Assembly (NCBI GenBank): GCA_047601445.1
Contig: JASGJH010000001.1
Span: 1,408,001-1,472,000, forward strand
Direction: 5' to 3'
Source: Myxococcales bacterium
GTDB lineage: Bacteria > Myxococcota_A > Polyangia > Polyangiales > DASUME01
DNA length: 64,000 bases
Shown here: positions 1 to 64,000 of the stretch, in pieces
Numbering within the stretch: position 1 is the first letter of the stretch
How the letters are laid out: each line of letters begins with the position of its first letter
The notes under the pieces: model-generated
Seen by the model: only the letters and a program-made list of their open reading frames with translations
Database searches by the model: none
Told to the model about the DNA's origin: nothing
Position numbers and translations under genes: made by a program

Positions 1-3000
1 TTCCTCCACCTGCGTTTCCAGGGTCTGCAGGGTCGGGGCCGCCTGCGTCCCCACCGGAGCGATGCCGGAGGCGGGACGGGCAGTCATGAACTGATGCACG
101 GCACGCCGAAGATCCTCGGGCAAGGCGCCATCGCCCGAGACGGCCTCCGGCGACTCGTTGCCCTCTACGAACACATAGGCACAGGTGGCCCCGGAGATCA
201 CGCGCAGCTCCGACAGCATGGACCGCAGCCGTAGTCGAGGATTGCCGCCACCTTCGAGCGCCGTGGAGACGTCGTTGCCCTCGAGCTCACCGATGGAGTC
301 GATGCTCGGCGCGGGATACGACGTGCGCGTCTTACGGATGTGGGCCTGGGCCACGCGGGCCGCGAAGGCGATCAACGAGGCGCAGCGCGAACGCTCGGCG
401 GACTCGCGCAGCTCCAGCAGCGCATTGCGCAGCCAGCGCTTGTCGCTGAGCAGGGAGGCCATCTGCACTTGGCCGGCCTCCAGCAAGACCAGCGGCGCGA
501 GCTCGCCCGCTTCGTCCATGCGCGCGCGCCAGTAGCGGAAGAGATCCTTGGCGTCTTGCTCACGCCCGAGCCCGGCCAATGCGATGGCCAGCTCGTACTG
601 CAGCGGCGCGTACATCACGATGTATTCGCGGTCTGCTTCGGAGGTGGCGGCCAGCGCACGGTCGCAAATCTCCTTGGCGCGCGCGTACTGCCCCGCGTTG
701 TTGTACGCCCCGGCGATATCGGCGTAGGCGTTGCCCCAGCCGATCACGCTGCGCGGAGGATAAGCCTCCAGGAAGCGCTCACCGAGATTGATCGCCACGT
801 CGTGATCACCGCGCCGCGCGTGGTAGCCGATGCGCACCATGTCGCGCAGCGGCGACAGCGACGGGAGCTCCGCGGCCAGCACCTCGAGCCGTGAGAGCGC
901 GCGCCGCGTGCCCACGAGATCGCCGTAGCGGGTGTCGGCCATGCCTTCGATGGGCACCGCGAACCACTCGATCTGCCAGGTCGTTCCGCCCTGGATGCCA
1001 TGCAGATCGATTAGCCGACGGTAGTGCTCCGTGCGTTCCCGATCGCCCCGTACCAGGTAGTAAGTCATGCGGATGCGCTGGGCCGAGGCGTGAGCCAGGC
1101 GGGTACCGAGCGCTTCGATCTCGTCGGCGCGCTTCAGTGCCTCGGAGCCGATCCGGAAGGACTCATTGATCGCGGAAGCGAGCATCAGCCCCACGCGCAG
1201 GTCGAGTCGATCGGGTTCGGTCACGCCCACCAGCGGCGCACGCAGCGCGCGGAGCGCCTCCTCGAATGCCAGGCTCAGCTCACCCTCGCGGCCCAGCGGC
1301 TGCATGGCGAACGCCTTGCAAGCCAGGTGAGCCGCGGGCAACGCGGTGCCGTTCATGCCCTCGCCTGGCGCGATTTGATCCAGCACCCACTGGGCGCCGG
1401 CGCGGTCGAGAGCGGTGGCGCGCACCCCCATCAAGCCCATCACACAGCGTCCGAACAGGACCAGTGACTGGTAGGGGCTCGGCGCGCGACGGGTCTCCGA
1501 CGTGAACGGCCTGCGCACGATGGCCAGCAGCAGACACAACCACACTGCGATGCGTGTGCCCAGGAAGCGCCGCACCTTGCGCGCCCAGTGCAGGCCGGAG
1601 AGCGAGGCCAGCTTGGTGATGGTGTCCTCGCCGTACTTGAGAGCGAGCCGATAGTCGAAGAGGTAGCCCGCCAGCACCAACACCTGGCGCAACGGGAGGC
1701 TCTTCTTGCTCGGCGCCCCAAGCCGCTCGTACACCTCGAGCGCGCGCTCCATGGCAGGGATGACCGTACCCCAGGCCTTACCCTGACGCGCCAGCTCCGG
1801 GCCCACCTCGGCCAGGAGGTCGGCACCGCGCAACTCATCGTCGGTGCGCACCAGATGGGCGCCCGCCTCAAGGCGGCGCTCGAGCGTGGGCGGCAGCGAC
1901 AACAACACCGTGGAGAGCTGTCGATGGATGGCCTTCTTGCGCGCCTCGCTCATCGTCTGCTGCACAGCATCGCGCAGGGCGCCCTGCGCGAACGCAAAGC
2001 CGGCGCTGGCGCCCACGAAGACGCCTGCCGCCACCAGCTCGTCGAGCGCCGACAAGGTCTCTTCGCTGGCGGACCCGCTGATCTGCATGCATAGGTCGAG
2101 CGGCACGTCGCGCGCCATCAACGCCACGATCTCGGCCAGCGAGCGCGCCATCGGGCTCAACCCCTCGAGGCGCAGCGCCAAGGTCTCGGCCAGGCCCTGC
2201 GGCATGCGCTCGGTGATCTCGCCCTCGGGCAACACCCAGGTCCCCTCGAGGTAACGCAACTGTCCACGGTTCACGAGCAGCTGCGTGAGCTCCATGGTCA
2301 GGCCCGGATTGCCGCGCGCTCCTCGGTCGAGCCAATCCACCAAACGCTCGAGGTTGGGTACCTCGCCGAGCAAGCCCGACACCATCTCGCGCACCGCTGC
2401 CGCGTCCAGGGGCCCCAGGCGCAGCAGCTCGGACTGCTCGCGGAACGAGGCCAGCGCGCGCTCAGCGGCCGGCTTGCGGTCGGTGTTGACCGACGCCACC
2501 ACCAACATGTTCAGCGCGCTCGTCTGGTGCGCCAGGCTCGCCACCAGCGAGGCCGAGAACTCATCCGCCAAGTCCAGGTCGTCGACGACCAGCAAGAGCG
2601 GCCGCTCGCGCGCCACCCGCAAGAAGCTCTCGGCCAAGCGCACCTGCTCGCGCGCGCGCTCCTCGAAGCCGCTCATGTTCTCGGCGCCGCCGCCCTGGCC
2701 CGAGAGCGAGACCTCGAGCTCCGAAGAAGGCGGCTGCACCCTCAGGCCGCCTTCCGTGCCCGGCACCGAACGCTCCAGGGCGCGCCGCAGCTCACGGGCC
2801 AGGAGCTGCCCGCCCTGCTCGCTTGCGCCGAAGCCGCGCAGCGTGAGCACCCCGCGCGTCTGGGCCAGCACCGACACTTCATTCAGCAAACGGCTGCGCC
2901 CGATGCCTGTCGCGCCCTCGACGAGCACCGCACCGCCGAGCCCGCGGATACTGCGCTCGAGCAAAGCACGCAGCGTGGTGAGCTCGTTGTCGCGGCCGTG

Positions 3001-3876
3001 CAGCTCGGCGCTCGTCAGGTAGCTCTGAGCCACCTCCACCGAGCTCTCGGGTTCGAGCTCGGCGATGGCGTTGAGCTGCTCGATCACATCGGCTGCGTTC
3101 GGAGGACGCTTCAACGCATCGAGCTCGAGCAAAGACATTACCAGCGCATCGAGCGACTCCGGCACATCCGGCACGCGCGAACGCAGGCGCTCGATGGGGA
3201 TGGGCCACAGCTTGGGCAGGTCATCGAGCTTGCTTGCCGGATAGGCGTGCTCTCCGCTGAGCAGCCAATATGCGAGCGCTCCCAGGGAATACAGATCGGC
3301 GCGCTGATCCAGGAAGGCGCACTCCGCGGCTTCCGGCGGCACGAAGGGGGCCGTGCCCGCCACGTTGGGAGGCACACCGAAGGGTGCCATCGCGCCGAAG
3401 TCGAGCAGCTTGCAGCGGCCATCTTCGGTGCGGCGCACGTTGCGCGGGCTGAGGTCGCGGTGAAGCAAGCGCTGGGCATGCAGGAGCGCCAGCGAGGAGG
3501 CCACGTCGCGCAGGTAGCTGCAGGCTTCCCGGTAGTGCACGGGGCCCACGTCGCGCAGGTCCTTCCCGTCGAGCAGCTCCATCGTGTAGTACGGCACGCC
3601 GTCGAAGATGCCGAAGTCACGCACCTGGATGATGCGGGGGTGCTTGAGTCGCGACAGGGCGTGGTACTCGGCCCGAAAGTGCGCCAGGGCCTTGGGGCGC
3701 TTCAGCTGCCCATCCTTGACCCGCTTGAGCGCCACGCTGTCGCCGGTGGCCAGGTCCCGCGCCAGGAACACCTCGCCCATGCCGCCTTTGGCGAGGGGAC
3801 GGAGCAGCTCATAACGCCCCGCGATGAGGGCCTCGGTCGGCCCTTGGGGCGAGTCAGGTCGGGAACCCGAACGCAT
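1..3876 (-). CDS. Large Ser/Thr protein kinase fused to AAA/STAND-like ATPase and helical (TPR-like) region; 3' end runs off the window
   Basis: Not in the ORF track because it has no stop in the window. Manual translation from ATG 3876: MRSGSRPDSPQGPTEALIAGRYELLRPLAKGGMGEVFLARD...VALK, HRDLSPRN, LLDFG, GTAPFVPPE. Then VLVEGATGIGRS (Walker A-like) and LLVVDD (Walker B-like). The same frame is open at position 1. Confidence 0.88.
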   Translation of the reverse strand, partial: MRSGSRPDSPQGPTEALIAGRYELLRPLAKGGMGEVFLARDLATGDSVALKRVKDGQLKRPKALAHFRAEYHALSRLKHPRIIQVRDFGIFDGVPYYTMELLDGKDLRDVGPVHYREACSYLRDVASSLALLHAQRLLHRDLSPRNVRRTEDGRCKLLDFGAMAPFGVPPNVAGTAPFVPPEAAECAFLDQRADLYSLGALAYWLLSGEHAYPASKLDDLPKLWPIPIERLRSRVPDVPESLDALVMSLLELDALKRPPNAADVIEQLNAIAELEPESSVEVAQSYLTSAELHGRDNELTTLRALLERSIRGLGGAVLVEGATGIGRSRLLNEVSVLAQTRGVLTLRGFGASEQGGQLLARELRRALERSVPGTEGGLRVQPPSSELEVSLSGQGGGAENMSGFEERAREQVRLAESFLRVARERPLLLVVDDLDLADEFSASLVASLAHQTSALNMLVVASVNTDRKPAAERALASFREQSELLRLGPLDAAAVREMVSGLLGEVPNLERLVDWLDRGARGNPGLTMELTQLLVNRGQLRYLEGTWVLPEGEITERMPQGLAETLALRLEGLSPMARSLAEIVALMARDVPLDLCMQISGSASEETLSALDELVAAGVFVGASAGFAFAQGALRDAVQQTMSEARKKAIHRQLSTVLLSLPPTLERRLEAGAHLVRTDDELRGADLLAEVGPELARQGKAWGTVIPAMERALEVYERLGAPSKKSLPLRQVLVLAGYLFDYRLALKYGEDTITKLASLSGLHWARKVRRFLGTRIAVWLCLLLAIVRRPFTSETRRAPSPYQSLVLFGRCVMGLMGVRATALDRAGAQWVLDQIAPGEGMNGTALPAAHLACKAFAMQPLGREGELSLAFEEALRALRAPLVGVTEPDRLDLRVGLMLASAINESFRIGSEALKRADEIEALGTRLAHASAQRIRMTYYLVRGDRERTEHYRRLIDLHGIQGGTTWQIEWFAVPIEGMADTRYGDLVGTRRALSRLEVLAAELPSLSPLRDMVRIGYHARRGDHDVAINLGERFLEAYPPRSVIGWGNAYADIAGAYNNAGQYARAKEICDRALAATSEADREYIVMYAPLQYELAIALAGLGREQDAKDLFRYWRARMDEAGELAPLVLLEAGQVQMASLLSDKRWLRNALLELRESAERSRCASLIAFAARVAQAHIRKTRTSYPAPSIDSIGELEGNDVSTALEGGGNPRLRLRSMLSELRVISGATCAYVFVEGNESPEAVSGDGALPEDLRRAVHQFMTARPASGIAPVGTQAAPTLQTLETQVEE

Positions 3877-4082
3877 GTTTCCGCTCAGTATTTCACGATT
3901 TTGCCCGGTCAACGACCCCACATGTGGGCAGACGGGACCCGATCTCCTGGCCGTTTCGTGGTGAGCAGACGAAAGCGTGAAGAGCCCTCCAATTCCGAGG
4001 CGATCTTCCTGAGGGATCCCGGCTATGTCCCGGGGGCTCAGCGCCCTGCGCAGCCCCTGCCAGACATGGTACGAAGGGGCCC

Positions 4083-5537
4083 ATGCCGATCCGGACCGCC
4101 AACGAGTACATCGACAGCCTGCGCAACCGAAAACTCCGTGTGTATTTGTTCGGAGAACTGGTCGAGGACCCGGTCGAGCACCCCGTCATTCGCCCGTCCA
4201 TCAACGCCGTGGCCGACACCTACGCGCTGGCCGAGGAAGACCCGGAGCTCGCCACCGCCAGCTCCAAGTTGACTGGCCAGCGAGTCAACCGCTTCCTCCA
4301 GGTCACCGAGAGCGTCGATGACGTGGTCATGCAGAACCGCATGCAGCGCAGGCTCGGCCAGCGCACTGGCACCTGCTTTCAGCGCTGCGTCGGCATGGAC
4401 GCCATCAACTCGATGTTCTCGGTCACCTACGAGATCGACCAGAAGCACGGCACCGAGTACCACGCGCGCTTCGTCGAGTTCGTGAAGCACATGCAGCGCG
4501 AAAACTTCGTGGTGGGCGGCGCGATGACCGACCCCAAGGGCGACCGCAGCAAGGCTCCCCACGAGCAGGAAGATCCGGACCTGTTCTTGCGTGTGGTGGA
4601 GCGCCGGCCCGACGGCGTGGTGATCCGCGGTGCCAAGATGCACCAGACGGGCAGCTTGAACTCGCACTGGCTGGTGGTGATGCCGACCATGCGCCTCGGC
4701 GAGCAAGACAAGGACTACGCCATCTGCGCGGGCATCCCGGTGGACCACCCGAACATCGCTTACATCTATGGGCGCCAGAGCTGCGACGAGCGCGCGCTGG
4801 GCGGTGAGATCGATGCCGGTAACGCGCAGTTCGGCGGCCAAGAAGTGATGATCGTGTTCGAGGACGTGTTCGTACCCAACAGCCACGTCTTCATGAACGG
4901 CGAATGGAGCTTCGCGGCGAGCTTGGTGGAGCGCTTCACCGCCTACCACCGGCGCAGCTACGTGTGCAAGACGGGCCTGGGCGACGTGCTGATTGGCGCG
5001 GCGGCTGCCATCGCCGACTACAACGGCGCCGACAAGGCCTCGCACATCAAGGACAAGCTGGTGGAAATGACCCACCTCAACGAGACCATCTACAGCGCCG
5101 GCATCGCGTCGTCGCACGAGTCCAAGCGCACCCAGGCCGGCAACTTCCAAAACGACGAAATGCTCGCCAACGTGTGCAAGCACAACGTCACGCGCTTCCC
5201 CTACGAGATCGCGCGCCTCGCCCAGGACATGGCCGGCGGCCTGATGGTGACGCTGCCCTCCGACCAAGACTTCAAGAACCCCGCGACCAAGCCGATCCTC
5301 GAGAAATACTTGAAAACCCGGCCCGGCGTGTCGGTCGACAACCGGCGGCGCGTGCTGCGCCTGATCGAGAACATGACCATGGGGCGCAACGCCGTCGGCT
5401 ATCTGACCGAGTCGATGCATGGAGCCGGCTCGCCGCAGGCCCAGCGCATTCAGATCGCGCGCCTCTCGGACCTGCCCGGCAAGAAGAAGCTGGCCGAGAA
5501 GCTCGCGGGCGTGAAGCCCGACGGCGACAAGAAGTAG
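4083..5537 (+). CDS. abfD: 4-hydroxybutyryl-CoA dehydratase / vinylacetyl-CoA delta-isomerase (FAD, [4Fe-4S])
   Basis: Motifs GTCFQRCVGMD, MTDPKGDRS, YHRRSYVCKTG (3Cys+His cluster ligands) and ESMHGAGSPQAQ; 484 aa. Confidence 0.9.
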   Translation: MPIRTANEYIDSLRNRKLRVYLFGELVEDPVEHPVIRPSINAVADTYALAEEDPELATASSKLTGQRVNRFLQVTESVDDVVMQNRMQRRLGQRTGTCFQRCVGMDAINSMFSVTYEIDQKHGTEYHARFVEFVKHMQRENFVVGGAMTDPKGDRSKAPHEQEDPDLFLRVVERRPDGVVIRGAKMHQTGSLNSHWLVVMPTMRLGEQDKDYAICAGIPVDHPNIAYIYGRQSCDERALGGEIDAGNAQFGGQEVMIVFEDVFVPNSHVFMNGEWSFAASLVERFTAYHRRSYVCKTGLGDVLIGAAAAIADYNGADKASHIKDKLVEMTHLNETIYSAGIASSHESKRTQAGNFQNDEMLANVCKHNVTRFPYEIARLAQDMAGGLMVTLPSDQDFKNPATKPILEKYLKTRPGVSVDNRRRVLRLIENMTMGRNAVGYLTESMHGAGSPQAQRIQIARLSDLPGKKKLAEKLAGVKPDGDKK

Positions 5538-5562
5538 AACTCAGCCCTCGTTCTTTTCACCG

Positions 5563-5580
5563 GGAGGTCACGCGACCTCC
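5563..5580. terminator. GC-rich hairpin between convergent genes (possible terminator or REP-like element)
   Basis: GGAGGTC-acgc-GACCTCC perfect 7-bp stem downstream of abfD; no clear U-tract on the + strand. Confidence 0.35.
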
Positions 5581-5643
5581 CCGCCCTTCGCGGTAAAGCC
5601 GCGCCGGGACCCCCCCGCGGGGTTCGCTTCGCTCACGAAGTGC

Positions 5644-6267
5644 CTAGCCCTCGTTCATCAGGGCGCAGTAGCCGTCGGAGTCGATGCCGAGCGGTTTGGC
5701 CATGCGCAGGAGGTACGTGGCGAACGCCTGGAGCCAGGTGATCTCCACGATCTCGCGATCGGTGAAGCACGCCTTGAGGGCGGCGAAGGTCGCGTCCGTG
5801 GCCACGCCGGCGTGGGCGATTTCCTCCACGTAGACCAGCGCGGCGCGCTCGCGCGCATTCAGCACCTTGCTGTCGGCGATGGACCCGCCCAGCGCCTTGA
5901 GCTTCTCGCGGTTGGTCTTCGTCCGCATGGCCTGCGCCAGGTGCATGTCATGGCAGAACGAACAGCCGTTGACCCCGGCCACGTGCACCTCGATCAGATT
6001 GCAGAGCTCCTTCTCCAGGCTCAGACCGCGATCCATCAAGTGGTAGAAGGGCAGCGAGCGCCACAGCAGCGTGGGCAGGCGCGCGTAGATCACGCGGGCA
6101 GGCATCATGGCCTTACCGAAGGTGCGCCGGACGAACCAGTTGAAGAGCCGCACCAGCAGGCTCTTGGGTCGGTCGATGGGCGCGAGGCGTAGCGAGCTGC
6201 CCGGCTCGACTTGGGACATTTCTGGGACGCTGACCGTGCTCGGCGTGGCAGTGTTGTTCAGGACCAT
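5644..6267 (-). CDS. Carboxymuconolactone decarboxylase / AhpD-like alkylhydroperoxidase family protein
   Basis: VAGVNGCSFCHDMH (CxxC..H), RERAAL, FTDREIVEIT; GGAGG RBS 7 nt before ATG 6267. Confidence 0.85.
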   Translation of the reverse strand: MVLNNTATPSTVSVPEMSQVEPGSSLRLAPIDRPKSLLVRLFNWFVRRTFGKAMMPARVIYARLPTLLWRSLPFYHLMDRGLSLEKELCNLIEVHVAGVNGCSFCHDMHLAQAMRTKTNREKLKALGGSIADSKVLNARERAALVYVEEIAHAGVATDATFAALKACFTDREIVEITWLQAFATYLLRMAKPLGIDSDGYCALMNEG

Positions 6268-6285
6268 GTTGGTTCCTCCACCCAC

Positions 6286-6314
6286 AACACGCTCTCACCG
6301 GGGCAAAGGTTACG
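6286..6314 (-). promoter_or_regulatory. Putative ECF sigma promoter for the CMD/AhpD gene
   Basis: Minus strand reads CGTAACC-N16-CGTGTT just upstream of the RBS. This is ECF-type AAC/CGT architecture, next to a divergent ECF41-like sigma gene. Confidence 0.55.
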
Positions 6315-6369
6315 GGTTGCCCTAAAATTCTCGGCACTCGGCCACAACCCTCCGGAAAGGCGCGCAATT

Positions 6370-7278
6370 TTGTCCCTCAACGCCGCGTTCGAGTCGCATC
6401 GTGAGCTGCTCTTCCGACTCAGCTATCGGATGACGGGCAGCACCGCCGACGCCGAAGACATCGTGCAGGACACCTTCGCTCGGGCCCTCGAACGTCCTCC
6501 CATCGAAGACGACCGCGACCTCAAGCCCTGGCTGGTGCAAGTGGCACTCAATCTCGGCCGCGATCACCTGCGTCGCCGCAAACGTCTGGGCTACACCGGT
6601 CCGTGGCTCCCGGCGCCGCTCGAGACGGAGGGCGCCGACGACGCCACGCCGAGCCACCCGGAGGCTCGCTACGGTGAACTCGAGAGCGTCTCCCACGCGT
6701 TCCTGGTCGCCCTCGAAGCCCTTACGCCCGCCCAGCGCGCCTGCGTGATCCTGCGCGACGTGCTCGGACACTCGGTGAGCGAGGCGGCCACGCTGCTGCG
6801 GGTCTCGGAAAGCAACCTCAAGACCATGCACCACCGCGCACGAGCCAAGCTCTCCGAGTACGACGCACAGCGGGTGCCGCTCACGCGCGAGCTCCAGGGG
6901 CGCACGCGCGAGGCCCTGGTGAAGCTCTTCATGAGCCTGCTAGCGGGCGACGTGGCCTCACTCGAGTCCATGCTTGCCCAGGACGTGATGGCGATCAACG
7001 ACGGCAACGGCGAGTATTTCGCGGCCCGGGTGCCGCTGCTCGGCCGCGAGCGGGTGATCAAGTTCCACATCAAGGTCGGCGCCAAGCGTGGCTCGCCAGC
7101 GTTCGCCATCCGTCAGATCAACGGCTTGCCCGCGGTGGTCTGCGAGTTCTTCCGCCACGTCGACGGCATGGCCCCGCGCGCCGTCATCGCGCTGGTGCTC
7201 GATCGACAGGGTCACGTGCGCTGGCTCAACACCACCGTGGCCTCGGGGAAGTTGAGCCGTCTGCGCTTCGACATCTGA
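6370..7278 (+). CDS. ECF sigma factor, ECF41/SigJ-like, with C-terminal SnoaL-like extension
   Basis: YRMTGSTADAEDIVQD region 2, YTGPWLPAP (WLPEP-like), region 4 HTH, NDGNG (DGGG-like), INGLPA; likely TTG start at 6370 after GGAAAGG. Confidence 0.88.
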   Translation: MSLNAAFESHRELLFRLSYRMTGSTADAEDIVQDTFARALERPPIEDDRDLKPWLVQVALNLGRDHLRRRKRLGYTGPWLPAPLETEGADDATPSHPEARYGELESVSHAFLVALEALTPAQRACVILRDVLGHSVSEAATLLRVSESNLKTMHHRARAKLSEYDAQRVPLTRELQGRTREALVKLFMSLLAGDVASLESMLAQDVMAINDGNGEYFAARVPLLGRERVIKFHIKVGAKRGSPAFAIRQINGLPAVVCEFFRHVDGMAPRAVIALVLDRQGHVRWLNTTVASGKLSRLRFDI

Positions 7279-7284
7279 GTGGGC

Positions 7285-8688
7285 TCAGTCGAGCATGAAC
7301 GAGAAGCCGCCGCCCAGGTAGAAGGCTTCGGCCTTGTAATTGCCGTTGTTGATGGGCTGCTGGATGGCGGACTCCGGACGAATCGCCGCCGGTGCCTTGA
7401 TGACGCCGTCGCGAACCTTGGGGTCGACCATGAAGATCCAGCCGGCCACGGTATCGAAGCGAACGGTGTCAGTGAAGTTGAGGCCGAAGCCGCCGGTGAG
7501 CACCACCTTGTTGGTGTCGAGCGTCATGGGCGTAAGGTGGGGGTTGGAGAAGGCACCCTTTTCGTAGGCCAAGCCGCCGCGGAAGATGGTCTTGATGGGG
7601 AGCCAATCCTCCGGAAGGATCGCCTCGTAGCCGCCACGAATGCTCCAGGTGTCCTTCATGTTGCGCTGGATCTTCATGTTGCCTACGTCGTAGTCGCCGA
7701 TGCCGCGGATGTTCTGCATCTGCACGCCGTGAGGCTTCACGGGGATGTCCTTCTGCGTCGACCAGGCCTCGTACACGAAGGTGCCCTCCATGCGCAGCCA
7801 GTCGGCCGGGTGGATCTCGCCGCCAACGCGCCCGATCCAAGGGAACTTGATCTCGATGTCCGCCTTGTTGCCCTTGACCGTCGCGTTGTCGAACAGCGGC
7901 GAGGTCGGCAGCGAGATCTGCAGATCCGCCGCGCCGTGCAGGCTGTAGGGGAAGGTGAAAGACGCACCCAGGCGCGCGATCTCCATGTCCCAGGTGAAGC
8001 CCACCGCTCCGGAGATGCCAACCGCGGGGAACAAGTCGAGCGTGACCGTGGAGTCGAACTCGGGGTCCTCGGGGAACGAACAGGCGAAGGCGTCGCAGCC
8101 GCTGAGCGCGGTCTTGGCCTTGAAGCGGCCGGTCCAGATCTGCACGTCCGCGCCCAGGGAAAGGCCCTCGATGCCGTGGTAGGCCAGGCCGAGACTGATC
8201 GCCGACAGGAGGCTGCCGCGCATGTTGATCAGCGAGTAACGCGAGGGCGCCGGCTGCCGCAGTCCTCCCGCCGTGACGCTCTCGGGCCAGCCCATCAGGA
8301 TGGTGTTGGGCGCGAAGATGCCGGCCGCGAACGTCCAGTCCTCGAGCCCGAAGTTGTGGCTCATGCTCAAGCTGGGAATGGGCAGTGGCATCGGCTCCGC
8401 GTCCACCTTCGCCTGAGGCATGCCTGCCGCGTCGTAGCGCGTAAAGCTGCCCATGAAGATGGTCATCGTGGCGTCCATCAACACCTGATTGCCCGAGTAT
8501 TTGAGGCCCGCCGGGTTGTACCAGAGGGAGCTCGGGTCGTCGGCGCCCGCCACGAACGCACCGCCGCGCGACAGGGCGCGTGCGCCGCGATCGAAGAGAT
8601 AGAGACCGCCCGCCTGGACCTTGGCGCAAGGAACGAGGATCAAGAGCGCCAACAGCAGGCGTCCCACCCAAAGATTTCGCGTACTCAT
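7285..8688 (-). CDS. FadL/OmpP1/TodX family outer-membrane hydrophobic-compound transporter
   Basis: Signal peptide followed by GGLYLFDRGARALSRGGAFVAGADDPSSLWYNPAGL; alternating beta-strand pattern; aromatic-rich C-terminal strand. Confidence 0.85.
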   Translation of the reverse strand: MSTRNLWVGRLLLALLILVPCAKVQAGGLYLFDRGARALSRGGAFVAGADDPSSLWYNPAGLKYSGNQVLMDATMTIFMGSFTRYDAAGMPQAKVDAEPMPLPIPSLSMSHNFGLEDWTFAAGIFAPNTILMGWPESVTAGGLRQPAPSRYSLINMRGSLLSAISLGLAYHGIEGLSLGADVQIWTGRFKAKTALSGCDAFACSFPEDPEFDSTVTLDLFPAVGISGAVGFTWDMEIARLGASFTFPYSLHGAADLQISLPTSPLFDNATVKGNKADIEIKFPWIGRVGGEIHPADWLRMEGTFVYEAWSTQKDIPVKPHGVQMQNIRGIGDYDVGNMKIQRNMKDTWSIRGGYEAILPEDWLPIKTIFRGGLAYEKGAFSNPHLTPMTLDTNKVVLTGGFGLNFTDTVRFDTVAGWIFMVDPKVRDGVIKAPAAIRPESAIQQPINNGNYKAEAFYLGGGFSFMLD

Positions 8689-11600
8689 CAGTTGGCCTTC
8701 TTACTAAGGTCGCGACCCTGAATGACTTTGTAGAGACGCTCGAGACCGCGGTCCTGGTCGTTGAGGAACGCGCGCACTTGCTCGAACGTTGCCCGGTAGT
8801 CATCGGCAGTCATGGGCTTGTCGCGTGGATCGGTGGGATCCTCGCGATTCACTTCGGCAGAGGAGTCGATGAACTCTTCGAGCGGGGACTGACCCGCATC
8901 GTCGGCGAGTGCACCGTTCTTGAGCAGCCTGGCCAGGGGCGTGGCATCCGGCCCCTGGTAGAGATCGGTGATGCGCTTGGCGAGCTCGAGCGAGGTCATG
9001 GCCGCGCTCTCGTCGACGTTGGGCAAGTCCTTGCCGTTGCCGTTGCCCTTGTCCATCAGCTCGAGAGTGTTGGGCGCGAGGCCCAGTGCTGCGAACTGCA
9101 CGAGCGGCGTGAGATCCGGATCGCGATCCACCAGCATCAAGGTGTCGAGCGCAGCCACGACCAGGCCCTGGAATGCCGTGGGGTTGTTCTCCTCGTCCAT
9201 CAAGTAGGCGTTGAGCTTGGAGAACTCTTCGCCCGCCTTGTCTTCCTTCCAGAGCACGTCGAGCAGATCGAGACCTGCTGCCGTGGCCGGATGGCCGAGC
9301 ACGCCCGCCAGACGCCCCGAGAGTCCAGTTCCCCAGTCTTCGAGATCCCCCGCGTCCCGATGCGCCTTGATGCGCGCGCGGATCCACGGAATGAGCTGGA
9401 GGGTCGTCGCGTAGGCGCGGCGGTTGTGCAGCGCGTACACGGGAGCGGTCGGGTTGGTCTCGTCCTTGTCGACCGTGAGGAACTGGTCCACCAGGGCGCT
9501 GCGGGCGGCGAGCCACTGCTCGTGGCGGTCGACGTTGTCGCCCTCGAAGGCCTTGTCGATGCTCTTGAGCGCGTCGAGCAGCAAGTAGAGCGGCAGTACG
9601 CCCTTGCCCTTGGTACCCGTCACGACACGGCCCAGACCGTCCATGCACTCCACCTGCACGGAGCCGTCCATCCCGGTGGACTCCACGGGCACGCAGGTGT
9701 TGGTCACGGAGTAGGCCCGCCCGTCGCGGTAGGTGAGCGCCTCGTCCACGGTGAGCATGCGCTTGAAGAAGTTGGTGAGCACGGTGATGCCGTCGCGCTG
9801 CTTGCCGTCGACGCCCGTGATCTTGATGGTGCCGAGCGTGGTCTGCGCCTTCTGCAGGATGTCGCCCAGCTTCTCGTCCTCGAGCGCGCGAATCAGGATG
9901 GGTTCGTAGCTCACCAGGTTCGACTGCGGAGAGTAGAACTTGCCCTTGGGGTCACCGTTCTGCGAGCAGCCCTCGTCGCCCTTCTTGACCTTGGCCGGAC
10001 AGCGGAAGTCCGTGGGACGCCGCGAAGGCCAGTGCAAGTGCAGCGTGGAGAGCAGCTCCGCGAACATGTAGCCCTTGCTGGCCACCTTGCCGTCCGGCGA
10101 GTCTGTGAACAACTCGTGGTCGTCGAAGGCGAAGCCGAGCGGGCGGCTCGCCGTGAGAAACGACTGGGAAGCGCCGTTGAACTTCACGTCGCTCTGCTTC
10201 ATCTCGAGGGAGAACAGGATGTCGGGCTCGAACTCCGCCAGCGCCACCCCGTGCTTGGTGGGGAACGGATCGAACAGGTCCGACACGAACTTGTTGCGCG
10301 GTACGTGGATGAAGCGCGCGATGGACGTGGGCGAGGGCTTCAGAGTGAAGCCCGTGAACTGCGCAGACTTCTCCTGCGTTTGACCGAGGTCGTTGGCCAA
10401 GCCAGCTTTCTCGAGGCAAAGCAGCTGCGTGTCCTTGATGACCACCTCACTGCGTAGGTCCAGGATCGAGCGCATGTGGGCTTCAGCGCCGTTGGGCTGC
10501 TTGACGAACTCGCACTGGTCGTAGGAGCCGGTCATGCCCGGTGTCGCTGCGCACGCGGCCGTCGCGATGCCAGCGATGAGGGCGTTGGCGCCGGGCTGAT
10601 TGACGGGATCCGGGAACACCAGCGGCGTTCCCGTAAGCGGGTCGTTGGCCGACAACAAGGCCTTGTCCTTGTTGCAGTTGGGCACCAGGTTGGTCGCGTG
10701 GATGGTGGAGATGAGCCGCTGGAACAGGCTGCGGTTCATGCCTACGTCGGTGTTCATACCCAGATCGCCGCCCATGGAGCCGCGCGCGACCTCGGTCTTG
10801 AAGTCGTGGACGATCTCCGAGTTCATCTTGGTCGCGTCGGCGTCGCTGTAGCGACCGTCGGTGATGGTGATCGGGGCGCCGTTGTAGCTGACCTGATCCT
10901 TGTACTTCATGAACTTGGCGATCAGGTGCGTGCTCGCCACCGACTGCGGATCGGCGAAAGACTTGATCACCGCGTCGAGCTGACCGGTGCGCTCCATCAT
11001 GCGTAGGCCGACCTGGATCAGGTCGTCCCAGAACTCGTGGGGCATGCCCTCCCCCATCAAGCCGATGAGCTTGGCCTCGGGATAGTCGTCCGAGAGCTTG
11101 TCGATGGCCAGGCCGGCGAACACCGGCGCGGCGCCGTCGCTCTCGTGGTTGCGCATCAGCTCGTCGAGTACCGCGAGGAGCTCGTCGGTCTCCGGGTAGC
11201 GAGCCATGGCGCCCAGCGCGTGGACCAGATCGAACATGGGGCCGTTGTCGACGTCGGCGCCCTTGAACTTGAGGGCGGTGCCCTTCTCGCCGAAGGTCTC
11301 GGTGCGGTCGGCGCTGGCGCCGAGCATGGGCCGAATGCCGTAGGCCAGCTTCTCCACCACGCTCTTGTCGCCGTCGCGGGTGAGCAGCGGGTACTGCTCG
11401 CGCAGGAGCCCCGCCAGCAGCGTGCGGTTGGCGTCCACGTACTGATAGACCAGGGCGTCGTCCTGGAGCGCGCGGCCGTCGTCGTCGCGGTTCTTCTTGT
11501 CCGAGCTGACGCGGGCGAAGGGACTCGGCGACTTCTTGTCCAGACTCACCCCGTCGGCAGCCAGGGCGAAGCCGGTGTCGTCGCGCTTCACCACCCAGAG

Positions 11601-12377
11601 GGAGGGGTCGTCCTCGGGCGCGAAGGCCGGGTCGCTGGTCAGCAGCAGGTCCATGGCGGCGCGCAGCGTGCTGTCGGCGGGGGCCGGCGCATCGGCGGCC
11701 TTGGGCTCGGCGAGCTCGAGGGCCCCGGCCTTCATCAGATCGGTAAACGCTGGATAGGCGCTGCCGTCCTTGGTGACGAGCTTGAGGAATTGTCGCGTGA
11801 GCTCATCGAGGCGCGGGTACGTGAGCGAGGGGCGCACCACGCCGAGCACTTGCTTGAGGGGGCGATAGCCGACGCGCGGGGCCACACGGGCCAAGGTGGC
11901 GATGACCTTCTTGGAGGCCGGCTTGTCCGCCAGCAGCTCGCCCATGATCTTTTCGAGCGCCCGGGTGGAATCGGGGATCCACTCGTCGGGGAGATCGTAG
12001 AAAGGGATCAGGTTCTGCAAAAAGGTGTCGAGTTCGCCACTCTGGAACATGGCGGAGCCCATGGCGTCCTTGTCCCCGAAGACCTGATCGAGGGCGGCGA
12101 CCAACTCCTCCCGATGTTCGACCATCGCCTTGAAACGCGGATCCGCGTCCGCCGGCGCATCGCCACCGCCATCGCAGGGCGCGTTGAAGCGTAGGCCCGT
12201 GAGTTCCGACGGATAAGCCGCAGCGGCCACGCGCTTGCAGAGGATGTGAAAGACCTCGCCGCCCGTGGAGAGTTCTTCGCGCTCGAACGAGGGTTGTGTC
12301 CCCTCGGCGCAGCCCGAAGCAATAAGCAAACCGGCAGCCAAAACGGCCGCCGAAGACGCCCTAACCTTGCCAACCAT
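8688..12377 (-). CDS. Very large (~1230 aa) hypothetical lipoprotein, mostly helical with Cys-rich inserts
   Basis: Long ORF with GC3-biased codons; MVGKVRASSAAVLAAGLLIASGC lipobox; its stop overlaps the FadL start by 1 nt (TGATG). Confidence 0.8.
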   Translation of the reverse strand: MVGKVRASSAAVLAAGLLIASGCAEGTQPSFEREELSTGGEVFHILCKRVAAAAYPSELTGLRFNAPCDGGGDAPADADPRFKAMVEHREELVAALDQVFGDKDAMGSAMFQSGELDTFLQNLIPFYDLPDEWIPDSTRALEKIMGELLADKPASKKVIATLARVAPRVGYRPLKQVLGVVRPSLTYPRLDELTRQFLKLVTKDGSAYPAFTDLMKAGALELAEPKAADAPAPADSTLRAAMDLLLTSDPAFAPEDDPSLWVVKRDDTGFALAADGVSLDKKSPSPFARVSSDKKNRDDDGRALQDDALVYQYVDANRTLLAGLLREQYPLLTRDGDKSVVEKLAYGIRPMLGASADRTETFGEKGTALKFKGADVDNGPMFDLVHALGAMARYPETDELLAVLDELMRNHESDGAAPVFAGLAIDKLSDDYPEAKLIGLMGEGMPHEFWDDLIQVGLRMMERTGQLDAVIKSFADPQSVASTHLIAKFMKYKDQVSYNGAPITITDGRYSDADATKMNSEIVHDFKTEVARGSMGGDLGMNTDVGMNRSLFQRLISTIHATNLVPNCNKDKALLSANDPLTGTPLVFPDPVNQPGANALIAGIATAACAATPGMTGSYDQCEFVKQPNGAEAHMRSILDLRSEVVIKDTQLLCLEKAGLANDLGQTQEKSAQFTGFTLKPSPTSIARFIHVPRNKFVSDLFDPFPTKHGVALAEFEPDILFSLEMKQSDVKFNGASQSFLTASRPLGFAFDDHELFTDSPDGKVASKGYMFAELLSTLHLHWPSRRPTDFRCPAKVKKGDEGCSQNGDPKGKFYSPQSNLVSYEPILIRALEDEKLGDILQKAQTTLGTIKITGVDGKQRDGITVLTNFFKRMLTVDEALTYRDGRAYSVTNTCVPVESTGMDGSVQVECMDGLGRVVTGTKGKGVLPLYLLLDALKSIDKAFEGDNVDRHEQWLAARSALVDQFLTVDKDETNPTAPVYALHNRRAYATTLQLIPWIRARIKAHRDAGDLEDWGTGLSGRLAGVLGHPATAAGLDLLDVLWKEDKAGEEFSKLNAYLMDEENNPTAFQGLVVAALDTLMLVDRDPDLTPLVQFAALGLAPNTLELMDKGNGNGKDLPNVDESAAMTSLELAKRITDLYQGPDATPLARLLKNGALADDAGQSPLEEFIDSSAEVNREDPTDPRDKPMTADDYRATFEQVRAFLNDQDRGLERLYKVIQGRDLSKKAN

Positions 12378-12417
12378 GGGCGCGAACTTAGCCGTATGGC
12401 GGTGTAGGCCGTATGAC

Positions 12418-12497
12418 TGTCCGACCGAGACTTTGTGACCGAAGCGACCTTGAAATTGTCCGAACGGAACATACCGGACGGAATAAAGTCTTGACCG
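12418..12497. promoter_or_regulatory. Repeated TG(T/A)CCG motifs in divergent intergenic region, candidate AraC operator
   Basis: TGTCCG at 12418, TGACCG at 12436, TGTCCG at 12457, TGACCG at 12492, each followed within a few nt by GAC/AAC. Confidence 0.35.
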
Positions 12498-12544
12498 GAA
12501 ACGACAGCGCGTGTCCCCTAGCCCTACTTGGCTTGAGGTGTCGC

Positions 12545-13561
12545 ATGCACGTCGCAATCAGCATTCTACGTGGAATATCCGCTGTTTTGAGAGATCGCGG
12601 AATCTCGACCGAGACTTTCCTCCGTGACGCAGGCATCGACCGAGACGTCTTCGAGGGTCCCGCGAACGTGGACATGGCGGTCACTGCCCAGGCGGTCCGC
12701 TCGGCCTATCGGTTGACCGAGGACCCTGCCATCGCCCTGCGCATCGGCATGTCGGCTCCGTTCCAGTCCTTGGGTGTCGCCGGACAAGTTTTCCTACATT
12801 GTCCGACGATTCGCGCGGTGATCGGCGAGGTGGACCGCTACCTGCCCCTGCTTCAGCCCATGAGCCGCCTGCGCATGCTCGAAGAAGGCGATCGGGCTCA
12901 CTTGATCTACGAGCCTCCCTTCGCGGATGCCCGTGCCTACCGCTTCGGGACCGAGCTCGCGCTGGCCTTCGTGGTCCGCATCGGTCGCCACTTCACCACG
13001 CAGCGCGCGACGCCGATCGAGGTGCGTGTGTGCCATCAGGCGCCGAGCTACGCCGGCGTGTACGGCGAGCTGTTCGGCTGTCCGGTGCGCTTCGGCGCAG
13101 CACGCAACGAGATCGTCTTCAATCGAGCCCTGCTTGATGTGCCGCAGCCCTTCAGCGACGAGCCGCTCTGGCGCGTGCTCAAGCACCGCGCCGAGGAGAT
13201 GCTGGTGCAGGAGCAGGCCCGTGAGCACCTGCACGAACGTGTGAAGCAGGTCCTTCACCACGAGGTGGACTTGAGCAGCGTTCACCCGGTGGGCATCGCG
13301 CGTCGCCTCGGCATGAGCCCGCGCAGCTTGCGCCGGCGGCTCAGCGACGAAGGTCACTCGTTGTCGGCTCTGGTCGACGAGGTGCGCCGTGAGGTCGCGC
13401 TCACCGAGCTCGGCAACCCCGAGATGCCCATCAAGCGCATCGCGGACCGCGTGGGCTTCTCGGAGGTCAGCGCCTTCCACCGCGCCTTCAAGCGCTGGAC
13501 CGGTCTCACGCCGGCCCGCTACCGCGCCCAGGGCGTGAGCGGCCTGGCCCGCGCCAGCTGA
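12545..13561 (+). CDS. AraC family transcriptional regulator (N-terminal Arabinose_bd_2-type ligand domain)
   Basis: ARRLGMSPRSLRRRL and IADRVGFSEVSAFHRAFKRWTGLTPARYR; FGCPVRFG linker motif. Confidence 0.9.
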   Translation: MHVAISILRGISAVLRDRGISTETFLRDAGIDRDVFEGPANVDMAVTAQAVRSAYRLTEDPAIALRIGMSAPFQSLGVAGQVFLHCPTIRAVIGEVDRYLPLLQPMSRLRMLEEGDRAHLIYEPPFADARAYRFGTELALAFVVRIGRHFTTQRATPIEVRVCHQAPSYAGVYGELFGCPVRFGAARNEIVFNRALLDVPQPFSDEPLWRVLKHRAEEMLVQEQAREHLHERVKQVLHHEVDLSSVHPVGIARRLGMSPRSLRRRLSDEGHSLSALVDEVRREVALTELGNPEMPIKRIADRVGFSEVSAFHRAFKRWTGLTPARYRAQGVSGLARAS

Positions 13562-13578
13562 GCGTTCTCGCGGCGTCC

Positions 13579-14232
13579 CTAGAGCGAGATGACCATCACC
13601 TGGCCGAGCTGGCGGCCGCCCTGCGGGGTGCGTACGCCCGGCACGAGATAGGGCTCTCCGAGCTTCTCGTATCCGAGCTTGGCCAACAGGCCGTGCACCG
13701 CGAGGTTCGACGCGTACGCCTCCCCAAAGGCGCCCGCGACGCGCTGGGCACGCAGGTAGCCGTGGAACTCCCGAAAGAGCTCGCCCGCGACCCCACGGCC
13801 GTGCGCCTCGGGCAGGAGATTGCAATGCATGTGGGCGGGATAGCGGTCGGGATCCACCCGTGGGCGGTGGGGCCCCGACACATTGCTCACGACGTCCCAG
13901 CCGGCGCGCCACCAGAAGCCGGCCGTTCCTGGGCGAGCCCACAAAAACCGCACGAGATTGTGGCGTAGACCGACCGAGAACTCGCTGCGAGCAGCGCGCG
14001 TGTCCACGCAACCGAGCAAGTATCCGAGCACACGATCCGAGTCCGAGACGGCCACGAAGCAGCTCTGCGGTTCCTCGTCCGTGTAGTAGCTCGTGTACAT
14101 GTCGACCCAGCTCTCGCGATCCGGGTACTCGCGTTCGACCTGCTCGCCGCTCTGCGCGGTCTGCCAGCAGATGTCGCGCACGACCTCGCGATCTCGAGAC
14201 TCGTACGGGCGTACGCGGATGACAGAGCTCAT
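13579..14232 (-). CDS. GNAT family N-acetyltransferase
   Basis: YPAHMHCNLLPEAHGRGVA acetyl-CoA motif; VLGYLLG. Confidence 0.8.
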   Translation of the reverse strand: MSSVIRVRPYESRDREVVRDICWQTAQSGEQVEREYPDRESWVDMYTSYYTDEEPQSCFVAVSDSDRVLGYLLGCVDTRAARSEFSVGLRHNLVRFLWARPGTAGFWWRAGWDVVSNVSGPHRPRVDPDRYPAHMHCNLLPEAHGRGVAGELFREFHGYLRAQRVAGAFGEAYASNLAVHGLLAKLGYEKLGEPYLVPGVRTPQGGRQLGQVMVISL

Positions 14233-14336
14233 GGTCCCCGCGGACTGTGGCCCGACGTGCCGCGAAAGACCACTGCGCGAGGTCTTGATGGCGGCACGCG
14301 CTCTACCTCGAGCTCGCTAGCGCTGAACGCGGCGAC

Positions 14337-16292
14337 TCACCAGCTGACCTGCACGTAGCCGCCGTAGCTCCAGTTCTCGCTGAGCGTGACATTGGTGGCC
14401 GTGCTGGTGGCCCAGCTGCTGCCGCCCGCGCCGGCTTCCCACATGCCCGCGCCGCCGCCGTAGTAGCCGCCGCCGCCGCCGCCGCTCGCGCTATCCCCGT
14501 TGAGCGCGGGGCCGGCGTTTCCGCCCTTGCCGAGCGAGCCGCTGGCAGCCGTACCGTAGTTGGGCAGCCACGTGCCTCCCGCGCCGCCCGCTGCCGACGT
14601 GCCTCCCTGGGGCACGACCGAACCGTAGGTGGCGTAGCAAGAGCTCGGCGGAGCGCCGCCGCCGTTGGCTCCGCCGCCGTAGCCACCGTTGACGCCGCCC
14701 GCGACCTGATTGCAGGGCGAGCCGCCGCCGCCACCGCCGCCGACCACGATGCGCGTGGCGAGCTGTTCTTCTTCGGTCATGTCCGCGTTCCAGTTGACGC
14801 GCACGTCGGACGCGCCGCCACCGCCACCCGCATAGCGATCGCCATAGGCGGTGCTGCCAGCGCCGCCACCGTTGTAACCGCCCGCGCCAGCCGTCAGCGT
14901 GGTTTCGTTGCCGTCGCCGCCGCGGCTGCCGACGAACACGGTCAGCGTATCCCCAGCGTTCAGGGTCACGGTCGCCAGGGCGCGACCGCCGTAGCCGTAG
15001 TAGCCCGCCGTCACCCAGGCGTTGCTCTCTTTCTCTCGGCCGTAACCGCCCGCAGCGCCCTGCGCTTCGATGGTGACCGTGCGCACACAGGGCGGCTTCA
15101 TGTTCACCGCCTGAGGCCCACCCGGATCGCTGAAGTAGAAGGTCTGGGACCCCGTTCCAGCCGTGCAGGCGAAGTTCGCGAGCACGTTGACGGGACCGTT
15201 CACGGTCACCTTGCAGACCGTGAGACCTTCGCAGCCGCCGCCGCTCCAGCCCAGGAAGGTAGTTCCGGTGGTGGCCGAAGGCGTGAGTTCCACGACGGAC
15301 CCGCGCATGAACAGGGCCTCGCACTCGGTGCCGCAGGAGATCTCGGCGTCGCTGGAGGCCACCACGCCGACGCCCGTACCGCCCATGTTCACGTGGAGCA
15401 GATAGTGCGTCTTCGCGAAGCTCGCGGTGACCGTGGTCGCCGACGCCACCGTGAGCGTGCAGGGATCCGTCCCCGTGCAACCGCCGCCGCTCCAGCCCAT
15501 GAAGGCAGAGTCCTCAGCGGCCGTGGCCGTGAGCGTGACCATGCTGCCCTGGTCCACCGAGCCGGTGCAGGTGCTGCCGCAGTCGATGCCGCCGGCGCTC
15601 GAGGTCACCGTGCCCGTACCGTCGCCCGCGAGCATGACCGACAGTGCGGCCTGCGGGACGACCGGGATGGATCCCCCATCGTTCTTCTGCCCGGAGTCAG
15701 TGGTGCCGCCGTCGTCGTTGGGCAGCACGATGCCGTCGAACTCGTCGCCCGGCTTCACGTCTTCGAGCTGGCCTTCCGTGAGGTCGGTGCACACGCCGAT
15801 GGCCCCGAGGCCGGTCGAGTAGCAGCTTTGTTCAGTGTTCGTACACAACACCTGGTAGCAAGTGCCGCCGAGGAATACCGTGAGTCGCTGCGAGGCCTTG
15901 TTCTCGAAGGCCACCAGCGACTTCTGCTCCACCACCAGCGCCTCCACGCCACCGAGGCTCGGGCCGAAGCCGCGCACGATGACGCGGATGTTGTTGGAGC
16001 CACCGGAGCCGCGCACGACGCCGAACGAGAGCGGCAAGCGGTAGTGTCCGTCTTCCATCGCCTGCGAGAGCTCGAAGCGGCGCGTGTCTGGCTTCTCGGC
16101 CGCTCCGTCTGCACTCTGAATCTCGACCTCGACGGCCGTCAGCTGACTACCGACGGCAAGGTCGCTGTTGACCACCACGAGGAGTTGGGTGGCCGGTACG
16201 TTCTCCGTGGTGCAGCCGGACAGGAGTCCGCAGACCAGGAAGAGAAAGCTCAGGACCGTCTGGACGTTTCGAATCGACATCGACCTATCCAT
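14337..16292 (-). CDS. Lipoprotein with two InlB-B/Flg_new-like repeats and a C-terminal glycine-rich (ALK/LTK-like, Gly_rich) domain
   Basis: Lipobox LLSGC; two repeats G.GTV.S....I.CG..C......V.LT......F.GWSGGGC; C-terminus TIEAQGAAGG..GGGGGASDVR..RIVVGGGGGG..GGGGGGYYGGG..GAGGSS. Start may be GTG 16298, overlapping the upstream stop. Confidence 0.75.
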   Translation of the reverse strand: MDRSMSIRNVQTVLSFLFLVCGLLSGCTTENVPATQLLVVVNSDLAVGSQLTAVEVEIQSADGAAEKPDTRRFELSQAMEDGHYRLPLSFGVVRGSGGSNNIRVIVRGFGPSLGGVEALVVEQKSLVAFENKASQRLTVFLGGTCYQVLCTNTEQSCYSTGLGAIGVCTDLTEGQLEDVKPGDEFDGIVLPNDDGGTTDSGQKNDGGSIPVVPQAALSVMLAGDGTGTVTSSAGGIDCGSTCTGSVDQGSMVTLTATAAEDSAFMGWSGGGCTGTDPCTLTVASATTVTASFAKTHYLLHVNMGGTGVGVVASSDAEISCGTECEALFMRGSVVELTPSATTGTTFLGWSGGGCEGLTVCKVTVNGPVNVLANFACTAGTGSQTFYFSDPGGPQAVNMKPPCVRTVTIEAQGAAGGYGREKESNAWVTAGYYGYGGRALATVTLNAGDTLTVFVGSRGGDGNETTLTAGAGGYNGGGAGSTAYGDRYAGGGGGASDVRVNWNADMTEEEQLATRIVVGGGGGGGSPCNQVAGGVNGGYGGGANGGGAPPSSCYATYGSVVPQGGTSAAGGAGGTWLPNYGTAASGSLGKGGNAGPALNGDSASGGGGGGYYGGGAGMWEAGAGGSSWATSTATNVTLSENWSYGGYVQVSW

Positions 16293-16294
16293 GT

Positions 16295-17137
16295 TCACTT
16301 CCCCGGACTCGTGAGGATGGCGCCCGTGCTGCCGCCATAGGGCGAGTCGGTGCTCGAACCGCCGCCGGCCACGCCCACTGCGGTGCCCACGGCTGCACCG
16401 ACGACCACCACGCCTACAGCCGTCCACAGCCACGGGTTCTTGTAGAGCGGCTTCTTCTCCTGCTGCTTGGCGACCGGAATCTCCGGCAGCACCACCACCA
16501 GCGTGACTTCCTCGCCGCCCGAGGCTTTGACGCGGCGTTTTTCGCTCTGGCGTCCATTGGCCTTGAACTCGAGCACATGGTCGCCGACCTCGAGGACGAG
16601 GTTGGAGAAGTCGCCCTGGAAAGACTCGCCGTCCACCACCAGCGTGGCTTCCCGAGGTGTGACGTCCACCTTCACGCGCGCCACGTAGCCCTTGGCGCGC
16701 GCGAGCAACGCTTCGGTGTCGCTGCGCATGGCGCCCTCGAGGGAACGCACCGGCGATGCCAGGGCCTGCTCGAGATGCTGAATGGTGTCCGCATAGTGGC
16801 GCATCTCGAACTCGACCATGCCGAGACCGCGCAATGTGCGTGCGTTGGAGTAGAGGTCGTTGGCCCGACTGAACTCGGCGCGGGCTTCGGCGTAGTTCTT
16901 CGCCATATACTCGGCGACCGCACGATCGACGGCTTCGTCGTACCCGGGAGGCGGTGCACTCGCAGGCGCGGCAGGCTGCACTGCGGCAGGCGCAGGAGCA
17001 GGCGTCGTGGCCTGGGGCGCCGCAGCTGCCGGGGCTGGCTTGGGAGCCGCCTTCTTTGGAGCCGCTTGCGCTTGGACCGAGTTGAGGCTGAAAAACAGGA
17101 AGAAAACGGCGATAACGCCAGCACGAATCTTCATCAC
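16295..17137 (-). CDS. Secreted TPR + PEGA domain protein with C-terminal membrane anchor
   Basis: Signal peptide, Pro/Ala linker, TPR-like helices (YAEARAEFSRA..TLRGLG), PEGA-like VTPREATLVVDG..VGDHVLEFKANG, KPLYKNPWLWT + TM. Confidence 0.8.
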   Translation of the reverse strand: MMKIRAGVIAVFFLFFSLNSVQAQAAPKKAAPKPAPAAAAPQATTPAPAPAAVQPAAPASAPPPGYDEAVDRAVAEYMAKNYAEARAEFSRANDLYSNARTLRGLGMVEFEMRHYADTIQHLEQALASPVRSLEGAMRSDTEALLARAKGYVARVKVDVTPREATLVVDGESFQGDFSNLVLEVGDHVLEFKANGRQSEKRRVKASGGEEVTLVVVLPEIPVAKQQEKKPLYKNPWLWTAVGVVVVGAAVGTAVGVAGGGSSTDSPYGGSTGAILTSPGK

Positions 17138-17415
17138 TAGCCCTTGTCAGGCGGACCGGTTCCCCCCCGTCCGCAGTACGATCCTGTACTAAAACGCCTG
17201 AGCGCCGCTAGAACGTTTTCAAAGCTCGTGCGTCCTACGCGCCATGCAAGGTGCTTGAGGTGCGACGCGCAGTACGGTTTAATTCTGATGATTGGATGGG
17301 TGTAACCGTCCTCTCATATGGGGATCCAGATCGTACGCGCGGCGCGCGTATACCATCCTGACTGTTCGCGCGCGTCGTTCGCGCGCTCCGACGAACCTGC
17401 TGCTAGGGGCAAACC

Positions 17416-18930
17416 ATGTCTTCGAAGATTCCGTCGCCAGGGACCGTTCTAGGCGGCAAATACCGTGTCGTTCGTCTGCTCGGCGAAGGTGGCATGGGTG
17501 TGGTGCTCGAAGCGGAGAACGAGATCACCGGCAAGCGAGTCGCCGTCAAATGGTTGCATCCTGAGCTGGGCGAACACCCCGAGGGCGGACAGCGCCTGAT
17601 TCGTGAAGCTCAGGCGTCCTCCAAGGTTCGCCATCCGAACGTGGTCGACGTGTACGACATCGCCAAGGACGGCGATTCCATGTTCATCGTCATGGAGTTC
17701 CTCGAGGGCGAGACCCTGGAAGCGCTCTTGCAGCGCGGCAACGTGCCCATGTACGAGCTGATCGCCATGATCATCCCGGCCATGCGCGGTGTGCACGCGG
17801 CGCACAAGGTGGGCATCATCCACCGCGACATCAAGCCGGCCAACATCTTCCTCACGAACGAGGACGACATGCCCCGGCCGGTCCCGAAGGTGCTCGACTT
17901 CGGCATCTCCAAGATCAGCGATCCCAAGAGCCTGAGCCTGACCAAGACCGGCGCGGCCATGGGTACGCCCATGTACATGTCCTACGAGCAGCTCACGGGC
18001 GTGAAGGACCTCGACCATCGCACCGACGTGTATGCGTTCGGCGTCATCCTCTATGAGGCCATCACGGGTCAGGCGCCCTTCCAGGCCGAGACCTTCCCTC
18101 AGCTGGCCATCCAGATCGCGACCCAGGAGCCCACGCCGCCGCGGCAGGTGCGTGACGGCATCCCGCCGTCGCTCGAGAAGCTCGTGCAGAAGGCCATGGC
18201 CAAGCAGCGTGACGCGCGCATCCCGAACCTGCAGGCCTTCATCGACGAGCTCGAACCCTTCTCCACCGAGCGCGGCTTCCGCGAGCGCATGACGGACGGC
18301 GCGGCGCCCGTGCCGCTGGTTCCGGTGGCGACGAACCCCGAGGCCGAGACGCCCATCGCCAATGCGCCGAGCCGTCAGACCGAGCGCAACAAGCTCGAGC
18401 GCGACAGCATGGGGCGCGTGAGCATGCAGGTGGCTCCGACCATGCCGGGCTCCAGCTCGGACCAGGGTGGACAGCGCACCAAGCTGCTCATCGCCGCGGC
18501 GGCTGCCGTGGTGATCGGACTCGGAGCCTGGATCGCGCTGTCGGGGCCCAGTGACCCGCCCCCCGTGGCCGCGGCGCCGCCTAGCCTGCCCAGCACGCCC
18601 AACCCGACTGCCAATCAGCAGCCGCTGTCGGCCCAGCCCAAGGCCCAGGTCGCGGCGCCCGAACCGAAGCTCGACACCACCGCGCTGGCCCCCGAGCCCA
18701 CGCCGGCTCCGGTGACCGCTGCGGACGTTCAGACGGCTCAGCTCGGCAAGACTGGGGCCGCCGCGCCCCACGCGGTCGACGCCGCTTCGGAGAAGCGCCG
18801 CGAGCGCAAGGCCCGCAAGGACGCCGAGGCTGCCGCCGCCCCCGCCGTGGCCGCACCTGCAGCCGCTCCGGCAGCTTCGCCCTGCGGCAGCGGTCGCGCG
18901 GGCGTCGTGTGCAGCAGCGACTTCAAGTGA
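17416..18930 (+). CDS. Membrane-anchored Ser/Thr protein kinase
   Basis: LGEGGMGVV, VAVK, HRDIKPAN, KVLDFGISK, GTPMYMS; TM segment then Pro/Ala-rich tail. Confidence 0.95.
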   Translation: MSSKIPSPGTVLGGKYRVVRLLGEGGMGVVLEAENEITGKRVAVKWLHPELGEHPEGGQRLIREAQASSKVRHPNVVDVYDIAKDGDSMFIVMEFLEGETLEALLQRGNVPMYELIAMIIPAMRGVHAAHKVGIIHRDIKPANIFLTNEDDMPRPVPKVLDFGISKISDPKSLSLTKTGAAMGTPMYMSYEQLTGVKDLDHRTDVYAFGVILYEAITGQAPFQAETFPQLAIQIATQEPTPPRQVRDGIPPSLEKLVQKAMAKQRDARIPNLQAFIDELEPFSTERGFRERMTDGAAPVPLVPVATNPEAETPIANAPSRQTERNKLERDSMGRVSMQVAPTMPGSSSDQGGQRTKLLIAAAAAVVIGLGAWIALSGPSDPPPVAAAPPSLPSTPNPTANQQPLSAQPKAQVAAPEPKLDTTALAPEPTPAPVTAADVQTAQLGKTGAAAPHAVDAASEKRRERKARKDAEAAAAPAVAAPAAAPAASPCGSGRAGVVCSSDFK

Positions 18931-18955
18931 GCCCGCGGCGCCCCGTTCGCCGCGC

Positions 18956-19774
18956 CTAGCGCTCGCGCAGGCGCTGCAGGACGCCGGGCAAAATCCGCTT
19001 GTAGAAGGTCTCGGGTGCCAGGCGCTTCGTGCGCCAGGCCCACTGGCCGTCCGCCATCGGCACGCAGTAGAGCTGACCTGCGTCACAGGCCCCGAGCGCC
19101 ACGCGCGCAACGTCCGGAGCCTGCAGCTTGGACTTGGCCATTAGCTTCTTGGCCAGCGCCTCGAGCTCGGGCCCACCCGAGGAGCGAGCGGCGTCGACGA
19201 TGTTGGTCTGGAAGAACGTGGGGCAGAGCGCCGTGATGCCTACGCCGAATGGGGCCAGCTCACTCGCGAGGGTCTCCGACAGCGCGATCACGCCCGCCTT
19301 GGTCACGTTGTAGGGCCCCATGTTGGCGCTGCTGAGCAGACCCGCGGCGGAGGCAACGTTCAGGATGTGCCCAGAGCGTTGCTTCTTCATGCGTGGAACG
19401 AAGGCATGGCAGCCGTGCACCACCCCCCACAGGTTGATCGAGAAGATCCACTTCCAGTCCGCGAGCGGTATGTCCCCGATGTCGCCGGACACCGCCACGC
19501 CCGCGTTGTTGACCAACAGATCCACGCCGCCGAAGGCCTGCTCGGCCCGCACGGCCAGGGCTTCGACCTGGGCCGCATCGGTCACGTCGCAGCGTTCGGT
19601 CTCGGCCTGGGCACCGAGCGCCACCACTTGGCGCGCCGTGTCCACCGCTGCGCCCAGGTCCAAGTCCGAGACCAGGATCCGCGCCTTTCGACGGGCGAGT
19701 TCGAGGCACAGGGCGCGGCCGAGTCCGCCGCCTGCCCCGGTGACGACGGCGCGTGGAGTGCTGGGTAAGGTCAT
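18956..19774 (-). CDS. Short-chain dehydrogenase/reductase (SDR)
   Basis: VTGAGGGLG, NNAG, NVASAAG, YNVTK; true start ATG 19774 (the track ORF is over-extended). Confidence 0.92.
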   Translation of the reverse strand: MTLPSTPRAVVTGAGGGLGRALCLELARRKARILVSDLDLGAAVDTARQVVALGAQAETERCDVTDAAQVEALAVRAEQAFGGVDLLVNNAGVAVSGDIGDIPLADWKWIFSINLWGVVHGCHAFVPRMKKQRSGHILNVASAAGLLSSANMGPYNVTKAGVIALSETLASELAPFGVGITALCPTFFQTNIVDAARSSGGPELEALAKKLMAKSKLQAPDVARVALGACDAGQLYCVPMADGQWAWRTKRLAPETFYKRILPGVLQRLRER

Positions 19775-19920
19775 GGCCGCGAGTCTAGCTCGCCTCACGG
19801 GCCGCCGAGAACCAGGCGGTTCTGCTCTCGACCTCCGTGGCCGCGGCCTCGTTCTTCTGTACGGCGCACGGCCTGTCCGGTGTGCATCCCTGCTTCGGTA
19901 CAACGAGCGCGGCAGCGACC

Positions 19921-21318
19921 TCAGGCCGGTTCGGCCAGTGGGTTCTGGGCTTGCGCCGAGCGACGCTTGGCCGAGAGCCGGAAGTACGCGAAACCGAGCG
20001 TCATCAAGGCCACGAACAGAGCGCCCACCAGCGGGTTGCTGTAGAGCATGGCGACCAGACACACCAAGGCCCCGAGCAGGGCAAAGCCCGGAAACCAGGG
20101 ATAGGCAGGCGCCAGAAAAGAGCGCTCCATGGCCGGCGCGCTCACGCGCAGCTTGAACAAGCTCGCCATGCTCAACACGTACATCGTGATCGCCCCGAAC
20201 ACGGACATGGTCACGATGTTGGCGGTCAGCGTCTGTCCGCCGAAGGAGATCAGCTCGTCGCTGTAGATGGCCGCCACCCCCACCAAACCGCCTGCCAGGA
20301 TGGCCCAGTGAGGCGTGCGAAAGCGGGCGTGCACGCGCCCCAAGCGAGACGGCAAGTAGCCCGCGCGCGCGAGCGCATAAATCTGTCGGGAGTAACCGAG
20401 GATGATCCCGTGGAACGATGCGATGAGCCCGAACAAGCCGAGCCACACCAACATGTGTAGCCAGCCGCTCTGCTCTCCGACGATCATCTTCATGGCTTGC
20501 GGCAGCGGATCGTTGATGTTGGCGAGCTTGCGCCAGTCGCCCGCGGCCCCGGCGAACACCATCACGCCGATGGCCAACACGACCAAGGTCAAGATGCCCG
20601 TGATGTACGCGATGGGGATGGAGCGCTTGGGAGTGCGCGCTTCCTCGGCCGCCATGGCCACGCCTTCGATGGCGAGGAAGAACCAGATCGCGAACGGAAT
20701 GGCCGCGAACATGCCCGGCAAGGCGGCGTCGGAGAACGTGTCCTGGCCTGCCCAGCCCGCGCGCACGAAGTTCGCGAGCGAGAAGCCTGGAGCCACCACG
20801 GCCATGAAGACGAGCAGCTCGAAGATGGCCAGTAGCGTGACGAAGAGCTCGAAGGTGGCGGCGATCTGCACACCCACCAGATTCAGCCCCATGAACACGA
20901 GGTAGGCGCTCACCGCGGCAGTCTTGGGATCCAGCCCGGGAAACTGCACGTTGAGATAGGCGCCGATGGCGAGGGCGATGGCTGGTGGAGCGAACACGAA
21001 CTCGATCAGCGTGGCGAACCCGGCCACGTAGCCTCCCAGTTCACCGAACGCGCGCCGGCTGTACTCGAAGGGTCCTCCCGCGTGGGGAATCGCCGTGGTC
21101 AGCTCCGTGAAGCTGAAGATGAAGGTGGTGTACATGAGCGCGACGAACGTCGAGGTCACCAAGAAGCCGAGCGTTCCAGCGGAGGCCCAGCCGTAGCTCC
21201 AACCGAAGTACTCGCCCGAGATCACGAGGCCCACCGCGATGCCCCACAGCTGCAGCGTGCCCAGGGACTTGCTCAGGGTCGGTGTCTCGGAGCTGGAGGT
21301 CCCTAGCGTGCTGTCCAT
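19921..21318 (-). CDS. eat: Ethanolamine permease (APC superfamily)
   Basis: LWGIAVGLVISGEYFGWSYGW, FTELTTAIPHAGGPF, AIWFFLAIEGVAMAAEE. Confidence 0.88.
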   Translation of the reverse strand: MDSTLGTSSSETPTLSKSLGTLQLWGIAVGLVISGEYFGWSYGWASAGTLGFLVTSTFVALMYTTFIFSFTELTTAIPHAGGPFEYSRRAFGELGGYVAGFATLIEFVFAPPAIALAIGAYLNVQFPGLDPKTAAVSAYLVFMGLNLVGVQIAATFELFVTLLAIFELLVFMAVVAPGFSLANFVRAGWAGQDTFSDAALPGMFAAIPFAIWFFLAIEGVAMAAEEARTPKRSIPIAYITGILTLVVLAIGVMVFAGAAGDWRKLANINDPLPQAMKMIVGEQSGWLHMLVWLGLFGLIASFHGIILGYSRQIYALARAGYLPSRLGRVHARFRTPHWAILAGGLVGVAAIYSDELISFGGQTLTANIVTMSVFGAITMYVLSMASLFKLRVSAPAMERSFLAPAYPWFPGFALLGALVCLVAMLYSNPLVGALFVALMTLGFAYFRLSAKRRSAQAQNPLAEPA

Positions 21319-21598
21319 CGTCCCTCCCGGTCAATCCCGTGTCGCCTTCCGACAAGCTAGCCCATGAACGGGGCGGACGTCGACGACTTGACTGGGCCGC
21401 ACAACGCCCGCACTGCACTCTGACTCGAGCCTGTCTTGTTGCTTCCTGCGTCCCAGCCCTGGAACCACGTTTCGCGCATGCTTCCAACGCGATCCAAGTG
21501 CGCCGGCGCAAGCCTCCTTTTCGACCTCGCGGCGGCAGAACTATACTCTGCTCGTCTTACAGTCCGGGAAGTCGTCCGGCCGCTCCCCCGAGGGTCTC

Positions 21599-22804
21599 AT
21601 GCTCGACTTCCTGCGTCGGTTGTTCTTGACCGACGACTTCATGCCGCACGGACACTGCTACTTCTGGCGGCCCGAAATCGTCTGGCTCCACGTCACCTCG
21701 GACGCCATCGTGGCGCTCTCTTACACGACCATTCCGTTCACGCTCGGCTACTTCGTGCGCAAGCGACGGGATCTACCGTTCACCTGGATGTTCCTGTGCT
21801 TCGCCGCCTTCATCATCGCGTGCGGCGCCACGCACTACATGGAGATCTGGACCCTCTGGAATCCGGCTTACCGACTCTCCGGTGTGATCAAGGCGTTTAC
21901 CGCGTTGGTCTCGCTGCCGACCGCGTTCCTCCTCGTGCGCCTCGTGCCGAAGGCGCTGGCCATTCCCAGTCCCGCGGAGTTGCGACGGCTGAACGCCGAG
22001 CTCGCCACCACGGAGGCGGCCCTGCGTAGGAGCAACGCCGGGTTGGCGGCGGCCAACTCCGAGCTCGAGGCCTTCAGCTACTCGGTTGCGCACGATCTGC
22101 GAGCACCGCTGCGCCATATGGATGGCTTCGCACACATCCTGCTGGCGGATTACTCCCAAGAGATCGACGAGCAGGGACAGGATTGCCTGCAAGAAATCCG
22201 CGCGAGCGCCACCCGCATGGCCGTGCTCATCGACAGCTTGCTCGAGTTGTCGCGCGTAACGCGCAGTGATCTGAGCATCCGGAGCGTGAACTTGTCGGAG
22301 CTCGCACGTGCCTCGCTGATGCGCCTGCAGGCGTCCGCCCCCCAACGCGACGTGGAGCTCGTGATCGAGGAGGGGTTGCGAGTCGACGCGGACCCGGAGC
22401 TCGCCGCCGTGCTGATCGAAAACCTGCTCAACAACGCCTGGAAGTTCAGCAGCAAAGCGGCCAAACCTCGCATCGAGTTCGGCGCACGCAGCGAACACGG
22501 CGAGCGTGTGTTCTACGTGCGCGACAACGGCGCCGGCTTCGAGGAGGGCGCCGCCAAGCGCATGTTCGCAGCGTTTCAGCGCTTTCACGGGCTAACGGAA
22601 TTCCCGGGCACGGGCATCGGCCTGGCGACCGTGAAGCGCATCGTGCTGCGCCTCGGAGGCCGCGTGTGGGCGTCCGGCAAGGTCGGCGCGGGAGCAACCT
22701 TTTACTTCACCCTAGGTGCGGACGGAGAATTCAGTGGGCCCAATCTTCTTGGTAGAGGACAACCCGAGCGACGAGAAGCTCACGCTGATAGCGTTCCGGC
22801 GTAG
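21599..22804 (+). CDS. Sensor histidine kinase with N-terminal ETR1-type ethylene-binding transmembrane domain
   Basis: MPHGHC..SDAIVALSYTTIP..FIIACGATH..IWT..IKAFTALVS; HisKA SYSVAHDLRAPLR; HATPase NLLNNAWKF, DNGAG, GTGIGL. Confidence 0.88.
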   Translation: MLDFLRRLFLTDDFMPHGHCYFWRPEIVWLHVTSDAIVALSYTTIPFTLGYFVRKRRDLPFTWMFLCFAAFIIACGATHYMEIWTLWNPAYRLSGVIKAFTALVSLPTAFLLVRLVPKALAIPSPAELRRLNAELATTEAALRRSNAGLAAANSELEAFSYSVAHDLRAPLRHMDGFAHILLADYSQEIDEQGQDCLQEIRASATRMAVLIDSLLELSRVTRSDLSIRSVNLSELARASLMRLQASAPQRDVELVIEEGLRVDADPELAAVLIENLLNNAWKFSSKAAKPRIEFGARSEHGERVFYVRDNGAGFEEGAAKRMFAAFQRFHGLTEFPGTGIGLATVKRIVLRLGGRVWASGKVGAGATFYFTLGADGEFSGPNLLGRGQPERREAHADSVPA

Positions 22805-23165
22805 TGGCATCGCCAACGAGATCGTGGTGGCACGGGATGGCTCGGAGGCGCTCGACTACCTGTTCGCGGAAGGCGCGCATGCTGGGCGAGATCCGACCTT
22901 GCCCTCCGTCATGCTGCTCGACATCAACCTGCCCAAGGTGGATGGTCTCGAGGTCCTACGCCGCATCCGCGCGGACGCGCGCACTCGCCTCTTGCCGGTG
23001 GTGATCCTCACGTCGTCCAAGGAAGACGAGGACGTGCTTCAGGGATACGCGCTGGGGGCCAACGCCTACGTGCGCAAGCCAGTGGACTTCGAGCACTTCA
23101 CCAGAGCGGTGGCGACCCTCGGGCTATTCTGGCTCTTGATCAATGAGCGTCCTCCGCGAGCGTAG
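22734..23165 (+). CDS. Single-domain response regulator (Rcp1-like)
   Basis: LVEDNPSD, LLDINLPKVDG, ILTSS, GANAYVRKP, FWL; GTG 22734 after GGAGA. Confidence 0.9.
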   Translation: MGPIFLVEDNPSDEKLTLIAFRRSGIANEIVVARDGSEALDYLFAEGAHAGRDPTLPSVMLLDINLPKVDGLEVLRRIRADARTRLLPVVILTSSKEDEDVLQGYALGANAYVRKPVDFEHFTRAVATLGLFWLLINERPPRA

Positions 23166-23877
23166 GCAGCGCGAACACGATGCGCGTGCCGTGCGGTGAG
23201 CCCGCCTCGATCCAAGCCCGGCCTCCCAGACGCTCCACGCAGCGGCGTACCAGAGCGAGGCCCACTCCGCGCCCCGGGTGAGAGCCAGACGGAACCAGCC
23301 GCACGAAGAGTCCGAAAACTCGCTCACGGTCGACGGCAGGGATGCCGGGACCGTCATCCTGCACGCTGAACACAACCTCGCGTGCTCGCTGCTCCGCCGT
23401 CACCCGCACCTCGGCGGGCCGAGGGCAAAACTTGACGGCGTTGGAAAGGACCTGCAGCCAGATCTCGAGCAGCGACTCGGCATCGGCCAGGACCCGCGGT
23501 AGCGGCGTCGAAAAGACCAGCCCGGCGCCAGCGCACGTGAGCTCCGGCGCAAGCCTCCTGCGTGCTTCGTCGAGGCTCAACGCGGGGTCGATCAGCTGCG
23601 GCTGAGCGGGGCGCCTGGCTGCTCGCGCGTAGCGCTCGAGATCAGCCAGCATGCCCTGCATCTCGCGCGCGCCCTCACTCACGTGATCGAGGTAAGTCCG
23701 CGACTCCTCGGACAGCTCGTGCGGCGAACTCTGCAGCAAGAGTTCGGCAAAACCGACCACCGCGCGCAGCGGAGCGCGCATATCGTGGCCGATGACATGG
23801 AGCAGCTGCGAAAGCTCCCGCTCGCGCGCCTCGAGTGTCGCTCGCAAGGTCTGGATCTCGCCTTCTGCGTTCGACAT
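23140..23877 (-). CDS. Sensor-less histidine kinase (HisKA + HATPase)
   Basis: GHDMRAPLR, VLSNAVKF, DDGPGI, GRGVGLA; only a short coiled-coil N-terminus. Confidence 0.8.
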   Translation of the reverse strand: MSNAEGEIQTLRATLEARERELSQLLHVIGHDMRAPLRAVVGFAELLLQSSPHELSEESRTYLDHVSEGAREMQGMLADLERYARAARRPAQPQLIDPALSLDEARRRLAPELTCAGAGLVFSTPLPRVLADAESLLEIWLQVLSNAVKFCPRPAEVRVTAEQRAREVVFSVQDDGPGIPAVDRERVFGLFVRLVPSGSHPGRGVGLALVRRCVERLGGRAWIEAGSPHGTRIVFALPTLAEDAH

Positions 23878-24096
23878 GCAGCCAGATGGTAGTCGAAGCA
23901 CCCGGCGCGTTGCGTGAGCATAAATTCCCCGCACTGCACCTTGCGCTCCTAGCCGAGGGACGGGACGGCGACGTCAGGTCTCGCGCTCGAACGAGGCGAC
24001 GTGCGTCATTGAGGCGTTTAGCAACACTTTCGGTGGCCGAGCCGCTGTCATATGGCGTAGCGTCTCCGTGGGGGTCAACGCGCGGGCTCAGGCCAC

Positions 24097-25488
24097 GTGT
24101 CGGGGATGGGAATGCCACCTGCTCGAGCTTCGGGAAGTGGTCAGCGTGGAACAGAGGGGCCACACGGCCGCGTGCTGTACGTCGACGAGGACGTGCTGTC
24201 GGCCCGTAGCGCCGCACGCGTGCTCGAGCGCGCCGGCTATCTCGTGGATGTGGTACGCAGTGCCAACTTCGCGCTCGATCAGATGGCCAAGCAGCACTAC
24301 GACGCGGTGTTGACTGAACTCACCATGTCCGAGATCGATGGCGCCCAGTTCATCTCCCGCGGGCACGCCCTACACCCCTCTGCAGTGTTCGTGGCGGTCA
24401 CCACCCACGAGGATCCCGAGGGCTACCTGACGCGCCTGCCGGAACGCTGCGTGGTCGGGGTATTGAACAAGCCCTGGACCGCGCCCGACTTGCTGGACAT
24501 GGTCGAGCGAGCCGTTCGCGTCAGCGCTCACCGCGGGCACATCAGCGCGCCGTCACGCTCCCTCCTCTTGCTGGAAGACCGCCTTTCGCAGACCGACCTC
24601 ATCCGAGCCTACCTCTTGCGCGGGGCGCCTCACTACTCGCTCACCTGCACGCCGACGTTGCGTGAAGCCCTCGAGCTACTGCGGCGCGAGCGCTTCGATC
24701 TCATCCTCACCGACCTCAACCTGCCGGACGCACGCGGACTCGACGCCGTGCGGCGTCTGTTCGCCTCCTCCGGGCTTCCCATCGTGGCGATGAGCGAGTC
24801 CATCGATCCGCTGATCGGCGCGCAAGCGCTCGAGCTCGGCGCGAGCGACTTCTTGCCCAAGGACGAGCTGAGTCCGAGGACGTTGAAGCGCATCCTGGAG
24901 CACTCGCTTTTGCGCGCCGAGGCACGGCGGCAGCTGGAGGAACTGGCCTTTCGCGACGCGCTCACCGGGCTCTCCAACGCCCGCTACCTGCGCGACCGCC
25001 TCGCGCTCGCGGTCTCGGGCAGTCGCCGCACGGGCAGCCCGTGCGCCTTGATCTTCGTCGACCTGGACGGCTTCAAGCCAGTGAACGACGCGTTTGGACA
25101 TGCAGCCGGTGACTTCGTTCTGCAGACCGTGGCGCGCCGGCTCGATCAGGAGTTGCGCGGTGTGGACACCCTGGCGCGAATCGGCGGCGATGAGTTCGCC
25201 GTGCTGCTGGAGGGCGTGGAGTCAGCGGAGGCGGTGACCGCTGTCGCAGCACGTTTGCTCAAGGTGATTGCAGAACCGGTGCCGTGGAAGCAGGACGAAT
25301 GCAGCGTGTCCGCCAGCGCCGGGATCGCACTCTACTCCGGCGCAGGCGACACCCCGGAGAGCCTGCTGCGCAGCGCGGACTCGAGCATGTACGAAGCCAA
25401 ACGACTGGGCCCGGGCCGCTTTGCGATCACGAGAGGCGGGCTCGCCCCGTGCCAACTGGGCGACGAGCCGCACGACGCGACCGGCTGA
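24097..25488 (+). CDS. REC-REC-GGDEF diguanylate cyclase
   Basis: Two receiver-like domains (the first degenerate, LTELTM; the second LTDLNLPD), DALTGL, DLDGFK.VND.FGH..GD, RGVD I-site and intact GGDEF. Confidence 0.9.
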   Translation: MSGMGMPPARASGSGQRGTEGPHGRVLYVDEDVLSARSAARVLERAGYLVDVVRSANFALDQMAKQHYDAVLTELTMSEIDGAQFISRGHALHPSAVFVAVTTHEDPEGYLTRLPERCVVGVLNKPWTAPDLLDMVERAVRVSAHRGHISAPSRSLLLLEDRLSQTDLIRAYLLRGAPHYSLTCTPTLREALELLRRERFDLILTDLNLPDARGLDAVRRLFASSGLPIVAMSESIDPLIGAQALELGASDFLPKDELSPRTLKRILEHSLLRAEARRQLEELAFRDALTGLSNARYLRDRLALAVSGSRRTGSPCALIFVDLDGFKPVNDAFGHAAGDFVLQTVARRLDQELRGVDTLARIGGDEFAVLLEGVESAEAVTAVAARLLKVIAEPVPWKQDECSVSASAGIALYSGAGDTPESLLRSADSSMYEAKRLGPGRFAITRGGLAPCQLGDEPHDATG

Positions 25489-25543
25489 CCCGAAGCCTCG
25501 TGCTGCGCCGGCCGGCGCCCGTTCGGCGTGTTAGGAAGCCGGC

Positions 25544-26177
25544 ATGCCGACGACACTACTCTGGGACCACGACGGCGTGCTCGTGGACACCGAGGGCCTC
25601 TACTTCCAGGCCACCCGTGAGAATCCTCGCGCGCGTGGGCGTGGAGCTCGACGAAGCTCTGTACCGGGAGCTCTTCCTGGTCCAGGCACGAGGCGCCTGG
25701 CACCTCGCCGAAGCAGCCGGAGTGGACGCCGCCGTGCTCGAGCAGCTCAAGCACGCCCGCAACGAGCGCTATACCGAGCTCCTGCTGAGCCACGACGTGC
25801 TCGTTCCCGGTGTGCTCGGCATGCTCGACCGCCTGCGCGCGCACTATCGGATGGCCATCGTCACCAGCAGCCGCCGCGTGCACTTCGATGCCATCCATCG
25901 TACGAGCGGCTTGCCGGCCCGCTTCGAGTTGATCTTGGCGCGCGAGGACTACGAAAACTCGAAGCCCGACCCGGAGCCCTATCTCACGGCGCTGTCGCGG
26001 CTGAACGTCGCCGCCGGCGAGTGCCTGGTGATCGAGGACTCCGAGCGCGGCCTGAGCGCGGCCCACGCCGCGGGGATCCGGGCCTGGGCCTTGCCTTCAT
26101 CGCTGACGCGGGCTTCTTCGTTCGCGCTGGCAGAACGCCAGTTCGCGAGCCTCGCCGAGCTGGTGCAGGCGCTCTAG
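25544..26177 (+). CDS. HAD-superfamily phosphatase (subfamily IA), +1 frameshift at ~25621
   Basis: WDHDGVLVDTE in one frame; IVTSS, KPDPEPY and IEDSERG in the next frame; deleting one A in GAGAATC gives a 210-aa ORF. Confidence 0.82.
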
Positions 26178-26561
26178 CTACTCGGGCCTCGAGAGCACGA
26201 CGTGACAGCTCTCGGAGCAGGTCTCGTCGATCTCGGTGGTCGTGGCCGTCCCCGTGCACGAGACGGGCATGTCGTTGGCCGACTTGCCCGCCAGCGTGAA
26301 CTTGCCGTCTTCGCCGACCTTCCCCGTGTAGGTCCCCAAGCTGTTCACCGTCAGGTCGCAGCCGCTCTGCGTCACGGTCACGTCCATCCCGATCAGGGCT
26401 GCGCCGCCGCAGTGGTCACTGATTTTCCAGGTACCCGCCAGTTGCGGACAGGCCGCTTCCTCCGGACCCGCGTCGGCCGCGCCTCCGTCCGAGTCGTCTC
26501 CACAGCCAAGCACCACGAGCGCCGTCCACAACACCCCGCTGCGACCTAGAACCAACTTCAT
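26178..26561 (-). CDS. Small Cys-rich lipoprotein, hypothetical
   Basis: MKLVLGRSGVLWTALVVLGC lipobox; six further Cys. Confidence 0.7.
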   Translation of the reverse strand: MKLVLGRSGVLWTALVVLGCGDDSDGGAADAGPEEAACPQLAGTWKISDHCGGAALIGMDVTVTQSGCDLTVNSLGTYTGKVGEDGKFTLAGKSANDMPVSCTGTATTTEIDETCSESCHVVLSRPE

Positions 26562-26581
26562 GTCCCCCCCTTGTCTCAATC

Positions 26582-28792
26582 CTATGGCTTGGCCTTGCTC
26601 GACTCCGCGCTACCTGGTGCCGCGTTCGTCGGCGCTGCGGTGGGTGCCGCTGGCGCTAGACTCGCGCCCTCGGCGTACACCGTCTGCGTCACATGCTGAC
26701 GGGCAAGGCGGGTCTCCGGGAACTTGGCGTTGCGCAAGATGGCGTCGGCGCAGCCCTGCACACTGGTAGGCGTGGCGAAGAAACCTTCGAGCTGTCCACC
26801 GCCCGTGACGATCATGGCCAGACGCACCGATTTGGGTTTGCTGGCATCGGCCTCGAGGCAGCGCTCGATGGCCGCCTGCAACGGACGAAAGGCCTTCTGC
26901 ACCGCCGCGCTGTCGAGGGCGTAGGGGCGCGGATCGGTGAGGGCCGGCTCGGGCTCCGGGGCGACCTGCTTGGCCTTCACGGGCTCGGCCTTGGGCTCCT
27001 CGTGCTTGGGCGGCGGCGCGTCGAGCACCGCCAGGGCGTCCTTGGCCTTCTGACGAATGGGCTCGAGCGTGAGCTCGTCGTTGGCGACCGCCTCCAGCGT
27101 CCCGCGCGCGTTCTTGGCGCGCAGCTTGCCGAGCACGTCCAATGCTGTCTGCAGTGGGGCCGCCAGATCGGAGCCGGCCGGCTCGGCGTGGTGCAGACGT
27201 ACGAAGCGATCGAGCCATGCGATGGCGGGTGCGTACTCGAGGCCCTCGAGCGCCTGGAACACCGGCACGAGCTCGCTGGCCGGCGTGTTCGGGTCCTCGG
27301 CTCGGGCGAGCAGCAAGGGCGCCGCGGCCTTGAGCTTGCTGCGCGCGGCCGCTTGCGCGAGCGCACCCACGGGGGGCGCGCTGGTACCTTCCAGGAACGA
27401 TGCCCGCTGACGTAGCGCCTCCAGGATCTCCTTGCTGTTCCCGTCGCGCTTGGCGAGTTCGTCACAGGCCGCGAGCTGCGCGGCGTTGCCCAGGCCGTTC
27501 TGCTTGGTGCACAGCCCGATGAGCTCCGCGGTCAGGCGCGCGTCGTCGGTGTGGGCCAGGTGTTGCACCGCGAAGGCGCGCCCGGGGAACAAGCGATCAT
27601 CGTCGAGCCGAGCGGCCGAGAGCAGCTGATCGTGCAGCGACGGCTCCAGGTTCTCGAGCGCCTGGCCCGCCAGGGCCGGCACGAAACTACCAGGGCGCAG
27701 GCTGACCGCGCGCAGCGGCCGCTTGAGCTCGAGCTTGGAACGCGTGGCACCTTGCCCATCCACGAAGCGCACCACGCCTTGATCGTCCGCCAGGAAGACG
27801 CCGCCTGGCTGCGTCGCTGAGCCCACCAGGTCGTGCTCGAAGGTTCGCACCCAGCGCACGCGGTCTTCCTGCCCGGCGACACCGAAAGCCATGCGATAGA
27901 AGCGGAACACCGCGAGGTCCCCTTCCACGACACCCGGCGTCGCCCCCGGACGCCATTCGAGCTTCACCTTGTGGGTCGCGTGATCGGGCTCGGGCACGAC
28001 TGCGTAGCCGTCGCGCAAGAGCGGTGGCTGCCCGGGCAGCACGCGCTTGGTCGGCGCCAACAACGTGAGCGGCCCGTCCTGATGCGCGGGCAGATCCTTC
28101 TCCACCTTGAGCCAACCGAGTTGCCCCACGAACACGCGCTCGCGATCCACCAGGGCCTGACCGACCATCAGGTTGTGGAAGGTCCAGCGCGCCAATTCGG
28201 CGCCGTTGTCCGCCGAGAGCACGCTGAGGTGCTGCGTGCCCCACGGCACGAGCACTTGGTTCTCCACCAGGGCCGGCGTGCCCACCGCTTGAGCGAGCTC
28301 CTTTTCCCAGCGCACGCTGTCGCCGACCACGAACACCAGCGAGCCGTGGGACCCGGCTTCGTCCTTGAACGCCAGGCTCACCACCAGCGCATTGCCGACA
28401 CCGTCGGCGCCCACGAGTTCACCGCCGTCATCGAGGGTCACGCGCTCGGCGCCCGTGGCAAGGTCGCGCACGACGACCCCGGCCGCCTCACGCAACACCA
28501 CCGCGTCACCTACGACCAGCGGCGCGCTCTTGGCTTCCACCGGGATCTCCCACAGTAGGCTGCCGTTGAAGTCCCAGGCCGCGAGCTTGGGCGCATCGGC
28601 GAGCACGCCCACGAGCACAGCGCGCTCCTGGCGCGGCGACGCCTTCACGATGTTCTCCGCCACCTTGGCCTCGGTGGGCGTCTCGGGCGGCGCGAACTTG
28701 GGCGCCAGTTGGCTGCCACCGCAGGCCGACAGTGCCAGCACGAGCGAGCCCGCGCACAGCGAGTTCACAGGGAGCTTCAAGGACCGGCTCAT
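26582..28792 (-). CDS. Lipoprotein with PQQ-like beta-propeller, HEAT-like helical region and C-terminal TonB_C/AgmX-like domain
   Basis: Lipobox LSAC; W-containing PQQ-like repeats (GSLLWE, VRWEK, ELARW); helical Ala/Leu-rich middle; Pro/Lys linker; C-terminal IERC...GCADAILRNAKFP. Confidence 0.7.
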   Translation of the reverse strand: MSRSLKLPVNSLCAGSLVLALSACGGSQLAPKFAPPETPTEAKVAENIVKASPRQERAVLVGVLADAPKLAAWDFNGSLLWEIPVEAKSAPLVVGDAVVLREAAGVVVRDLATGAERVTLDDGGELVGADGVGNALVVSLAFKDEAGSHGSLVFVVGDSVRWEKELAQAVGTPALVENQVLVPWGTQHLSVLSADNGAELARWTFHNLMVGQALVDRERVFVGQLGWLKVEKDLPAHQDGPLTLLAPTKRVLPGQPPLLRDGYAVVPEPDHATHKVKLEWRPGATPGVVEGDLAVFRFYRMAFGVAGQEDRVRWVRTFEHDLVGSATQPGGVFLADDQGVVRFVDGQGATRSKLELKRPLRAVSLRPGSFVPALAGQALENLEPSLHDQLLSAARLDDDRLFPGRAFAVQHLAHTDDARLTAELIGLCTKQNGLGNAAQLAACDELAKRDGNSKEILEALRQRASFLEGTSAPPVGALAQAAARSKLKAAAPLLLARAEDPNTPASELVPVFQALEGLEYAPAIAWLDRFVRLHHAEPAGSDLAAPLQTALDVLGKLRAKNARGTLEAVANDELTLEPIRQKAKDALAVLDAPPPKHEEPKAEPVKAKQVAPEPEPALTDPRPYALDSAAVQKAFRPLQAAIERCLEADASKPKSVRLAMIVTGGGQLEGFFATPTSVQGCADAILRNAKFPETRLARQHVTQTVYAEGASLAPAAPTAAPTNAAPGSAESSKAKP

Positions 28793-29751
28793 GGCTTCAC
28801 CGCCTGGGCGGTCGCTTGGGCCTTGGCCTCTGCCTTCTTCGGGAAGGCCGCGAGCAAGCGCGCGTCGCCCTCCCCGGCCCGCAAGCGTTCCTGCCACCCG
28901 GCCAGCGCGCGCAGCGCGTCCTCGGTGTTCAAGGCGTCGAGGCCGCGAATGATCTTCACTTTCGTGGCAGCCGGCACGTTGCTGCGCTGCAGCCATGCCC
29001 ACAGCGCGGGCTCGGTGGCCTTCACATCGCCTTTCGCGCGCGTGAGCAAGAAGTCCAGCTGCTTGCTGGTGCCCACCTTCGCGATCGCGGTCAGCGCTCC
29101 ATCGACCCCACGCTCGAGGGCCGTGGTGAGCGCAGCCAACGCGCGCGGATCACCCACGTTACCGAGCGCCTCGGCCGCCTGCGAGCGCACCTCGGGGCTC
29201 GGATCGTCCAGCGCGAAGAGCAGTGCGGACACCGTGCTGCGCACGCGTAGCTCGCCCAGCGCCGCCACCGCCTTCTGTCGAATCTGCCAGCGCCGATGCT
29301 GCGTGAGCTCCATCAGCACCGGCGTTGCCACTGGCTGATTCAGCGCGCCCAACAGCTCGATGGCCTGCTCCGCCAGCTGTGGCGGCAAGCCACCGCGCAC
29401 ACGCGCGACCACCGCCTCCGCGGCCGCGCGTCCGCCCAACTCACCGAACGTCACGAGCGACTCCTGAATCGCCACGAGGTCGGAGCCCTGGAGCTTGGCC
29501 TGCGCCTCCTTGAGGCCACGCGCGTGCTCCTCGGGCCCGATCACGGGTGTTTTGGGCGCGTTCGGCGGCGCGGCTGACGCCTGCGTGGCAGACGTTTTGC
29601 CGCTGCTCGCTTCCATCCGGGTCGCCGATGAAACCACGACCTGAGGAGACGTCACCGCCGAGGCTGTCGGTCCTTCCTGCGCCTGCCCCAACGAGGCCAA
29701 CCACAGGAGAGAACAACAAGTCCCGAGAACTTTCCCAACGCTGCGCGCCAA
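28789..29751 (-). CDS. HEAT-repeat protein (start uncertain)
   Basis: Repeats IRQKAVAALGEL, LDDPSPEVRSQAAEALGNVGD; ATGA overlap with the downstream gene. Confidence 0.75.
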   Translation of the reverse strand: MARSVGKVLGTCCSLLWLASLGQAQEGPTASAVTSPQVVVSSATRMEASSGKTSATQASAAPPNAPKTPVIGPEEHARGLKEAQAKLQGSDLVAIQESLVTFGELGGRAAAEAVVARVRGGLPPQLAEQAIELLGALNQPVATPVLMELTQHRRWQIRQKAVAALGELRVRSTVSALLFALDDPSPEVRSQAAEALGNVGDPRALAALTTALERGVDGALTAIAKVGTSKQLDFLLTRAKGDVKATEPALWAWLQRSNVPAATKVKIIRGLDALNTEDALRALAGWQERLRAGEGDARLLAAFPKKAEAKAQATAQAVKP

Positions 29752-29963
29752 AAGGCTCTCCTTGGGCGCGGCTCCCCCCGGAGCCGAGATGCCCTTACCA
29801 AGTACCAACAAGGCTACCACGCAGCCTGTTCTCAACTGTGCACCTGGACACCGCGCAGCCGCGAAATCAGTGGGCAGGTGCGCACACTTGACGCCGAGGT
29901 CGAGGGGTCTACCCAAGTGGGCGAGCACGGTTTCGCCGGCTCACGAGAGAGGAGGATTCGAAC

Positions 29964-30320
29964 ATGGCCTATGTAGACGGTTTCGTGGTTCCCGTGCCCA
30001 AGCAGAAGCTCGCTGAGTACAAGGAACTCGCGAAGAAATCAGGCGCGCTCTGGCGCGAGCACGGCGCGCTCGAATACCACGAGTGCGTGGCGGACGACGT
30101 GCAGCCGGGCAAGCTCACCTCGTTCCCCCAAAGCGTTCAACTCAAGGACGACGAGACCGTCGTCTTCGCGTGGATCACCTATCAGTCGCGAGCCCATCGC
30201 GATGAAGTGAACGCCAAGGTGATGGCGGACCCACGCATGAAAGACATGGACCCCAAGAGCTTGCCCTTCGACGGCCTGCGCATGTTCTGGGGCGGGTTCG
30301 CGCCACTGGTCGACGCCTGA
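29964..30320 (+). CDS. DUF1428 (YbaA) family protein
   Basis: MAYVDGFVVPVP..HGALEY.EC..DDV..GK.TSF..PFDG.RM.WGGF; GGAGG RBS. Confidence 0.9.
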   Translation: MAYVDGFVVPVPKQKLAEYKELAKKSGALWREHGALEYHECVADDVQPGKLTSFPQSVQLKDDETVVFAWITYQSRAHRDEVNAKVMADPRMKDMDPKSLPFDGLRMFWGGFAPLVDA

Positions 30321-30345
30321 CAGCGCAGTACTACGCTCGGGGTCC

Positions 30346-31128
30346 ATGCACGAGCTCACCTCGATCGCGTTTTCCCACTACGTCGAGAAGGCGCGCTGGG
30401 CCCTGGAGCGTTTCGGCGTCTCCTACACCGACCATCGCTACCTCCCTTTTGTCCATTTCGCGGCCGTGTACCGCTTGCACGGCGGCAAACACGGCCGCGT
30501 CGACAAGGCGTCCACGCGCTTCTCCACGCCCGTACTGAAGACCCCCGAGGGCCAGCTGGTGTGCGACTCAGCGGACATCCTTCATTACGTCTCCGAGCGC
30601 TTCGCTCCGCCGGGCTTCGACCTCTATCCCACCCCCGAGGTCGCCGCCGTCGAGCGCAAGCTCCACGACGACCTCGGCCCCCACACACGGCGTGCGGCCT
30701 ATGGCGCGTGCTTCGCGGACCCCAGCATTCTGCGCGACCTCGCGCGGCATAACGTCGGGCCCATCCAGAGCGGCCTGTTCGTGGCTGCGTTGCCGCTCGG
30801 CATCGGCGGTCTGCGCAAAGCCCTCAACATCGACGATCGCGCCGTCGCCCGCTCCGTCGAACGCATCAAGCGCGAGTTCGATACGGTCTCGAGCGTGCTA
30901 GCGGATGGACGCCGTTACCTGGTCGGTGAGCGCTTCACTGCAGCTGACCTGGCCTTCGCCTGCATGGCCGCGCCGGTGATTTTTCCGCCCGAGTACAGCG
31001 CGTGGATGCCGCCGCTCGAGAGGCTCCCCCGCTTCGCCCGCGAGCTCACCGAGGAAATGCGTACGACGCGTGCGGGGGCCCATGCGTTGCGCATGTTCCG
31101 TGAAGAGCGCCACCGCGTGCTCGTGTAG
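30346..31128 (+). CDS. Glutathione S-transferase family protein
   Basis: SHYVEKARWAL, TPVL, DSADIL, YLVGERFTAADLAFA. Confidence 0.85.
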   Translation: MHELTSIAFSHYVEKARWALERFGVSYTDHRYLPFVHFAAVYRLHGGKHGRVDKASTRFSTPVLKTPEGQLVCDSADILHYVSERFAPPGFDLYPTPEVAAVERKLHDDLGPHTRRAAYGACFADPSILRDLARHNVGPIQSGLFVAALPLGIGGLRKALNIDDRAVARSVERIKREFDTVSSVLADGRRYLVGERFTAADLAFACMAAPVIFPPEYSAWMPPLERLPRFARELTEEMRTTRAGAHALRMFREERHRVLV

Positions 31129-31146
31129 CCGCGCGGCGTGGGGCGC

Positions 31147-32073
31147 TCAGGGCGTCATCGTCATGCCGCCCGTGCTGGTGTCGACCTTGCCCTCGCTCTT
31201 CCAGATCGCCCACCAGTAGCCCTTGCCACCGAGCGGGATGTTCGGATAGGGCGACATCAGCGTGGTCTTTTCCTTGAGCTCCCAGGTGCTGGGCCAGTTG
31301 GGCTTCGGGAACTTGGTCCCAGCCACGGCATCGCCCACGGCAGCGGTGGCGAGCACCGGCGCGTCGTCGTCGCACTTGGGGAACTTCTTGGCGCCCTTCT
31401 GGCAAGGGAACGAGCTCGTGTCGACATCGTACTTGCCGAACACAGGTCCTTCGAAGTCTGCCGTGGACACGCCGGGGATATTTAGCAGCACCGCGTAGCC
31501 GCCGGTCATGGTGGCCTTGAACTCCAGCGTGCGGCAGTCGAGCTTGCCCGTGAGCTTCCCTTCGAAGGGGAACAGGCCGTCCGCCGTGCCCTTCACGTAG
31601 CCGTCCTGGATGGTGAGCTCGTCGTAGAACTCCTGTCCCGGCACCGGCTCCTCGCCGTCGGAGTTGAGCGTGAAGTAGAGGCCAGGCTTGCCCTCTAGGC
31701 CGCCCAGCGCCCAGACCGGGATCGGCGACGTGGCGCCGGTGTACGAGGAGAAGTAGTAGCCGAAGAACTCGCCCTCGTAATAGCCAGGCTTGCAGTCGCC
31801 CACGATGGCTCCGCTGCTCTCGCAGCTGCAGCTCGTCCAGTAGCCACCGGTGCAGTAGCGCATGCCGGTGCCTGCTTCGCCGTCACCACCGTCGCAGCTG
31901 CACTCTTCTTCGCCGTCACCCTCGCACTCGCCGCCGCCACCGGAGCCGTCGTCGCCGTCGCCGGTCGAGCCCTGGGAGCCGCCGACGACGGTGGCAGGGG
32001 AGTCGCCGCAAGCCGACAGGAGGGCGGCGCTGGAAGCAGCCGCAAAAGCCAAAAGATAAGAAGGGATGCGCAT
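31147..32073 (-). CDS. Cys-rich secreted lipoprotein, hypothetical
   Basis: MRIPSYLLAFAAASSAALLSAC lipobox; Gly/Asp linker; C..G....CSC...G...C..G.W.SC.C module. Confidence 0.72.
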   Translation of the reverse strand: MRIPSYLLAFAAASSAALLSACGDSPATVVGGSQGSTGDGDDGSGGGGECEGDGEEECSCDGGDGEAGTGMRYCTGGYWTSCSCESSGAIVGDCKPGYYEGEFFGYYFSSYTGATSPIPVWALGGLEGKPGLYFTLNSDGEEPVPGQEFYDELTIQDGYVKGTADGLFPFEGKLTGKLDCRTLEFKATMTGGYAVLLNIPGVSTADFEGPVFGKYDVDTSSFPCQKGAKKFPKCDDDAPVLATAAVGDAVAGTKFPKPNWPSTWELKEKTTLMSPYPNIPLGGKGYWWAIWKSEGKVDTSTGGMTMTP

Positions 32074-32305
32074 TATTTCTGAGTAAGGAAATTGCTGCCA
32101 CAACACAACGGCTGCGGTGACCCCGCGCGTTGACATCTATGACCAAGTGCGGCGTGAGACACCCATTTGGTACTGTCCCTCACCCACGCCTTGGATGCTT
32201 TCGCCCAATCGAGCACGTCCCCGGGTCCCGGGAGGGCTGGCCGGTGCGGACCTGCCGTGGCCGTTTCGAACGACTCCTCCCGCTAGAATGTAGGGCGAGG
32301 TGGGG

Positions 32306-33079
32306 ATGGCTTGGTGGCGCGAGGTCGACGAAGTGCTCGTGGGCGTGGCCCTGCTCTGCTTGCTGCTGGGGGCTGCCGAGGCCGGCTTTCGGCTTTCGCG
32401 GCGGGTGCGCGGCCCGGGGGAGCAACCGGCCCAGGAAGTCTCGTCCATGCAGGGGGCCGTGCTGGGCCTGCTCGCCCTGCTGCTCGGCTTCACGTTCTCG
32501 CTCGCCATGTCGCGCTTCGAGGCACGCAAGGAGTTGATCCGCGACGAGGCCAACGCCATCGGCACTTTCTCGCTTCGTACCCAGCTCTTGCCCGAGGCGA
32601 GTCGCGCCAAGATCTCGAAGCTGATGCGTCCCTATCTCGAGACCTGTGTCGAGCTACAGACCGACGGCTATCGGCCCGAGCGGGTCGCCGTGACGCATCG
32701 AGCGGCCTTGAAGCTCCAGGATCAGATTTGGTCCGAAGCCATGCAGGCAGCGCGCGCTGCGCCCGAGTCCGAGATGATGGCCTTGTTGGTCGACTCCTTG
32801 AACACCATGATCGACCTGCACGGCATGCAGATGGCAGCCCTGCGCAACCGCGTGCCGGTCTCCATCTTCCTGCTGCTCGTGAGCGTAGCCGTGGCTTCGC
32901 TCGGCTTGACCGGCTACGCCTCCGGCACGAGCCACCGCGAGAACATGACGCTCACGGTGGTCGTATCGGTGCTGATTACGGCGGTCATCATGCTGATCTT
33001 CGATCTGCACCGGCCCGCTCGAGGCCTCATCACGGTCGACCTGGGGAATCTGGTCGAGTTGCGCGAGAGCCTGCGTTAG
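32306..33079 (+). CDS. DUF4239-like (bestrophin-like) membrane protein
   Basis: AVLGLLALLLGFTFSLAMSRFEARK, EANAIGT, LIFDLHRP.RG.I. Confidence 0.78.
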   Translation: MAWWREVDEVLVGVALLCLLLGAAEAGFRLSRRVRGPGEQPAQEVSSMQGAVLGLLALLLGFTFSLAMSRFEARKELIRDEANAIGTFSLRTQLLPEASRAKISKLMRPYLETCVELQTDGYRPERVAVTHRAALKLQDQIWSEAMQAARAAPESEMMALLVDSLNTMIDLHGMQMAALRNRVPVSIFLLLVSVAVASLGLTGYASGTSHRENMTLTVVVSVLITAVIMLIFDLHRPARGLITVDLGNLVELRESLR

Positions 33080-33101
33080 CTCGCGCGCGGAGCCGCTGGG
33101 C

Positions 33102-34349
33102 TCAGCCGTAGACGGGGAAAGCGCGCGTCAGCGCCGACACGCGCTCGCGCACGCGGGCGATGTTCTGCTCGTCGCGCGGGGCGTCGAGCACGTCGGCGAT
33201 GAGGTTCGCCGTGAGCACGGCCTCTTCCTCGCGGAAGCCGCGGGTGGTCATGGCGGGGGTGCCGAGGCGGATGCCGCTCGTGACCATGGGCTTCTCGGGA
33301 TCCTTGGGGATCGCGTTCTTGTTGCACGTAATGTGGGCCTGGCCGAGCACGGCCTCGGCTTCCTTGCCGGTGATGCCCTTGGGGCGCAGGTCCACCAACA
33401 TGACGTGGCTCTCCGTGCGCCCCGACACGATACGAAGTCCGCGCGCGGTGAGCTGGGTCGCCAGAGCGGCCGCGTTCTTCACCACCTGCTGCTGGTAGGT
33501 CTTGAACTCGGGCTGCAGTGCTTCCTGAAAGGCCACCGCCTTGCCGGCGATGACGTGCATCAGCGGGCCGCCCTGCAGGCCGGGGAAAACGGCGCTGTTG
33601 ATGGCCTTGGCCAGGTGCTCCTTCATCATGATGATGCCGCCGCGCGGGCCGCGCAGGCTCTTGTGGGTGGTGGAGGTGACCACGTCCGCGTGAGGCACCG
33701 GGTTCGGGTACACGCCGGCGGCGACCAGACCCGCGTAGTGCGCGATGTCCACCATGAAGTGCGCGCCGACCTCCTTGGCCACGCGGGCGAAGCGCTCGAA
33801 GTCGATACGCAGCGCGTAGGCCGAGGCGCCCGCGATGATGAGCTTGGGCTTGTGCTCACGGGCCAGGCGCTCCATGGCCTCGTAGTCGATGGCTTCCTGG
33901 GCATCGAGGCCGTAGCTCACCACCTTGAACCACTTGCCGCTCATGTTGAGGGGCATGCCGTGGGTGAGGTGACCGCCCTCGGCCAGGCTCATGCCCATGA
34001 TGGTGTCGCCCGGCTGCAGCAGCGCGAAGAACACGCCCTGGTTGGCCTGGGAACCCGAGTTGGGCTGGACGTTGGCGTGCTCGGCGCCGAACAGCTTCTT
34101 GAGGCGGTCGATGGCCAGCTGCTCCACCACGTCGACGTGCTCGCAGCCGCCGTAGTAGCGCTTACCAGGGTAGCCCTCGGCGTACTTGTTGGTGAGCTGA
34201 GAACCCTGCGCCGCGAGAACCGCGGGCGAGGTGTAGTTCTCGGACGCGATCAGCTCGATGTGCTCTTCCTGGCGGCGGTTCTCCGCCTCGATGGCAGCGG
34301 CGATCTCGGGATCGATGGCGGACAGAGCGTACTTGGAACGATCGAACAT
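33102..34349 (-). CDS. glyA: Serine hydroxymethyltransferase
   Basis: [40 protein letters not shown] (PLP Lys), [12 protein letters not shown] 34349 with GAGG RBS. Confidence 0.97.
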
Positions 34350-34464
34350 GGGTGTGACCTCGCCTCTTGAAAAGCTTGTGTCCCGCTGCACCGCGAGCCC
34401 CCGCGCCGAATGACTCGGACGGGTGAATCGGGCGCTTCGCCTGGAGACGGCGAACACGCGGATG

Positions 34465-34578
34465 GCCCAGGCGAACGACACAAGACGGCTGCAGGGACGT
34501 CCTACAGTGGTCGCGCTTCCCGGTGGTAGCCCACCTCGGGCCCCCGGAGGAGAGCCCTTCATCGCCAGTCGCGCAACG
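34465..34578 (-). ncRNA. ZMP/ZTP riboswitch (pfl motif) upstream of glyA
   Basis: Minus strand GCGCGACTGGCGA...GGTGGGCTACCACCGGGAAGCGCG...GTCGTTCGCCTGGGC matches the pfl consensus (GACTGGCG / CGCCTGGGC pseudoknot); glyA is a typical target. Confidence 0.88.
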
Positions 34579-34669
34579 GGACCGAGTGTAGCCGAAGAGA
34601 CGGCGGGCGGCAGGTCGGACGGGCATGGAGAGACAGCCACCGAGCCGGAAACCGAGGCGGTCACGGTGC

Positions 34670-34848
34670 CGGTGGCCGTGGCGGTGGGGGTGGCCGTAGC
34701 GGTTGTGGCCGGAACAGTGCTGGTGACGGGAGACCGTGGCCGTGGCTTCGGGCACGACCCCGGGGCGGGCACGGTCCCGATCACAGCCACGGTCTCCGGC
34801 CACCAACACCGTCTCTGCCACGGCCACGGCCACCGTCACGGCCACCGC
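34670..34848. repeat. Long imperfect palindromic intergenic element built from hexamer-like units (GTGGCC/GGCCAC)
   Basis: Arms 34717-34744 and 34782-34809 are reverse complements with 4 mismatches in 28; outer arms CGGTGGCCGTG.. and ..CACGGCCACCG also pair. Confidence 0.7.
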
Positions 34849-34942
34849 AAGAAGGGCATCGGCGCAGGTTCCGGTGACGCCTTCACTCGCGTAAGATGGG
34901 CGGCTGCCGCGGGGTGGCTGTCGGCCGCGGGGTAGAGCCTTT

Positions 34943-36136
34943 GTGACGATCGCTGAAAGCCTTAGAGTCGAACCGGCGGGACGTGCGACGCCGCTGAAGG
35001 AGGTGCAGCCGGACCGGCTGGCCTATCTCGACGGCCTGCGTGCCATGGCCTCTCTCTACGTGGTGGTGTTCCACGCGGTGATCGGCTTCCCCCGCGGGGA
35101 GCTCAGCGGGGCCTGGCGCCTGCTCAGGCGCTTGAGTGCGTTCGGACACGAAGCCGTCGCGGTGTTCATCGTGCTCTCGGGCTATTGCCTGATGCTGCCA
35201 GCCCTGCGCGATGGGACCTATCGCCTCCCCCGCAGCCTGGGCAGCTTCGTCGGGCGCCGCGCATTTCGGATCCTACCTCCCTACTACGCCACGCTCGGCA
35301 TCTCGCTGCTGCTCCTGTGGAGCCTCCCCTTGCTGCGGGAGCGCACCGGGACCAGCTGGGATGATTCGTTGCCAGGCCTCGCCTGGCCGCCCGTGCTCGC
35401 TCACCTGCTGCTCGTGCACAACTGGCTTCCGGATCTCGCGGTGCAGATCAACGGCCCGCTCTGGAGCGTGGCCACCGAGTGGCAGATCTACTTCTTCTTC
35501 CCCTTGCTCTTGCTTCCGCTCTGGCGTCGCCTGGGGCCCTTGCCCACCTTGGCCATCGCGACCTTGGTCGGTTACGCACCTTGGCTGTTCCTGCGTGAGG
35601 CGGCCAACGTGGCCATCCCGTGGTACCTCGGACTGTTCGCGTTCGGCATGTTCGCCGCCGCCATCAACCGCTCTCCCCATCCCCGCGAGCGCGCCCTACT
35701 GGACCGCATTGCATGGGATCGCCTGACCACCGGCTTGTGGGTCGCCGTCGCCATCGGTGGCATTCCCTTCGGGGCCCTCTGGTTTCAGTTCAAGCCCCTG
35801 ACGGACCTCCTCGTGGGCATCGCCAGCGCCAGCATGCTGGTCCACATCACGCGCGCCGCCGACCGGGGCGAGCCGAGTCGCCTACTCGCCTGGTTCAACA
35901 CGCGGCCGGCGCTCCAGCTCGGTCATTTCTCCTACAGTCTCTATCTCACGCACCTGCCTGTACTCGCGCTCTGCTTCCACCTGCTCGATCGCTGGGCGCT
36001 CTCGCCCCACGTTCATTCGCTGCTGATGGTGGCCTTCGGCATGCCGGCGTCGCTGCTGTTTGCCTACGCTTTTTACTGGCTCGTCGAACGTCACTGTCTA
36101 ACCCAACCCGCGGCGCTGCGTCGGCTCCTGTCCTGA
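34943..36136 (+). CDS. Acyltransferase family 3 (OafA-like) membrane O-acyltransferase
   Basis: LDGLRAMA..VVVFH, AVFIVLSGY, RRAFRILPPY, LWSVATEWQIY, SYSLYLTHLP, YWLVER. Confidence 0.9.
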   Translation: MTIAESLRVEPAGRATPLKEVQPDRLAYLDGLRAMASLYVVVFHAVIGFPRGELSGAWRLLRRLSAFGHEAVAVFIVLSGYCLMLPALRDGTYRLPRSLGSFVGRRAFRILPPYYATLGISLLLLWSLPLLRERTGTSWDDSLPGLAWPPVLAHLLLVHNWLPDLAVQINGPLWSVATEWQIYFFFPLLLLPLWRRLGPLPTLAIATLVGYAPWLFLREAANVAIPWYLGLFAFGMFAAAINRSPHPRERALLDRIAWDRLTTGLWVAVAIGGIPFGALWFQFKPLTDLLVGIASASMLVHITRAADRGEPSRLLAWFNTRPALQLGHFSYSLYLTHLPVLALCFHLLDRWALSPHVHSLLMVAFGMPASLLFAYAFYWLVERHCLTQPAALRRLLS

Positions 36137-36194
36137 ATGGCGTTGGAGCCGGGTGCGGCACGGGTGCAGCGCTGGCTCCGTCGCGATGGCGTTG

Positions 36195-36210
36195 CTAAAG
36201 TTTTTCTTAG
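36195..36210 (+). promoter_or_regulatory. AT-rich 16-bp motif CTAAAGTTTTTCTTAG upstream of the PNPOx-like operon
   Basis: Matches two motifs upstream of the cytochrome c gene (consensus CTWARRKYTTYCTWAG). Confidence 0.5.
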
Positions 36211-36223
36211 CCCTCAGGGAGTC

Positions 36224-36727
36224 ATGGTCGTCCTTCCCCAAGTACTCGTGCCCTTCCTCGAAGGCGGCAACTCCCTGCTCGTGGGCACCTGCGACTCGAA
36301 CCGCATGCCCCAAGTGGCGCGCGCCGTCGGCTTGAAGGTGGCCACCGACCGCAGTCGCTTCACCCTGTTCCTGCCCGAACGCACGGCGGCCCGCTCGCTG
36401 GCGGCCCTGGCCCAAGTGCCGTTGTTGGCGGTCACGTGCTCGGAGCCACCCACGCACCGCACCGTGCAGGTAAAGGGCAAGGTCGTGGCCCTACGGGCGC
36501 CCAATGCAGAAGAACAGGCCTGGGTACTGAGCTATCCGGATCGCTTCGCGAACGTGGTGGCCTATGCCGGGCTCGCGCGCGCCACGGTGATGCGCCTTCA
36601 CGTTTGGCCGGCCCGCGCCATCGACGTGGAAGCGACGGATCTGTTCGACCAGACGCCAGGCCCCAAGGCCGGCGCGCCGCTCGACCCGGGTAGCTTCGAG
36701 GGCGCCAAGAAGCCGGTGCATCCATGA
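36224..36727 (+). CDS. Pyridoxamine 5'-phosphate oxidase-like split-barrel (flavin-binding) protein
   Basis: LLVGTCDSNRMPQVARA, THRTVQVKG, LFDQTPGPKAG; ATG 36224 after GGGAG. Confidence 0.72.
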   Translation: MVVLPQVLVPFLEGGNSLLVGTCDSNRMPQVARAVGLKVATDRSRFTLFLPERTAARSLAALAQVPLLAVTCSEPPTHRTVQVKGKVVALRAPNAEEQAWVLSYPDRFANVVAYAGLARATVMRLHVWPARAIDVEATDLFDQTPGPKAGAPLDPGSFEGAKKPVHP

Positions 36728-38103
36728 GCAATCTGAGCCTGAGCTCCCTGATGCACTGCTTTCAAGGTGTCACTCCCTGCAGCGTCGCCACCTGCTCGCG
36801 CGACGGGGTCCCGAACGTGACCTACCTGAGCCAGCTCTTCTACGTGGACGCGAAGCACCTGGCGATGTCTTGCCAGTTCTTCAACAAGACGCGACGCAAC
36901 CTCGATGAGCACCCCTATGCGGCGGTCCAGGTCTATGACCCTACCTGCTTCGAGGCCTACGAGATTCACCTCAAGTTCGTGCGCTCCGAGACCTCCGGGC
37001 CGCTGTTCGATCAGATGTCGCTGCGCATCGACGCCATCGCCTCGCACTCGGGCATGGCGGGCGTGTTCAAGCTGCTCTCAGCCGACGTCTGCGAAGTGCT
37101 CTCGGTGGAACGCATCGAAGGCTTTTTGGAGCCCAACCAGGCCGCACCCGACGCGGTAGAGAACGACCAGGCCGCGCTGCGCAACGAGCTGCGTGCGCTC
37201 CAGGTCATCGGCGAGCGCGTGTGTCGCGCCCCGGATCTCGAAACGCTGCTCGACCGTACGCTGGAGTCCCTCGACGAGCTGCTCGGCATCCAGAACTCTC
37301 TCGTGCTCCTGACGGACGACGACGACAGGCTAGTCACCATCGCCAGCCACGGCTACGGCGAAGCCGGCATCGGCGCCGAGGTCGCGCTCGGCGAAGGCTT
37401 GATCGGCACGGTGGCCCGTGAGCGGCGCAGCTTACGCGTCTCCGGCATGCGCGAGGGTTTGCGCTACGGGCGTGCCATCCGCGACCGCGTGGTCGAGCAA
37501 GGCGGTACGAGCCAGCTGCGCCCGGAGATCCCACTGCCAGGACTTCCGGATGCGGGCTCCCAAATCGCCCTCCCCTTGATCGTCCAGGATCAGCTGCTCG
37601 GCGTGTTGGCCGCGGAGAGCAAGCGGGTGCTCGGATTGGCCGACTGGCAGGAGGCCATGCTCGAGGTGGTGGCGACCCAGCTCGCCGTGGGCATCGACCG
37701 CCTGCTCGAGGAAGAAGACGAGGAAGAAGAAACCGAGCCCATGCGGCCTTCCATGCTCGGGTTCAGCAAGGCACCGCCGCGACGCTTCACCTTCTATCGC
37801 AACGACGACTGTGTGTTCGTGGACGGCGAGTACTTGATCCGCAACGTACCCGGAAAGCTCCTCTGGAAGCTGCTCAAGGCCTACCAGGAGCAGGCTCGTC
37901 AGGAGTTCTCGAACCGCGAGCTCCGGCTCGATCCGTGGCTAGGTTTGCCGGCCGTTAAGGACAATCTCGAGAGCCGCCTGATCTTGCTGCGCAAGCGCCT
38001 GCAGGAGAAGTGCCCCGACATACGGCTGGTGCCCGTACGCCGAGGTCATTTCGCGCTGGAGCTCGACCGGCCCATCGAGCTCTCCGAGCGCGACTCCGCC
38101 TGA
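36724..38103 (+). CDS. PNPOx-like + GAF + OmpR-like winged-helix one-component regulator
   Basis: N-terminal VATCSRDGVPNVTYLSQ..QFFNKTRRN; GAF GEGLIGTVA..SQIALPL..LLGVL; C-terminal VFVDGEYLI..LLWKLL..FSNRELR..NLESRLILLRKRL..RRGHF; ATGA overlap. Confidence 0.78.
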   Translation: MSNLSLSSLMHCFQGVTPCSVATCSRDGVPNVTYLSQLFYVDAKHLAMSCQFFNKTRRNLDEHPYAAVQVYDPTCFEAYEIHLKFVRSETSGPLFDQMSLRIDAIASHSGMAGVFKLLSADVCEVLSVERIEGFLEPNQAAPDAVENDQAALRNELRALQVIGERVCRAPDLETLLDRTLESLDELLGIQNSLVLLTDDDDRLVTIASHGYGEAGIGAEVALGEGLIGTVARERRSLRVSGMREGLRYGRAIRDRVVEQGGTSQLRPEIPLPGLPDAGSQIALPLIVQDQLLGVLAAESKRVLGLADWQEAMLEVVATQLAVGIDRLLEEEDEEEETEPMRPSMLGFSKAPPRRFTFYRNDDCVFVDGEYLIRNVPGKLLWKLLKAYQEQARQEFSNRELRLDPWLGLPAVKDNLESRLILLRKRLQEKCPDIRLVPVRRGHFALELDRPIELSERDSA

Positions 38104-38110
38104 GTGGAGC

Positions 38111-39769
38111 TCAGAGCCAGTGTCGGGTCACGGCGACGTCGTAGTTGGCGTCGCTGGCGAAGCCGGCCGTGATGGCGCGCACCGCGGGCACGCGCTCGTC
38201 GGCCTGGAGCACGATGGCGTGGCCCTCATCGCGCTTGCCCGCGGCGGCCACCGTCTCGATGACCAGGCCCGCGTTGCCGAAGCGCGTATCGAGCACGCCC
38301 TGGGCCGTGTAGCGCGCGAGCGCGAAGTTGCCGTTGCTGCCGTTACCCTCGTAGACCCAGCCGCCCAACAAGATCTCGCCGCTGTCCTGCACCACCAGGC
38401 CCATCGCCTCGTCCCAGTTGCTCTCGCTGACCTTGGTGATCACGGGAGCGCCGCCACCAAAGCTCGTGTCGAGCGCGCCGCTCTCGGAGAAGCGCACCAG
38501 CGCGAAGTCGTGGCTGATGTGTCCCGCAACCACGATTTGACCTTCCTTGGTGAGACCGATCCCGCGCGCTGCGCCGATGGTGGACCCGAAGATGGCCTTC
38601 AACTTGCCCTGTTCACCGAAGGACGTGTCGAGCGCGCCGCTCGGCAGATACCGCGCGAGCATGAAGTCTCCTTCGCCACCCGCGGCCAGGATGCGCTGCT
38701 CTCCCCCAATCTGCTCGAGCTGCAGCGCGTAGGCGCTGTCACGCCCGGAGTTGGAGGCAATGGCGGTGGTGAGCTTGCCATCGCCGTCGAAGCTGGCGTC
38801 GAGCGAGCCGTCGGACAGATAGCGGGCCAGCGCGAAGTCGGTGCCGGTCGTGCTGGCGCCCTGGTTGGATTCACCGGCCACCACCAGCCGCCCCTGGGCG
38901 TCGATGGCGAGCGCGTAGGCCGTGTCGGAGTCGTCGGCGAAGGAGGTCACCTGCTTGCCGCCATTGCCGAAGCTCGTGTCGAGACTGCCATCGGCCGCAT
39001 AGCGAACGACCGCGAAGTCGAGGCCCGTGGCGTCACTGTCGGTGGTGCCGACCACGACGATCTTGCCATCGGCCTGGATGGCGACCGCGTGGGCCGTATC
39101 CTGACCGCTGCCGATCTGAGTCTTCACGATGCCCCCCGCGCCAAAGCCGGAGTCCAGCGCACCGTCGCGCATGAGGCGCACCACCATGAAGTCGCCGAGG
39201 TTCTCGTAGCTCTGCCCCACCACCACGATCTTGCCGTCGGGCTGCACGGCCACACCATTGACGTACTCGTCGGAGCTGCCTGCCTTCACCACCACCTTGC
39301 CGCCGAGGAAGCTCTGGTCGAGCGAGCCGGGAGGGCCGTAGACCGTCACGGTGACCGACTTCTCCGCCATCGCGGTGGGGGCGGTGCCGCGCAGCACCAC
39401 CGTGGTGGGCAGCGAGTGCGGGCTGCCCGCGGCGGCGCTCAGCGTAAGCGTGATCTTGTCCTGCCCCGCGGGGATGGAGTTGGTCTCCATCTCGCAACCT
39501 TCGGGTAGATTGGTCGCCTGGATGAGCACGGCTCCGCTGAAGCCGTTCTTGCGGATCACGCTGACCTCGACGGTCTCGCTCGTGCCCTGGAGCACGGGCA
39601 GCTTGTCGCGCGACACCACGAGCTCGAAGCTCTCTTCCTCCTGATCCATGGGCATGGCTGCGTCGGGAGTCTCGCCCGCGTCCACTTCGCCCTCTGCGTC
39701 GGACTCCGTACAAGCCGTCAGCGCACTCAACGACGTCGCCATCACCAAACCGAATGCCAACCGTTTCAT
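38111..39769 (-). CDS. Lipoprotein with Ig-like domain and ~7 delta-60 (DUF5122) beta-propeller repeats
   Basis: Lipobox LTAC; repeats A.A.Q.DGKIVVVG...DF.LARY...G.LD.SFG..G. Confidence 0.85.
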   Translation of the reverse strand: MKRLAFGLVMATSLSALTACTESDAEGEVDAGETPDAAMPMDQEEESFELVVSRDKLPVLQGTSETVEVSVIRKNGFSGAVLIQATNLPEGCEMETNSIPAGQDKITLTLSAAAGSPHSLPTTVVLRGTAPTAMAEKSVTVTVYGPPGSLDQSFLGGKVVVKAGSSDEYVNGVAVQPDGKIVVVGQSYENLGDFMVVRLMRDGALDSGFGAGGIVKTQIGSGQDTAHAVAIQADGKIVVVGTTDSDATGLDFAVVRYAADGSLDTSFGNGGKQVTSFADDSDTAYALAIDAQGRLVVAGESNQGASTTGTDFALARYLSDGSLDASFDGDGKLTTAIASNSGRDSAYALQLEQIGGEQRILAAGGEGDFMLARYLPSGALDTSFGEQGKLKAIFGSTIGAARGIGLTKEGQIVVAGHISHDFALVRFSESGALDTSFGGGAPVITKVSESNWDEAMGLVVQDSGEILLGGWVYEGNGSNGNFALARYTAQGVLDTRFGNAGLVIETVAAAGKRDEGHAIVLQADERVPAVRAITAGFASDANYDVAVTRHWL

Positions 39770-39875
39770 GTTGAACCGTCTCCTCCGAAAAAAGGCACGA
39801 ACATCCCGTGCGGTGCGCGACGCGCACCAGCCGTGTGAGCCCTGCGGCTCCTGTCATCTCGAAGCGCGAGCTAGC

Positions 39876-40865
39876 TCAGCTCGGCTTGGCGTAGCCGCGC
39901 GGCCTACGCGTGGGCCCGAGCTCGCGGTGCGTAGGCGGCAGCGCACGCAAGAAGCGATAGATGCTGCGCACGTCTTCCTCGGTCATTCGCCCGAAGGACT
40001 CCCAGGGCATGTGCGAACCCTTGTACACACGGCCGGCCTTGAAGCGCGCCACGAAGCCGTCTTCATCCCAGTTGTAGATGTGGCCGGTGTCCTTGTCGGG
40101 CGTGAGGTTCGGCGGCGCGAATTCCATGCTCGGATCGGTCTCGTCGAGCATCGGCTCGAGCGCACCGGCCAAGTACGGTGCCTCGGGCAGCAGCCCGCTT
40201 TGCGGGCTCGATGCCGAGTGACAACCCGCACAGTTGGCGGGGCCCAACGCGAGGTAGCGACCGCGCTCCACGCTGACGCCACCGGCGGGAACGTAGGGCG
40301 GCGCAGCCCTGCGGTCGGGCTCCATCCCCTTGATCACGAACTTGCCGATCAGCGTGGGCTGGTCGTCCACTGTGGCGCCGCGCGCACCAGGCAGCGTGCG
40401 TAGATAGGAGATCACCGCGACCAGATCTTCGTCGGCCATCGGGGCGATGGTGGCCATGAAGGGACGCATGTGACCGTCACGGGATACGCCGGTGCGCAGC
40501 ACACGGGCGAGTTCCTCATCGGTCCAGGCACCGACTCCCGTAGCGTGCTCGGGCGTGATGTTCGGAGAGATGAACTTGCCGAATACCGGCACGTCGAACA
40601 CGCGTCCGCCCACCATCTGCGGCGCGGCATCGCTCGCCTGACCTTCAGACCCCTTGGGGCTGTGACAGTCGCCACAATGGGCGAGCGCGCGTACCACATA
40701 CTCGCCCTGCTTGATGACCGCCGGGTCCGTGCTGGCCTTCAGCTGCGGCGTGGGGTGGGCGTCGTGGTCCCGGTCCCAGCTGCACTGGATCCAGACGAGG
40801 AATGCGGCGGCGATGGTGGCCACCAACGAGATCAGACCGAGCAAAAGTTTTCCGAGCTTCTTCAT
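39876..40865 (-). CDS. Membrane-anchored di-heme cytochrome c
   Basis: N-terminal TM; CGDCH and CAGCH; two PN(I/L)TP...TG...W motifs; MPW axial Met. Confidence 0.9.
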   Translation of the reverse strand: MKKLGKLLLGLISLVATIAAAFLVWIQCSWDRDHDAHPTPQLKASTDPAVIKQGEYVVRALAHCGDCHSPKGSEGQASDAAPQMVGGRVFDVPVFGKFISPNITPEHATGVGAWTDEELARVLRTGVSRDGHMRPFMATIAPMADEDLVAVISYLRTLPGARGATVDDQPTLIGKFVIKGMEPDRRAAPPYVPAGGVSVERGRYLALGPANCAGCHSASSPQSGLLPEAPYLAGALEPMLDETDPSMEFAPPNLTPDKDTGHIYNWDEDGFVARFKAGRVYKGSHMPWESFGRMTEEDVRSIYRFLRALPPTHRELGPTRRPRGYAKPS

Positions 40866-40945
40866 GGGGGGTTCCTGCGGGGGATTCCCTGCCATCTACG
40901 GACCCCACAAACGGAGCTCCCCGCCCCGCTGGGCCGGGCGTGTCG

Positions 40946-41021
40946 CTTAGGAAACTCTTAGAGGAGCGGCACCTGGCCGCGCGCCAAGCCCCGAAAAAGC
41001 GCCCACTTAGGAAGATTTAAG
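40946..41021 (-). promoter_or_regulatory. Two copies of the AT-rich 16-bp motif upstream of the cytochrome c gene
   Basis: Minus strand CTAAGAGTTTCCTAAG (40946-40961) and CTTAAATCTTCCTAAG (41006-41021), 60 bp apart. Confidence 0.55.
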
Positions 41022-41047
41022 AAGATGGGAAGCGGAGCCGCCGAACA

Positions 41048-41701
41048 CTAACCGACGCGCCAGCGCAGCTCGCGCACCACCGTGAGGATGGCCACGCCGT
41101 GGACACTCGGGGCCGGGCGCGGCTCGAGCCACCGGTGTTGCAGCTCACGGGCTCCCGTCGTGCGCAGAGCGCGGCTGACGAAGGCGCCGGAGCTCTCGCA
41201 ATAGATGGTCTGGAGCAGCGCCGGCACGCCTGTAATGGCGTTCTCCCAGTGTCCGGGCGCAATCTCACGCACTTCGGAGCGCGTGAAGCTGAACAGCTGC
41301 GAGCCGATGCCAGGCAAGCGCTTCACCAGCATCTCGGGTGAGATGGCGCTCAGTAGGAGCTTGTAAACGCCCCGTTGATTGCGCGCAGCCTGGGTGTCGA
41401 AAACCTGGTTCAAGTAGCTCTCGTAGCGCTGTCCCTCCAGGCGCGCGGCGGTCGCCAGCAGCGGATCGAGGCAGGCCGAGTCGTACCAGGCGGATGCCAG
41501 GAAGGATTGCTCGAAGTAGCGCCGCAGGGCTGGATCGGGCAGGGCCGCGAGCACCGACGCGAGGCCGCCGCGGGCGTGCTCGGAGAGGTACTCGACGCAG
41601 CCCCGGCAGATGGACCCTTTGACGCGGAACGGGCTCTCGCCAACGGCGAAAGGCAACGACTTCGAACTCACTCGACCATTGTGCACCAGAGCGCCGAGCA
41701 T
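41048..41701 (-). CDS. Myxobacterial DUF2378/TIGR02265-like hypothetical protein (start uncertain)
   Basis: PFRVKG, FLASAWYD, GVYKLLL...SPE, ends LRW; resembles myxobacterial paralogous families. Confidence 0.55.
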   Translation of the reverse strand: MLGALVHNGRVSSKSLPFAVGESPFRVKGSICRGCVEYLSEHARGGLASVLAALPDPALRRYFEQSFLASAWYDSACLDPLLATAARLEGQRYESYLNQVFDTQAARNQRGVYKLLLSAISPEMLVKRLPGIGSQLFSFTRSEVREIAPGHWENAITGVPALLQTIYCESSGAFVSRALRTTGARELQHRWLEPRPAPSVHGVAILTVVRELRWRVG

Positions 41702-41768
41702 TCGCCAACACGGGACGAAGTAAGCAGCGACCACCGAAGGGAATTCGGCCGGTGGTATAGTCATTCTA

Positions 41769-43358
41769 GTGGCGCCCGAAGACCGCGAAAGGGAGCACGG
41801 CCTCGAGCACTTGCGAGAGCGAGCAGCCGACCTGCGCGGACTGCTCGACGCCCTTCCGTTAGCCACGGCCGTGAAGGACGCCGAGGGTCTCATCCTGTAC
41901 ATCAACGCAGCGGCAGCCGCTGGTTACGGGCTCTCACCTGCGGAGATGATCGGCCGCGCGGATCACGAGTTGCTGCCCCCCGGCAACGATCCGCTCGACG
42001 TGCTCGCCAAGGACCGCGAAGTGCTCGAGAGCGGGCGCGCGCTGACGGTCCCGGGACAGCGCTTCCGCACCTTCGAAGGCCGGCACATGGTCTTGCACAT
42101 GATCCGCGAGCCCGTGCGCTTCGGGGGTGTGCCCGCAGTGATGGTCACCGCGATGGATGTCACGTCCGCCAGCTCCGCTAACGCAGAGCGCCGACAGATC
42201 GAGCGTCGCCTCGCGGAGTCACAGCGCCTCGAGGGGCTCGGCCTGATGGCGGGGGCCATCGCGCACGACTTCAACAATCTCCTGGTGGGTGTACTCGCTA
42301 GCGCCGACATGGCCCTGGTGGACACGTCGCTCAACGAGCGCACGCGTGGCTTTCTGCAGCGCATCGCCTCGGCGGCCAACCGCCTGGCAGGCCTGGCGCG
42401 CCAGATGCTCACCTATTCCGGTCGCGGTCCGGCCAACCTCCAGCCCATCGACGTGGCGAGCCTGGCGCGCGAGATGATGGAGCTGGTGGCGTCGTCGATC
42501 CCCCCCACGGTTCGCGTGCTGGTCGACTTGCCCGAGGACCTGCCCGCGGTTGCCGGAGACCACGCCCAGCTCGGCCAAGTGCTGGTGAACCTGGTGGTGA
42601 ACGCCGCCGAGGCCATCGGCGCCGATGTGCCGGGCGTGATCCGCGTGTCGGCGCGCCGCGAGTACCTGGACAGCAATCTCACGGCCAGCCTGAGCGTGCG
42701 CTCCTTGCGCGGGGCGGCCGACTTCCTGTGCCTCGAGGTGAGCGACGACGGCCCCGGCATGGACGAAGCGACCCGCGAGCGCATCTTCGATCCGTTCTTC
42801 AGTACCAAGGGCAAGCGCGGTCGCGGGCTCGGCCTGGCTTCGGTGATCGGCATCGTGCGTGCACACCAGGGGGCGCTGCAGGTCGACTCGGTGCTGCACG
42901 AGGGCACGCGCATGCGCGTGTGGCTCCCGCTCGCCCAGGAACGGGCCCGCATCAAGTCGCTGCGCCCCGCGCGCGTGCACGCGAGTCGGGCGGCCAGTGG
43001 GCACCGCGTGCTGGTGGTGGATGATGAGTCGGTGGTGCGCGAAATCGCCGTGGCGGTGCTCGAGGCGCGCGGCTTCACGGTGCTGAGCGCGGCCGATGGC
43101 ACGGCGGCCATCGAGGTGGCGCAGAGCGCCGGTTCCGTGGACCTGGTGCTGCTCGACATGACGATGCCCGGCCCGAGTGTGGATGAAGTGCACCGCGCAT
43201 TGCGCAGCGCCCTACCCGGCGTGCGCGTCCTGTTGACCAGCGGCTACAGCGAACCCGTGGTGCTCGGGAAGTTGCTCGAGGAACCAGGCACGAGCTTCCT
43301 GCAGAAGCCCTTTTCGGCCAGCACATTGGTCGAGCAGGTACACGCGCTGCTCAAGTGA
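41769..43358 (+). CDS. PAS-HisKA-HATPase-REC hybrid histidine kinase (CckA-like)
   Basis: PAS (VKDAEG.ILYINAA..EMIGR), AGAIAHDFNNLL, NLVVNA, DDGPGM..IFDPFFSTK..GRGLGL, REC VVDDE..LLDMTMP..KPF. Confidence 0.93.
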   Translation: MAPEDREREHGLEHLRERAADLRGLLDALPLATAVKDAEGLILYINAAAAAGYGLSPAEMIGRADHELLPPGNDPLDVLAKDREVLESGRALTVPGQRFRTFEGRHMVLHMIREPVRFGGVPAVMVTAMDVTSASSANAERRQIERRLAESQRLEGLGLMAGAIAHDFNNLLVGVLASADMALVDTSLNERTRGFLQRIASAANRLAGLARQMLTYSGRGPANLQPIDVASLAREMMELVASSIPPTVRVLVDLPEDLPAVAGDHAQLGQVLVNLVVNAAEAIGADVPGVIRVSARREYLDSNLTASLSVRSLRGAADFLCLEVSDDGPGMDEATRERIFDPFFSTKGKRGRGLGLASVIGIVRAHQGALQVDSVLHEGTRMRVWLPLAQERARIKSLRPARVHASRAASGHRVLVVDDESVVREIAVAVLEARGFTVLSAADGTAAIEVAQSAGSVDLVLLDMTMPGPSVDEVHRALRSALPGVRVLLTSGYSEPVVLGKLLEEPGTSFLQKPFSASTLVEQVHALLK

Positions 43359-43368
43359 CCGTGCGTGC

Positions 43369-43917
43369 TCACGGCGTGGGAGCGGGCTGTGCGGGCGCCA
43401 GGTTCGGGTCGGCGCCAGGTGCGGCCGGGGCAACCGGTGCGACCACCGCAGGTGCTGCCGCCGGCGCGAGGCCTGGACCCGCGGCAGACTCCTTTTGAAT
43501 TTGCTCCGCGAGCCACTTCACCCAGTTGTTGTAGAGACGATGGATGTTCGTTCCGTCGTACTTGAGGCCAGGTGTCGAGTTCACGTAGGAAATGGAGTAG
43601 GTGGAGGGCGTGTAGTCCACGCGGATGGTGGCGCTGTGACCTCGCGACGTGGCCTGGGCACCGATCACGCCGGGGCTCTCGCTGAGCACCGTCCAGTGCT
43701 TGGCCAGCAGGGCGCGCATGATGATGGCGCGGGCATCCGCTTCGCTGAGCGGCTGGCCACTCACGGACACCAGCTGCGCGTTGTTGACGCTGAGCACGGG
43801 CGCGAGGGTCGCGTGACAGGCGCTGCTGAGCACGGCCAGCACGACGGCGAGGGCCAACGCGAGCGACGGCGGGAGCGACGAGCGCGGAGATTTCTGCTTG
43901 TTACGAAGGAGCTGCAT
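43369..43917 (-). CDS. Hypothetical lipoprotein (start uncertain)
   Basis: Hydrophobic stretch + SSAC lipobox; YSISYVNS..LKYDG..IHRLYNNWV conserved-looking core. Confidence 0.7.
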   Translation of the reverse strand: MQLLRNKQKSPRSSLPPSLALALAVVLAVLSSACHATLAPVLSVNNAQLVSVSGQPLSEADARAIIMRALLAKHWTVLSESPGVIGAQATSRGHSATIRVDYTPSTYSISYVNSTPGLKYDGTNIHRLYNNWVKWLAEQIQKESAAGPGLAPAAAPAVVAPVAPAAPGADPNLAPAQPAPTP

Positions 43918-44869
43918 GGCGTCGAGCATAGCGCTGCGATAGCCAGGCACACGCCATCAATTGCAGCTGATGGAAGAGCATCAACGGGACCACCAGCAGG
44001 CCCACGCTGGCTTGGCTGAACAGCACGCTGGCCATCGGGAGACCGCTCGCCAGGCTCTTCTTGGAGCCGCAGAAAACCGCCGCAATCTCGTCCTCTTTGC
44101 GGAAGCGCAGCGCGCGGCTGATGGCGGTGGTGAGGATCAGCACGAGGGCCAGCAAGACCGCATCGAGCGCCAACAACCGACCCAGTTGGGCCAACGAGAT
44201 TCGTTGCCACACGCCCGCTACGACCCCTTCGCTGAACGCCGAGTAGACGACCAACAGAATCGAGCCGCGGTCGACGTAGCCCAGGGCCTGCTTGTGGCGT
44301 GTCACCCAGGCGGAGAGCCATGGACGCGAGAGCTGGCCCAGGAAGAACGGCAGCAAGAGCTGCATGGCGAGCTTCGGGATGGCTTCCCCCGACATGGTCG
44401 TGCCTGCACGCCGCAGCATCAACGCCAGCAACATCGGGGTCACCACGACCCCGAGCAGGTTCGAGAGGGAGGCCGCCGTGAGCGCCGCGGCCACGTTCCC
44501 GCGTGCGATGGAGGTGAACGCAATGGAGGACTGCACCGTGGACGGCAGGGCGCACAGCACCAGGAAGCCCACATAGAGTTCTTCGCTCAAGAGTCCTGGC
44601 AAGAGCGCCCGCAAGATCAGGCCGAGCACCGGGAACAGCACGAACGTGAAGGCCAGCACGGTCCCTTGCAGACGCAGATGACGCGCGCCTTCCCAGGCCT
44701 CACGCGGCGACAGTCGCGTGCCGTAGAGAAAGAACAGCAGCGCGATGACGCCGTCGGTGACGTAGTCGAGGGCGGTCCCGACCCTTCCGCGGGCTGGCAC
44801 GAGCGAAGCCAACAGGACGCAGCCGAACAGCGCGAGCAGATAGGGGTCGATGCGGAGCTTGGCGCTCAA
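43901..44869 (-). CDS. Bile acid:sodium symporter family (SBF-like, YfeH-type) transporter
   Basis: LLFFLYGTRLS, LPSTVQSSIAFTSIARGNV, FCGSKKSLASGLPMA, PLMLFHQLQL; TTG start inferred. Confidence 0.88.
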   Translation of the reverse strand: MSAKLRIDPYLLALFGCVLLASLVPARGRVGTALDYVTDGVIALLFFLYGTRLSPREAWEGARHLRLQGTVLAFTFVLFPVLGLILRALLPGLLSEELYVGFLVLCALPSTVQSSIAFTSIARGNVAAALTAASLSNLLGVVVTPMLLALMLRRAGTTMSGEAIPKLAMQLLLPFFLGQLSRPWLSAWVTRHKQALGYVDRGSILLVVYSAFSEGVVAGVWQRISLAQLGRLLALDAVLLALVLILTTAISRALRFRKEDEIAAVFCGSKKSLASGLPMASVLFSQASVGLLVVPLMLFHQLQLMACAWLSQRYARRHAAPS

Positions 44870-45007
44870 CGTCCGTTCCCTCTTGGCGCTCGACCTGAAT
44901 GGTGATCCGCGAACTGCACCCCACGAGCGTAGCCAGCGGGAGCCGCTTCGGCACTTGACCGCCCGGGTTCCTTCGCACATCTTCCGCCAGTCACCAGCTT
45001 GGTGACC

Positions 45008-45180
45008 GTACGTAGGGTGCCCTTTGGGGCTTAATAGGGAAGTCCGGTGCAACACCGGCGCGGTCCCGCCACTGTAAGCAGGAAGCTTTTCGTCAAGGTC
45101 ACTCGGGTCCCCCGGGGAAGGCGGCGAAAGCGCTGGGTGCGAGCCCTGTACCTGCGAGCCAGGAGACCTACCCCGTGCGT
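45008..45180 (+). ncRNA. Cobalamin (AdoCbl class I) riboswitch
   Basis: TAATAGGGAAGTCCGGTGCAACACCGGCGCGGTCCCGCCACTGTAA ... CACT..GGGAAGG ... GAGCCAGGAGACCT (B12 box). Confidence 0.93.
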
Positions 45181-45311
45181 GGCAACTCCGCGAGGAAACG
45201 GAGCGAGGCCTTGGGCAGTCACTGGCTCAGTGCTTTTTGATCGTACGGTACCCTTGGTGGGTGGGTCGATCGCTCCTCGTACCGCGCGGACATGGTCCGA
45301 GGAGACGATGC

Positions 45312-46520
45312 ATGAGGCACCCGAAACTTCCCCAGGTTGGTTTGTTGCGCGCGTTCGCGTTCAGTGGCCTGTTGGCCACCGGCTGCGCCGGAGACGGTGA
45401 TCACGAAAAGGCCGCCGGCGATGGCCGCAGCATGGCCGAAGTGCTGATGAATCGCGCCTATATCGTGAGCCTCGAGTCGGAGGAGCTCACGGTGATCGAC
45501 CTCGACGCGCTCGAGATCGTCGGACGCGTGCCCACCGGCGGCGTGGAGAACCACATGGGGGATCTCAACGCGGACTACACCAAGCTCTACATCGACTCGT
45601 CCCACAGCGACGAGACCGTGGTCGTGGACCTGGCGCGCCTCGAGGTGATCAAGCGCATCCCCACGGGCAAGCACCCGTCGCACCTCTCGCTGCACCAGCC
45701 TTCAGGGCTGTTCACCATCATGCTCGAGGGCGACAACGCCGTCTCGTTCCTGGATACGGCGACCGATGAGATCATCAAGACACTGCCGGGCTTCATGACC
45801 CCCCATTTCGCCCGTTATTCAGCCGACGGCAAGTGGGGCTACGTGGCCAATATCGGCGCCCATCACATCTCGCGCCTCGACATGGAGACACTCGAGGTAG
45901 TCGACCAGATCCCGCTCGATGGCTTTGCCGCCAACATGCCCACCGGCGGCGAGGGCGGCTTCGCGGACGTGCAAATCGACCGCGACGGCGTGCTGCACGC
46001 AGCGCACGCGGATACGGGGCGCGTGATGATGGTAGACGCGGCCAGCGGGCAAAAACTCGCCGAGACCACGGTGGGACGGGCGCCCTGGATCGTGTACGCC
46101 GAGCATCCCTTCGACAACGTGCCCATGACGCATCTGGTGCCCAATTTCGGCGACCAGACAGTGTCGATGATCGCCAAGAGCCGCAAGGTGGTGGGCACCG
46201 TGGCCGGCGACCAGGAGTCCTACGGGGTCAACTACTCGTCGCTGAATCCGAACATCGCCTACGTGATGAACCGTATGCGCGAGGACATCGCCGTGGTGGA
46301 CATCGAGCAGGGACAGCTGCTCGAGCGCATCGCGGTGGGCGGCAACACCGAGACCGCTTCGACCACGCCCGATGGGCGCTACATCGTGGCCGCGGTGAGC
46401 GGGGCCAACCGCGTCGTGGTGATCGACGCGCGCACGCGCAAGATCAAGAAGATCTTCGAGAACGTCGGCAAGTACCCGTGGAGCGTGACGATCCCGGGTG
46501 GACAGAACTACTGCCACTAA
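45312..46520 (+). CDS. YVTN/YncE-type 7-bladed beta-propeller lipoprotein
   Basis: Lipobox ATGC; repeats (V/I)ID...(E/K)V..RIP.G..P; His/Met-rich; ends GGQNYCH; GAGGAG RBS. Confidence 0.82.
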   Translation: MRHPKLPQVGLLRAFAFSGLLATGCAGDGDHEKAAGDGRSMAEVLMNRAYIVSLESEELTVIDLDALEIVGRVPTGGVENHMGDLNADYTKLYIDSSHSDETVVVDLARLEVIKRIPTGKHPSHLSLHQPSGLFTIMLEGDNAVSFLDTATDEIIKTLPGFMTPHFARYSADGKWGYVANIGAHHISRLDMETLEVVDQIPLDGFAANMPTGGEGGFADVQIDRDGVLHAAHADTGRVMMVDAASGQKLAETTVGRAPWIVYAEHPFDNVPMTHLVPNFGDQTVSMIAKSRKVVGTVAGDQESYGVNYSSLNPNIAYVMNRMREDIAVVDIEQGQLLERIAVGGNTETASTTPDGRYIVAAVSGANRVVVIDARTRKIKKIFENVGKYPWSVTIPGGQNYCH

Positions 46521-46552
46521 ACGCGCGCGTCATGGGGCTCGCGAGTCGAAAG

Positions 46553-49500
46553 ATGCGACGACTGGGCTGGGCTTGGCTCGGTTTGGTGGCCGCGCTTTGG
46601 TGCGGCTTCGCTCCGCGCACGGCGCGCGCGGAGACGTTGTTCGGCGTGGTGTCCGAGCGAACCGCACAGGTCGCGCTCAGCGCCGCGCAGCCGTTCCTTG
46701 GACGCCATCGGGTTCTATTGCGGACACCCGAGCAGGTAGCGAGCCTGAGTGACCGTGAGCTCGTCGCGCTCTGGCGAGAGGCCGACGCGCTGCTGTTCGC
46801 CAACGTGTTCGGAGAGCAGGCCACGCGCCTGACGCGCCTCTTGCGCGAAGGCGCCGTGAACCCGGCGATCCCCGTGCTGTGCCTGTCGGGAGACCCAGAG
46901 CTCAGCGCGGCATCGCGTCTCGGCGGACAGCGGGTGTTCGAGAACATGAGCACGGACGCGCAGCGCGCGCTGGCGGCGGCCCTTTCGTCGAGCGACCCCG
47001 AGGCCAAGCCCTGGCGGGTTCTGGCCGAGGAGAACCCGCGTCAGGCGGAGTGGATCGAGGGGGCCGCCTACTGGCGCGCGCGCTCGCCTGCCAACGTGAG
47101 CGCGTTGTTTGGGTGGCTATTGCGTCGCGCAGGGGCGGCCGAGACGGTCCCTGGGCCGCGCCCAGCCGAGCCGCTGCGTCTGCTGCAAGACGGCGAGCAA
47201 GCGCGCCTGACGTTGCCCCAGGCTGCGCCTGTGGTGGCGCTGCTCGACTACGACGAAGCCGAGGGCAGCGCCTCCCTGGCACTGCATCGCGCCCTCTGCC
47301 GAGCGATTCTCGCAGCAGGGCCTCGCTTGTGTGAGCGTGCTCGCGCGCTGGGGCCACGCGACGGCGCGCGCACTCGAAGAGCTCCCGCAGCGCCTGGCAC
47401 CGGGACGCTTAACGGGCCTGGTAGTGCTCCAGGACTTCGTGCTCGGAAGCGCAGAGGCGCGCGAACGCGCCAGTCGCGCGCTGGCCAGGCTGGACGTGCC
47501 TGTGTACAAGGCGCTCCGCCTGGTGGATCGCAGCGAGGCCCAGTGGCGGCTCTCCACCGATGGTCTGCCCTGGGACACCGTGCACTATCGCCTGGCCATG
47601 CCCGAGTTGCAGGGCGTGGGACAGCCCGTGGTGCTCGAGGCGGCGGAGCGCGTGCGCACCGATGCGGCCACCGGCCTCGCCTTTCGCCCTGCCCTGCCCC
47701 TCGAGCGCGAGATCGAGCACCTCGCACACAAGCTCGCGCGCAGCGAGCAGCTGGCGCGCAAGCCCAACGCAGCGAAGCGCGTGGCCATCATTTATTACAA
47801 CCACCCACCGGGACGCCACAACATCGGCGCCGACAACCTCGACGTCCCGGCCTCGCTGTGGGAGCTCCTGCGGGCGCTCAGGCGCGCTGGCTATGACGTG
47901 GACGACCTGCCCACGTCGGCCTCCGCGCTGCTCGAGCGCCTGCAACGCGATGGCGTGAATTTGCCCGAAGACCGCGGCGCACTCTCGGACATGGCCCCGC
48001 GCATCGCGCACGTCCCCGAGGCGACCTACGCACACTACTTCCAGAGTTTGCCGGCTTCCGCGCGACTCTCGGTGGAACAGGGTCCCCTCGCGCGGCTCGC
48101 CCACGACGTCGCGCTGGCCCAGCGCGCAGCGGAGCCGGCCAGTGCCCGCGAACGCGTGAGCTTCTGTCTCAAGGACATCCGCCACGTGCTCGAGGGCAGC
48201 GACCACCCGGCACGCCCGCGCGCGCTCGCGCTGTTGGCTCAGCTCACGGATCAGTACGACGCCTGGCTCGATGGCATGGAGACCGGCGTAGACACCCGCG
48301 GGAGCGAGCGCGAGGTGCAGGCGCTCACGCAGAGCCTGATCGCCACGCGCATCGAAGGCCTGACGGGTTGGGGCCCAGCGCCCGGGCGCGGCATGGTGCT
48401 CGACGGAAAGCTCCTCGTGCCGGGGATCACCTTCGGCAACGTGTTCATCGGCCCTCAACCACCGCGCGGCTGGGAGCTCGACGAGGAGCTGCTCCACGCC
48501 AACCTGAGCTTTGCTCCGCCCCATCAGTACCTCGCCTACTACCGCTGGCTACGTGAAGAGTTTCGCGCGGACGTGCTGATCCACGTGGGCCGCCATTCGA
48601 CCTACGAATGGCTGCCGGGACCGAGCGTGGGGCTCTCGCGCGAGGACTTTTCGTCCCTGGTGACCGAGGACTTGCCGAGTCTCTACCTGTACATCGTGGA
48701 CGGCGTGGGCGAAGGCCTCGCCGCCAAGCGGCGTGGCGGCGCCGTGATCATCGATCACCTGACGCCACCGCTGAGCACCACCCCGCTCTACGACGACCTG
48801 CTCGCGCTGCGACAGCTGGTGGAGAGTCATGAAGCCATGGGCTCCTCACCGGACACGCAGGCCGCCCGCGCGCGCGCCGTGCTCGCCATCAAAGAGAAGA
48901 TCCAGAAGCTGCACATGGAAGATGCCCTGCGCGCCAACATGGACAGCGAGCTCAAGCTGCGCGGCGTGAGCTTCAACGAGGTCAGCGACGAGCTCCTGGT
49001 GCACGAGGTCGGACACTATCTGACCGAGCTGCAAGAGCGCTTCATGCCCCACGGCTTGCACGTGTTCGGTCGTCCCTGGCAGCGCCCTGCCCTGCAAAAG
49101 ATGCTCGGATCCATCGAGGGCACGAGCGAAGCAGCACCGGCTCGATCCGCCTCGGCGGCGGCCCTCACGCGCTCGCCCGGGCTCGAGCTCAAGGCTTTGC
49201 TCGGCGCGCTCGCGGGACACTTCGTGGAGCCCGGTCACGGCAACGACCCCGTGCGACGCCCGGAGGTGCTGCCCACGGGCCGCAATTTCCACGCGCTCGA
49301 CGGCGGCCTATTGCCGAGCCAGGTGGCCTACGCGCTCGGCTCCGAGCTCGCCACGTCGGCGCGCGCGCAAAAGCCGGGCAGCGCCGAAGGCAGCGAGTCG
49401 GTGGTGCTTTGGGCCTCGGACACGGCGCGCGACGAAGGCGTGATGGTGGCCTTCGGACTCGACATGCTCGGCGTGCGACCGGTGTGGAACAGTCGGGGCA

Positions 49501-50876
49501 TCCTGCGCTCGCTCGAACGGCTGCCGCTCGCCGAGGGCCGGACGCGGCGCGACGTGAACTTCATCACCAGCGGCCTGTTTCGAGACCTGTACGAGAACCT
49601 GATCGTTTGGCTCGACCGCGCCGTGCTGCTGGCCCTCGATGGCGCGAGCTTGACGCTGCGCGCGGAGCATCCGGAGCTCGCACCGGCCCTGGACGCGGCC
49701 CTCGCGCCGCTCGGGGAACTGCGCGCTCCGGGGACGGAGAGCCTGCGCGAGAATCAGCTCGCGGCACACTGGGCCGAGCAAGCACGGGCGCTGAGCCTCA
49801 AGGGGATGCCGCTCGCAGCTGCCGGGCGTGAGGCCAGCGTGCGCCTCTTCGGCAACGCACCAGGCGGCTACGGGGCCGGCGTGAACAACCTGGTGGAGCG
49901 CTCCGGATCCTGGCAGGACCGTGCGCAGATTGGGAAGTCCTTCGCGCTTCGCATGGGTCACGGCTACGGCGCAGGACTGCGCGGGGCTCCAATGCAGGCT
50001 GGCTTCGAGCAGGCCCTGACGCGCACCGAGCACACCTACCTGGGGCGGGCCAGCCGCCTCTATGGCTTGCTCGATAACAACGACAGCTTCGACTACGTGG
50101 GCGGGCTGCGACTCGCCGTGGAGCAGCGCCGCGGCAAGCCGCCCGAGTCGAGCGTGGTGCAGTACGCCGACGCCCAGCATGCGCGCGTGGAGCCCCTCGA
50201 GCGCGCGTTGTTCAGCGAGCTACGCGGGCGCCACCTCAACCCGACCTATTTGCGCGCGTTGATCCGCCACGGCTACGCGGGCGCGCGCACGCTCAGCTTC
50301 GGCTTCGTGGAGAACCTCTGGGGCTGGCAGGTGACGAGCCCGGACCTGGTGAAGCCCTGGGTGTGGGACGAAGTGCATTCGGTCTACCTGAAGGACAGCC
50401 AGAAGCTCGGGCTCGCCGAGCTCTGGAAGTCCGCACCCAACGCCCACGTGAAGGCCAACATCGAGGCCGTGCTGCTGGTGGCTGCCCACAAGGGCTTCTG
50501 GTCGCCCGACGAGGCCGTACTGCGTGAGCTGGCCCAGGACTTTGCGCGCCTGGTGAGCGAAAACGGCCTGCCGGGCAGCGGCCACACGCGCCCCGATCAT
50601 CCGGTCATGGGTTTCGTGCGAGAGCGACTCGACGCCCAGGCCCGCGCGATGTTCGACCAGGTGTTGCAGCGGGCGCAGCAGCCCTCCTCGCGCGGACAGC
50701 CAGGTCCGAGCGCAGTGGCCGAGCTGCACCCGGATCCGCGCGAGCACGCCGAGGTCTCAGCGGACACCGAGTCGGGGCGCTCCATGTCCGGGCGCGCAGC
50801 GCAAGCCCTGGCTTACGGGCTGCTGACGGGTTGTGTGGGCCTGTTTTTGGCGGGTCTTTGGCGCGGAAGGACGTGA
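46553..50876 (+). CDS. Exported CobN/BchH/HmuS-like chelatase large subunit with signal peptide and C-terminal TM; +1 frameshift at ~47305
   Basis: Signal peptide MRRLGWAWLGLVAALWCGFAPRTARA; VAIIYYNHPPG, GNVFIGPQPPRG, PPHQYLAYY, IHVGRHSTYEWLPG, GEGLAAKRRG, IDHLTPP, PHGLHVFG, LPTGRNF; removing one T in GCGATTCTC gives ~1440 aa. Confidence 0.87.
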
Positions 50877-51323
50877 GTGATGGGCGATAGCTTGGGCATG
50901 TTGTTGCGCAGCATGGTGCGCGGGCTGGAGGCGCCGGCCTTGAGCTGCTTGCTGGTGGTATGCGCCTGGGCGCTGTGGGAGGCGGGCCTCGGCCTGGGCG
51001 AGCGTCTGTCGGGGCTGCGTAAGCTGCGCGAGGGCAACGACCTCGAGCGCGTGCGCGACATGGGCCGCGTGCGCATCGAGCGGGCAGACATGTTGGCGCG
51101 CGTGGGTCCCATGCTCGGCCTGGTGGGCACGCTGATCCCCCTCGGGCCCGGGCTGGCCGCGCTCGGGCGCGGGGAGCTGAGCGAGCTCGCGCGCGCGGTG
51201 ACGGTGGCCTTCGACACGACGGTGCTGGGCTTGCTCGTGGGCATGTCGGGGTTCGTGCTCGGACGCCTGCGGCGCCGTTGGTACGACCGACTGCTCGACG
51301 GACTGGAGGCACAGCATGCGTGA
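50877..51323 (+). CDS. MotA/TolQ/ExbB proton-channel family protein (HmuU-like)
   Basis: VGPMLGLVGTLIPLGPGL, VAFDTTVLGL. Confidence 0.85.
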   Translation: MMGDSLGMLLRSMVRGLEAPALSCLLVVCAWALWEAGLGLGERLSGLRKLREGNDLERVRDMGRVRIERADMLARVGPMLGLVGTLIPLGPGLAALGRGELSELARAVTVAFDTTVLGLLVGMSGFVLGRLRRRWYDRLLDGLEAQHA

Positions 51324-51618
51324 CCGCCGCCGCTTTCAGAGCCGCTTCGACGACTCCGATGCCGACCCGCTCACCGGTATGGCCAACCTGGCCGACGTGA
51401 TGCTGGTGTTCGCCTGCGGCCTGATCACTGCGCTCGTGATGGGCGACCTGCGCGCGAGCCCGGCGCGTGAAGGCGGCGGAGCACGCGTGCCTGTGGAACA
51501 GGGCCGTGAGGTGCCCGACCTGCCCCAGGGCGAAGGCGGTCAGGTGGCTGGCTACGAGTCGGTGGGGACGGTCTACCGCGACTCCAAGACGGGAAAACTC
51601 GTGATGGTGAAAAAGTGA
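51316..51618 (+). CDS. DUF2149 family protein (HmuV-like)
   Basis: DPLTGMANLADVMLVFACGL TM with Asp; GTVYRDSKTGKLVMV. Confidence 0.85.
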   Translation: MRDRRRFQSRFDDSDADPLTGMANLADVMLVFACGLITALVMGDLRASPAREGGGARVPVEQGREVPDLPQGEGGQVAGYESVGTVYRDSKTGKLVMVKK

Positions 51619-51625
51619 GGACAGC

Positions 51626-52165
51626 ATGAAGGAAGAGCAAACAAGCGCGCGCTGGATGTTGGCTTCGTTGGTGGCGCTGCTGCTGGTCACGCGCCTCGCG
51701 CGAGAGGTCCTCGGGGTGCACTTGCCGGATGCCGCCGTGCCTACCTTCTTCTTGGCGGGATGCCTGGGGCTGGGCTCTCGCTCGCTGGCCGTTCTGCTGT
51801 TGGCCGCCGTGGGGGTCGACCTGGTGCAGTTCGCACTCGGCGCCAGCACGGCGTGCGTCTCGCCGGGCTATCCGCTCCTGTTCGTGGCCTACGCCGTGAG
51901 CTGGGGCACGGGCGCGCTCTGTCAGTCCGCCAAGCTCAGCTGGAAAGCCGCTGCTGTGCTGCTCACCGGAGTGGTGGCCTTCGCGCTGACCAGCGGCGGC
52001 TACTACTACCTCTCGGGGAAGTTCCCGCAGCCCGCGTTCGCCGAGTTCGTGGTGCGCAGTCAGCGCTATCTGCCCGACTACATGATCAATGTGCTGCTCT
52101 ACGCAGGCCCTGGCCTGCTGCTGGTCGAGGCCCTGCAGCGGACCGCGGGGCGCGAACGGGCTTGA
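51626..52165 (+). CDS. btuM: BtuM-like cobalamin transporter (solitary ECF S-component fold)
   Basis: About 6 TM; LVTR..HLPDA..FFLAG, VD, CVSPGY (Co-ligating Cys motif as recalled for BtuM), TSGGYYYLSGKF; under a B12 riboswitch. Confidence 0.75.
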   Translation: MKEEQTSARWMLASLVALLLVTRLAREVLGVHLPDAAVPTFFLAGCLGLGSRSLAVLLLAAVGVDLVQFALGASTACVSPGYPLLFVAYAVSWGTGALCQSAKLSWKAAAVLLTGVVAFALTSGGYYYLSGKFPQPAFAEFVVRSQRYLPDYMINVLLYAGPGLLLVEALQRTAGRERA

Positions 52166-52274
52166 GGGAATTTTCGAAGCCGCCTGGGAATTCCTCCCTC
52201 GTGCGACCTTGGGCAATTGTTCCTATTCCTGATCGCCCTGCCGCCCCTCAAAGTCGCCCCCGGAGGACGACAGG

Positions 52275-52733
52275 ATGGTGACGCAGCAATGGGCCCGAGC
52301 AGGCCGCGGGGTACTTGTGGGGGCGCTGCTCGCCCTGGGCTGCGCCATGAATGCCGCGAGCGCACACGCCGACGGCCTGATCTGCTCGGCACTCGCGGCC
52401 AGCAGCGCGGGCGCCTCGGAGCCGCCCGCCACCGCCACCGGCTTCGCCTTCGTGCGCAGCTACAACCTCTACCGCACCCAGGCCCGCCCGTGGGCGCAGA
52501 TCCCCACAGGGGCAGCCCTGGTGCTGCGCGCCCCCGAGCACACCACCGAGAGCGACCTCCACAACGCGCTACGCGGCTGCGCCAAGCAAGCCAACGCAAC
52601 CTCGCCGCTGTGCGTGAAGGGCTCGAGCTTCCGCGTGCGCGCCGACGGCGAGCTCTACGTGGTGGAGATCACCGGCAAGGATCGCGCGAGCGCCCTGGAA
52701 ATTCAGCACCGCGCTGCCAACCTGCGGCGCTGA
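52275..52733 (+). CDS. Small secreted hypothetical protein
   Basis: Signal peptide (..AASAHA|D), several Cys, GGAGG upstream. Confidence 0.6.
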   Translation: MVTQQWARAGRGVLVGALLALGCAMNAASAHADGLICSALAASSAGASEPPATATGFAFVRSYNLYRTQARPWAQIPTGAALVLRAPEHTTESDLHNALRGCAKQANATSPLCVKGSSFRVRADGELYVVEITGKDRASALEIQHRAANLRR

Positions 52734-52751
52734 GCCAGCGCGCGCGAGCGC

Positions 52752-53711
52752 TCAACGGCCCATCGACTTCTTGACCGCAGTGCACACAGCCTCGAGCTGC
52801 GGCACGCTGGCCTGCTCGAGCATCCAGGAGGCGGGTGCGGGTGCGTCCGGGCCCGTGAGTCGCACCACCGGCGCACGCAGGGACTCGAACGCCTTCTCGG
52901 AGATTCGCGCGGCCACCTCGGCCCCCACGCCGCACAGGCCGTTGGCCTCGTGCACGATCACCGCGCGCCCAGTCTTGCGCACCGAAGCCAGGATGGTCGC
53001 TTCGTCGAGCGGCTTGAGCGTGCGCAAATCGATCACCTCGGCGCTGATGCCCTGATCCGACAGGCGCGCAGCCGCCTCCACGCAGGTGTTCACCGTCTTG
53101 GCGTACGAGATCAACGTCACGTCGCGCCCGGGTCGAACCACCGCCGCCTGGCCCAGCGGCACGATGTGATCGCCCTCGGGCAGCGCGCCCGGCGCGTGAC
53201 ACAGCGCGAGGTCGGTAAAGAACAGCACCGGGTTGTCGTCGCGGATGGCCGCCTTGAGCAAGCCCTTGAAGTCGGCAGCGTTGGAGGGCATCACCACCTT
53301 CAACCCAGGCGCGTGCACGAACCACGCTTCCAGGTTGTGGTTGTGCTGGCCGCCCACGCCCCAGCCCGCGCCCGAGAGCGTCATCACCACCATCGGGAAC
53401 GCGAACTGGCCGCCCGACAGGTAACGCAGCTTACCCGCGCTGTTCACGATGGCGTCCATCGACAGCGTGAGGAAGGGAGCGAACAGCAAATCCACGATGG
53501 GCCGCAGGCCCGTGGCAGCGGCACCGGCCGCGGTACCCGCGATGATGCCCTCGGCGAGCGGCGTGTTGCGCACGCGGCTCTGGCCGAACTCCTGGACCAG
53601 GTCGTGACGCTTGGTGGCGACGCCCTCACCGAACATCATCACGCGGCCGTCGCGCCGCATCTCTTCGGCAATGGCTTGGCTGATTGCGTCGTTGACGATG
53701 ACTTGTTGCAT
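52752..53711 (-). CDS. ThDP-dependent 2-oxoacid/acetoin dehydrogenase E1 beta subunit
   Basis: RVRNTPLAE..I.G.A.GAA..GLRP, HAPGLKVV.PS, EVIDLRTLKPLD, KTGR. Confidence 0.92.
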   Translation of the reverse strand: MQQVIVNDAISQAIAEEMRRDGRVMMFGEGVATKRHDLVQEFGQSRVRNTPLAEGIIAGTAAGAAATGLRPIVDLLFAPFLTLSMDAIVNSAGKLRYLSGGQFAFPMVVMTLSGAGWGVGGQHNHNLEAWFVHAPGLKVVMPSNAADFKGLLKAAIRDDNPVLFFTDLALCHAPGALPEGDHIVPLGQAAVVRPGRDVTLISYAKTVNTCVEAAARLSDQGISAEVIDLRTLKPLDEATILASVRKTGRAVIVHEANGLCGVGAEVAARISEKAFESLRAPVVRLTGPDAPAPASWMLEQASVPQLEAVCTAVKKSMGR

Positions 53712-53727
53712 GGACTCTCGGGCTCCT

Positions 53728-54693
53728 TCAGGCGTACACGTCGGTGGTGAGTTCGGTGACATCGGGGGGCGGCGAGCTCTGGGCGAACTCGAGACCGCGC
53801 CGGACGTCCTGCGCCACGCGCTCCTCGATGGCCCGCAGGCGCTCGGCGTCGAGCTGGCCCCGCGCCAGCAAACGCTCGCGCTGCTGGGTGATGGGGTCGC
53901 GCGCACGCCAGCTCTCCAGCTCCGGCTTGGGCACATAGGCCATGTCGTCGGGCTCGAAGTGCCCGCGCATGCGGTAGGTATAGGTCTCGAGGAAGTACGG
54001 CTTGCGCTGCTCGCGCACGAAGGCAACCGCTTCGGAGGCGGCTCGATACACGGTCTCCACATCGTTGCCGTCGACGGTGGTCGCAGGCATGGCATGGGCC
54101 CGCGCCCAGACGCTGATGTGCTCCATGGGCATCGTCTCGCGACGCTGCACGTACGCTTGCCACTGATTGTTCTCGCACACGTAGAGGATCGGCAGGTTCC
54201 ACACCGTGGCCAGGTTGAGCGACTCGTGGAAGATGCCCTCGCAGGCCGCACCATCCCCGAAGAAGCACACCACGATGCCGTCGTCCGTGCCCACCATGCT
54301 CTGCGACAGGCCGACGCCCGTGGCCAGCGAGAGCTCCCCGCCCACGATGGTGGAGGTCAGGATCACGCCGAGCTCGCGCGCCGAGATGTGTAGGGTGCCG
54401 CTCTTGCCGCGACAGTACCCACCACTGCGACCGAGTACCTCGGCGAATAGCCGTCCCGTGTCGGCGCCGCGCGCGATCAGGTGACTCGCGCTGCGGTGGT
54501 TGGTGAGGATGCGGTCGTGGGAGGCGAGCGCGGCGATCACGCCCGCCGCGCTCGCCTCCTGGCCAATGGCGGTGCAGGTGCCAGCGGCCTTGCCGGCGGC
54601 CTGGAGCGACACCAGCCCCTCCTCGAAAGCGCGCGAGCGCATCATGGTCTCGAGCAGGGAGACCGCCTGGGGTTCGGAAATCGTGGGCTTCAT
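53728..54693 (-). CDS. ThDP-dependent 2-oxoacid/acetoin dehydrogenase E1 alpha subunit
   Basis: GQEA, NHR, GYCRGKSG, FFGDGA..EG.FHE.LN...ENN, TYRMRGH..D. Confidence 0.92.
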   Translation of the reverse strand: MKPTISEPQAVSLLETMMRSRAFEEGLVSLQAAGKAAGTCTAIGQEASAAGVIAALASHDRILTNHRSASHLIARGADTGRLFAEVLGRSGGYCRGKSGTLHISARELGVILTSTIVGGELSLATGVGLSQSMVGTDDGIVVCFFGDGAACEGIFHESLNLATVWNLPILYVCENNQWQAYVQRRETMPMEHISVWARAHAMPATTVDGNDVETVYRAASEAVAFVREQRKPYFLETYTYRMRGHFEPDDMAYVPKPELESWRARDPITQQRERLLARGQLDAERLRAIEERVAQDVRRGLEFAQSSPPPDVTELTTDVYA

Positions 54694-54804
54694 CGTCGAC
54701 CTTTCGTACTCGCGATGAACCTACGGGGAGCTTTCGACCTGCCTTCCGGGGCGCTCGGGCGTTTAGGAACAAATTAAGGAAGGTTTGGCTGGGCCGCCGC
54801 GTCC

Positions 54805-55549
54805 TCAGAACTCCTGCACGGTCGGGCGGATGACGATTCTCGTTGACGTCCACATCGGCGGGCTGCTCGATCGCATAGGCCACCGCCCGCGCGACGGAAT
54901 CCGCAGGAATTTGCTGCTTGTAGAACTCGTCCAGCTGCTTGCGGCTCGCCGTATCCCCACTCCCGAGCTTGAGCTCCGACTCCACGGCGCCAGGGGAGAT
55001 GATGGTGGTTCGAATCTGCCGGCCCACTTCCACCCGCAGCCCCTCGGAGATGGCACGCACTGCGAACTTGGTGCTCGAGTACACGGTGCCACCGGGGGCG
55101 AACACCTTGAGGCCCCCCACCGAAGCCACGTTGATGAAGTGACCGCCTCCCTGCTTCTCGAACACCGGCAGGGCCGCCGCGATGCCGTAGAGCACGCCCT
55201 TCACGTTGATGTCGATCATGCGCTCCCATTCCTCCACGCGACGTTGTTGGAGCGGGGCAATCGCCATCAGCCCTGCATTGTTCACCAGCACGTCGAGCCG
55301 GCCGAAGGCAGAGACCACGTCCCCCACCAGCTTCTCCACCTCACGCTGCTTGCTCACATCCGCCACGAAGCCCTTGGCTCGCCCCTTGGCCCCCTCGATT
55401 TCGCCGACGATCTTGCGCAGCTTGTCCTCGCGCCTTGCGGCCAACGCCACGCTCGCGCCGCGCGCCGCCAAGTGCCGCGCCATGGCCTCGCCGATCCCGC
55501 TGCTCGCCCCCGTGACCAGCACGACTTTCCCCTGGATGTTCTGATTCAT
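54805..55549 (-). CDS. SDR oxidoreductase (YdfG-like), +1 frameshift at ~54835
   Basis: VTGASSGIG, NNAG, YSSTKF; the conserved C-terminus VNEIVIRPTVQEF* is restored by deleting one base in GAGAATC (247 aa). Confidence 0.88.
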
Positions 55550-55646
55550 GGCCACCTCTCGTTGATTGATGGCCTTCGATCTAAGCCGCGCCTGGCTCCC
55601 TGTGAAGGTTGACAATTCTGCATTCAATGGTGAGCTGCGTTCATCT

Positions 55647-56570
55647 ATGTCCGCCAAGCTGAGCGAGCTCTCTGCCTTCCTGTCCGTGGCCACCCACCTC
55701 AATTTCCGCGCCGCGGCCCGTGAACGCGGGATCACGCCCTCCGCCGTGAGCCATGCGCTCAGGAGCCTCGAAGAAGAGCTCGGCGTACGCCTACTCCAGC
55801 GCACCACACGCAGCGTCTCGCTCACCGAAGCCGGAGCCCTGCTCTTCGCGCGACTCAAGCCGGCCTTCGGCGAGATCGATCACGCGGTGGAAGCGGTGAA
55901 CAGCTTTCGCGAGACGCCCTACGGACGCTTGCGTCTGAACGTACCGCGCGCGGCGGGAGCCGAGCTCATGGGCGTGTTCGCGCAGCTCGTGAGTGAGAAC
56001 CCGGGGCTTACGCTGGAGGTCGTGGCCGACGACCGCCTAGTGGACATCGTGGCGGGCGGCTTCGACGCGGGCATCCGTTTCGGCGAAAAGCTCGCCAAGG
56101 ACATGGTGGCGGTGCGCGTGGCGCTGCCGCTGAGCTTTGCGGTGGTGGGGTCTCCCGCGTACTTCAAGGGACGAGCGCTGCCGAAGCACCCGGCCGACCT
56201 CGGCGAGCACCGCTGCATTCGCTATCGCTTCCCGAGTGGCGCCAACTTTCCCTGGGAATTCGAGAAGGCTGGCAAGACCCTCGAGGTGGACGTGCAGGGG
56301 CCGCTGGTGCTCGATGATCAGCAACTCATGATCGAAGCCGCCCTCAGCGGCGTGGGCCTCGCCTACGTGTTCACCGAGCGCGTGGCCTCCCAGCTGCAAG
56401 CGGGTCGCCTCGTGCGCTGCCTGGCGGACTATTGCCCGCCCTTCACGGAGCTCTTCCTCTACTACCCGGAGCGCACCTACGTCTCGGCGGGCCTACGCGC
56501 CCTGATCAAGCTACTCAAGCACACGAGCAAGGCCGCGCGCGCGTCGGGCTCGGCTCACAAATCGCGCTGA
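55647..56570 (+). CDS. LysR family regulator (CrgA/DmlR-like)
   Basis: FRAAARERGITPSAVSH..LEEELGVRLLQRTTRSVSLTEAG; divergent from the SDR; TGA-N7-TCA box at 55631-55643. Confidence 0.93.
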   Translation: MSAKLSELSAFLSVATHLNFRAAARERGITPSAVSHALRSLEEELGVRLLQRTTRSVSLTEAGALLFARLKPAFGEIDHAVEAVNSFRETPYGRLRLNVPRAAGAELMGVFAQLVSENPGLTLEVVADDRLVDIVAGGFDAGIRFGEKLAKDMVAVRVALPLSFAVVGSPAYFKGRALPKHPADLGEHRCIRYRFPSGANFPWEFEKAGKTLEVDVQGPLVLDDQQLMIEAALSGVGLAYVFTERVASQLQAGRLVRCLADYCPPFTELFLYYPERTYVSAGLRALIKLLKHTSKAARASGSAHKSR

Positions 56571-57691
56571 TACACGCGGTATTTCTTGTAAATGGAAGCG
56601 CCCATGGAACGGATGCCGAGGTTGATCGGGGCGTCGTCCTCGCGGGTCCACGAGAGCTCCGCCCATTCGTAGCCCTTGGCCTTGCCGCGCTTCGCGACCT
56701 CCACGTACATGGCCGCAGAGAGCGCGCCGTAGCGCTTCACGTTCTTGCGCAGCTCGGCCCGCACGCCGAGCACGATGAGACGAGCAGACTTGGGATGCTT
56801 CACCTTGGTGCGCCAGAGCAGCTTCGCCCAACCGAAGGGGAACAGCTTGCCCTCGAGGTCGGCGATGACTTCGTAGAGATTCGGGATGGCGATGCACATG
56901 GCGCCAGGCTTGCCGTTTACCTCAGCCACGAAGGCCAGGTCCGGATCGAGCACCATGGACATGTCGCTGGCCATCTTGTCGAGCTCGGCGTTGCTCACGG
57001 GCACATAGCCCCACTTGCCCGCCCAGGTCTCGTTGTAGATCTCCATCACGATGCCGATCTCGTCGCGCAAGCGCTTGAGGTTCAGCGAGCGCAAGCGCAC
57101 CTCCTCGAGCCCTTGCACGTGTTCCCAGGCCCTCTGCGTGCGCGCGTTGAAGCCGCTCGCCACGTCGTAGCGCCAAGCGAACAGGTCCTTTTCCTTGATC
57201 AGGCCACAGGCCTCCGCGAGTCGCGCCTGGTAATCGCGGGAGTGGGACATGTCGAGCATGGGCGGGTGCTCGAAGCCTTCGATCAAGATGCCGGCCTCCT
57301 GACTCGCTCCGAGTGACATCGGCCCGTTCATGCGCCGCATGCCGCGCTCGCGCAGCCACGCGGCGGCGCGCTCCAGCAGGGCGCGCGCCACCTCGACGTC
57401 GTCGATGGTGTCGAAGTAGCCGAAGTGCCCCGTCGCGTCGTTCCAGGTGTCGAGCCAGGCCTTGTCCACCGTGGCCGAGATGCGACCCACGAGCTTGCCC
57501 TCTTGCCAGGCAGTGAAGAGCGCCACCTCGGCATGTTGGTGGAAGGGTTCTTTCTTGGGGTTCAAACGCTCGGCGATCATCATGTGCAGCGGCTGGACCC
57601 AGGCGGCGTCACCGGCGAACACGACCTTGCCCGCCTCGATGAAATCCTCGACGTCCTCTCCGGGCACGTGGCTGCGCAGCTCGATCGACAT
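56555..57691 (-). CDS. YghO-like tandem GNAT protein; candidate bacterial ceramide synthase (bCerS-like)
   Basis: VGRISA, GHFGYFD, RMNGP, GILIEGF..PP, W..KWGY.P, LFPFGWAKL, AELSW, KKYRVY. Confidence 0.72.
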   Translation of the reverse strand: MSIELRSHVPGEDVEDFIEAGKVVFAGDAAWVQPLHMMIAERLNPKKEPFHQHAEVALFTAWQEGKLVGRISATVDKAWLDTWNDATGHFGYFDTIDDVEVARALLERAAAWLRERGMRRMNGPMSLGASQEAGILIEGFEHPPMLDMSHSRDYQARLAEACGLIKEKDLFAWRYDVASGFNARTQRAWEHVQGLEEVRLRSLNLKRLRDEIGIVMEIYNETWAGKWGYVPVSNAELDKMASDMSMVLDPDLAFVAEVNGKPGAMCIAIPNLYEVIADLEGKLFPFGWAKLLWRTKVKHPKSARLIVLGVRAELRKNVKRYGALSAAMYVEVAKRGKAKGYEWAELSWTREDDAPINLGIRSMGASIYKKYRVYQRDL

Positions 57692-57746
57692 CCCACTTGC
57701 TTAGCCAAGAACCCAGGCGCTGTACACAAAACGCGGGTGAACCCGA

Positions 57747-58131
57747 ATGGGGGGTGAAGCGGAGCCATTCATCGAACCAGGCACGATTTCCAGCTGTTCG
57801 TGGGCCTCTTCGCGAGCCCGTGGTCAACATCGTGACCGGGTGGAACTTCTTCTGTGCCCAGACCGCCTCGAAGCGACTCGCCTGCAAGGCGCCCCATCTG
57901 CCCGAGGAAGCCCCCGTCCTCGTGGCCGGCTTCGAGCACTCGGTCCAGCTGGCGTGCACCGCCGCCAGCGTCTGCGGCCTCGAGGCGGACGGCTCGGTGC
58001 AGTGTCACGGTGTCGCGAGCAACGCCGCGACCGAGCTCAGCGTGCGACCTGGCGCGCTCTGGCGGAGCGCCAACGCGACCCGTCTGTGTGGCGGCTATCC
58101 AGACGGCAGCCTGGACTGCGTCCAGCGCTGA
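57747..58131 (+). other. Short RCC1/BLIP-II-like repeat fragment (possible remnant or frameshifted small gene)
   Basis: TGWNFFCA..LAC, VCGLEADGSVQCHG, LCGGYPDGSLDC; no clean in-frame start. Confidence 0.35.
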
Positions 58132-58147
58132 GTCCTCGTGGGTCCAG

Positions 58148-58588
58148 CTAGCCAATCGGCTCGAGCACCACCACCGGCAACTCACGCTGCGTATGCTTTT
58201 GGTACTGCGACCAGGCCGGGTTCACCTGCTTGCCGCGCTCCCACAGGCGGGCTCGCTCGGTCCCTTCGGCCAGCCGGGCCTTGGCCTGGAACACGCGACG
58301 CCCTACGCGCACCGTGGCACTCGGATCCACGCGCAGATTCAGCCACCACTGCGGATCGCGCCGCGCGCCGCCGTCGGAGCCGACGACCACGTAGCCGCCC
58401 GCGTCCTCGAAATACGCCAGTGGCGTGGTGCGCGGTTGACGCGTCTTGCGACCGGTCACCGTGAGGAGCAGCATCGGCAGCTTGAGGTGCGCCCCGAGCC
58501 GCCCGTCGGTGGCTTCGTAAACACGGGTGTGCAGCTTGAAGAGCGCCTTGAGTACGCGCGCTCTCAGGTGACGTACGCGGGATGCCAT
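58148..58588 (-). CDS. Deazaflavin (F420H2)-dependent nitroreductase/quinone reductase family (Ddn-like)
   Basis: LLLTVTGRKTRQPRTTPL, YVVVGSDGG..DPQWWLNL..DP, YQ..T.RELPVVVL. Confidence 0.85.
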   Translation of the reverse strand: MASRVRHLRARVLKALFKLHTRVYEATDGRLGAHLKLPMLLLTVTGRKTRQPRTTPLAYFEDAGGYVVVGSDGGARRDPQWWLNLRVDPSATVRVGRRVFQAKARLAEGTERARLWERGKQVNPAWSQYQKHTQRELPVVVLEPIG

Positions 58589-58632
58589 GGAGCGGAAGCT
58601 TTACCCGGGCCGCTCACCGGAGCAACGCTGGC

Positions 58633-60298
58633 TCAGCGCTCCATGCACAACAGGCGCAAGGTGTAGTTCGTGCAAGTGGCAGGACTCGCGAAGTAGGTCC
58701 AGGCGGGCACGCTCGCCGCTAGTCCCACGGTGCAGGAGCTCATGGCATCCCCATACCAAATTGGTCTTGGTGAGGACCCAGTTGTCGCTTTGACTGCTCA
58801 AGTAGTTGCCGGCGGCGTCGAGCAGGAGCGGCACGCGGATGCTCCCCGAGATCAGGTCCGCGATGTTGTTGGCGACCACGAAGCCGTCCGCCCGCACCCA
58901 GGGGCCCGTGCTTGGCCAATTGCCGAGGCCACATTTATCGGTACCGCGCACGCCGCCCGTCGAGACGAGGCGGCACGGGGCCTCGTGACCGGTGTCGCTC
59001 AGCCACGCCACGAAGTTCGCGTGGTTGGCGTAGCCGGCGTCCTGCGCAGCGTCCTGGCAAAACGCGTCGGCCTTGTCGAGCAGGGAGCCGGAGGACGGAT
59101 ACGGGAACGGAGTGCTGGTGAGGAAGAGCGCCTTGCCCGTGCGCTCATGCAGGGTGCTCTTGGGGAAGAAGCCAGAGCCGCTCTGCACGCACAACAAGCC
59201 GCGCGTGGTGCTGCATCCGAAGCTGTAGTAGTCGTCCGGCAGATAGTCGCTGAGCGACGCAGTGGCCCAGGAGTACTGCCCGGACGACGCGCTGCTGGTG
59301 AAGCCCAGACAATCGCTGCCTCCGGCTTGCCCGTTCGCGTCGCCACCGGTCCAGATCGTGTTCCCGGCGTGCGGCGTGCCGTCGGCCTTGTAGTGCACCG
59401 TGCTCAGCCACTGCGCCTTGGCGATGCCCGAAGCTCCATTCACCACGGGGAGTCCGCCGAGGTCGAGAATCGGGGCCTCATCGACCGGCGCTGAAGCCAG
59501 TCCGCAGTGATCGGCCCAGCGCGCGTTCAAGCCGAGCGCACGACAGGCCGCGTCGAACTTCGCTCCGTTCGTGCCGGAGCTGATGAAGGCGCGGAAGGTT
59601 CCTTCGAGTCCGGCCGCATCGGCCTCCGCCTGGCAGATGATGTCACCCGCGGCTGGCCCCGACGCAGCGTTCGCAGCTGCTGGGATCCAGGTGCGCAGAT
59701 CGCCGTTGCCCGTGTGCTGGCTCGCGAACAGGACACGACTGCCGTTGCCGAGCCCATTGAGCGAAACATCGAGCTCGAAGTCGGGCCCGCTGACCTTGGC
59801 GACGTAGTCGATGGGCAGATGAACCTGGTTGAGCGATACGAGAACGGCCGTGGGCCCCGCCTGGGCCACCGAGAGCACCGCGAGATCCTGGGGCCGCGCC
59901 GGACTCAGCGAGACCTCGAGCGCCGCAGCATCGACCGCGCGATCGAAGGCCAGCTTGAGCTGCCCGTACGCCACGAAGCCCGTGTGGCTCGGGTCGGACA
60001 CCGGCGGCCCATCGTTTGCGTCGGGGCCGGCATCTTGGTGACCTCCGTCCGAGCCTGCGTCGCCGGGGCCGCCGTCGGAGCCGGGACCCGCGTCGCCCGT
60101 TCCGCCCCCGTCGAGCCCGTCGAGCCCGCCGTCCGCGTCGGGGTGTTGCGTCCCGCTGTCATGTTCTCCGTGCTGCATCCCAGCATCGGCCTGCGACCCC
60201 ATGGACCCATCGGGATCGAGCGAGCCCGAGCTGGCCGAGTCACCACAACCGACGACACTCGCGAGAGCCCACCACACCACGCGCCGGCCAAACTTCAT
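58633..60298 (-). CDS. Lipoprotein with two DUF1554-like (endostatin/C-type-lectin-like) domains; +1 frameshift at ~58759
   Basis: Lipobox VVGC, DAG/DGG linker, two repeats F.....G......AD..CQ..A...G....F.A..S; the repaired end CTNYTLRLLCMER* mirrors the first repeat CSTTRGLLCVQ. Confidence 0.72.
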
Positions 60299-60447
60299 GA
60301 CCCAGGATCCTAACCAAAGTGGGGTCGCGTCCGGCCAGCAGAAAGCCCTCCCCCGAGGGGCCCACCGCCCTTTGCGCAACCTGCGCAACAAAGCGCACAA
60401 CGTGCGAGCGACTGGTTTCGATGCGGGGCGCGCACTAGCTTAAGGGC

Positions 60448-61116
60448 ATGGCTGCGAACCCGAGCGATGGCCTCGAGCGCGAGCTCTGGGTGCTGCGCCA
60501 AATCGCGCAGCTGGTGCCCGCCATGCTCGCGTTCTGGGATACCAGGGAACGCTGCTTGTTCGCGAACGAGGCTTACCGGGCTTGGTTCGGCGTGGCCCCG
60601 GAGAGGCTACCGGGCACGACCCTGGCCGAGCTCCTGGGGCCTGAAATCTACTCGCTCAACATTCCCTACATCGAGGGCGCTCTGCGTGGAGAGCGGCAGC
60701 ACTTCGAGCGCGAGTTCGCGGACCCTCAGGGCGGTCCTTCCCGCTTCAGCCAGGTCGACTACGTGCCCGTGGTGACCGATGGCGCGGTGAAGGGATTCGT
60801 GGTGCTCGTGCAGGATGTCAGCCGGCGCAAGAATCTCGAACTCGAGCTGCAACGCACGGTGGGGGAGCTCCAGACCGCGCTCTCCAGCGTGCGCACGCTG
60901 TCCGGGCTGTTACCCATCTGCGCCTGGTGCAAGAAGGTCCGCACGGACCAGGGCTACTACGAGCAGATCGAGTCGTTCATCACGGCCCACACCGACGCCA
61001 CCTTCACGCATGGTATCTGCCCCGAGTGTGAGGCCCGCGCACGCGACGAGCGGCCCGCCGTACCGGCCGGGCCGACCACCCCGACCGGGCCCGAAAGGGG
61101 CGAAAACTCCCGCTGA
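60448..61116 (+). CDS. PAS domain protein with C-terminal four-Cys (LPICxxC...HGICPEC) domain
   Basis: PAS_4-like (FANEAY..WFG...L.G..L.ELLG), coiled coil, LLPICAWCKKVR..G.Y..IE.F...H....THGICPEC. Confidence 0.82.
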   Translation: MAANPSDGLERELWVLRQIAQLVPAMLAFWDTRERCLFANEAYRAWFGVAPERLPGTTLAELLGPEIYSLNIPYIEGALRGERQHFEREFADPQGGPSRFSQVDYVPVVTDGAVKGFVVLVQDVSRRKNLELELQRTVGELQTALSSVRTLSGLLPICAWCKKVRTDQGYYEQIESFITAHTDATFTHGICPECEARARDERPAVPAGPTTPTGPERGENSR

Positions 61117-61209
61117 ATCCCGGGATTTCCTTGCTGCGCGTGCAGCCTTCCGGAGATAGTGGAGGCCCTTGCTAACGCGCGCTGGGCGCGTGCTTCGGAG
61201 CCCTGCCCC

Positions 61210-64000
61210 ATGCTCAACAGCTTGTATCCCGCGGGTCCTGCCACCACGCCGGGCGACCTCACCGCCGTCACCGAGGCGTACAAGCGCCGCGCCTGGATCG
61301 CGATGGCCGTGCTGGTCGGCTTCGCGCTCGTGTACCTGACCTTGTGGGGATGGTTCGGCTGGACCGCCTACCGGCTCGGGCTCGAGCTCTCGCGCCGACA
61401 CATCAACGTGTCCATCATGGCGGGCTGCCTGGTGTCGAGCTTGCTGCTCCTGTTCATGAGCCGAGCCCTGCTCGCCGTAAAGCGTGGCGCGCCCTCCGAG
61501 GACCTCGAGGTCACGGCTCAGGAGCAACCGTTGCTGTTCGAGTTCCTGTGGCGCGTGGCCGACGAGGTGGGGGCCCCCCGGCCCCATCACGTATTCCTCT
61601 CCCCCGACGTGAACGCCGCGGTCTTCTATGACGTGTCGTTCAAGAACCTGCTGGTGCCTTCGCACAAGAACCTGGTGATCGGGCTCGGCCTGGTGAATGC
61701 GTTGACGCTCGGCGAGTTCAAGGCCGTGCTGGCCCACGAGTTCGGCCACTTCGCGCAGCGCTCGATGGCCGTGGGACGCTGGGTCTACACCGCTCAACAA
61801 ATCGCGAATCACCTGGTCCATTCGCGTGGGATCTTCGACCGCATGTTGCGAGGCCTCTCGCGCTTCGACATCCGTGTCGCCTGGGTGGGCTGGATCCTGC
61901 GGCTCATCGTGTGGTCCATGCGCAGTCTGCTCGACACCGTGTTCTCCCTGGTGGTCATGGCGCAGCGTGCGCTGTCGCGCGAGATGGAGCTGCAGGCCGA
62001 CCTGGTCGCGGTCTCGCTCACGGGCAGCGACGCCATCGTGCACGCCCTGCACCGCCTGCGCGCCGCCGATGAGGCCTGGAGCATCGCCGTCCCCTTCGCC
62101 TTTGGCGAGCTCTCTTCTGGGCACCGCGTGGCCGACGTGTTCAGCCTACAGACGCGCGTCACCGAGCAGATGCGCGTGGTGCTCGACGACCCGGACTTCG
62201 GCAGCCCCCCTGCCCTGCCCGAGCGTCCCGAATCCCATCGCGTGTTCGAGGACAGCATCGCCCAACCACCGCGCATGTGGATGACGCATCCGCCGGGCCG
62301 CGAGCGCGAGGAAAACGCCAAGCGCCGCTACGTGTCGGCACCCGTCGATCAACGGAGTGCCTGGTCGGTGTTCGCCGATCCGGAGTCGCTGCGACACAAG
62401 CTCACCGATCGTCTGTTGCTCTCGCCGGAGGCCAAGGAACTACCGGCCGCCAGTCAAATCCAGGAGTCGCTGCAGCGATTGGACGCCGAGTACACGCGCA
62501 AGGGCGTCGACCCGCGCTATCGAGGCGTCTACCTGGGACGCCCGCTGACCCGCGAAGCCCAGCACGCGGACGAACTCTATGAACCTCAATCTCAGGCCGA
62601 TCTCGCGCAGCTCGCCGCGCTCTACCCGCGCAGCCTGGCCGGAGAGCTGAAGACCTGGCGCAATCTCCAGGAAGAGACCGCGATGTTGGAGGCCCTGTCG
62701 CGTGGCGATTCTGAGTCCGCCCGACGGCATCATACGCCACCGCGGGCGCGTGGTTCCGAAGCGAGAGCTCGCCAGCGTGGTCGCCGCCGTGAAGCGCGAA
62801 GAGCAAGCCGCGCTGTCGCGTCTGTGGGACCACGACAAGCAGTGCCGCTCGCTGCACCTCGCCGCAGCGCGCGCGCTGGGCCAGGGCTGGGAGGCCCATC
62901 TGCGGGGTCTGCTCTCGCTGTTGCACTACGCCGAGCACGGCGAGGCCAACCTGCGCGATGCCCGTGGTCACTTCTCGAACACGTTCGCCTGGGTCACCGC
63001 CGACGGCAGTGTCAGCGGGCGGGAGCTCAAGAAACTGGTCGCGGCCGCCAGCGAGGTGCACGTCGCGCTCTGGGAGCTGTTCGAACAGCGTGAGGCCGTC
63101 CAATTGCCCGCCGACGTACGCGAGAAGCTCGAGCTCGAAGGCTGGAGCGCGGCTTGGCCCAAACAGTTCGGGTTGCCGGCGCCCGAGAAGGAAAATATCG
63201 GGAACTTCCTGAACGTCGTGGATGGCTGGACCTCGGGCGTATTGTCGAGCCTGGTTGGCCTCAAGCGGGCGACCCTCGACGCCTTGCTCACGGTCGAGGA
63301 CCACGTGGCCGAATGCACACGCAGCGGCGCGGATCCAGGCGTAGCTCCGGCACCCGCCGCGATCCCCTCGAGCTATCGCATCATTCCGCTCGGGGCTCAG
63401 CGCGCGCGAGAGCGCATGCTGCACTGGTGGGATCGGTTTCAGCTCGGCGATGGCCTATTGCCCTCGAGCGCGCGCTTCGTGGTGGCCTTCAGCATCATGG
63501 CGGCGGTGCTCGGGCTCACGCGCGGCGTCGGTTCGTTCAACGTGGGGATCTACAACGGCCTGCAGACCCATGTCGAAGTCAGGATCGGAGAGCGGACCGT
63601 GCTGCTCGCGCCGCAAGGGCACGCCGAGATCGAGGTCCCTGAGGAGCAGACACTCCGCGTGGAGGCGCGCTTGCCGAGCGGCCAGAGCATCGAGCGATTC
63701 GAGATCACCACGGGTGGCGTGGGCGGTGACTACTTCTACAACGTCGCCAGCGCAGCCTCCCTGGTAGAGTGGACGGCCGTGTACTCGGCCACCGATGCGC
63801 AGCCGCCCGAGCGCTACCTCGGCAGTCCCCGCTGGGGCACCACGCAGGCCGGCGTGCTGTTCGAAGAGCCCCCGACCAAGGGTAAGGGAACGCGACTCGT
63901 GCTGCAGGCACTGGCAGCGAGCCCTGCCAAGCAGGTGGAGAGCATCAGCGATCAAGCGCAAAAGAACGCGCTCGTCGAGGCCCACATGCGCTTCGATTCG
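61210..64000 (+). CDS. Large M48 family membrane zinc metallopeptidase; +1 frameshift at ~62707; runs off the window end
   Basis: Two N-terminal TMs, VNAAV, VLAHEFGH, SREMELQAD, THPP; the next frame is open from 62707 to 64000 after deleting one T in GGCGATTCTG. Confidence 0.82.

What the first reader, a model, noticed from the sequence alone, without database searches (positions are those of the whole stretch)
45008..52165. B12-riboswitch operon: beta-propeller lipoprotein + exported CobN/HmuS-like chelatase + MotA/ExbB + DUF2149 + BtuM; candidate envelope corrinoid/cobalt salvage machine
Seen: a canonical cobalamin riboswitch followed by five tightly spaced co-directional genes. The CobN-like protein has a signal peptide and a C-terminal TM. 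No CobS/CobT or ChlI/D ATPase partner and no other cob genes lie in the window. Known: cytoplasmic CobN needs AAA+ partners; a CobN-like + MotA-like + DUF2149 set resembles the Bacteroidota hmuSUV heme-utilisation genes, where HmuS is reported to remove iron from heme; BtuM imports cobalamin through a Cys ligand. Inference: this is a periplasmic system with no ATPase partner, possibly pmf-coupled. It may insert or remove metal from tetrapyrroles (e.g. prey-derived corrinoids), hand products to BtuM and be repressed by B12. I am not aware of this combination being characterised in myxobacteria.
Basis: partly seen in the sequence, partly recalled or inferred. Interest (0 to 1): 0.85.

Follow-up and report, generated by a model that had tools for sequence, protein, structure and literature searches.

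The report
B12-switched exported chelatase salvage operon
A vitamin-B12-sensing RNA switch heads five genes, among them a predicted exported relative of the cobalt-inserting enzyme CobN with a small predicted ion-motor pair; this gene family (BtuS) was named in 2003 but its B12-linked branch is untested, and it most likely puts cobalt into scavenged metal-free B12 rings outside the cytoplasm.

Summary
Confirmed: cobalamin riboswitch (44998-45189), beta-propeller lipoprotein, CobN-like gene with signal peptide and C-terminal anchor, MotA-like, DUF2149, BtuM. The CobN-like gene carries one extra base near 47304-47310; relatives are intact, so this is probably an assembly error. It belongs to the BtuS family (named 2003); this scan noted such modules in at least eight other windows. 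The chelatase-MotA-DUF2149 trio sits together in 32 of 35 relatives, behind a B12 riboswitch in 24 of 24 with enough upstream DNA. New here is evidence on direction. 27 of 35 carriers lack the corrin-ring marker CbiC/CobH, so cobalt scavenging would not serve them. 0 of 35 have cytoplasmic CobN. Carriers often keep CobB. The protein lacks HmuS's haem ligands and second His, and has CobN-like active-site residues. Published chemistry says cobalt resists removal from intact corrins. Best reading (about 45%): periplasmic cobalt insertion into salvaged metal-free corrins, energised by an ion motor instead of ATP. Rivals: cobalt extraction (25%), non-catalytic corrinoid handling (20%). Against: this genome makes B12 de novo, and sister clades extract metals. 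BtuM and the propeller are local additions.

The parts
44998..45189 (+). Cobalamin riboswitch aptamer (RF00174)
   Evidence: 101.9 bits, E 2.4e-24, whole model matched; one of three in the genome
45220..45240 (+). Short hairpin with U-run: possible attenuator in the expression platform
   Evidence: such sites are no more frequent here than in shuffles (2 found, 3.7 expected), so only its position is suggestive
45273..45304 (+). Hairpin in which CTCCTCG pairs with CGAGGAG, which holds the ribosome-binding site of the first gene: likely translational off-switch
   Evidence: read; present in the predicted fold of 45150-45330 (the stretch as a whole folds no better than shuffles, z -0.8)
45312..46520 (+). 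YncE/YVTN-type beta-propeller lipoprotein, 402 aa; a B12-regulon member, likely a surface or periplasmic corrinoid or cobalt binder
   Evidence: Pfam YNCE 59 bits, DUF5074 35 bits; homologues behind a cobalamin riboswitch in 6 of 7 related genomes, the 7th cut by a contig end; no BtuG structure among sequence hits
46553..46630 (+). Predicted Sec signal peptide of the chelatase (alternative start 46532)
   Evidence: basic-hydrophobic-AxA pattern; the same pattern in relatives
46553..50876 (+). BtuS-family CobN-like protein, about 1440 aa when read through; split by one extra base near 47304-47310
   Evidence: PF02514; N-part 49% and C-part 70% identical to one intact ORF of the nearest relative L007; junction reading
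48582..48599 (+). Active-site motif HVGRHS; the second His matches HmuS His538; Arg stands where CobN has Lys and HmuS/ChlH have Thr
   Evidence: GxRH invariant in alignment A3
50067..50105 (+). Second active-site motif LLDNNDSFDYVGG; Asp in place of HmuS His1209, as in CobN
50805..50861 (+). Predicted C-terminal membrane anchor after a polar linker
   Evidence: sequence; present in 30 of 30 long relatives
50880..51323 (+). Small MotA/TolQ/ExbB-family protein, 147 aa (HmuU-like)
   Evidence: PF01618 33 bits; profile hits MotA 6ysl at E 0.003; 35 invariant columns in 33 sequences
51316..51618 (+). DUF2149 protein, 100 aa (HmuV-like): one helix with invariant Asn24 and Asp27; likely the ExbD/MotB-type partner
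   Evidence: PF09919; alignment A1; Asp27 lines up with the ExbD membrane Asp only weakly (probability 3%)
51626..52165 (+). BtuM corrinoid transporter with the cobalt-ligand Cys
   Evidence: PDB 8c7p, E 6e-14, CVSP motif aligned; Cys80 role from PMC6072759 passages

Best explanation
The operon lies behind a cobalamin riboswitch and encodes a CobN-fold protein predicted to be anchored on the periplasmic side of the inner membrane, which likely inserts cobalt into scavenged metal-free corrin rings, likely driven by the MotA-like/DUF2149 pair in place of an ATPase, after which BtuM would import the product. Shown: the gene content, the riboswitch, the fold and motifs, the lack of an ATPase partner, and the distribution of the module. 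Inferred steps: (1) when B12 is low the switch opens; (2) a BtuB-type receptor (encoded elsewhere here, behind another B12 switch) brings corrins into the periplasm, perhaps helped by the propeller lipoprotein; (3) cobalt-free corrins (hydrogenobyrinic acid, its amides, hydrogenobinamide) bind the BtuS cavity, where the conserved His helps to place Co(II); (4) ion flow through the small membrane pair supplies the distortion that the CobST ATPase supplies in the cytoplasm; (5) BtuM, which binds through a Cys-cobalt bond, or BtuCDF passes only the metalated product inward to CobB/CobO/CobQ and the later enzymes. In this genome the route would be a short cut beside de novo synthesis, and it works only if the extra base is an assembly error (I put that at about 70-75%).
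For: B12 link: riboswitch upstream in 24 of 24 related loci with at least 4.5 kb upstream, 27 of 35 overall. In 299 sampled Gammaproteobacteria all 10 carriers have cobalamin synthase CobS, against 78 of 289 others; the module occurs in 7 of 50 salvagers, 3 of 40 producers and 0 of 209 genomes with neither marker. Most carriers cannot build the ring: CbiC/CobH in only 8 of 35, so cobalt supply for de novo synthesis cannot be the general purpose. True CobB, the enzyme acting next to the chelation step, is in 16 of those 27 (after setting aside 2 long DsrN-type hits) and in 5 of 7 carrier salvagers against 10 of 43 others (p 0.02; 0.06 without one divergent carrier). Cytoplasmic CobN is in 0 of 35 carriers, i.e. 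0 of 10 carrier producers against 14 of 37 other producers (p 0.02, kin not independent). In the window's genus 2 of 10 genomes have the module and 3 others have cytoplasmic CobN. A Marinobacter plasmid has the order btuB-btuFCD-cobB-btuS-cobO-cobQ-bluB. Active site: GRH..E(W/F)LP..DHLTPP and Asp at the HmuS His1209 position resemble CobN. HmuS His254 aligns to Asp and Met79 to a non-Met residue, and the Met-rich insertion has no counterpart. The model of the intact relative matches CobN 7c6o at Z 36.7 (rmsd 5.1, 867 aligned), ChlH at 30-32 and HmuS at 31 (rmsd 3.3-4.1). The tree puts the clade apart from HmuS-motif proteins. Chemistry: cobalt corrins resist cobalt removal without destruction of the ring, purple sulfur bacteria make cobalt-free corrinoids, and engineered E. 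coli excretes one (PMC6771967 passages); insertion into corrins needs energy (PMC7689651 passages).
Against: No biochemistry exists for this branch in the papers I found. This genome and its nearest relative make corrins de novo, so they do not need a salvage chelatase. Sister clades of the same architecture point to metal extraction: HmuS removes iron (PMC12583661), PA1922-25 is zinc-starvation induced (PMC4542158), and one copy lies among hydrogenase maturation genes. CobB-type salvage operons exist without the module (10 of 15 salvagers with CobB lack it; three such operons seen), and 11 of 27 non-producing carriers show no true CobB. The motifs are not strict markers: many other exported groups also have the Asp, and several CobN-clade proteins have Thr, not Lys. 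By whole-profile score HmuS is the closest solved protein (521 bits against 477 for CobN), and domains V-VI score best to HmuS. Two relatives lack the motor pair (L038; Marinobacter). No periplasmic cobalt chaperone is evident. How much metal-free corrin exists in nature is unknown to me. Many of the 35 genomes are incomplete MAGs.
Confidence: 0.45

Rival explanations
1. Cobalt-extraction machine: like HmuS for iron, the protein strips cobalt from an imported chelate (a cobalt porphyrin, a precorrin or an unusable corrinoid) in the periplasm and feeds the cell's own B12 synthesis.
For: HmuS is a proven dechelatase with the same topology and partners. Other clades sit in zinc or nickel contexts. 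This genome is a de novo producer without CbiM or NicO. In one relative the propeller gene is followed by a HupE/UreJ metal permease. A G. lovleyi copy from another branch lies behind B12 switches in a de novo producer.
Against: 27 of 35 carriers lack CbiC/CobH. No carrier has cytoplasmic CobN, although aerobic producers need cobalt as well. The annotated neighbours are corrinoid transporters (BtuB-like receptor in 20 of 35 loci). HmuS His1209 and the haem ligands are absent. Cobalt corrins resist demetalation. This genome has a HupE/UreJ-2 protein that might import cobalt.
Confidence: 0.25
2. Non-catalytic corrinoid trap or unloader: the cavity binds corrinoids and the motor pair releases them (from lipoproteins or from BtuB) to the inner-membrane transporter, without changing the metal.
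For: It fits producers and salvagers alike, and the link to BtuB, BtuFCD and BtuM. B. fragilis btuS1 btuS2 mutants kept their dechelatase activity (PMC6460266).
Against: The catalytic His motif and many cavity residues are invariant. It does not explain why cytoplasmic CobN and the module exclude each other, or the link to CobB. A 150-kDa protein is costly where BtuF already does the job.
Confidence: 0.2
3. This copy is a recent pseudogene: the extra base is real, and only the propeller and BtuM genes matter in this genome. This concerns the copy, not the family's function.
For: One-base frameshift. The background rate is low: 1 of 65 genes compared with the nearest relative was split (75 kb), so an error in a given 4.3-kb gene is a roughly 6% event. 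The genome does not depend on salvage.
Against: No other lesion in 4.3 kb, motifs intact, downstream genes intact. A single-contig 9.5-Mb genome. Two other large-contig assemblies show breaks in homologues (L037; G064). The B. thetaiotaomicron hmuS gene was also falsely frameshifted at first.
Confidence: 0.27

Closest known systems
BtuS family of CobN-like proteins (Rodionov et al. 2003, seen only as cited in PMC6460266)
   Same: PF02514 protein distinct from CobN and ChlH, exported and membrane-anchored, predicted to salvage metalloporphyrins.
   Different: Only iron/haem members have been tested; this branch is B12-riboswitch-led, sits among late cob genes and has a GRHS/DNND active site.
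HmuS-HmuU-HmuV of the Bacteroidota hmuYRSTUV operon (PDB 9d26/9p4s; PMC12583661, PMC13227078)
   Same: Chelatase fold (Z 31), His538 kept, periplasmic membrane anchor, ExbB-like and DUF2149-type partners, no AAA+ ATPase, an outer lipoprotein and a receptor nearby.
   Different: His1209, the Met79/His254 haem site and the Met-rich insertion are missing; separate clade; B12 instead of iron control; BtuM instead of HmuT.
CobNST cobaltochelatase (PDB 7c6o, 9uk9)
   Same: Best structural match (Z 36.7); basic residue before the catalytic His, DHLxPP, and Asp at the second site.
   Different: CobN is cytoplasmic and needs CobST or ChlID and CobW; this protein scores below the CobN cut-off (467 bits for the C-part, cut-off 822), has a signal peptide and anchor, and the genome has no CobT.
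P. aeruginosa PA1922-PA1925 (PMC4542158) and the G. lovleyi pSZ77 cobN cluster (PMC3403914)
   Same: TonB receptor, CobN-like gene and ExbB/D-type genes; for G. lovleyi the authors found no CobS/T and called the function unknown, suggesting transport of B12 or corrinoid precursors.
   Different: The PA cluster is Zur/zinc-controlled; the G. lovleyi protein lies on another branch and has DUF2162 beside it.
BtuM of Thiobacillus denitrificans (PMC6072759; PDB 8c7p)
   Same: Sequence match over 153 residues, cobalt-ligand Cys kept.
   Different: Usually beside btuB; here at the end of the chelatase operon.

Membership tests
Cobalamin riboswitch RF00174 | Covariance-model score above 31.5 bits | tested here: met
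   101.9 bits
Class I chelatase large subunit (PF02514) | Pfam match and multi-domain fold with the HxGxH motif | tested here: met
   model of the intact relative L007, residues 1-1190, Z 36.7 to 7c6o
BtuS family | CobN-like, neither CobN nor ChlH, exported and anchored, with MotA-like and DUF2149 partners (definition taken from PMC6460266 and PMC13227078; the 2003 paper was not held) | tested here: met
Cytoplasmic CobN of CobNST | TIGR02257 score above 822 bits, no signal peptide or anchor | tested here: not met
   467 bits for the C-part; intact L007 not listed at E 1e-150; outside the CobN clade
Cytoplasmic CobN of CobNST | CobS/CobT or ChlI/D partner in the genome | tested here: not met
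   CobT and TIGR02442 searched; CobS of the chelatase was not searched separately
HmuS haem dechelatase | His538 in HFG(T/A)HG | tested here: met
   His kept, context HVGRHS
HmuS haem dechelatase | LSLDHxxEFMGG with His1209 | tested here: not met
   LDNNDSFDYVGG
HmuS haem dechelatase | Met79/His254 haem site and Met-rich insertion | tested here: not met
   His254 aligns to Asp in the window; Met79 to Phe in six relatives (gappy alignment, window N-part not in it); insertion absent
HmuS haem dechelatase | NADH-dependent iron release from haem | not testable with these tools
   needs biochemistry
Magnesium chelatase ChlH/BchH | TIGR02025 above 829 bits; BchH clade | tested here: not met
   529 bits for the C-part, 551 for intact L007; tree
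MotAB/ExbBD/TolQR ion motors | PF01618 subunit | tested here: met
MotAB/ExbBD/TolQR ion motors | Single-helix partner with the conserved membrane Asp, assembled 5:2 | tested here: inconclusive
   Asp27 invariant in 33 sequences, helix 23-46 predicted, weak alignment to ExbD; the role of that Asp and the 5:2 ratio are recalled
BtuM | Homology to BtuM with the Cys80 ligand | tested here: met
BtuG-type B12-binding propeller lipoprotein | Homology to BtuG and B12 binding | tested here: inconclusive
   DUF5074 over cut-off (its link to BtuG is recalled); no BtuG entry among 12 PDB sequence hits; not folded

The most novel reading that the evidence does not exclude
A periplasmic cobaltochelatase in which a miniature ion-driven membrane motor replaces the AAA+ ATPase ring, letting bacteria that cannot build a corrin ring complete vitamin B12 from cobalt-free corrins released by cobalt-starved neighbours: an unrecognised entry point into B12 cross-feeding, and a class I chelatase powered by the ion gradient.
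Probability: 0.3. Interest if true: 0.85.

Novelty: new member of a known kind. Interest (0 to 1): 0.5.

Why it matters
The locus itself is one more, frameshifted copy of a widespread module that has been named but not explained. What matters is the open question it stands for. The HmuS paper says that most members of this superfamily cannot be annotated. If the B12 branch inserts cobalt, many marine, soda-lake and nitrifying bacteria now scored as cobinamide salvagers or broken producers would use a further precursor pool, genes labelled 'cobN' in them would be mislabelled, and a chelatase run by the ion gradient would be a new energy coupling. Metal-free corrins can now be made in milligram amounts (PMC6771967), and cultured carriers with intact genes exist, so the test is direct.

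Tried and rejected
Sequencing runs for the locus: none was listed, so the frameshift and expression were not checked on reads. Complex prediction of four MotA-like and two DUF2149 chains: no verdict. DUF2149 model (pLDDT 64): no PDB fold match, no PDB sequence match, no ExbD or MotB Pfam hit. First CobB count: over all NF002204 hits the association with the module was not significant (5 of 7 against 91 of 252, p 0.11). Most hits were a longer type; two of these lay in dsr-type operons (the label DsrN is recalled), so I split the hits by match length after seeing the data, and 5 matches were not listed. Module against CbiC: no association (3 of 10 against 37 of 289, p 0.14). The idea that Arg/Lys and Asp are strict corrin markers was weakened. 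Programmed frameshifting was rejected because relatives are continuous. A cytoplasmic biosynthetic CobN was rejected (topology, score, no partner). The 2003 paper was not held. A whole-genome tblastn for the frameshift rate timed out and was redone on fewer genes. No sigma-70-type promoter was found. Literature searches with the terms listed no test of a B12-linked BtuS; subscription journals are mostly outside the library and no supplements were read.
Full report
Observation. The stretch holds a full-length cobalamin riboswitch at 44998-45189 and five tightly spaced genes on the same strand. Pfam gives a YncE-type beta-propeller with a lipobox, a CobN/Mg-chelatase protein, a MotA/ExbB protein and DUF2149. 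The last gene has no Pfam hit but matches solved BtuM with its cobalt-ligand cysteine. Downstream of the aptamer lie a U-tailed hairpin and a hairpin that pairs with the first ribosome-binding site; neither is statistically unusual by itself. The chelatase gene changes frame once: GC3 bias moves frame near 47280-47340, and the junction reads through with one base skipped near 47304-47310. Both parts align to single ORFs in relatives. One of 65 genes compared with the nearest relative was split in this assembly, so an error is plausible but not certain; I put it at 70-75%.

The genome. It is one contig of 9.5 Mb, 98.7% complete; its nearest relative in the search is a Polyangiales MAG. It has one PF02514 gene, no CobT and no ChlI/D-type partner over cut-off. 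Its two other cobalamin riboswitches head a de novo operon and a TonB-dependent receptor. In the de novo operon CbiC is confirmed by Pfam, CbiD and CobB by blastp to annotated relatives, and the CbiX, CbiL, CbiG, CbiH and CbiF labels are my reading of the translations. CobO, CobQ, CbiB, CobU and CobT/BluB homologues are present. CbiM and NicO were not found; a HupE/UreJ-2 protein was. The protein in the window is therefore not the biosynthetic chelatase.

Relatives. A scan of 185,579 species genomes gave 35 loci at 49-70% identity, mostly Gammaproteobacteria (Ectothiorhodospiraceae, Arenicellales, Nitrosomonas, Marinobacterium, Pseudomonas), one Nitrospirales and two Polyangia; this scan finds close relatives only. 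MotA-like and DUF2149 genes lie beside the chelatase in 32 of 35. Two loci end at a contig edge and have the MotA-like gene elsewhere in the assembly, and one genome lacks it. A cobalamin riboswitch was found in 27 of 35 loci, upstream in 24 of 24 with at least 4.5 kb of upstream DNA, and within 800 nt of the chelatase in 15. Neighbours, named on 33 representative ORFs and mapped by blastp, are a BtuB-like receptor (20 of 35), CobO (18), CobB (10), BtuFCD, BluB, CbiB, CobD and CobQ. BtuM is adjacent in 2 and the propeller in none. The propeller family is itself B12-linked: 6 of 7 homologues in related genomes follow a cobalamin riboswitch, and one genome of another family has riboswitch-propeller-chelatase-MotA-DUF2149. 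In a phylum sample 7 of 151 genomes had DUF2149; the six others, and one divergent gammaproteobacterial copy, showed no riboswitch in 13-20 kb; the five intact ones have Ser or Thr in the His motif.

What kind of protein. All 30 long relatives end in a polar linker and a hydrophobic helix, and 19 of 20 scored N-termini look like signal peptides (hydropathy only). A model of residues 1-1190 of the intact relative (pLDDT 85) matches CobN, ChlH and HmuS. Trees of 148 and 36 sequences place the window protein in its own supported clade, apart from cytoplasmic CobN/BchH and from proteins with the HmuS motif. The 36 were a hand-picked subset. A test rejects joining the clade with the HmuS-motif group (p 5e-5), but the groups were named after seeing the tree, and HmuS itself was represented by a homologue. 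The catalytic His is kept; HmuS's second His, its haem ligands and its Met-rich insertion are not. The residues around the His are CobN-like, but not exclusively so, and HmuS remains the best whole-profile hit.

Direction of the reaction. Only 8 of the 35 carrier genomes have CbiC/CobH. In a sample of 301 Gammaproteobacteria (centre genome and one unscored genome left out, n = 299; three carriers overlap with the 35) the module was in 10, all with cobalamin synthase: 7 of 50 salvagers, 3 of 40 producers, 0 of 209 others. One genome in these tallies (G219, a non-carrier) is unpublished. True CobB was in 5 of 7 carrier salvagers and 10 of 43 others; this rests on a split of hits by length made after seeing the data, and without the split the link is not significant. 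No carrier has cytoplasmic CobN (0 of 35), while 14 of 37 non-carrier producers do. In the window's genus the two were never in the same assembly (2 with the module, 3 with CobN, 5 with neither found). These counts include kin and incomplete MAGs, so the p values overstate. Read together with the statement that cobalt resists removal from corrins and that purple sulfur bacteria make cobalt-free corrinoids (PMC6771967), they favour insertion into salvaged rings over extraction. Against this stand the de novo capacity of this genome, the extraction role of HmuS and the zinc and nickel contexts of other clades, CobB operons without the module, and two carriers without the motor pair (the Marinobacter copy also lacks the C-terminal anchor, which one deletion would explain).

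The motor. The 147-aa protein is a PF01618 member with a strongly conserved core. DUF2149 has one predicted helix with invariant Asn24 and Asp27 and only a weak alignment to ExbD. Class I chelatases need a mechanical input from an AAA+ ring (PMC7689651; bioRxiv 10.64898/2026.10.09.757910), and ATP is not expected in the periplasm (established knowledge), so an ion-driven substitute is a reasonable inference and no more. Purified HmuS works with NADH and without such partners, and its authors assign HmuU and HmuV to outer-membrane import.

What is known. The family is BtuS, predicted in 2003 to salvage metalloporphyrins (seen through PMC6460266). What I saw of each paper: PMC12583661 abstract, introduction, discussion and the 'HmuS body' section; passages of PMC6460266, PMC8123684, PMC10846266, PMC4542158, PMC7689651, PMC6771967, PMC13227078, PMC6072759, PMC3403914 and the bioRxiv preprint; other titles only as search listings; Rodionov 2003 not at all; no supplements. 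The searches listed no experimental study of a B12-linked BtuS. This scan has reported such modules in at least eight windows of other genomes; those notes agree on anatomy, and one favours cobalt scavenging, which my counts argue against for this clade.

Verdict. Real, correctly described, and a new member of a named but untested kind. The copy here may be broken. The value lies in a testable direction for the family: insertion 0.45, extraction 0.25, non-catalytic handling 0.20, other 0.10. Interest 0.5.

Noticed in passing
window 34458-34582 (-): ZMP/ZTP riboswitch (RF01750, 43.1 bits); the gene it controls was not examined.
   Followed up: no
window 52275-52733 (+): 152-aa ORF with a signal-peptide-like start, 109 nt after BtuM; no Pfam or NCBIfam hit and no homologue in the 35 related loci.
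   Followed up: partly
L073 2336-15283 (Marinobacter sp. M3C plasmid): Riboswitch-btuB-btuFCD-cobB-btuS-cobO-cobQ-bluB; the BtuS keeps its signal peptide but lacks the C-terminal anchor, and the MotA/DUF2149 pair is absent: a natural test of whether the motor is needed.
   Followed up: partly
L076 510-11227 (Runella plasmid): TonB receptor, urease accessory protein, MotA, DUF2149 and a CobN-like gene inside hypF/hypCDE: another clade that may supply nickel to hydrogenase.
   Followed up: no
L025 12069-12740 and L040 9810-10481: A CbiE-like methyltransferase gene lies between motA and DUF2149 in two carriers in which CbiC was not found.
   Followed up: no
L101-L107 (same genus and order): A Polyangia beta-propeller lipoprotein family (627 hits at E 1e-30) sits behind cobalamin riboswitches in 6 of 7 genomes, once before a HupE/UreJ permease: a candidate B12- or cobalt-binding protein.
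   Followed up: partly
L056, L057 and the class sample: Most NF002204 'CobB' hits in Gammaproteobacteria are a longer type; the two checked lie in dsr-type operons, so CobB counts from that model overstate B12 capacity.
   Followed up: partly
L042 18177-18557 and 17436-18173 (G000): DUF3209 and an FAD-binding oxidoreductase lie between the CbiX-like gene and cbiD in the riboswitch-led de novo operon.
   Followed up: no
L114-L116 (G484, G487, G488): Three genomes of the same genus carry a cytoplasmic CobN, two of them next to cobO, while this genome has a CbiX-type route: both B12 routes appear within one genus.
   Followed up: partly
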